From an uncultured bacterium (GTDB lineage: Bacteria > Hydrogenedentota > Hydrogenedentia > Hydrogenedentales > JAEUWI01), in NCBI GenBank assembly GCA_963977445.1, contig CAXBPH010000069.1, positions 1 through 28,171 of the forward strand: DNA of 28,171 nucleotides, in the 5' to 3' direction. The translations under genes were made by a program, and so were the position numbers. The notes beneath the pieces were generated by a model. It ran no database searches, was not told the DNA's origin, and saw only the letters and a list, made by a program, of their open reading frames with translations. The stretch's first letter is position 1, and each line of letters begins with the position of its first letter. Shown piece by piece: positions 1 through 28,171 of this stretch.

Positions 1-48
1 GCGCCACGGGGATTCGGAGTCAGACTCCTAGGCCAGAAGAGAAAGTAA
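1..48 (+). CDS. Possible 3' end of an upstream gene (partial, ...APRGFGVRLLGQKRK*)
   Basis: Frame 1 is open from the window edge to TAA at 46-48, and a strong terminator hairpin follows immediately. The product cannot be identified. Confidence 0.45.
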   Translation, partial: APRGFGVRLLGQKRK

Positions 49-52
49 ACCG

Positions 53-93
53 AGGCGCGCTCCTTCCAACCCGGAAGGAGCGCGCCTATTTTT
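53..93 (+). terminator. Rho-independent terminator
   Basis: Perfect 15-bp stem AGGCGCGCTCCTTCC / GGAAGGAGCGCGCCT (53-67/73-87) with a 5-nt loop, followed by ATTTTT. Confidence 0.85.
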
Positions 94-243
94 GAAATAT
101 TATACCACCAATATTTTCCATGGCGGTCTGTTTCAAACTGCCAATGTGGGCCAGGAACGGCCTTCTTGGCCCCACTCTCCGCCACTACTTTCGCGGATAC
201 GACCATCGAAAAGGAGTCTTCGAAAAGGGGCCATTAGCCCGGG

Positions 244-1782
244 TCATGTCAGGCGGGCCAGGAGCATGGTAAGGTCGTCCATCTGGTCGCCACACTCGTG
301 TTCCTTTACTTGTTTCAATACCGAATCCAGGACGGACTCAACCGGAGAGCCTTGGTGTTCGCTTAGAATATGAACAACCCGCTCCATGCCAAACATTTTC
401 CCGTTCTGGTCAGGCGCTTCCGTCAGACCGTCCGTATAGAGAAGCAGCATGTCACCCGCAAGGAGCTGAATGGTCTCGTCTTCGAATAGGACATCATCGG
501 ATAGCCCCAGCGGCAATCCAGACTTGCGATTGAGGGAAATCGGCTCGACCGTGGACTTTCGCACTAGGACCGGCGGGTTGTGGCCCGCCAGGCTATAGGT
601 GAGCGTGCGGGTGTGGAGATCCAATCGGGCGAGGAACAAGGTCACGAAGCGGCATGATTCACCTAGATCTTCGTAGAGTTGCGTGTTCACCTGAAGGAGA
701 ATTCGGGCAGGGCTGAAGCCTTGTCGGGCGAGCGTCCGGACGGCACTGGCACATTCTGTAATATGAATTGCCGCAGGCAGCCCCTTGTTGGTAGCGTCTC
801 CGATGGCGATGTATATCTCCCTGTCGTTAACCACCGCCGCATCGTAGAAGTCGCCGCCCACCTCCCGGGCCGGGAGACTCAGTGCGGACAGCTCAAGGCC
901 CTCCACGTCCGGCAACTTTTTGGGCAAGAGTGACTGCTGGAGTTGCGACGCAATGCGGAATTCGCTCTCCAAATGCTCTCGCCGCTTCGCTTCAGTCTCT
1001 ACGTTCTTCATGTAACGCTGCAACGAAGACGCCATCTGGTTAAAGGCTTCGGCTATCTGACCGAATTCATCCTGGAGGCCCGCCTCGATGCGATACGCCA
1101 GTTTTCCGCCACCGATTCGATTCACCGCCTCATGGAGCGCGCGAAGGGGTTCTGTGAGATGCCGGCTTAGGCGGGTCCCAATCAATACGGCCAGAATGCC
1201 CAGCAATCCCGCGAGAGAAACGACGTACACGACCGTCATCGTTTCAAGGTGCCGGGCGTCGTCCATAGAGTAGTGAAGAAAAACCGCAATCGATGTTGAG
1301 TCGGTATGAGAGACGAAGGGGACTCCCACCCATATACCTCGATTTGTGCGAACCGATACATGAGACACCGCTTCGCCGGACAGCAGCCTGATGGCGCCTT
1401 CTGAAAGACGGGCCCCATCTCCGGCGTTCACGCTCATGGATGCACGGTTGAAGTCGGAGATGAGCGCTCCCGTCTCGCCAAATAGAAATGCCCGATCACC
1501 CGTCAATGCGCGGGAATTCAATAGAAAGGTTTGTTTCAGTGAATCTTTCCCGCTGGTTCCGTCTACACCGTGTGCGCTCACCTGTTGGTCCGCCATAGTC
1601 TGCATCTGGCGCAGGAAGCGTCCCGATACCAAGGTGGAGTCTACCGCCATTTCCTCGAAATGCGCGCGGACGGTCCTCACGGCAGTACCGAGAACTGCTA
1701 CGGAGAAGAATAAAAGGCTCCCGGTGGACAACAAAACGATATTCCACGTTAGACGTGCACGAAAGGTAGTACTTTTGGCCAT
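244..1782 (-). CDS. Membrane-anchored PP2C (SpoIIE/RsbU-type) Ser/Thr phosphatase with extracytoplasmic sensor and HAMP domain
   Basis: Two TM segments flank a sensor region, followed by HAMP (PLRALHEAVNRIGGG...DEFGQIAEAFNQM) and PP2C motifs (VGGDFYD, IGDATNKG, AGH, YTDGLTE, DDLT). Start set at the ATG at 1782, which has GGAGG just upstream. Confidence 0.93.
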   Translation of the reverse strand: MAKSTTFRARLTWNIVLLSTGSLLFFSVAVLGTAVRTVRAHFEEMAVDSTLVSGRFLRQMQTMADQQVSAHGVDGTSGKDSLKQTFLLNSRALTGDRAFLFGETGALISDFNRASMSVNAGDGARLSEGAIRLLSGEAVSHVSVRTNRGIWVGVPFVSHTDSTSIAVFLHYSMDDARHLETMTVVYVVSLAGLLGILAVLIGTRLSRHLTEPLRALHEAVNRIGGGKLAYRIEAGLQDEFGQIAEAFNQMASSLQRYMKNVETEAKRREHLESEFRIASQLQQSLLPKKLPDVEGLELSALSLPAREVGGDFYDAAVVNDREIYIAIGDATNKGLPAAIHITECASAVRTLARQGFSPARILLQVNTQLYEDLGESCRFVTLFLARLDLHTRTLTYSLAGHNPPVLVRKSTVEPISLNRKSGLPLGLSDDVLFEDETIQLLAGDMLLLYTDGLTEAPDQNGKMFGMERVVHILSEHQGSPVESVLDSVLKQVKEHECGDQMDDLTMLLARLT

Positions 1783-1800
1783 GAAGCCTCCCATAGCAGT

Positions 1801-1816
1801 TGCAAGATTAACGCCA
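1801..1816 (-). promoter_or_regulatory. Putative sigma-54 (-24/-12) promoter for the PP2C gene
   Basis: Minus strand reads TGGCGTTAATCTTGCA, with GG and GC at the canonical spacing. The predicted start site (~1790) abuts the SD, which lowers confidence. Confidence 0.55.
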
Positions 1817-1934
1817 TACTATCCCGAAAGGAATAATCGCCTTGCTTCGGTCTGGCGAGCGGTAGCCCATGGCGGGTGGAAATTCCGAAAGTCGAAGTCG
1901 TGGCATAGATGCGGTCATTCGATATCAGAGATAC

Positions 1935-2189
1935 CTACGAAGGTCTATTGAGTTCCTTATAGTACTCCACGAGCGCCCGGCGCTCATCAGGCGTTATTTT
2001 TCGTCGCTTCTTCTTTATGGGAAGCTTTTCGGCGGGTTCTGTCGTCATTGGGTTCTGACTCTCAACGTTGTTTTCATGATCGTCACCACCTCGCACAACT
2101 CCAGGCGTGGTAACGCATCCGACCAGCGAACTCGTCGCGACGACGACGAGTGCATAGGCTACGTGTCTTACAATCCATCCAGTACTCAT
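1935..2189 (-). CDS. Small hypothetical lipoprotein (84 aa)
   Basis: Signal peptide with lipobox LVG-C, SD-like AAAGGAAG, a basic C-terminal helix and an upstream sigma-54 motif. Confidence 0.75.
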   Translation of the reverse strand: MSTGWIVRHVAYALVVVATSSLVGCVTTPGVVRGGDDHENNVESQNPMTTEPAEKLPIKKKRRKITPDERRALVEYYKELNRPS

Positions 2190-2249
2190 AGTGGCTTCCT
2201 TTCATTATGGCACGCCGCGCGGTTGTTTGTATCGGCGTACTTTAGAAGA

Positions 2250-2265
2250 AGCACAGTCCGTGCCA
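2250..2265 (-). promoter_or_regulatory. Putative sigma-54 promoter for the 84-aa lipoprotein
   Basis: Minus strand reads TGGCACGGACTGTGCT (perfect TGGCACG, GC at -12), about 60 nt upstream of the ATG at 2189. Confidence 0.75.
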
Positions 2266-2948
2266 ATCCGCTTGAGGTAGGAAAACAGTGGTCATCAGGG
2301 CAACAGCGCCACGCTTCGACATGCCAAAACGAATGTAGAAGGCAAGAGTCTGGACACTGCAATGAGCAATTGCTTAAAACCGTGTGCCGTCCTTTGATGG
2401 TGGCCACCTGCCCAACGCCTGAGTCATCCAGAACGCCTTCATCGTCTAAGGAGAACACGATGCAGTCGACTTTGTGAATTATGCGGCTTAACTATCCCGA
2501 ATAGTGGCTATGGGTAAAAAGTTCGAATACGGCTCTTCGTTCTCCCATGTCGGCGCAGGGTCGTAACGTAGTTCCGTGGGCCACGGGGTAAGCATAACCT
2601 ACGTTAATCGGCCTTGTCGCCCGAAGTCTTTTGGGAAAGCTCCCGACCCGTTGTCGTGATAAAGCAGGATTGCCATGGTGGCCATCAACGCAATGTGACA
2701 ACGGGACCGAAGCGTGTCGTTCTGGGCTGTCTCCCGCCTCTCTTGGCTCTTGGCGTCGCGTCGCAAAGGGGGGTGAACTTTCGAAAACAACGTTTCGGGT
2801 ATACTATCGGAGATTTACTGTTTCGGCGGCCGGCGGCGGTTACCACGGGGTAGCTGAGAAACGTGGCGGCAGTCTGGGCCCGCTACGGCAGGGCCACTCA
2901 GGTTCCAGAGGCTGTAGAAGTCGTTGGGGACAAGGTAGGGAATACAGC

Positions 2949-4058
2949 ATGTCGAGCTCTGTAGAAATTAAGCGCTTCGGTTCCATGATTGGTGGAAGTC
3001 GGCGTATGCGCAAGGTGTTCTCCCGGATTCGCAAAGGGGCTGTCGTCGATATGCCCGTGCTGATCGTTGGGGAAACCGGTTCGGGCAAGGAGTTGGTCGC
3101 GCGGGAGCTTCATCGTCGTAGTACCCGTGCCGGGAAGCCCTTTGTCGCCTTCAACACCGGGGCTATCACGCCAGACCTGGTTGCGAGTGAGCTTTTCGGC
3201 CACAAAAAAGGTGCGTTCACCGGAGCCACCGAAGACAAAGTGGGACGACTCCGTGAGGCCCATGGGGGGACGCTCTTTCTCGACGAAATTGGCACGATGG
3301 AAGCCAAAATGCAGGTTTCTCTGCTTCGTGCACTTGACGAGGGAATGATTCGGCCCCTCGGCGCGAAACAGGATGCACCCATCGACTTTCGTCTGGTGGC
3401 GGCTACCAATGAGAATCTCGAAGCTGCGGTGAGTGATGGTCGTTTTCGAGATGATCTGCTCTATCGTTTACAAGTTCTTTCTATTCACTTACCCCCGTTG
3501 CGGCGACGGTTGGACGATATCCCCATGCTCTGCGCCGATTTTATTCTGGGCATCAACGATGAATACCACTTTGACATCAAGGGAGTCTCTGAGGAGGCGA
3601 TGGCGGTGTTGCAGACTTATGAGTGGCCGGGAAATCTACGTGAGCTTAAAAATGTGCTCGCCCAGGCCACAGTCACCGCGACCAGTGGATACATAAAGGT
3701 GTCCCACTTGCCCGGTCGTATTGTGGGCGCGGTGGGTCTAGGGGGCCTGGCAGGCGACAGCACTTTCGATGGGGATTCGGCGGGAGATTTTAGCGTGGAG
3801 GACAATCAGCCTGTTGCGCCGCAATCGTCAACCGCCCCTGAAGTACCCACGGAGGGTGCGGAGACGCGGCAGGTAGAGGACGGGCTGTTTGTGCCGGTGG
3901 GGACCACGCTTGATGCGGTCCAACGGGCCTATACCTTCAAGACCCTCGAGCACTGCAATAACAACAAGACGCAGGCCGCCAAGTTGTTGAATGTGAGTCG
4001 CAAGGCGCTCTATGACAAGTTGCTTCGTTGGGGTGACGACAAGAACCCGAACCAGTAG
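2949..4058 (+). CDS. Sigma-54-dependent transcriptional activator (bEBP; AAA+ plus Fis-type HTH) lacking an N-terminal regulatory domain
   Basis: Walker A GETGSGKE, GAFTGA loop, Walker B LFLDEIG, FRDDLLYRL, WPGNLREL and C-terminal HTH NKTQAAKLLNVSRKALYDKL. Start taken at the ATG at 2949; the extension to 2631 does not look like a folded domain. Confidence 0.93.
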   Translation: MSSSVEIKRFGSMIGGSRRMRKVFSRIRKGAVVDMPVLIVGETGSGKELVARELHRRSTRAGKPFVAFNTGAITPDLVASELFGHKKGAFTGATEDKVGRLREAHGGTLFLDEIGTMEAKMQVSLLRALDEGMIRPLGAKQDAPIDFRLVAATNENLEAAVSDGRFRDDLLYRLQVLSIHLPPLRRRLDDIPMLCADFILGINDEYHFDIKGVSEEAMAVLQTYEWPGNLRELKNVLAQATVTATSGYIKVSHLPGRIVGAVGLGGLAGDSTFDGDSAGDFSVEDNQPVAPQSSTAPEVPTEGAETRQVEDGLFVPVGTTLDAVQRAYTFKTLEHCNNNKTQAAKLLNVSRKALYDKLLRWGDDKNPNQ

Positions 4059-4151
4059 TGAGTAAGGGGCACTGGCAGTCTGCCGCGATCAGGGGCAGCG
4101 GAGGGAGTACGACAGGGTCTGCCAGTGCCATGATTGGATCACCCGACTGGA

Positions 4152-4331
4152 TTAACGGCTGAGTATGATCCAAACAGCATGAATTATGCCGGGCACATAG
4201 CCACAGAGGGTGAGGAGCAGGTTCAGCCAGAAGTGCAGGCCAATACCTACTTCCAGAAACACCCCCAATGGGGGAATGAAAATGGCTATCAGTAATCGCA
4301 CCAGGTCAAAGGCAGCTTCATCGTTTGGCAT
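4152..4331 (-). CDS. yqaE: YqaE/Pmp3 (UPF0057) family small membrane protein, 59 aa (absent from ORF track)
   Basis: Hand translation: MPNDEAAFDLVRLLIAIFIPPLGVFLEVGIGLHFWLNLLLTLCGYVPGIIHAVWIILSR. It has the family signatures PPLGV and GYxPGIIHA, and an AAGGAG SD. Confidence 0.93.
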   Translation of the reverse strand: MPNDEAAFDLVRLLIAIFIPPLGVFLEVGIGLHFWLNLLLTLCGYVPGIIHAVWIILSR

Positions 4332-4401
4332 GGGTCTACGTCTCCTTGGTTGAGGGCAGGGCCACGGCGGTCTCCTTCCGAGAGAACACGTGTACGAGAC
4401 G

Positions 4402-4575
4402 CTATAAGATTCTTCGACGGCTAACCGTGCCCTGAATCAGAAAGACCAGGAACAGAATAATGAAGATGAAGAACAGTATCTTCGCTATCCCCGCCGAGGC
4501 CGAGGCGATAACACCAAAGCCGAGCAATCCCGCGATGATCGAAACAATGAAGAATACAACAGCCCAGTAGAGCAT
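4402..4575 (-). CDS. ytjA: DUF1328/UPF0391 (YtjA-like) small membrane protein, 57 aa (absent from ORF track)
   Basis: Hand translation: [57 protein letters not shown]. It matches the family pattern MLxWAxxF...[17 protein letters not shown], with an AAAGGA SD. Confidence 0.93.
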
Positions 4576-4633
4576 GGGATTTTCCTTTCTGCATTTCGCC
4601 TTGCCTCCATTGGCGCGGCACCGTGGGGATTAG

Positions 4634-4649
4634 TGCAATACTTGTGCCA
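4634..4649 (-). promoter_or_regulatory. Sigma-54 promoter for the ytjA-yqaE unit
   Basis: Minus strand reads TGGCACAAGTATTGCA, an essentially perfect TGGCAC-N5-TTGCA, about 60 nt upstream of the ATG at 4575. Confidence 0.88.
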
Positions 4650-4801
4650 ATGTACGAAATGCCCCATTCGAGACGGAAACAGCCGTCTATGGGTATTGTG
4701 GCTGTGTAGAAATGGAACTACTCGTATAGAAATTACCCGATCCAAACGACGATTTTGGACCATCTCGGTCGCAGGGCCAAGAATTACGGGAATTCTCGCG
4801 T

Positions 4802-4817
4802 TGGTACGGTCCTTGCA
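4802..4817 (+). promoter_or_regulatory. Sigma-54 promoter for the 185-aa lipoprotein
   Basis: TGGTACGGTCCTTGCA, one mismatch to TGGCACG-N4-TTGCA, about 75 nt upstream of the ATG at 4892. Confidence 0.8.
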
Positions 4818-4891
4818 CCAACGTTGGTATTGAAAGCGTAGAACCCGTGGTCAATTCCGACCCGGGAGGAAAACCAGAAGGAGTTTAAATC

Positions 4892-5449
4892 ATGAAATAC
4901 GGTTATGGTGTAGTCACGATGATTGCGATGGCCGTTTTGGCGGCTGGTTGTAGTAACAAATCTGGTACAGAAGAGGGGGCCCCTGCCTCGGCGGTGGAGG
5001 TCGAGCTCGAGGTCTCGCCGGTGGTGACGACCGAGGAAGCCCCGGTGAAGGAGACCATGAAGGAGAAGGGCCAAAAGGCGGGCGAAGAGCTCGGTGAGCT
5101 GGCTGATGGTGTTAAAGACGAAGTGAAAGACGCAAAGAATGAAGTGAAAGACTTCTTCACCGTAGGCCAGAACTCCGCCCAACATAAATTGAATGAGCGC
5201 CTGGAAGCGTTGGACGAACAAATGGAAGACGTGGACAAATCCCTCGAAGATCTGGGGGACAAGTCGGACGATACGATGAAAGCGACTTGGGTAAAACTGG
5301 AAGCTGATCGGGTGGCGCTTCAGAAGAAGTTTGACGAATTGGCGTCTGCCTCGAAAGACTCTATGGAACAATTGGCGGAAGACATTGGCGATCAGATGGA
5401 AACAATTGGCGAATCCATCAAGGAATTTTCGGAAGACCTTAAGAAATAA
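4892..5449 (+). CDS. Acidic, alpha-helical (LEA/apolipoprotein-like) lipoprotein
   Basis: AAGGAG SD and lipobox LAAG-C. The mature part is D/E/K-rich with amphipathic coiled-coil character. Confidence 0.85.
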   Translation: MKYGYGVVTMIAMAVLAAGCSNKSGTEEGAPASAVEVELEVSPVVTTEEAPVKETMKEKGQKAGEELGELADGVKDEVKDAKNEVKDFFTVGQNSAQHKLNERLEALDEQMEDVDKSLEDLGDKSDDTMKATWVKLEADRVALQKKFDELASASKDSMEQLAEDIGDQMETIGESIKEFSEDLKK

Positions 5450-5465
5450 AGTTGCTTCCAGAGCC

Positions 5466-5529
5466 AGGGCTCGCAGGCGTAATGTATGTGGTGACACAGC
5501 GTGATGCCTGCGGGCCTTCTCTTTTGTTT
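5466..5529 (+). terminator. Terminator-like long hairpin after the lipoprotein gene
   Basis: AGGGCTCGCAGGCGT (5466-5480) pairs with ATGCCTGCGGGCCTT (5504-5518) allowing G-U, followed by CTCTTTTGTTT. Confidence 0.65.
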
Positions 5530-5700
5530 CGGAGCCGCCCGAAGGAGGTTTCCGGAGGCCAGGCGCGTTTCTGTATTCGTGCCGTGAAGAATCGAGGGAG
5601 GAAGCCCGCGAATGCGACCACCGATTTGGGTTGGGAGAGAGCCACGCGCTAGAATCGCCGTCATGGGTAATGATCACCGTGATAACAATCGTATCGAGCC

Positions 5701-6747
5701 ATGCAGACGGCAAGCGCGCCGTCTGTCGCAGGTGCACCCATGTCCAGGCAGCTGACACCGGGTTATGGCGTTGACCGGGTCTTGTCCTGGTTGGACGATC
5801 GCCTGTCCGGGGGGCGGGAGGTGCACGGCGGGGGCTGGCGTGTCACGACCTTCCTGCTATCGCCTGCGGTATTACTGCTCGGACTTTTCGGCGTTTTTCC
5901 CATTGTCGCCACCCTCGTGTTGAGCCTCTACGACCTGCGCTATGGGGAGGGGACCTTTTCGGGGCTGGCCAATTATCGCGAAGCGATTCATTCCCCGGCC
6001 TTCTGGAACAGCGTTAAGGTGACGGTCTATTATCTCGTGGGAGTCGTGCCTGTTTCGATTGTATTGGGCTTTGTCATCGCCTGGGGACTGATGAACATAA
6101 CCCGGGGACGGGCCCTCTTCCGCACCTTGTATTTTCTGCCCTACATTACCTCTGCCTATGCGGCGGCCTTGGTGTGGCGGGCCTTACTGAATCCCCAGGG
6201 TGGACTATTAAATGCGTTACTCGCGGTCTTCCATCTCCCCGCACAGCAATGGCTCCTGGAGCCCCGTGGAGTCCTCCACGTGATATCCGGGGGCTATGTA
6301 GCGGCCGATGTGGGCCCGAGCCTGGCCCTGTGTTGCGTGGTGGCTTTCGATATATGGCATGGCCTGGGTTTCGTGGTGGTCATACTTCTCGCGGGGCTCT
6401 CCAGCATCCCCCGTGAACTGGAAGACGCCGCCCGTATTGATGGGGCGGGGGTGCTGCAGGTTATTCGCCACGTGACGTTGCCCCTGTTGACCCCCACGCT
6501 TTACTTTCTCCTCCTCGTGGGGACCATCAAAGGCTTTCAGGCCTTCAACAGTTTTTATGCCCTCACCCAGAGTGGCGGTAATACCCTGGGCACGACGGAA
6601 AACCTCGTCATCTATCTCTTCGCCAATTTCTATGACAACGGACGTTGGGGCTATGGGGCGGCCATCGCGACACTATTGCTGGTGGCCATTGTAGGCCTGG
6701 CGTTGGTGCAGGCCCGATTTGCGCGGCGGTGGGTGCACTACGGATGA
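5701..6747 (+). CDS. Carbohydrate ABC transporter permease (CUT1, UgpA/MalF-like)
   Basis: Multiple TMs, FSGLANY, RTLYFLPY and EAA loop LEDAARIDGA. An alternative start is the ATG at 5740. Confidence 0.92.
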   Translation: MQTASAPSVAGAPMSRQLTPGYGVDRVLSWLDDRLSGGREVHGGGWRVTTFLLSPAVLLLGLFGVFPIVATLVLSLYDLRYGEGTFSGLANYREAIHSPAFWNSVKVTVYYLVGVVPVSIVLGFVIAWGLMNITRGRALFRTLYFLPYITSAYAAALVWRALLNPQGGLLNALLAVFHLPAQQWLLEPRGVLHVISGGYVAADVGPSLALCCVVAFDIWHGLGFVVVILLAGLSSIPRELEDAARIDGAGVLQVIRHVTLPLLTPTLYFLLLVGTIKGFQAFNSFYALTQSGGNTLGTTENLVIYLFANFYDNGRWGYGAAIATLLLVAIVGLALVQARFARRWVHYG

Positions 6748-7553
6748 AGCGTTCTCTCAGCTATATCGCTCTCACCGTGTTTGCCGGGATCATGGTCTAT
6801 CCTTTTGTCTGGATGGCGGGCACGGCCTTCAAAACCCTCCCCGAATCCATGGGTGGTGATCTCAATCCCTTTCCCGCTACGTGGCAATGGGGCAACATTG
6901 CGACCACGTTGGCCGAAGCACCCTTTGGCCAATATTTTTTCAACTCTATTCTGGTGAGTACCATCGTGGGCTTGTCCGTGGTGATAACGTCCCTCATGGC
7001 CGGCTACGCCTTTGGCCGTCTCCGGTTTCGCGGACAAGGCCTCCTGTTCGGGTTGGTGTTGGCGACCATGATGGTACCCTTCGAAATTACCTTCATTCCC
7101 AATTTTGTGTTGATTACCCGTTTCGGATGGTACAACAGTTACGCCGCTCTCATCGTTCCCTGGTGCGCCAACGCTTTTGGTGTTTTCCTGGTGCGACAGG
7201 CCTTTTTGAGTCTGCCCAATGCCTACTATGATGCCGCCGTGATGGACGGGTGTGGCCACCTCCGTTTTCTACGACACATCGGTGCCAGCATGGTAAAACC
7301 CACGCTGGTGACGGTTTTTCTCTTTGCCTTCCTCGGGAGTTACAACGCCCTGCTGTGGCCCCTGGTGGTAACGAGCGACCCTTCGTTGCGGGTGGTGCAG
7401 GTGGGTCTCGCAAGCTTCCTCATGGATTCCGGGGTGCGCCTCAATCTGTTGATGTGCGCCTCGTCCTTTGTTATTGTGCCGAGTATGGTGTTGTTCTTGT
7501 TTACCCAGCGGTATTTTGAAGAAAGCGCCCTGAGCAGTGGGTTGAAGGAGTAA
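6744..7553 (+). CDS. Carbohydrate ABC transporter permease (UgpE/MalG-like)
   Basis: ATGA overlap with the previous stop, YFFNS, EAA-like YYDAAVMDGC, SYNALLWPL and FTQRYF. Confidence 0.92.
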   Translation: MKRSLSYIALTVFAGIMVYPFVWMAGTAFKTLPESMGGDLNPFPATWQWGNIATTLAEAPFGQYFFNSILVSTIVGLSVVITSLMAGYAFGRLRFRGQGLLFGLVLATMMVPFEITFIPNFVLITRFGWYNSYAALIVPWCANAFGVFLVRQAFLSLPNAYYDAAVMDGCGHLRFLRHIGASMVKPTLVTVFLFAFLGSYNALLWPLVVTSDPSLRVVQVGLASFLMDSGVRLNLLMCASSFVIVPSMVLFLFTQRYFEESALSSGLKE

Positions 7554-7557
7554 TACC

Positions 7558-9096
7558 ATGGGACAATTAGCAAACATCCACGGCATAGGGGGTTGGGCAT
7601 TCCTGCGTGGCACAAAGGGTACGCCAACGTCTAAAGCCCGTTGTGACGACTTTCGACCACGCGAAAGTCGAACAGCAGATCCCATTGAATACGGGGTGCG
7701 CCATCAAAAACTACACGTGCGCTTCGATACCCGGCGTGCGCCTTTTGTCAGGCAGGAATGGCCAGCCCCCTGTGCTGTTCCGCCTCGACGATTTTGTGAA
7801 TGGTCACGGATAATCCTGTGCCCGCTGGTTGTCGTTTTCATGGCGGTGTCGGGCTGCAATCCTGCAGCGCCATCATCGGACGGCTTCGAACCCATCAACG
7901 AGACCCAGGTCGTCTTCTGGGATCGACAGACCACGGAGACCGCGAAACTCCTGGAAAAAATAACAGCGGAATTCAATGCATCCAACGACGGGATGGCGGT
8001 CGCCATTGAGACCACGGGGAACTACGGCGAGATTTATCGCAAGGTCATGGCCAGCATCCAGGCCCGACGTCTGCCTGCCATGGCCGTCTCTTATGAAAGT
8101 ATGACGGCCCAATATGCGGCCTCCGGCGCGGTCGTGGGGCTTGATGCCCTCGTGGCAGATCCGGAGCGGGGGATTTCATCGGCTGATCTGGAGGATTTCT
8201 TTCCGGCGGTGCTGGGGAGCAATTACTACGCCGACTATGATGGGCAGCTACTCTCTTTTCCCTTTTCCAAGAGCGTCCTCATGCTCTACGCAAACCATCG
8301 GGTTCTGAAGGAGGCAGGCATTGACGGGCCGCCCAAGACCTGGGACGAGTTTCTCGAGCAGTGCCGGAGTATTAAGGCGAAGACAGGAAAGTTTGCCTAT
8401 GCTATTTCCGTGGATTGCTCCACCATCAGCGGCATGATTTTCAGTATGGGCGGTGAGCTAATCGTCGACGGACAATTTCAATACGACCAACCTGCTGCCA
8501 TCCAGGCCTTTACCTTGTTGGAAACCTTGATCAACGAAGACCTGGCGTATCAGATTCAGGCCCGAACCTACGACGACGAAGTGGCTTTCGCCCGGGATGA
8601 TGTGGCCTTTACGACGCGGACCAGTGCGGGCAGTGCCAATATGGCCCTGGCCATGGGGGGGAAGAATGATAGCTGGTCCTTGAACCCCATCCCCCAGTCC
8701 GACCCGGCACACCCTGCGACCATATTGTTTGGCCCCAACATCACCCTCTTTACGACGGGGGCGGCGCAGGAACAGGTGGCCTGGGATTTTGTTCGTCACT
8801 TCACCTCGACGCCTGTCATGACGGAATGGGTGCTGGCGACGGGCTACCTGCCTATACGGAAGTCGGTGGCGAACGATGGGCGCATCCAGGCCTATTGGGC
8901 GGCCTGGCCCTCAAATCGGGCACCCTACGACTGCCTGGAGACGGCACGGACCGAGCCTAACTTGCTCCGGTGGCAGGAGATACGAAGTTCTGTCGAGCGG
9001 GCGGAAAGCGCCGTGTTGGCAAAGCTCAAGACCGGAAAAGAAGCCGCCCTGGAATTGCAGCAAGAAGCGCAAGGTCTGCTCGATCGGACGAAGTAA
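7558..9096 (+). CDS. ABC transporter extracellular solute-binding lipoprotein (family 1, UgpB-like) with anomalous N-terminal extension
   Basis: Lipobox VSG-C at codon 100, and SBP motifs PKTWDEF, AWDFVRH, TGYLPIRKS. The ATG at 7558 has an AAGGAG SD, but the true start is uncertain because of the palindromic insert. Confidence 0.88.
   Translation: MGQLANIHGIGGWAFLRGTKGTPTSKARCDDFRPRESRTADPIEYGVRHQKLHVRFDTRRAPFVRQEWPAPCAVPPRRFCEWSRIILCPLVVVFMAVSGCNPAAPSSDGFEPINETQVVFWDRQTTETAKLLEKITAEFNASNDGMAVAIETTGNYGEIYRKVMASIQARRLPAMAVSYESMTAQYAASGAVVGLDALVADPERGISSADLEDFFPAVLGSNYYADYDGQLLSFPFSKSVLMLYANHRVLKEAGIDGPPKTWDEFLEQCRSIKAKTGKFAYAISVDCSTISGMIFSMGGELIVDGQFQYDQPAAIQAFTLLETLINEDLAYQIQARTYDDEVAFARDDVAFTTRTSAGSANMALAMGGKNDSWSLNPIPQSDPAHPATILFGPNITLFTTGAAQEQVAWDFVRHFTSTPVMTEWVLATGYLPIRKSVANDGRIQAYWAAWPSNRAPYDCLETARTEPNLLRWQEIRSSVERAESAVLAKLKTGKEAALELQQEAQGLLDRTK
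7579..7779. repeat. 201-nt palindromic element (MITE/RPE-like) with ~47-bp imperfect terminal inverted repeats
   Basis: 7579-7625 aligns without gaps to the reverse complement of 7733-7779 (36/47 identical by manual count; 5 of the differences are G-U compatible). There is an internal hairpin at 7647-7670. Confidence 0.75.
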
Positions 9097-9140
9097 GACG
9101 GTTTGGTCTTTCTCTTGCCCGGTTCGGGCAAGGTCAGCGA

Positions 9141-9365
9141 CTACAGGTGACCGTCGTGCTCTTCGGCGAAATCTTCGAGCGCCTCTTTGATGTGCTGCTT
9201 GTGATCCATCTCGTACAGTTCACGATCCGCTTTGCGCCGAAATTGCTTGCGCTGCTCATGATCATAGGGAAACGCATTGGGACTGCGCCGACCGTTTGTC
9301 GTCCGCCGATCCTTTTGCCAGTCCCCATTTTTATCTTTGTAATACCCCGGACGATGTTCAGACAT
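9141..9365 (-). CDS. Small highly charged hypothetical protein (74 aa)
   Basis: Protein-like composition (GYYKDKNGDWQKDRR...RR...FRRKADRE), fills the gap between convergent and divergent neighbours, and has its own sigma-70-like promoter. Confidence 0.75.
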   Translation of the reverse strand: MSEHRPGYYKDKNGDWQKDRRTTNGRRSPNAFPYDHEQRKQFRRKADRELYEMDHKQHIKEALEDFAEEHDGHL

Positions 9366-9416
9366 ATGAGCTCGTTTTCCCGTTGAAAAGTACAGTTACT
9401 TGGAACGTGTGAACCT

Positions 9417-9446
9417 AGTATAGGCTCCACGGTGAATGTAGTTCAA
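9417..9446 (-). promoter_or_regulatory. Putative sigma-70 promoter for the 74-aa gene
   Basis: Minus strand reads TTGAAC-N18-TATACT. Confidence 0.5.
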
Positions 9447-9585
9447 TTCACGGGCTCGCACTGAATTGGCAGGGCCTGCTAAACTAGGGCGAACGAAAAC
9501 GGGCGGAGAATTTCTGCCCGACCGCCGTGTCGTTTTCCTTCTCAATAGATACCTCGATTGACCAGCCCGGGAGTTGCTGTTTCAC

Positions 9586-10197
9586 ATGTCAGAAGAATCC
9601 AAGTCCACCAATATTACCTGGCACCAGAGCGGGGTGCTCCCCGAAGAGCGGGCCACGCTAATGGGGCACGGCCGTGCATTATTGTGGTTTACGGGCCTGT
9701 CCGGTTCGGGGAAGTCGACCCTCGCCAACGGGGTTGCCCGTGCGCTCCACGAACGAGGTGTCCATACGTATGTGCTCGACGGCGACAACGTGCGCCACGG
9801 TCTTAACAAGGACTTGACCTTTTCACCCACGGATCGGGTGGAGAATATCCGGCGTATCGGTGAAGTATCACGGCTTTTCTCAGATGCAGGCCTGGTGACG
9901 ATGACCGCGTTTATCTCGCCTTATCGGGATGATCGGGCACAGGCCCGCGAAATTATTGGCGATGCCTTCATCGAGGTACATGTAGACTGTGACGTTGCGG
10001 TCTGTGAAGCCCGTGATCCCAAGGGGCTCTATAAGAAGGCGCGGGCGGGAGAAATTGGCGACTTTACCGGCATATCCGCGCCCTATGAAGCACCGGAGAA
10101 TCCTGAGTTGCGCATCGACACGTCGGCGGAACCTCTCGAAGATTGCGTGGCCCGTGTGGTGGAATATCTTGTGTCCCGTGACTTGATCAAAGGGTGA
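9586..10197 (+). CDS. cysC: Adenylyl-sulfate (APS) kinase
   Basis: NITWH, LWFTGLSGSGKST, LDGDNVRHGL, RVENIRRIGEV, RDPKGLYKKARAGEI and FTGISAPYEAP. Confidence 0.97.
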   Translation: MSEESKSTNITWHQSGVLPEERATLMGHGRALLWFTGLSGSGKSTLANGVARALHERGVHTYVLDGDNVRHGLNKDLTFSPTDRVENIRRIGEVSRLFSDAGLVTMTAFISPYRDDRAQAREIIGDAFIEVHVDCDVAVCEARDPKGLYKKARAGEIGDFTGISAPYEAPENPELRIDTSAEPLEDCVARVVEYLVSRDLIKG

Positions 10198-10290
10198 CCA
10201 GATGGACGTCGGGGACGTCCGGATAAGGCCGCTGACCACGACGGTTCTTGTAGTTCCTAGTCACATTGAACGGAAAGAAGCTGGTTTTCC

Positions 10291-11535
10291 ATGAACGACT
10301 GGTCTCCCGCCGAACGGCGCATGCGGTTTCGTTTTTCCCTCTACGGCTTCCTGAAGAACCAACGTTACTTTGAGCCCTTCTGGATTCTTGCCTTTCTCGA
10401 AAAGGATTTGGGTTTTTTCGAGATAGGATTGCTCGTCGGCTTCCGAAGTCTGTGCATCAACCTTCTGGAAGTGCCTTCGGGCGCACTGGCGGATAGCTAT
10501 GGTCGGCGGGCGACTATGGTGGCCTCTTTTTCCGCCTATATCGTGGCGTTCAGTCTCTTTGCCTATGCCGATACGCTATTGGGGCTGTTTCCCGGCATGT
10601 TTTTCATGGCCATTGGGGAAGCCTTTCGCTCCGGTACCCACAAAGCGATGATTTTCGACTGGCTCCGGTCGGTGGGCCGTGAATCAGAGCGGGTTCAGGT
10701 TTATGGCTATACCCGCAGTTGGTCCAAGATGGGATCGGCCCTCTCGGCATTGCTGGCTGCCGCACTGGTCTTCGTGTTGAAGGATTACAGTGTCGTCTTC
10801 TGGCTGAGTGCCCTGCCCTGTGTACTCAATATTTTTAATTTCCTTTCCTATCCCCAAAGCGTGGAAGGAGAGCCCGGGAAGAAACAATCCGGCGGTGTGG
10901 CATCCCTGTTGTGGAAGGCCGCGCAGGTGGCCTGGCGTGATCGGCGTCAGCGTCGGCTCTTGATAGAGTCCATGGGATTCGAGGGGATATTCACGGCGGG
11001 AAAAGATTATCTCCAGCCCCTGGTACAGCAGACGGCGCTGGCCTTGCCCGTGCTGCTGGCGCTGGCGGACGCGCAGCGAACCGCCCTGTTTGCCGGTGTG
11101 GTCTATTCGCTCCTCTTCTTCTTTTCGGGGATCGCCTCGCGCCATGCGCATAGTGTGGTGGCATGGAAGAAGAATGAGGAAGAGGCGTCGCGCTTCTTAT
11201 GGATAATCGTGTTGTGCTGCTATGCCATTTTACTGCCGAGTCTCTATGCTGGGTGGGGCGGGGTGTCCATCGCGGCATTCGTGGGCATCTACCTGGTTCA
11301 GAATCTGTGGCGTCCCGCTCTGGTGAGCCGCCTTAACGAAGCATCTGACCCGGCGCTGTCGGCGACGACCTTGTCTATAGAATCGCAGGCGCGGTCGGTG
11401 ACCACGTTACTTGTAGCGCCGCTGTTGGGCTGGTCGGTCGATGCCTGGGGGCTCTGGCCGGTGGGCGCGCTCGGCGTCGTGGTGTCCTTTGCTGCCCTGT
11501 GGATACGCAGGAAGGATAGGGTGGTATCACACTAA
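10291..11535 (+). CDS. MFS transporter
   Basis: About 12 hydrophobic segments, motif A variant EVPSGALADSYGRR, and GEAFRSGT. Confidence 0.9.
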   Translation: MNDWSPAERRMRFRFSLYGFLKNQRYFEPFWILAFLEKDLGFFEIGLLVGFRSLCINLLEVPSGALADSYGRRATMVASFSAYIVAFSLFAYADTLLGLFPGMFFMAIGEAFRSGTHKAMIFDWLRSVGRESERVQVYGYTRSWSKMGSALSALLAAALVFVLKDYSVVFWLSALPCVLNIFNFLSYPQSVEGEPGKKQSGGVASLLWKAAQVAWRDRRQRRLLIESMGFEGIFTAGKDYLQPLVQQTALALPVLLALADAQRTALFAGVVYSLLFFFSGIASRHAHSVVAWKKNEEEASRFLWIIVLCCYAILLPSLYAGWGGVSIAAFVGIYLVQNLWRPALVSRLNEASDPALSATTLSIESQARSVTTLLVAPLLGWSVDAWGLWPVGALGVVVSFAALWIRRKDRVVSH

Positions 11536-11567
11536 CGATAAAATAGCACAGGGGTAGGACGGTTGCG

Positions 11568-11596
11568 TTGACATGAAGAGGCGGCCTATTTATACT
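11568..11596 (+). promoter_or_regulatory. Sigma-70 promoter for the HNH gene
   Basis: TTGACA-N17-TATACT, near-consensus, about 40 nt before the ATG at 11638. Confidence 0.8.
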
Positions 11597-11637
11597 GTTG
11601 CGAGCGTGACAGGCCGATCCAATCTGGAGACGGTTTA

Positions 11638-12243
11638 ATGTTGGATGCACATGTACTTGTCCTTAACAAGTCGTGGATCGCCATCAATGTGGCGAATGCC
11701 CGTCGGGCACTTGCGTTGTTGTATCAAGGTCATGCGCGTGTCGTGTGTCCCGAAGACTACACGATCCTCGATTTTGACGCGTGGTGTACCTATTCACGGA
11801 AGGCTTCATTGAAGAATGAAGACGTGCCCGTGGTGCGTACCCCGACCCAATCCATTGTGATTCCCGAAGTGATTCTGCTATCCGGGTTCAATGGGTTCGT
11901 CCGCCATGAGATTCGCTTTTCCCGGAGTAATATTTTTACCCGAGATAAGCATCAGTGCCAGTATTGTGGCAAGGTGCCGGACAAGAGTGATCTGACCCTG
12001 GATCACATCATGCCCCGGTCCCGTGGTGGCGGAGACTCCTGGGAGAATCTCGTTCTCGCATGCGCCCGGTGCAATGTGAAGAAAAGCAATCGCACCCCCG
12101 AAGAGGCCAACATGCACCTGTTGAAGCAGCCGACGGCACCCCGGTGGTTGCCCCGCTTTGGCCTGTCGGTCCGCAAGCAGGAAATGCATAGCTGGCAGCG
12201 TTTTGTCGACACCTCCTGCTGGGTGACGGATATGGCGAAGTAG
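11638..12243 (+). CDS. HNH endonuclease (McrA-like, Zn-binding)
   Basis: N-terminal VLVLN, then RDKHQCQYCG, LTLDHIMPRSRGG, WENLVLACARCNVKK and TPEEA. Confidence 0.93.
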   Translation: MLDAHVLVLNKSWIAINVANARRALALLYQGHARVVCPEDYTILDFDAWCTYSRKASLKNEDVPVVRTPTQSIVIPEVILLSGFNGFVRHEIRFSRSNIFTRDKHQCQYCGKVPDKSDLTLDHIMPRSRGGGDSWENLVLACARCNVKKSNRTPEEANMHLLKQPTAPRWLPRFGLSVRKQEMHSWQRFVDTSCWVTDMAK

Positions 12244-12431
12244 GGTTCTGGGGTTCTGGGTACAGTTACCGATTGGTTGACGGCCCGATTCCAGTACCTT
12301 GCGACGTGTTGCAATCGGAAACTGTCCCCGTGTTGGCTTGTTCGGGGGCCTTTCTATGGCACCCACCCCCATGGCTGCTTTATACTGGGGGTAGGAAATC
12401 TCTGCCCCCCTTCATTACGCGACAGGCTCTC

Positions 12432-14906
12432 ATGCACCCCGAAACAACCCGCCAACGCCCTTGCTACATAGACGTGGTCCTTCCCATTCCGGTGGATCGG
12501 TGCTTCAGCTATGAAGTGCCGCCTTCCCTGGTGGATCGTGTTGCCGTGGGGATGCGGGCGGTGGTGCCCATGGCCCGGCGCGTAGACACAGGGTTTATCG
12601 TGGCGGTGAATACGACACCAGCGGTGGAGAAGGTCAAGATGATAATTGATCTTCCCGACGAAATGCCGGTGTTTACGGGGGAAATGCTGCACCTGTGCCG
12701 TTGGATTGCGGATTATTATTGCTGCTCCTGGGGGGAGGCCCTTCAGTGCGCCGTGCCCACGGGACTCAAGATCGGCACGAAAATGCGCTATACCCTGCAG
12801 CCGGATATGATCCAGGCGGGGCGCTTCACCGACCGGCAGCGACAGGTCATTGCGGCCCTCTATAACCGTGGGGCCCTTACGGAAGGGCAGATAGCGACGG
12901 TGGCGGGTCGGCGTGCCCTGAGCAATACCCTGCAGGCCCTGGTTCGCCGGGGGATTGTACGGGCGGAGCCGGTGATGCAGGATGCCGGTATCTCGATTCG
13001 GACAGAGACCTATGTGTCGTTGTGTACCGAGGCCCTCCTCGATACCGAAGGGGTGGCGCAATTACAACGCCGTGCCCCGAAGCAGGCTGCCGTCTACCTC
13101 GAACTGCTCCACGGCGGCGAGGCCTTGGCCGCTTCGGCGTTGAAGCAAAAACATGGCACGTCCATGACCATTATCAATGGGCTGGTGGAGAAAGGACTGT
13201 TGGCCCTGGAACAACGGGAGTTTTACCGCGCCCCCGACACGGGCAGCAGCGGCCAGGCCGCGGAAAACTATCCCCTCAATGACGAGCAGCAGGCCGCTTT
13301 TGGTACGATCATGGAGGCGATACAAGGGCGGAGCTTTAAGACCTTCCTGCTGCGCGGCATTACGGGCTCCGGCAAGACGGAAGTCTATCTGCAGGTTATT
13401 GAGCAGGTCCTTGCCCTCGGGCTGGATGCCATCATTCTGGTGCCGGAGATTTCACTGACGCCCCAGACGGTGGGTCGCTTTGTTGCCCGTTTTGCCACCA
13501 ATATTGCGGTATTGCACAGCGGGCTCAGTCTTGGTGAGCGCTACGATGAATGGCGTCGGGCACAGCGGGGGGAGGTTCGCATTGTGGTGGGTGCCCGCTC
13601 GGCCATTTTTGCACCCCTGCCCAATCTTGGTATTGTCATCGTGGACGAAGAGCACGACACCTCCTACAAGCAGAGCGAAACGCCCCGCTACCATGCCCGC
13701 GACGTGGCCATCATGCGTGCCCGTAACAGTAACGCCGTGTGCGTGTTGGGTTCCGCGACCCCTTCCATCGAATCCTACTACAACTCGGAAATCGGGAAAT
13801 CCCATCGCCTCGACTTGTCACAACGGGCTACCCGGGGGGCCTTACCGAGTGTGCGGATTCTCGATATGCGTGACGAAGGGAAGGATGCGGCCGGCAAGAT
13901 CATCCTATCCCGCACCTTGGAGGAGGCGGTCAATAAGAAGGTGGAAGCGGGCGAGCAGGTCATCCTCCTGTTGAACCGTCGTGGCTTTTCTCCCTTTGTG
14001 ATTTGTCCCCAGTGCGGTTGGGTGGCCGAATGTGAGAACTGCAACGTAAGTCTTACGTACCATGCCAGTGGCTCCCATCTTCGCTGCCATTATTGTGACG
14101 AACGTCGGCCCAAGCCCGAGATTTGTGACAAATGCTATTTTAATCCCCTGATTTACCTGGGCATGGGCACCCAGAAAGTGGAAGATTACCTCATGCGATC
14201 CTTTCCCAAGGCCCGTGTGGCCCGGATGGATGCGGACACCACCTCGGGCAAGGGGGGGCACGCCAAAATTCTCGGTCGCTTCGCCAATCGCGAAATTGAT
14301 GTGCTCATCGGCACCCAGATGCTGGCCAAGGGCCATGATTTTCCCGGGGTGACCCTCGTGGGCGTGGTGAATGCCGATACCGGACTGACCCTGCCCGATT
14401 TTCGTGCGGCGGAACAGGGTTTTCAACTGCTGACCCAGGTGGCGGGCCGTGCCGGTCGCGGTGAGCTGGCGGGCGAGGTGATTATTCAAACCTTTCGGCC
14501 CAAACACTATGCCATCGTCGCGGCGGCATCCCATGATTACCCATCGTTCTATGAACAGGAGATTGCCCACCGTGAAAGTGCCCTCTATCCCCCCTTTCGG
14601 CGCATGGTCAATTTTTCCCTCGAGAGTATGGATGATGAAGTGGCAGAACGGGGGATGTTACGACTACATCGGATCATTCGGGATGCCCTGCGGGAAGAAA
14701 CCTTCCAGGGCATGGAACTCATGGGGCCCGCGCCGGCGGCCATCAAACGGGTCAACAAGTACTACCGTTGGAATCTCGGCGTACTGTCGAAAAGCCCGAA
14801 AAAGCTCAATGATCTGACCCGACACGCCCGGGAAGTCTTTCTGGCGAACCATGGGGTCAAGGGTTTGCAGCTTAAGGTGGACCTCGATCCCTATGGTATT
14901 TATTGA
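12432..14906 (+). CDS. priA: Primosomal protein N' (replication restart helicase)
   Basis: GITGSGKTEVY, LVPEISLTPQ, VDEEHDTSYKQ, LGSATPS, LNRRGF, four CxxC pairs, GTQMLAKGHDFP, QVAGRAGR and terminal DLDP. Start taken at the ATG at 12432. Confidence 0.98.
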   Translation: MHPETTRQRPCYIDVVLPIPVDRCFSYEVPPSLVDRVAVGMRAVVPMARRVDTGFIVAVNTTPAVEKVKMIIDLPDEMPVFTGEMLHLCRWIADYYCCSWGEALQCAVPTGLKIGTKMRYTLQPDMIQAGRFTDRQRQVIAALYNRGALTEGQIATVAGRRALSNTLQALVRRGIVRAEPVMQDAGISIRTETYVSLCTEALLDTEGVAQLQRRAPKQAAVYLELLHGGEALAASALKQKHGTSMTIINGLVEKGLLALEQREFYRAPDTGSSGQAAENYPLNDEQQAAFGTIMEAIQGRSFKTFLLRGITGSGKTEVYLQVIEQVLALGLDAIILVPEISLTPQTVGRFVARFATNIAVLHSGLSLGERYDEWRRAQRGEVRIVVGARSAIFAPLPNLGIVIVDEEHDTSYKQSETPRYHARDVAIMRARNSNAVCVLGSATPSIESYYNSEIGKSHRLDLSQRATRGALPSVRILDMRDEGKDAAGKIILSRTLEEAVNKKVEAGEQVILLLNRRGFSPFVICPQCGWVAECENCNVSLTYHASGSHLRCHYCDERRPKPEICDKCYFNPLIYLGMGTQKVEDYLMRSFPKARVARMDADTTSGKGGHAKILGRFANREIDVLIGTQMLAKGHDFPGVTLVGVVNADTGLTLPDFRAAEQGFQLLTQVAGRAGRGELAGEVIIQTFRPKHYAIVAAASHDYPSFYEQEIAHRESALYPPFRRMVNFSLESMDDEVAERGMLRLHRIIRDALREETFQGMELMGPAPAAIKRVNKYYRWNLGVLSKSPKKLNDLTRHAREVFLANHGVKGLQLKVDLDPYGIY

Positions 14907-15023
14907 TCTCCCCAAATGTCCCTGCCGCAGCAAGTTGGATTCCGTGTATCGACGTGATAGGATCAACGATCTGGAATTAAGTGACTATTCCGTTGTTCAA
15001 CAACCAAAAGAAGGATGTCAGGG

Positions 15024-15557
15024 ATGAAAAAAGGATTAATTGGGATACTGAGTTTGATGTTGGTTGCCACGCTGACCGGTTGTAGCGGTGGTGCGCCCGT
15101 TGCGGACGGCGATGATGCCGACGCGAAAAAGATGGAAGCCCCCGCCGTTGACGCTGCCGCAGAAGGTAGTGGTACGGTAGCGGAAGAAGCGGCCGAAGAA
15201 GCGACTGAAGCAGCTGCAGAAGCCGTCGTTGAGACGGTAGCCGAAGCCGCTGAAGCGGCCGAATCCGCAGAAGAGATGAAAGAAGAAGCCACGACCGAAG
15301 CGGCTGAAGATGCTGCGGTAGTGGATGGTCTCGTGGGCACGAAGTGGACCCACAAGGGCATTGAATTGACTTTCAAAGAAGGCAATAAAGTGCATTTGAA
15401 GGGTGGTCCAGTGGCTGCGCTGTCTCCTGACGGTGTGGAAGCGGATTATACCCTCGAAGGCGACAAAATCGAAGTTTCCGTCATGGGTGAGTCGCACAGC
15501 GGAACCTTCACGGATGGCAAGCTTGTCGTTGATGGCGAAGAAGCCAAAATGCAGTAA
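15024..15557 (+). CDS. Lipoprotein with Ala/Glu-rich linker and small C-terminal beta-rich domain
   Basis: MKK n-region, lipobox LTG-C, a low-complexity AEEAAEEA region, then LVGTKW...LTFKEGNKV. AAGGA SD. Confidence 0.85.
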   Translation: MKKGLIGILSLMLVATLTGCSGGAPVADGDDADAKKMEAPAVDAAAEGSGTVAEEAAEEATEAAAEAVVETVAEAAEAAESAEEMKEEATTEAAEDAAVVDGLVGTKWTHKGIELTFKEGNKVHLKGGPVAALSPDGVEADYTLEGDKIEVSVMGESHSGTFTDGKLVVDGEEAKMQ

Positions 15558-15578
15558 ATAAGTTCAAGACAGGTTTCC

Positions 15579-15605
15579 GGCGACTTTCCCTTGGGGAAAG
15601 TCGCC
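15579..15605 (+). terminator. Hairpin terminator after the lipoprotein gene
   Basis: GGCGACTTTCCC / GGGAAAGTCGCC 12-bp perfect stem, with a weak U tail. Confidence 0.65.
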
Positions 15606-15762
15606 CGATTTGTGATCACGGATGGGGTGACGGGCGCCGGAGACTTCCTATCGGAATGCGGACAGCCGTATAATACGCGCTATTTCCTGGCGGGTTGTCG
15701 GGAACCCGGTTGAGGAATCTGACACGAGGTTTGCAAACTGCTACCCATATCCCTCGTATCTA

Positions 15763-18700
15763 ATGAAAGGAACGTTCACGCTCATGGCCAACTTTGATGC
15801 CGAGCGCACTATCGAGTGCCAACAGATTGAGCGCCGCCTGGAAGAAATTCAGGCGACGATTTATAGCCAGCGCCAACCCATCGGTGCCTTGGAACATGTC
15901 GTGACGGGGCAGGGCCTTGGTCCGGAGCGGGTGCCTGCGTCTGGTTGGAAGCCCTTTGAAGTGGGACAGCGTTGGGGTGGCTATGATCAGACCACCTGGT
16001 TCCGCATGACCATGACCGTGCCCAAGGCCTTCAAAGGCCAGCGGGTCGTTGCGCTTATTCGTCCTTCCGGGGGCCATTTCACCCTCGGCGTGCCCTTTCT
16101 TTCGGCCGCCGGCGAAGGCATGGCCTTTGTCAATGGGAAGCCCTATTGCGGCCTTGATAAGTTCCACGACGAACTGGTTTTGGTGGAGAAGGCGAAGGGC
16201 GGCGAAAAATTCGAGATCGCGATTGAAGGCGTGCCCAGCACCCGCATCGACATAGAACACCACTTCCAATATGCCGACATGGCCATCCTCAATACAGCCG
16301 CCTGGGACCTCTATTGGGACCTCATGGTGCCCCTGAAGGTCTACAAGGAACTGGATACCAACTTTGCCCCCACGCGCCAGCTCATGGACCTGATTTCCAA
16401 GGCCGTCCGCATGGTGGACCTGCAACATGTGGGCACGGAGGCGTACTACGCTTCCTGCGCCAAGGCCAGCCGCTATCTCAAGAAAGAGCTCAAGAACTTC
16501 GAGCACAGCTACGGGATGGGCAAGCTCATTCTTACGGGCCACTCTCATATTGACACCGCCTGGCTCTGGCCCCTCCGCGAGACCCGTCGGAAAGTCGGCC
16601 GCACCTTCTCCACGGTGCTTCGCCTGATGGAGCGCTACCCGGAATATCACTTCTCCTGCAGCCAGCCCGAGCTCTACATGTATGTAAAAGAGCACTTTCC
16701 GGAAATCTGGAAAGGGATTAAGAAGCGTGTAAAAGAAGGGCGCTGGGAACCCTGCGGTGCCCCGTGGATCGAGCAGGACAGCAACATGCCCAGCGGCGAA
16801 TCCCTGGTCCGGCAGTTCCTCTATGGCAATCGCTTTTTTGAAGAAGAGTTTGGTATGCGCTCCCGCACGGCCTGGCTGCCCGATGCCTTCGGCTATCCCT
16901 GGTCCCTCCCCCAGATTCTCAAACAGTGCCAGATCGACACCTTTGTTACCACGAAGATCGATTGGAGCACTTTCACCAAGTTTCCCTACAGCATGTTCCA
17001 ATGGCAGGGAATCGATGGAACGCGAATTCGCGCCGTCATGCCCCCCATGAATTACAACGGCAATCCGGTGCCCGAAGAGCTGATTGCCCAGTGGAATAAG
17101 TTTAAGCAAAAAGACAAAGTGGAAGAACTGATCTTCCCCTTCGGCTGGGGCGATGGCGGTGGTGGTCCGACGCCGGAAATGATGGAACACGGTAAGCGGA
17201 TGAAGAATATCATCGGCGTGCCCCAGTGCGAGTTTGGTCGCACCCAGGACAGCCTGGATCGGATGAAAGAACAATGCACCGATGAGGCCTTGCCGGTCTA
17301 TAACGACGAACTCTATCTCGAACTCCACCGCGCGTGCCAGATTACCCAGGCCCGCACGAAATGGTTTAATCGTAAGATCGAAATCGACCTTCACGATGCA
17401 GAGATGCTGTCGGCCCTGGCCCACCTTGATGGCGGCACCTACGACAAGGATGCTTTCTGGGGCGTATGGCGCATCCTGCTGACCCACCAGTTCCACGATA
17501 TCCTGCCAGGTTCCTCCATCACCGAGGTGTATGTTCAGGCAGAAAAAGACTATGCCGCTATCCAGGAGCGCGTGCTCAACGTGTTGGGCAACGCCCTGCT
17601 CGAGTTGGGCCAGGGCATCGACACAAATGGCCCGGGTGCGCCGGTGGTTGTCTTCAATACCCTCTCCTGGGTGCGCAGCGATGTGGCCGAAGTGGCCGTG
17701 ACATTGCCCAAGGGCGCGTTCCACGTGGTGGCCGCCGATGGTACCGTGGTGCCCAGCCAGAAGATTGGCAAGGATACCCTGTTGATTGCGACGGAGAACG
17801 TTCCGCCTCTCGGCCATGGGGTGTATCACGTGGTGTCCGGCAAAGGGCAGCCTGCCACCGAGTCCACGCTGACCGTGACCGATAAATTGTTGGAGAATGA
17901 GTACCTCCGCGTGAAGTTTGACCGCGACGGTGCGTTTACCAGCATATTCGACAAAGTCGAAGGGCGCGAAGTGTTGCAGAAAGGCCAGAAGGGCAACGAA
18001 CTCCAGCTCTTTGATGATAGGCCCTTTGACCACGATGCGTGGGAAATGGACCACAATTTTGACGAAGAAGAGCAGTGGGCACCGGGTAAGGCCGAGTCCA
18101 TTGATGTCGTCGAAGCCGGGCCCATACGGGGCATCGTTCGGTTTGTCCGGCGTACGGAAAAGAGCGTCATCACCCAGGACATTACCTTGTGCGCTGACAG
18201 TCCCCGCATCGAAGTGCAGACCCACGTGGACTGGCACGAGAAACGGGTACTGATGAAGGTGGCCTTCCCCGTCGATGTGCTCAGCCATCGTGCGACCTAC
18301 GATATCCAATACGGTACTATCGAACGGGCGACCCACGAAAGCCGCGAACACGAACGTGCGCGCTTTGAAGTGACGGGTCATCACTGGGCCGACCTGTCCG
18401 AAGGCAACTATGGCGTCAGCCTGCTCAACGACTGTAAATACAGCTACGACATCAAGGAAAGCACCATGCGTCTTTCCCTGCTCCGCGCCCCCGTCCATCC
18501 CGACGAAAACGCGGATCAGGGCGAACACGAAATGGTCTATGCCCTCTATCCCCACGGTGGGGACTGGCGCAATGGCACGGTACAGCAGGGCTACGAGATG
18601 AACGTGCCCCTTGTCGCCATGGCTATGGAAGGCCAGGGGGGCGCTACGGCGGCCTCCTTCGCGAGTCTGGATACGGACAACGTCATTCTGGATGCGGTGA

Positions 18701-18912
18701 AGAAGCACGAGGATTCTGACGCGCTAATTGTCCGTCTCTTCGAGACCTATGGCCAGCGCGGCGATGTGACGCTGACCTTTGCCAAGACCCCGAAATCGGT
18801 CACCCTCTGTGACATGATGGAAGAGAATGATGTAGCGATAAAATTCAAAGGTAATGAAGTGCCCTTGTATTTCACGCCTTACGAGATCAAATCGTTGAAA
18901 GTCACTTTCTAA
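15763..18912 (+). CDS. Alpha-mannosidase, glycoside hydrolase family 38
   Basis: GHSHIDTAWLWP Zn motif, WLPDAFGY nucleophile motif, GWGDGGGGP, LYLELHR, HQFHDILPGSSI, and C-terminal LLNDCKY / RLSLLR. Confidence 0.97.
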   Translation: MKGTFTLMANFDAERTIECQQIERRLEEIQATIYSQRQPIGALEHVVTGQGLGPERVPASGWKPFEVGQRWGGYDQTTWFRMTMTVPKAFKGQRVVALIRPSGGHFTLGVPFLSAAGEGMAFVNGKPYCGLDKFHDELVLVEKAKGGEKFEIAIEGVPSTRIDIEHHFQYADMAILNTAAWDLYWDLMVPLKVYKELDTNFAPTRQLMDLISKAVRMVDLQHVGTEAYYASCAKASRYLKKELKNFEHSYGMGKLILTGHSHIDTAWLWPLRETRRKVGRTFSTVLRLMERYPEYHFSCSQPELYMYVKEHFPEIWKGIKKRVKEGRWEPCGAPWIEQDSNMPSGESLVRQFLYGNRFFEEEFGMRSRTAWLPDAFGYPWSLPQILKQCQIDTFVTTKIDWSTFTKFPYSMFQWQGIDGTRIRAVMPPMNYNGNPVPEELIAQWNKFKQKDKVEELIFPFGWGDGGGGPTPEMMEHGKRMKNIIGVPQCEFGRTQDSLDRMKEQCTDEALPVYNDELYLELHRACQITQARTKWFNRKIEIDLHDAEMLSALAHLDGGTYDKDAFWGVWRILLTHQFHDILPGSSITEVYVQAEKDYAAIQERVLNVLGNALLELGQGIDTNGPGAPVVVFNTLSWVRSDVAEVAVTLPKGAFHVVAADGTVVPSQKIGKDTLLIATENVPPLGHGVYHVVSGKGQPATESTLTVTDKLLENEYLRVKFDRDGAFTSIFDKVEGREVLQKGQKGNELQLFDDRPFDHDAWEMDHNFDEEEQWAPGKAESIDVVEAGPIRGIVRFVRRTEKSVITQDITLCADSPRIEVQTHVDWHEKRVLMKVAFPVDVLSHRATYDIQYGTIERATHESREHERARFEVTGHHWADLSEGNYGVSLLNDCKYSYDIKESTMRLSLLRAPVHPDENADQGEHEMVYALYPHGGDWRNGTVQQGYEMNVPLVAMAMEGQGGATAASFASLDTDNVILDAVKKHEDSDALIVRLFETYGQRGDVTLTFAKTPKSVTLCDMMEENDVAIKFKGNEVPLYFTPYEIKSLKVTF

Positions 18913-18938
18913 GAGACAATAGACTCGATTGCATTGGG

Positions 18939-18976
18939 CCCCCGGTGAGTGTTGAGCTTGCCGGGGGATTTTTATT
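18939..18976 (+). terminator. Rho-independent terminator after GH38
   Basis: CCCCCGGTGAGT / GCTTGCCGGGGG stem (G-U allowed), followed by ATTTTTATT. Confidence 0.7.
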
Positions 18977-20921
18977 GCTGCCCCGGTGCCCCAAGGGGTG
19001 TTTCCGCCGCTGGCTCGTGATGTTCGCGGGGTGGTATGCGATAGAGGCTGTATTCGCTCCCCGGAAGGAGTTTGTCCAAGGGCAGCTCCATAAAGCTGCG
19101 GGCGATAACGTAGACCAGGTCATACTTTTCAGAGAGATGCTGCCACTCTTCCAGAGATTTTGCGGGCCATACTTCATGCCAGGCCAGGGGCGGCGGCGTG
19201 ACGTCGGGGTCCAGTGACATGCCATAAAAGTCCTGAAAGATCGCGTTGACTGCCGGTGCCAGCGGGGGACGATAGATGCCGTGAAACATGGTTGCCATAT
19301 CGGCCATCACCGGGTGACCCAGTTGCATCTGCATGCCCGCCTGTTGGTGGGGCACAAGAATCATGGCCTTATCGTCGCCTTCGTGCTGGAGGTACGCCGC
19401 CACCTCTAGAAGAAAATGACTGCTTCGCAGATGCGCGCGAGCTTCCCCTTGTTTCGCGAGCATGGCAAGAATCATCACGGCGACCAGGCTGGATGTCGCG
19501 AGCTTCAGGTGCCGGGCGCTTACCTGTGGCAGGGCCGGAAGCAAGGGGAGGAGGGCCCCCACCAACAGGCAGGCCGCACCAAACTGGTGATACCAACCCA
19601 GGGCGGCGATGGAGAGTAGCAGAGCCAATCCCGACGCGGCACCCGCCCGCCGGTCCAGTCGACCGATGCGGATAGCGGTGGAGGTCGTGGCGGCGCCATA
19701 GAGGACGAAGAAAAGATATTCACCGGCGCTCACATACCGTTCCACCAGTGTCACGGCGAGTCCGAGATGAAGCAGGGGGGCGAGTAGGGCGATCAGCATG
19801 AGGGGGGGGAACCAGCCTGGAATTTTATTGTCCCGACGGAAGCAAAGGGCGATTAGAAGCGGAATGAGCAGGGGCGCGATGTGATTCATCAGCCGATAGG
19901 GCAGCCAGCCCACGAGGATATAGGGAACGTCTGGGCCGTAGCTGCGATGGGCAAGCATGACCAGCCATACGGTGCTGGTGGCCACGGCCATGTAAAAACA
20001 GGCCCAGTCACTGGGAGATTTTCCGTCGAAGAGCGATGTATTGTTCGTGCTGCGCACCCGAAGCCATCGGAGGGCAACACCGTGGACGAAGAGGAGCATG
20101 GCCCCGATTAATACGAGATGTCCCGTCGTGTAGGGTATTGCGCGGTGGCTGGCGTAGCGTTCCATGAAGGTGTGCCAGAGCACCATGGGATCGGTGGGCG
20201 TGAAATAGGGGCCCGTCGTTGGTGGGGCTACGGCGATACCCCGCAAGTACACGGCGAAGGCCAGGCACGCGACAAGCCCGGGGACGATGGCCCAGAGGAA
20301 GGGCATGATTTCCCGCCGGCGACCTTGGTAAAGGTTCCAGCCAACGTAGGCCACTGCCGTCGCAAGGAGGGGCGGGAATTGGCCGAGGTGCACCAGGGGG
20401 GCGAAGCCCAGGAGCAGTCCGGCCACTCGGAGCCGTTGGCTTGCCAGTGCCCAGAGGGTCAACAGCATATAGCCCAACCCGATGGGGCCATTGGAAAAAA
20501 TCTCAGGCCATACCGCAACCGGATAGGAGCTGTAAAAAGAGATATGAATGCCCAATAGGAGGAAGATGACCGCACTGTGGCCCCCAACGGCCCGCTTCGA
20601 CAACAGGGCACCCCAGAGGTAGATGGGTATGGTGGATGCCATGAGAAACAGCACGTTACGCACGCCGTTGGCCCAGAGGGGATCGGGAAAGAAGTGCATG
20701 AAGGCCGCCAGACTGAAGGGCTGAAGGCTGAAGAAGCTGTGGACGTATTGGTAGAGGGGGTGCCCCTGGGGAAAGGGAATCTGGCCAAGAATAACCTGGG
20801 CGAATTCATAATCTTCATCCCAGCGAACACCCCGTATGATGACGGCCAGGATGGAGAATGCGCCCCAGAAGAGGATGCCCGTGCGCAGGGGATGTCGGGT
20901 AAAGAGAGAAGAGAATTTCAT
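18972..20921 (-). CDS. Polytopic membrane protein, probable GT-C-type glycosyltransferase (paralog A)
   Basis: More than 10 TMs, an acidic pair RWDE in the loop after TM1, PLVHLGQ and a soluble C-terminal domain. The start is probably the ATG at 20921. The function is inferred. Confidence 0.7.
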   Translation of the reverse strand: MKFSSLFTRHPLRTGILFWGAFSILAVIIRGVRWDEDYEFAQVILGQIPFPQGHPLYQYVHSFFSLQPFSLAAFMHFFPDPLWANGVRNVLFLMASTIPIYLWGALLSKRAVGGHSAVIFLLLGIHISFYSSYPVAVWPEIFSNGPIGLGYMLLTLWALASQRLRVAGLLLGFAPLVHLGQFPPLLATAVAYVGWNLYQGRRREIMPFLWAIVPGLVACLAFAVYLRGIAVAPPTTGPYFTPTDPMVLWHTFMERYASHRAIPYTTGHLVLIGAMLLFVHGVALRWLRVRSTNNTSLFDGKSPSDWACFYMAVATSTVWLVMLAHRSYGPDVPYILVGWLPYRLMNHIAPLLIPLLIALCFRRDNKIPGWFPPLMLIALLAPLLHLGLAVTLVERYVSAGEYLFFVLYGAATTSTAIRIGRLDRRAGAASGLALLLSIAALGWYHQFGAACLLVGALLPLLPALPQVSARHLKLATSSLVAVMILAMLAKQGEARAHLRSSHFLLEVAAYLQHEGDDKAMILVPHQQAGMQMQLGHPVMADMATMFHGIYRPPLAPAVNAIFQDFYGMSLDPDVTPPPLAWHEVWPAKSLEEWQHLSEKYDLVYVIARSFMELPLDKLLPGSEYSLYRIPPREHHEPAAETPLGAPGQQ

Positions 20922-21099
20922 AAAGCAACCCGGTTGTGGTTCAGGTAGGCGTCCGCGATAGACGTGGTTATAGTGCGTCAATCAGAATCATGGCTTCAAC
21001 TCTCTACTTAATTGTCCTTCAGAAAGGTATACTTGTCTGACGCACTACGAGACTTCGCAGCATCGTGGTGCCGGTATCGACCCGGAGAATGAGGTCCAG

Positions 21100-21774
21100 G
21101 TGACAATAGACAAACAAATATACCGAACTCGATTCGGTCAGGAAGAAATGGGTGGGCGAATTGAACTTTGGCAGGTCCTTTGCCAAAACTGGTTTTCCCG
21201 CTATGTGCCTGTCGACGGCGTAACGCTGGACCTGGGTGCAGGGGCCTGTGAGTTCATCAACAACATCGTGTCTGTGAAGAAATATGCCATCGATCACAAT
21301 CCCGATGTGACCTCTTTCGCTGGGGCCGATGTTACGTGCATTGTGGCTGAGTTGGAAGTCGGGCTCCAGTCGCTGGAAGACAACCACGTGGATCGTATCG
21401 TCGTAAGCAATGTATTGGAGCATCTTCCCAATCGGGAATGCCTCTACGCGGTCCTGGCCGAGTGTTATCGCGTGCTTAAACCCGGGGGCAAAATTATTGT
21501 CATGCAGCCCAATATCCGCGTGGTGAAGGAGCGTTTCTATGACTACTCCGATCACTCTCTGCCGCTCACGGAAAAAGGCATGGCAGAGGCGCTGGCGTCC
21601 AACGGATTTTCCATCGAAGAGTTACGGGCCCGTTTTCTGCCCTACACCACCAAGAGTCGCTACCCCCGGTGGCCCGCTCTCGTGCGGCTCTATCTTCGGT
21701 GTCGTCCGGCCCATTGGTTCATGGGGGGCCAAATGTTCATCGTGGGTCAAAAGGGCGATGGCGCCGACAACTGA
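21100..21774 (+). CDS. Class I SAM-dependent methyltransferase
   Basis: Motif I LDLGAGACEF, SNVLEHL and RVLKPGGKII. GTG start with a GAGG SD. Confidence 0.92.
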   Translation: MTIDKQIYRTRFGQEEMGGRIELWQVLCQNWFSRYVPVDGVTLDLGAGACEFINNIVSVKKYAIDHNPDVTSFAGADVTCIVAELEVGLQSLEDNHVDRIVVSNVLEHLPNRECLYAVLAECYRVLKPGGKIIVMQPNIRVVKERFYDYSDHSLPLTEKGMAEALASNGFSIEELRARFLPYTTKSRYPRWPALVRLYLRCRPAHWFMGGQMFIVGQKGDGADN

Positions 21775-21789
21775 CCGGGCAGGGTGCAC

Positions 21790-23673
21790 TCAGTTTTGTG
21801 GGATTTCGTAGAGCACCAATCCGTCACCCCGTTTGCACTCCGGTAGATGCAGTGGGTAGAAGGTCTTGCTGAGCACATAGCGGAACCCATAGGCTTTCCC
21901 CAATTCCTGCCACTCTTCCGTGCTGCGTTCTTGCCACAACTCCCAGTCATACCAGTGGTCATCGGTGACGCCATAGAGGTCGCCGAAGAGCTTTTCGATG
22001 GTGGTCGACAGGGATTGCATGTAGGACATGAACTGGCGGGTTTCAAAGGTGGCGACGACAGGCCGGTTGAGCACCATCTGATAGTGTTCTTCGAGGGGAG
22101 TTAATACCATCGCGTCGGGCGCACTGTTTTCTGCCAGGTACGCGGCCAATTCCGCTTCAAAGGGGGAGATGGGCAGGTGTTCCCGGTGCGTCCACTCCTG
22201 GCCAAGCACATTGCCCAGGCTCACGAGGCCCAGGAGCAGGGCAAGGGCGGTGCCAAGGTGTCGTGGCAGCCGGATTGTGATTCTGAATCGATTGTCGGCG
22301 ATGCCCAGGGCGAGGCCCGCCAGGACCGTTGCCGCCGCCACTTGATGATAGAGGGCGAGGCCCAGGATGCCTGCGGCGAGGCCGACGCCCCATACGGTGC
22401 GACACCGACGAAATTCAGAAAACTCGTTCCAGAGGGCAGGTAGCATGCCTCCGGTGAGCAGAAAGAGAGCGGTTTCCGTAGCGGAAAAATAGCGGTTTGC
22501 GAGGGCTTCGGGCAGCAACAGCGACCAGAGCGGCAAGGCCGCGAGCCAGGCCAGCGACGCAAGGGCGGCAATCGTCACGTTGCCCTCACGCAGACAGGCC
22601 CGCGCGCCTGCAACACAGAGGAGCAGCATGGAAACGTGAATGATTAGCCGGTAGGGCATCCAGCTGACCACGACATAGGGCACATCGGTTCCCGTGAACT
22701 GGTGCACGAGGCGGGCAAACCAGACGGCGGCGATGGAGAGCAGGGCGTAGGTGACCAGGATTCGCCATGGTCCGCGTACGGTTTTTCGGGTAACTTCCCT
22801 CAGGGCGAGGGGCCATGCGATGAGCAACACGGCAATCAGGGCGATGTTGCTGTTGCCCAGTCGACCAAAGCGGGGCCAATCGGTCAGGGCACGATGCATG
22901 TCTTCATTCGTAGTATAGGTTGCCCAGATGGCCTGGCCATCCTTAGCCGAGTAATAGGCGCCCTCGGTGGGATCGGGTACCACTACCGATTGTTGGGCCA
23001 CGGCAAAGATAACGCAGCAACAGAAGCCAACACTCGCCCACGTGACCAGACGCCTCAAGGCGGTGAAATCGCGGGTGTAGACCAGCCATCCCATGGTCGC
23101 CAGGGTGGTCAGTAGAATCATGGGCCATTGGCCGAGGTGCACCAGGGGCATGAGGCCAAAGAGGATACCGGCCCAGCGCCACCGGGAAGCGGAGAGGGCA
23201 ATCAATACGGCAAAAGCCCAGCCCATACCGATGATGCCACTTGTGGCCTTGGTCGCCCAGGGAGAAATGGGCATATAGCTCTGGAAGAAGGTGTTGGCCC
23301 CGACGAAACCCAGCAGCGTAGCCATATGAGCCGCCGCGGCCCGTCGCGTCAGCACCCAGGTTAATAAATAGATTGGGACATGTATCGCGATGGTCGCAAT
23401 GAATTGACGTCCCCCACATACCAACAAGGCGCTATCGGTCAACCAGAGGGCTGCGGCCGAGAGGTAATAGTGAATGGAGAAGGCGTTCCAAAACCACCGC
23501 AGGTTGGGGTGACCCTCGGGATAGGGGGTGATGTTGAGGAGCACCTGGGCGCGCTCATAGCCTTCTTCCCAGCGCACGCCCCGAAGCACGACGGCTAGGA
23601 AACACAGGCTTATCCAGAAGATCAGGCCGCCCCAGAAGGCACGGGGGGAATAGTTTTTTTCGGGGGCATCCAT
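21790..23673 (-). CDS. Polytopic membrane protein, probable GT-C-type glycosyltransferase (paralog B)
   Basis: Colinear similarity with 18972-20921: RGVRWEEGYERAQV, GHP, PLVHLGQ, DVPY..V.W.PYRL, EEWQ.L...Y. The start is probably the ATG at 23673. Confidence 0.7.
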   Translation of the reverse strand: MDAPEKNYSPRAFWGGLIFWISLCFLAVVLRGVRWEEGYERAQVLLNITPYPEGHPNLRWFWNAFSIHYYLSAAALWLTDSALLVCGGRQFIATIAIHVPIYLLTWVLTRRAAAAHMATLLGFVGANTFFQSYMPISPWATKATSGIIGMGWAFAVLIALSASRWRWAGILFGLMPLVHLGQWPMILLTTLATMGWLVYTRDFTALRRLVTWASVGFCCCVIFAVAQQSVVVPDPTEGAYYSAKDGQAIWATYTTNEDMHRALTDWPRFGRLGNSNIALIAVLLIAWPLALREVTRKTVRGPWRILVTYALLSIAAVWFARLVHQFTGTDVPYVVVSWMPYRLIIHVSMLLLCVAGARACLREGNVTIAALASLAWLAALPLWSLLLPEALANRYFSATETALFLLTGGMLPALWNEFSEFRRCRTVWGVGLAAGILGLALYHQVAAATVLAGLALGIADNRFRITIRLPRHLGTALALLLGLVSLGNVLGQEWTHREHLPISPFEAELAAYLAENSAPDAMVLTPLEEHYQMVLNRPVVATFETRQFMSYMQSLSTTIEKLFGDLYGVTDDHWYDWELWQERSTEEWQELGKAYGFRYVLSKTFYPLHLPECKRGDGLVLYEIPQN

Positions 23674-23767
23674 GGGGTGTGAAACGTCCTTGTATAACAC
23701 CGGGTAGCGGGATCGGCGCTGGCTACTCTACGCCGCCGTTCTCACAGGATGCAAACCCTTGGCTGCA

Positions 23768-25267
23768 CTACAGCATCCGTTTCAGGGCACTCTCTTCCAC
23801 GTCGCGGTATACGTAGTCTGATTCGGCGAGATGATTCCGAAAGTCCTGGTGAAATTCCAAGGTTTCAAATTCAAAGCCGATGAGGGCGCGGCCCACCTGC
23901 TCGCCCGAGTAGATATAATTGAAATAGCAGATGCTGTTTCGGGTCTGGGCAGTCTGCAGAAATTCACGCAAGGCACCCGCCCGCTCCGGGAACTCCAGGG
24001 TGATGAAGTAGGGATTTCGGAAGAGCTGGGGTTCATAGTTAATGATGCGAAACTCCACATCGGCCTTTGAGGTAACGTCCACGTGGGGAATCTGTTGTTC
24101 CGTGAGCCGTTCGTCGAGTTCCTGCAGGGCCGTCGGCATGGCCTCAAAGCCAATCACCGGGAAGGCGGTGGCTTCGCCGATCTTGCCATATTGGATTTCG
24201 ATGATATTGATGCCGTCCAGGATGCTTTCCAGCAGATGGAGGAGGCCCCCCGGCACTTCGGCCATCTCGAAACGATAGTAACGCCGCCGTGCTGCGCCGA
24301 TGCCCGCGTGGTGGGCAATCCAGCCGAGCTGGTCAAAATCCACGTTGGCCCCACAAAGGACCGCCAGCACTTTTTTGCCGCCGAGGGAATCTCGTTGTTT
24401 CATGAGCCCCGCCAGACCCATGGCACCGGAAGGTTCGGGTATGGAGCGGCAGGTATTCCAAAGGACTTCAATGGCCGCAGAGACTTCTTCATTGGTGACG
24501 GTGATGAATTCGTCGATGAGTTCTGCACACAAAGGATAGGTCAGGTTACCCGCCTTCTTTACCGCTGTGCCGTCGCAGAATACATCGACATAATCGAGGG
24601 TCACCGGCTTGCCCGCCTTCACCGCCGCCGCCATGCTCGCCTGGTCGACCCCTTCCACGCCCACAATGTGAATGTCGGGGTAATAGGCGCGCAACCAGCA
24701 CGCCACGGCCGCCGCCATGCCGCCCCCACCAATCTGAAGATAGGCCACATCGAAGGGGCCCTGTCCACTCATGACGATTTCATCGGCGATGGTGCCCTGG
24801 CCGCCCATGGTGGCGAGGTGGTCATAGGGGTGGACAAAGGTGAGTTGCTCCGTCTCGGCATAGGCCAGGGCGGCACCTGCGGCATCGCTGTAGGAGTCGC
24901 CCGTAAGGATGATTTCGACCCACTCCTGACCATGCCGCTTTACTTCCGTCTGCTTCATGCGTGGCGTTGAAACGGGCATATAGATACGGGCCTGAATACC
25001 GAGTTTCCGGGCCGCAAGGGCCACGCCCTGGGCATGGTTGCCCGCCGAGGCACAGACGACGCCCCGTTGGCGCTCTTCGGGGCTGAGGAGGGCCATGCGG
25101 TTATAGGCCCCCCGCCATTTATAGGCGTGGATAGGAGAAAGGTCTTCCCGCTTGATGAAAACCCGTGCGTCGAAGGGAAGGGAGATCTCTTCCAGGGGTG
25201 TCGGCTGGCCCACGGCGTAGACACGTTGCCGGGCCATGAGTATTTCCTGAAAAAGTGCGTCGCGCAT
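23768..25267 (-). CDS. ilvA: Threonine ammonia-lyase, biosynthetic (PLP), with C-terminal regulatory domains
   Basis: KREDLSPIHAYKWRGAYN (PLP Lys), ASAGNHAQGVA, GQGT, IGGGGM, CGANVDFD, and tandem ACT-like domains (FPERAGALREF). Confidence 0.95.
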   Translation of the reverse strand: MRDALFQEILMARQRVYAVGQPTPLEEISLPFDARVFIKREDLSPIHAYKWRGAYNRMALLSPEERQRGVVCASAGNHAQGVALAARKLGIQARIYMPVSTPRMKQTEVKRHGQEWVEIILTGDSYSDAAGAALAYAETEQLTFVHPYDHLATMGGQGTIADEIVMSGQGPFDVAYLQIGGGGMAAAVACWLRAYYPDIHIVGVEGVDQASMAAAVKAGKPVTLDYVDVFCDGTAVKKAGNLTYPLCAELIDEFITVTNEEVSAAIEVLWNTCRSIPEPSGAMGLAGLMKQRDSLGGKKVLAVLCGANVDFDQLGWIAHHAGIGAARRRYYRFEMAEVPGGLLHLLESILDGINIIEIQYGKIGEATAFPVIGFEAMPTALQELDERLTEQQIPHVDVTSKADVEFRIINYEPQLFRNPYFITLEFPERAGALREFLQTAQTRNSICYFNYIYSGEQVGRALIGFEFETLEFHQDFRNHLAESDYVYRDVEESALKRML

Positions 25268-25564
25268 GGGAGGTCATCTTTCGTTGGGGTGATGCAAGGT
25301 CACGACAGTTTACTGGAAGTGGCCACGGTATTTCCCGGTGAGGGGTGCGGGAAAGCAGAGGTCGCTTTTGCGGTGCCCCCGAAGGAGCACGCAGTAATAA
25401 GCGCATGTGGCATTTCACAGGGATATGCGCATTTGTCATTGGGACGTATGGGACCGATGGAGATGTGCCAAACCCCTTGGCGTGAATCAACTCAACCACT
25501 ATGATCAGTGATGACGGGAGGGAAGGGGTTATTCCTCGACTAAGCCACCCCATCGGAGGGGCCA

Positions 25565-26521
25565 TCAATAGGCCTGTACGCCAAACTTCAATAGATGTCG
25601 TGGCAGAATATCGTCGAGGTTTAGTACGTCTGCATCCGTCAACTCAATGAGGTTAAATCCGTATTTAGCATAGATGCTTTTTTTCTGCTCTTTACGGGCA
25701 GCATATTTGGGGTCATTTTCCAATCCCCAGAATTCGATGTAGACTTTGCCCGTTGGAATATAGAAATCACAATATACGTCTTCTTCTATGGGGAGTTTAC
25801 GTTCATAAGCGTGGACAATCTCGGCCATGTAGAGCCAGTTGTCGATAAGCATTTCAGCGCGCGAGCGAACAAAGTGCCCATCCGCCGCGCGATGAGTCGC
25901 CTCGAATTTCTGTCGGAACCCGACCGGTGTCGTGGCGGGCGTGTCGACTACGGACTCCGTTTCGGTGGGCGCAGAGGTTCCCTTGACTTCTCCGATGGTA
26001 TCCACCAAGGCCCGGTTTTCCAGAATGGACGTTGGCCAGCGAACATAAGGGATTCCAGAGCGAGAATCTTCAGACTGCAATCCACCCAACCGTTTACCCG
26101 GTTCGGTGACAGTCCAGCCTTTCAATCCCTTCTTGACCCAACCCAACTCTGAAAATATGTAGTTGCACTTGTTGGGCGATATCTCAAAATTCTTGCCAAT
26201 ACGGGTTGCCGTGAGTAATTCAGTTCCGGTCCGCCGTGGCTCGCCGGACGGTGACGGAGCGGATAAGTTTTTGGGCGCTGGTTCGGGTGCATCCTGATGG
26301 GCCGGGTTCACGGACATGTTTTCCGGCCAGCCGATGTACTTGCCGTATTTGGGGTGCTCGATGTACGTGCCCCCTTGTGCCTCACCTTGGGCAGTCAGTA
26401 CCCAATTGCCGTTTTCTTTGTGCAGTAGGCCAGCTTCTGCAAAGGAGTCGAAAACCGCTTTGGACTCAAGGTTGTTTCGCTTTGCTAATGCCGTTGTGGA
26501 AATACATTTCTGAGAAGTCAC
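25565..26521 (-). CDS. Hypothetical protein: two tandem wHTH (KilAC/antirepressor-like) repeats plus a C-terminal PD-(D/E)XK-like nuclease domain
   Basis: Internal duplication (..W.LT..G...GG....Y..WP twice), then VRSRAEMLIDNWLY...YER...CDFYIP...YIEFWG. GTG start with a GGAGG SD. Confidence 0.75.
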   Translation of the reverse strand: MTSQKCISTTALAKRNNLESKAVFDSFAEAGLLHKENGNWVLTAQGEAQGGTYIEHPKYGKYIGWPENMSVNPAHQDAPEPAPKNLSAPSPSGEPRRTGTELLTATRIGKNFEISPNKCNYIFSELGWVKKGLKGWTVTEPGKRLGGLQSEDSRSGIPYVRWPTSILENRALVDTIGEVKGTSAPTETESVVDTPATTPVGFRQKFEATHRAADGHFVRSRAEMLIDNWLYMAEIVHAYERKLPIEEDVYCDFYIPTGKVYIEFWGLENDPKYAARKEQKKSIYAKYGFNLIELTDADVLNLDDILPRHLLKFGVQAY

Positions 26522-26573
26522 GATAGCGCCCTCCGTTGAACACCCGATTGCCCTGCTATTGACATTACTGGGG

Positions 26574-26603
26574 ATAGTAGCGAAGTAAGGCGTGAGGCGT
26601 CAA
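26574..26603 (-). promoter_or_regulatory. Putative sigma-70 promoter for the nuclease-like gene
   Basis: Minus strand reads TTGACG-N18-TACTAT. Confidence 0.6.
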
Positions 26604-26629
26604 TACTGTAAATCTTTCCCTTGCTTTTC

Positions 26630-26666
26630 AAAAAAAGGCCCACTCCGCACTGTGCGAGGTGGGCCT
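26630..26666 (-). terminator. Rho-independent terminator after the symporter
   Basis: Minus strand reads AGGCCCACCTCGCACAGTGCGGAGTGGGCCTTTTTTT, a GC stem followed by a U7 tail. Confidence 0.88.
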
Positions 26667-26685
26667 GGTTGCATGTCTTATAATT

Positions 26686-28171
26686 TTACTCGGTGGACTC
26701 ATCCAGAATAATTGCCGGACCCACGTGGTCGGGCATACGAAGGTCATCGAGGATATCCATGACGCTTTGCGGGGGCGGTGGTGTCATGCGGGAGATCACC
26801 AAGGCTACGCTGAAGTTGAGAAGCATGCCGACGGTACCGATACCCTCGGCGGAGATGCCAAAGCACCAGTTGCCAAACCAGGGGGCGTCGGCGCCAAAGA
26901 GAAGATTGGCCTTGGTGCCTACGATGTAGAACAAGGTAAAGCCCAAGCCGATGATCATACCGGCGATCGCGCCTTCCCGATTGGCGCGCTTGTCAAAGAT
27001 GCCAAGGAGAATCACGGGGAAGAAACTGGCCGCCGCCAATCCAAAGGCAAAGGCCACCACCTGGGCCACGAAGCCCGGCGGATTCACGCCAAAGTAGCCC
27101 GCCACAAAAACGGCCCCGATCACCATAATACGGCCCACCATGACCCGTTTCTTTTCATCGGCGCCGGGGTTCATCAAGCGGAAGTAGATGTCATGGGCAA
27201 TCGAACTGGAAATGACCAGGAGTAATCCTGCCGCCGTGGATAAGGCGGCCGCGAGCCCACCGGCGGCCATCAAGGCCACCACCCAGGCCGGAAGCTGGGC
27301 GACTTCCGGTGTGGAGAGCACGATGATGTCCCGATCGATGATTATTTCCGAGGTTTCCTTGTCAGGGGTCAATTCAAGGATACCATTGCCGTTCTTGTCA
27401 TCAAATTGAAGCAGTTCGGTGGATTCCCATTTGGTGGCCCAATCCATGGCGTGAATTTCATCCATGGTTTTCTCGTTGAGCGATTCGATGAGATTGTATC
27501 GGGCAAAGGTGGCCAGCGCCGGTGCCGTGGTGTAGAGGATGGCGATAAACAGGATGGCCCAGAAGGCAGAGTAGCGCGCCGCACGGACGTTGGGCACGGT
27601 ATAGAACCGAACGATGACGTGGGGCAAGCCCGCCGTGCCCACCATGAGGGCGATGGTGATGAAGAGGATGTCGAGCATGCTCTTATCCCGGAAGGGCTGG
27701 GTGTATTCAGCAAAACCGAGGTCTACTTGAATCTGGTTGAGCTTGGGCATGATGTCGGAGGTGATCAGGCCAATCTGTGGAATGGGGTTGCCCGTCAGCT
27801 TGAGGGACAGGGCAATGGAAGGTATGAGGAAGGCCACGATCAGCACGCCATATTGTGCCACCTGGGTCCAGGTAATGCCTTTCATGCCACCGAGCACCGC
27901 AAAGAAGCCCACGATGACCATGCCAATGACAACACCCGTCTCAATGTCCACTTCAAGGAATCGACTGAAGACGATGCCCACGCCGCGCATTTGACCGGCC
28001 ACGTAGGTGATGGACACGAAGATGGCGCAAATGACCGCGATAATGCGGGCCGTTTTGGAGTAGTAACGGGTACCCACAAAGTCAGGCACCGTGTATTGAC
28101 CAAACTTGCGGAGATAGGGCGCGAGTAAGAGGGCCAGTAACACATAGCCCCCGGTCCAGCCCATGAGGTAG
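26686..28171 (-). CDS. Sodium:solute symporter, cation/acetate (ActP-like) family; 5' end lies outside the window
   Basis: GWTGGY, APYLRKFGQYTVPDF, GGMKGITWTQVAQY, GTAGLPHVIVRFYT, GGLAAALST and AASFFP. The frame is open to the window edge. Confidence 0.94.
   Translation of the reverse strand, partial: YLMGWTGGYVLLALLLAPYLRKFGQYTVPDFVGTRYYSKTARIIAVICAIFVSITYVAGQMRGVGIVFSRFLEVDIETGVVIGMVIVGFFAVLGGMKGITWTQVAQYGVLIVAFLIPSIALSLKLTGNPIPQIGLITSDIMPKLNQIQVDLGFAEYTQPFRDKSMLDILFITIALMVGTAGLPHVIVRFYTVPNVRAARYSAFWAILFIAILYTTAPALATFARYNLIESLNEKTMDEIHAMDWATKWESTELLQFDDKNGNGILELTPDKETSEIIIDRDIIVLSTPEVAQLPAWVVALMAAGGLAAALSTAAGLLLVISSSIAHDIYFRLMNPGADEKKRVMVGRIMVIGAVFVAGYFGVNPPGFVAQVVAFAFGLAAASFFPVILLGIFDKRANREGAIAGMIIGLGFTLFYIVGTKANLLFGADAPWFGNWCFGISAEGIGTVGMLLNFSVALVISRMTPPPPQSVMDILDDLRMPDHVGPAIILDESTE

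Follow-up and report, generated by a model that had tools for sequence, protein, structure and literature searches.

Is a general stress response run through sigma-54 in an uncultured member of Hydrogenedentota (JAEUWI01)? In the textbook view, such responses are run by factors of the sigma-70 family (RpoS, SigB, EcfG). The question was raised by a stretch of 28,171 nucleotides (assembly GCA_963977445.1, contig CAXBPH010000069.1, positions 1-28,171, forward strand), hereafter the window. A preliminary description had seen there four -24/-12 motifs around one activator gene. It read them as a single island of five units, possibly with feedback through a phosphatase, and with sigma-54 in place of RpoS and SigB. 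This interpretation was supported in part: rpoN, the conserved core promoters and the association with the activator held, and the single island and the phosphatase feedback were not supported.

Promoter motifs and genes of the window

All four motifs were found at the positions and on the strands first assigned to them, with GG-N10-GC spacing. A consensus of mid stringency matched the window five times, at these four sites and once within the phosphatase gene (1019-1034, minus strand, 6.4 bits). A weight matrix was trained on the genome itself, with the contig of the window excluded, and gave 11.7, 19.4, 19.2 and 17.3 bits for motifs 1 to 4. Motifs 2, 3 and 4 are thus strong (17-19 bits), and motif 1, before the phosphatase, is weak or marginal. 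The remaining ~23 kb had been described as free of a comparable intergenic motif; the sole site above 12 bits in 5501-28171 lies at 22239 (17.2 bits) and is intragenic. Three sites of at least 14 bits fall in the ~1.7 kb of intergenic DNA, for which 0.05 were expected from spacer-shifted controls (P ~2e-5) and 0.18 from the real rate of the genome (P ~9e-4). A sigma-70-type scan gave three sites versus 3.1 expected.

The gene for sigma-54, rpoN, was found in the genome (E 4e-64, 476-aa open frame). Pfam confirmed the gene identities read from the window (HAMP and SpoIIE, Sigma54_activat and HTH_8, Pmp3, DUF1328). Conservation divided the motifs: 3 and 4 are kept in relatives, motif 1 precedes two of the three relatives of the phosphatase and motif 2 was present in none of the eight congeners, its only other copy being paralogous and in the same genome. 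The 'island' is two modules, a right half (2949-5449) and a left half (244-2380).

The sensor-less activator and the two divergent promoters

The gene at 2949-4058 (plus strand) encodes a sigma-54 enhancer-binding protein of 369 aa, proposed here as the activator of a stress-type regulon. By Pfam, its AAA+ domain begins at residue 13 and is followed by a C-terminal HTH_8, with no N-terminal regulatory domain. This missing domain was absent from the preliminary description. Walker A, GAFTGA, Walker B, R-finger and sensor II are intact and the HTH is present; with no N-terminal signal domain, the architecture is that of class Ic activators, and the function is predicted accordingly from sequence. 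A receiver domain was listed for none of the 49 activator matches (E<=1e-80; relatives of 202-646 aa searched). The family forms one clade (support 0.93), with a strongly conserved C-terminal HTH. It is present in 21 of 126 genomes of the phylum, the same 21 by protein search and by profile, and its boundary is clean (members E<=7e-145, next match 2.5e-109). Tandem or second copies occur in four genomes (G007, G021, G109, G124).

Two other readings of the gene were rejected. A start at 2631 would give 475 aa, but the extra length holds no domain and relatives begin at the AAA+ domain. Identity with PspF was rejected at 247 bits versus a TIGR02974 cut-off of 444 and with no linkage to a psp operon; the true pspF-pspA locus of the genome lies elsewhere (contig C188), outside the activator clade.

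Beyond the activator, a YtjA/DUF1328 membrane protein of 57 aa (4402-4575, minus strand; PF07043 E 4e-13, NCBIfam PRK13682 models) is followed in the same unit by a YqaE/Pmp3 proteolipid of 59 aa (4152-4331, minus strand; PF01679 E 2e-21), in an order shared by congeners G003 and G007. Motif 3 (4634-4649, minus strand) stands 59 nt from the DUF1328 ATG. Divergent from it, motif 4 (4802-4817, plus strand) precedes a probable lipoprotein of 185 aa (4892-5449, plus strand), helical and YtxH/apolipoprotein-like. The Pfam matches of this protein were below cut-off only; an Atlas feature match of 0.92 to a putative YtxH cluster is a lead. Both motifs are conserved in G003 and G007, the two of eight congeners that keep the full core (activator, DUF1328-Pmp3, lipoprotein) with both promoters. 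Motif 4 also precedes the lipoprotein homologue in G001, G006 and G102, and the arrangement of activator, promoter and lipoprotein is retained in G001 and G006. Homologues of the lipoprotein adjoin DUF1328 in G003, G007, G010, G021 and G102. A three-way alignment showed no clear enhancer element for motifs 3 and 4. Among the neighbours of activator genes that bear sigma-54 sites are PRC-barrel and OsmC genes.

Association of the activator family with sigma-54 sites

The stress-type reach suggested for sigma-54 in this lineage was supported elsewhere in the genome, where csbD (contig C43), a second DUF1328 gene (contig C45), DUF3309, PRC-barrel and MscS genes carry sites. The role given to the local activator also drew support, in that presence of its family predicts the location of such sites across the phylum. 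DUF1328 occurs in 33 of 126 genomes, 16 of which are among the 21 activator carriers. A site of at least 12 bits lies within 300 nt of DUF1328 at 14 of 30 loci, versus 0/30 for each of five spacer shifts and a background of 108 in 5220 genes. Sites preceded DUF1328 in 13 of 15 tested carriers and in one of 15 non-carriers (p 2e-5); the operon-aware counts were 13/15 and 2/15, and those by genus 7/8 and 2/11 (p 0.005). Kin genomes are not independent, and the activator-site contrasts rest on ~19 genera. One of the two carrier misses is a contig cut at 114 nt; in the other genome, a second DUF1328 copy has an 18-bit site and adjoins the activator. The contrast recurs inside one genus (g61), with G120 and G126 positive and G119 and G121 negative. 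All 15 non-carriers of the DUF1328 contrast have rpoN.

Sites were likewise found before csbD in 5/9 carriers versus 0/19 non-carriers (four of the nine carrier loci being sub-threshold and three of the 19 negative genomes lacking a detected rpoN) and before Pmp3 in 4/5 versus 0/4. Most of the positive promoters lie away from the activator gene, so that linkage alone is insufficient to explain the association. Such a pattern suggests that a general stress response may be wired in a manner so far little known.

Any of the ~25 other sigma-54 activators of the genome could serve these promoters. If one of them, of the kinase-controlled receiver type, were the driver, the short activator would merely travel with the stress package or serve a few local genes. 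The two non-carriers with a site before DUF1328 are G010 and G114; G010 has a kinase and a receiver-type activator, and there and at another Hydrogenedentota locus the activator paired with DUF1328 is receiver-type and clusters with a Pseudomonas neighbour. More widely, sigma-54 sites precede DUF1328 at 120 or more genomic loci in many phyla (the spacer control for this survey came from a different collection and is indicative only). An activator is nearby at 28 of 80 cross-phylum loci, and the whole genes called there are mostly receiver-type. Against such a driver, sites at unlinked genes, and also the differences inside one genus, follow the presence of the short family, and the HTH of this family is strongly conserved. 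We regard it as unlikely here.

A candidate partner and the proposed mechanism

A family of stand-alone atypical receivers was found in 13 of 126 genomes, every one an activator carrier (13/21), with a profile built with nine of the 13 receivers chosen from beside the activator. Its genes had a sigma-54 site of at least 12 bits in 8 of 11 scored cases and sites of 9.6-10.5 bits in the other three. The receiver is a likely partner of the activator. No member was found in this genome or in the rest of its genus; the best match here, an unrelated double-receiver protein, was rejected. For the receiver of G022 and its activator, the predicted complex scored 0.55 versus 0.00 for the best control. 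Runs agreed in at least 92% of contacts, and the partner pLDDT was at least 81. Among solved complexes, 18 of 157 scored as high, and so did both of the false passes among 215; the fold predictor may also be reproducing NtrC1-type structures that it has memorised. The prediction lends weak support to contact in G022.

The right half is best read, with a probability of about 0.6, as the local core of a general-stress-type regulon, in the arm that depends on sigma-54 and answers to the sensor-less activator. The model was built on the motifs, their conservation, the intact catalytic motifs and the co-occurrence. The activator, PspF/HrpR-like in its class Ic architecture, would be made from a non-sigma-54 promoter and would bind a predicted enhancer through its conserved HTH. 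With ATP, it would directly open the sigma-54 holoenzyme at two presumably active divergent promoters, those of DUF1328-Pmp3 and of the lipoprotein. It would also act at the remote promoters of csbD, the second DUF1328, DUF3309 and PRC-barrel genes. An activator without a sensor domain should be active by default, with its control exerted by something external. The stand-alone receiver would take this role, as inhibitor or as stimulator, in 13 of the 21 carriers, and with a sigma-54 site before its own gene a feedback loop would result. In the genus studied here, control may lie in the expression level of the activator or in some other partner.

Sigma factors and the nature of the programme

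The proposal that sigma-54 acts instead of RpoS and SigB is conjectural. In this genome (94% complete), SigB/F/G-family models gave at best 135 bits (RpoD) and 131 bits (a flagellar-operon sigma) versus a cut-off of 234, and no true RpoS passed the NCBIfam cut-off. Of the 126 phylum genomes, 113 encode a group-2 sigma factor that is RpoS/RpoD-like. A further cluster of stress-type genes (C42) has no sigma-54 site before DUF3309-csbD. This group-2-like sigma, a candidate stress factor, and this cluster speak against a general stress regulon under the sole control of sigma-54. Sigma-54 serves some 75-85 promoters here, of diverse kinds (pilins, flagella, nitrogen, psp, chaperones); stress genes are therefore a minority.

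Families that mark general stress are among the sigma-54 targets, and homology suggests general or osmotic stress as the signal. The same wiring might instead serve an envelope, biofilm or developmental programme, as usually ascribed to sigma-54. The targets are membrane and periplasmic proteins, the Pseudomonas aeruginosa YqaE homologue PA0567 is in a sigma-22 envelope stimulon (according to a portion of PMC3372973), and sigma-54 has been argued to control the cell exterior (in a section of PMC3162934). The target set (CsbD, DUF1328, Pmp3, OsmC, PRC, entericidin, YtxH-like neighbours) nevertheless matches the sigma-S set of small proteins, and a programme of that other kind is improbable.

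The left half and its link to metal loci

The gene at 244-1782 (minus strand; alternative start 1794) encodes a membrane sensor phosphatase of 512 aa with HAMP and PP2C/SpoIIE domains (Pfam), metal-binding Asp motifs and two hydrophobic, transmembrane segments. A strong hairpin flanked on either side by T-runs (53-87, hairpin search) is a probable terminator after it. The -12 C of motif 1 (1801-1816, minus strand) lies 19 nt from the likely ATG, closer than at all 85 genome sites of at least 14 bits (minimum 20). Two of the three full-length relatives of the phosphatase have sites of 19.1 and 12.9 bits; the closest (61%) has none of at least 9 bits and is in G005, a genome without the activator and without DUF1328. 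Each of the three is located close to metal-resistance genes or to a member of the metal cluster found in this genome; relatives adjoin CusB/CDF/YHS genes (G103) or MerR/MerC (G020). At E<=1e-45, the phosphatase had no match in any of the four activator-carrying congeners, and the DNA of 1783-2948 had none in the eight congeners.

A putative orphan lipoprotein of 84 aa (1935-2189, minus strand) has a lipobox at residues 22-25 and no Pfam family. It was missed by the coding model and had no relative in the genome or in the compared loci; its Atlas matches are unnamed lipoprotein-like clusters. Motif 2 (2250-2265, minus strand) precedes it, in a promoter block (2222-2376, minus strand) that includes upstream DNA. 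A duplicate of the block with 77% identity keeps the motif and is found on contig C200 directly after copA-copB. A 15-nt inverted repeat in the block (2359-2373) is a candidate enhancer.

The left half, with its two genes and motifs 1 and 2, most likely belongs to a separate copper/heavy-metal sigma-54 module. Neither the phosphatase nor the 84-aa lipoprotein accompanies the core, and the feedback once suggested for the phosphatase is unsupported. Seven SpoIIE genes and nine STAS genes, one of the latter with a 20-bit site, were found in the genome, along with three strong matches of the RsbW-like kind. In the window, no STAS or anti-sigma gene is linked to the phosphatase. A STAS gene lies on contig C70, which also has a receiver-type activator, with no linked anti-sigma seen; C70 may adjoin the contig end, an adjacency drawn from G005 only. 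A direct join of C70 to the left end of the window was rejected, as only a short repeat was shared and no end overlap was present. One island of five units, with a partner switch for feedback and sigma-54 replacing RpoS and SigB, could appeal to the presence of all four motifs at no more than 3 kb from the activator, to these switch genes and to the lack of SigB or RpoS matches above cut-off, but is made very improbable by the distribution and metal context of the phosphatase, the copA-copB duplicate and the widespread group-2-like sigma.

Meaning and comparison with known systems

On a wider scale, sigma-54 with dedicated activators might form a fourth, widespread general-stress architecture beside RpoS, SigB and EcfG (in Planctomycetota, Acidobacteriota, Myxococcota, some Beta- and Gammaproteobacteria and others), with Hydrogenedentota using a split activator in which a separate, self-induced receiver binds the ATPase in trans. 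This is put forward tentatively and is somewhat doubtful. If true, a sigma-54 route would give the stress response a switch-like, ATP-gated character. It would also account for the control of CsbD, YtjA, YqaE and BON-type proteins in lineages without RpoS, SigB or EcfG. A receiver split from the AAA+ domain would be an additional mode of activator control. A particular activator family, a pair of compact promoters diverging within 170 bp and a candidate partner acting in trans are now defined, and all can be tested in E. coli. Cultured organisms with the same promoter signature (Thiobacillus, Pseudomonas, Cerasicoccus) offer genetic access.

PspF and HrpR/HrpS are controlled by the trans-acting inhibitors PspA and HrpV. 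PspF, HrpR/HrpS and LafK are class Ic activators without a signal domain (as described in part of PMC3162934), and the activator family studied here resembles them in consisting of AAA+ and HTH only, in its intact GAFTGA, in a partner gene that follows a sigma-54 site and in its tandem or second copies. It differs in its candidate partner, a protein of receiver fold, and in its targets, which are stress-type small proteins.

In the RsbU-RsbV-RsbW-SigB partner switch of B. subtilis, an RsbU-type PP2C drives SigB. The phosphatase of the window shares the PP2C/SpoIIE domain, and STAS and RsbW-like genes occur elsewhere in its genome. It differs in a membrane HAMP sensor in place of the RsbT-binding domain, in the absence of SigB and of an adjacent STAS or kinase gene, and in the metal-gene context of its relatives.

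At two Pseudomonas loci, DUF1328 lies behind a sigma-54 site beside an activator. The nearest counterpart in Pseudomonas is the AlgB-KinB locus with the adjoining PA5482-PA5481 operon. We take PA5482 to be DUF1328, and the two Pseudomonas activators found here are presumptively named from that locus. Unlike the Hydrogenedentota core, the Pseudomonas locus has a receiver-type activator and a kinase. In the relevant portion of PMC4981712, neither a function nor a sigma factor is stated for PA5482-PA5481. The literature searched, as far as its available text extends, held no description of sigma-54 control of DUF1328, CsbD or Pmp3, or of this activator family; supplementary RpoN ChIP and AlgB transcriptome tables were outside its scope and could bear on Pseudomonas.

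The regulon of Desulfovibrio vulgaris DVU3305 is labelled 'general stress response, transmembrane transport' in an excerpt of PMC4641369. DVU3305 is also a sigma-54 activator with a stress label but, by that description, it is a two-component regulator over two local operons. The closest likeness in target families is with the RpoS-dependent small stress proteins of Salmonella and E. coli (ytjA, yqaE, yjbJ/CsbD, ecnB), of which ytjA, yqaE and yjbJ are sigma-S-controlled in Salmonella (from part of PMC5437024). Unlike in that set, no RpoS exceeds the NCBIfam cut-off here, and the promoters are of the -24/-12 type, which need an ATP-driven activator.

Sigma-54 sites in the genome and the window

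Genes were called with our own hexamer model and no standard caller. A sigma-54 weight matrix was trained on upstream DNA of the window's own genome (7.1 Mb, 94% complete), the window contig (C69) being left out. As to lineage, a protein from a genome of the same order carries the source name Candidatus Hydrogenedentes, which places the lineage in Hydrogenedentota. Seventy-five forward sites of at least 14 bits were found by the matrix in upstream DNA of this genome, against 5–13 in ten spacer-shifted controls. The genome encodes some 26 sigma-54 activator domains and, judged from sequence, its sigma-54 regulon is large (pilins, flagellar genes, nitrogen genes, psp, chaperones). The rpoN gene, on which the preliminary description depended, was found (C291:1268-2692); it has its own 15.6-bit sigma-54 site 20 nt before the start, likely an autorepression site.

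The preliminary description placed four motifs in one sigma-54 general stress island. All four were located exactly: motif 1 (1801-1816, minus strand; 11.7 bits), motif 2 (2250-2265, minus; 19.4 bits), motif 3 (4634-4649, minus; 19.2 bits) and motif 4 (4802-4817, plus; 17.3 bits). With three strong sites in 1.7 kb, the intergenic DNA is richer than either the spacer-shifted null or the genome's own rate predicts. The sole other strong site in the window lies inside a gene. Related short peptides (45-72 aa) are encoded on other contigs, each behind a strong sigma-54 site (C171:13244, C2:46477, C193:6587 and C4:9495). The short repeat at positions 1-33 of the window recurs in no fewer than seven other contigs, either at their ends or internally, and probably caused the assembly break.

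The sensor-less activator and its proposed target promoters

The activator gene (2949..4058, plus strand) encodes a 369-aa protein with the AAA+ domain at its very start, complete catalytic motifs, an HTH and no sensor domain. A receiver domain was listed for none of its 49 protein-search matches. In a midpoint-rooted FastTree phylogeny of the AAA+ region only, 18 members formed one clade (support 0.93), separate from the PspF of the same genome and 30-odd other activators. Protein and profile searches agreed on the same 21 carriers among the 126 phylum genomes, clearly separated by score from the rest; full checks of five non-carriers turned up ordinary activators only. No sigma-54 site of at least 10 bits directed at the activator's own gene was found. 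Tandem or second copies, reminiscent of hetero-oligomeric activator pairs, were seen in G007 (L033, 8529-11086), G021, G109 and G124. Two more sensor-less activators in the window's genome are unrelated to this family (C52:21779-22831 and C376:2391-3419); the former has its own sigma-54 site, and a polysaccharide export gene is next downstream.

Conservation in relatives was borne out for the right half: G003 and G007 retain activator, DUF1328-Pmp3, both divergent promoters and lipoprotein, and G001 and G006 retain activator, promoter and lipoprotein. DUF1328-lipoprotein linkage with sigma-54 sites also occurs in G010, G021 and G102. Elsewhere in the window's genome, sites precede csbD (22.0 bits), a second DUF1328 gene (20.1), a PRC-barrel gene (18.7), DUF3309 (16.0) and an MscS gene (20.4).

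DUF1328 gave 41 matches in 33 of the 126 genomes, and the best locus from 30 of the 33 was scored for a site of at least 12 bits within 300 nt. Fourteen of the 30 loci had one, against 0/30 in five spacer shifts and a background of 108/5220 genes. Sites were present in 13/15 carriers and 1/15 non-carriers (13/15 vs 2/15 with operon leaders counted), or by genus in 7/8 with the activator vs 2/11 without. All 15 of these non-carriers have rpoN, as do 116/126 genomes of the phylum. CsbD had 43 matches, spread over 35 genomes; of the 30 loci taken, two were dropped for short upstream DNA. Sites were found in 5/9 carriers, two further carriers reaching 10.6 bits, vs 0/19 non-carriers, in three of which rpoN was not detected. 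Among only the nine strong of 25 Pmp3 matches, the figures were 4/5 vs 0/4. The contrast spans four families and recurs inside genus g61, although kin are not independent. In G010 the same stress-type genes adjoin those for a kinase and an activator of the receiver type; at least two ways of driving them thus exist in the phylum.

A stand-alone receiver of 124-150 aa lies beside the activator in many genomes; its phospho-acceptor Asp is kept and the usual acidic pocket is missing. The family occurs in 13/126 genomes, all carriers (the profile was built from 9 of these 13), and in none of the 105 non-carriers; it was not found in the window's genome or its genus. Its own sigma-54 site reached at least 12 bits in 8 of 11 scored. 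The predicted fold of the G022 receiver with its activator scored 0.55 vs 0.00 for the best control (runs sharing at least 92% of contacts, partner pLDDT of 81 or more); passes that scored no higher than 0.60 numbered 18 out of 157 solved complexes, together with the two false passes in 215. The model lends weak support to a contact, and may echo solved NtrC1-type structures.

Other candidate stress sigma factors

Sigma-54 had been proposed to act instead of RpoS/SigB. Nothing in the genome exceeded the SigB model cut-off, but a 276-aa group-2-like sigma factor is present (C18:16355-17185, L191), as in 113/126 phylum genomes. It scored 250 bits with the RpoS model (cut-off 379) and 250 with the RpoD model, below the NCBIfam cut-offs for RpoS, RpoD and RpoH, and is a candidate stress or heat-shock sigma. 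ECF factors are many. A second stress-type cluster (C42, 20740-34391) includes DUF3309, csbD-like and entericidin-like genes, response regulators and two large sugar-synthase-like genes, and no sigma-54 site was found before its DUF3309-csbD pair. This pair recurs in many genomes without the short activator. Replacement is doubtful: sigma-54 probably runs one arm of a stress-type regulon, perhaps beside or downstream of a sigma-70-type factor.

The phosphatase and a probable metal module

The phosphatase (244..1782, minus strand; two TM, HAMP, PP2C) had been assigned to the same island, with possible feedback on the stress core. The four congeners that have the activator gave no match to it at E<=1e-45, which leaves feedback without support. 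Full-length relatives occur in G005 (61%), which has neither activator nor DUF1328, G020 and G103. The G103 relative lies among CusB-like, YHS and cation-efflux genes and a receiver-type activator, the G020 relative adjoins MerR and MerC, and the G005 relative faces a gene orthologous to the first one on contig C70. Orthologues of the G103 metal-locus genes, including the receiver-type activator, are on C70 of the window's genome. Sigma-54 sites precede the relatives in G020 (19.1 bits) and G103 (12.9 bits), and none does in G005. In view of these contexts and sites, motif 1 may be a genuine promoter, now decaying, that belongs to a metal module. The motif is weak, and a mere 19 nt separate it from the likely start codon; its predicted transcription start would thus fall inside the ribosome-binding site. 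The module may continue on C70; no direct overlap between the two contigs was found. C70 1-14000 (L285) is densely set with sigma-54 sites, at least seven of them intergenic, around a STAS gene, a YHS/TRASH protein, a receiver-type activator with kinase and CusB/CusA-like efflux genes; this stretch may adjoin the window's left end. The motif 2 block has a second copy directly behind copA-copB (77% identity); both share an inverted repeat 106-107 nt upstream, seen before only 3/190 intergenic sites. On the metal contexts and this copy, the left half is probably a separate module, and the phosphatase belongs elsewhere than in the stress core.

Occurrence beyond the phylum

A species-genome collection was searched for an exact pattern, in which a sigma-54 core is followed after 40-70 nt by a DUF1328-type start. 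At least 120 stretches matched, a bare count that gives no rate per phylum; 1-7 would be expected by chance, assuming 10,000-60,000 such starts. A control pattern with one extra spacer base gave one match, in a metagenome collection other than that of the main search. The 80 stretches with DNA came from Planctomycetota, Acidobacteriota, Thiobacillus (about a quarter, not independent), Pseudomonas, Mycetohabitans, Cerasicoccus, Myxococcota, Nitrospirales and others. A DUF1328-like gene was called downstream in 74/80 loci, and an activator lay within 3 kb in 28/80. Other genes in these loci had sites of at least 14 bits in 31/448 cases vs 0-1 in shifts, many being BON, Pmp3 or YtxH-like. Sigma-54 sites precede both DUF1328 and an EF-hand/BON protein in L072, L074, L079 and about 17 further loci from Thiobacillus/Hydrogenophilales. 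This conserved locus adjoins a GlrR-like activator and kinase, and offers a cultured model for the sigma-54/DUF1328 wiring.

Comparison with known systems

The motif observation of the preliminary description stands and its interpretation does in part: the sigma-54 stress-type arm is retained, and the phosphatase feedback is not. The best reading, with a probability of about 0.6, is that the sensor-less activator governs a sigma-54 arm of a stress-type regulon. No published description of sigma-54 wiring of these genes, or of the activator family, was found in the literature searched. A term search of a Hydrogenedentota stress paper (PMC10866078) gave nothing on rpoS or general stress. New in this analysis are the family of sensor-less activators, the way in which its presence predicts the promoters, and its candidate receiver partner. 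Class Ic sigma-54 activators are already known (PMC3162934). PA0567 is a member of the sigma-22 stimulon whose regulation is 'more complex' (PMC3372973), and Salmonella ytjA, yqaE and yjbJ are under sigma-S control (PMC5437024).
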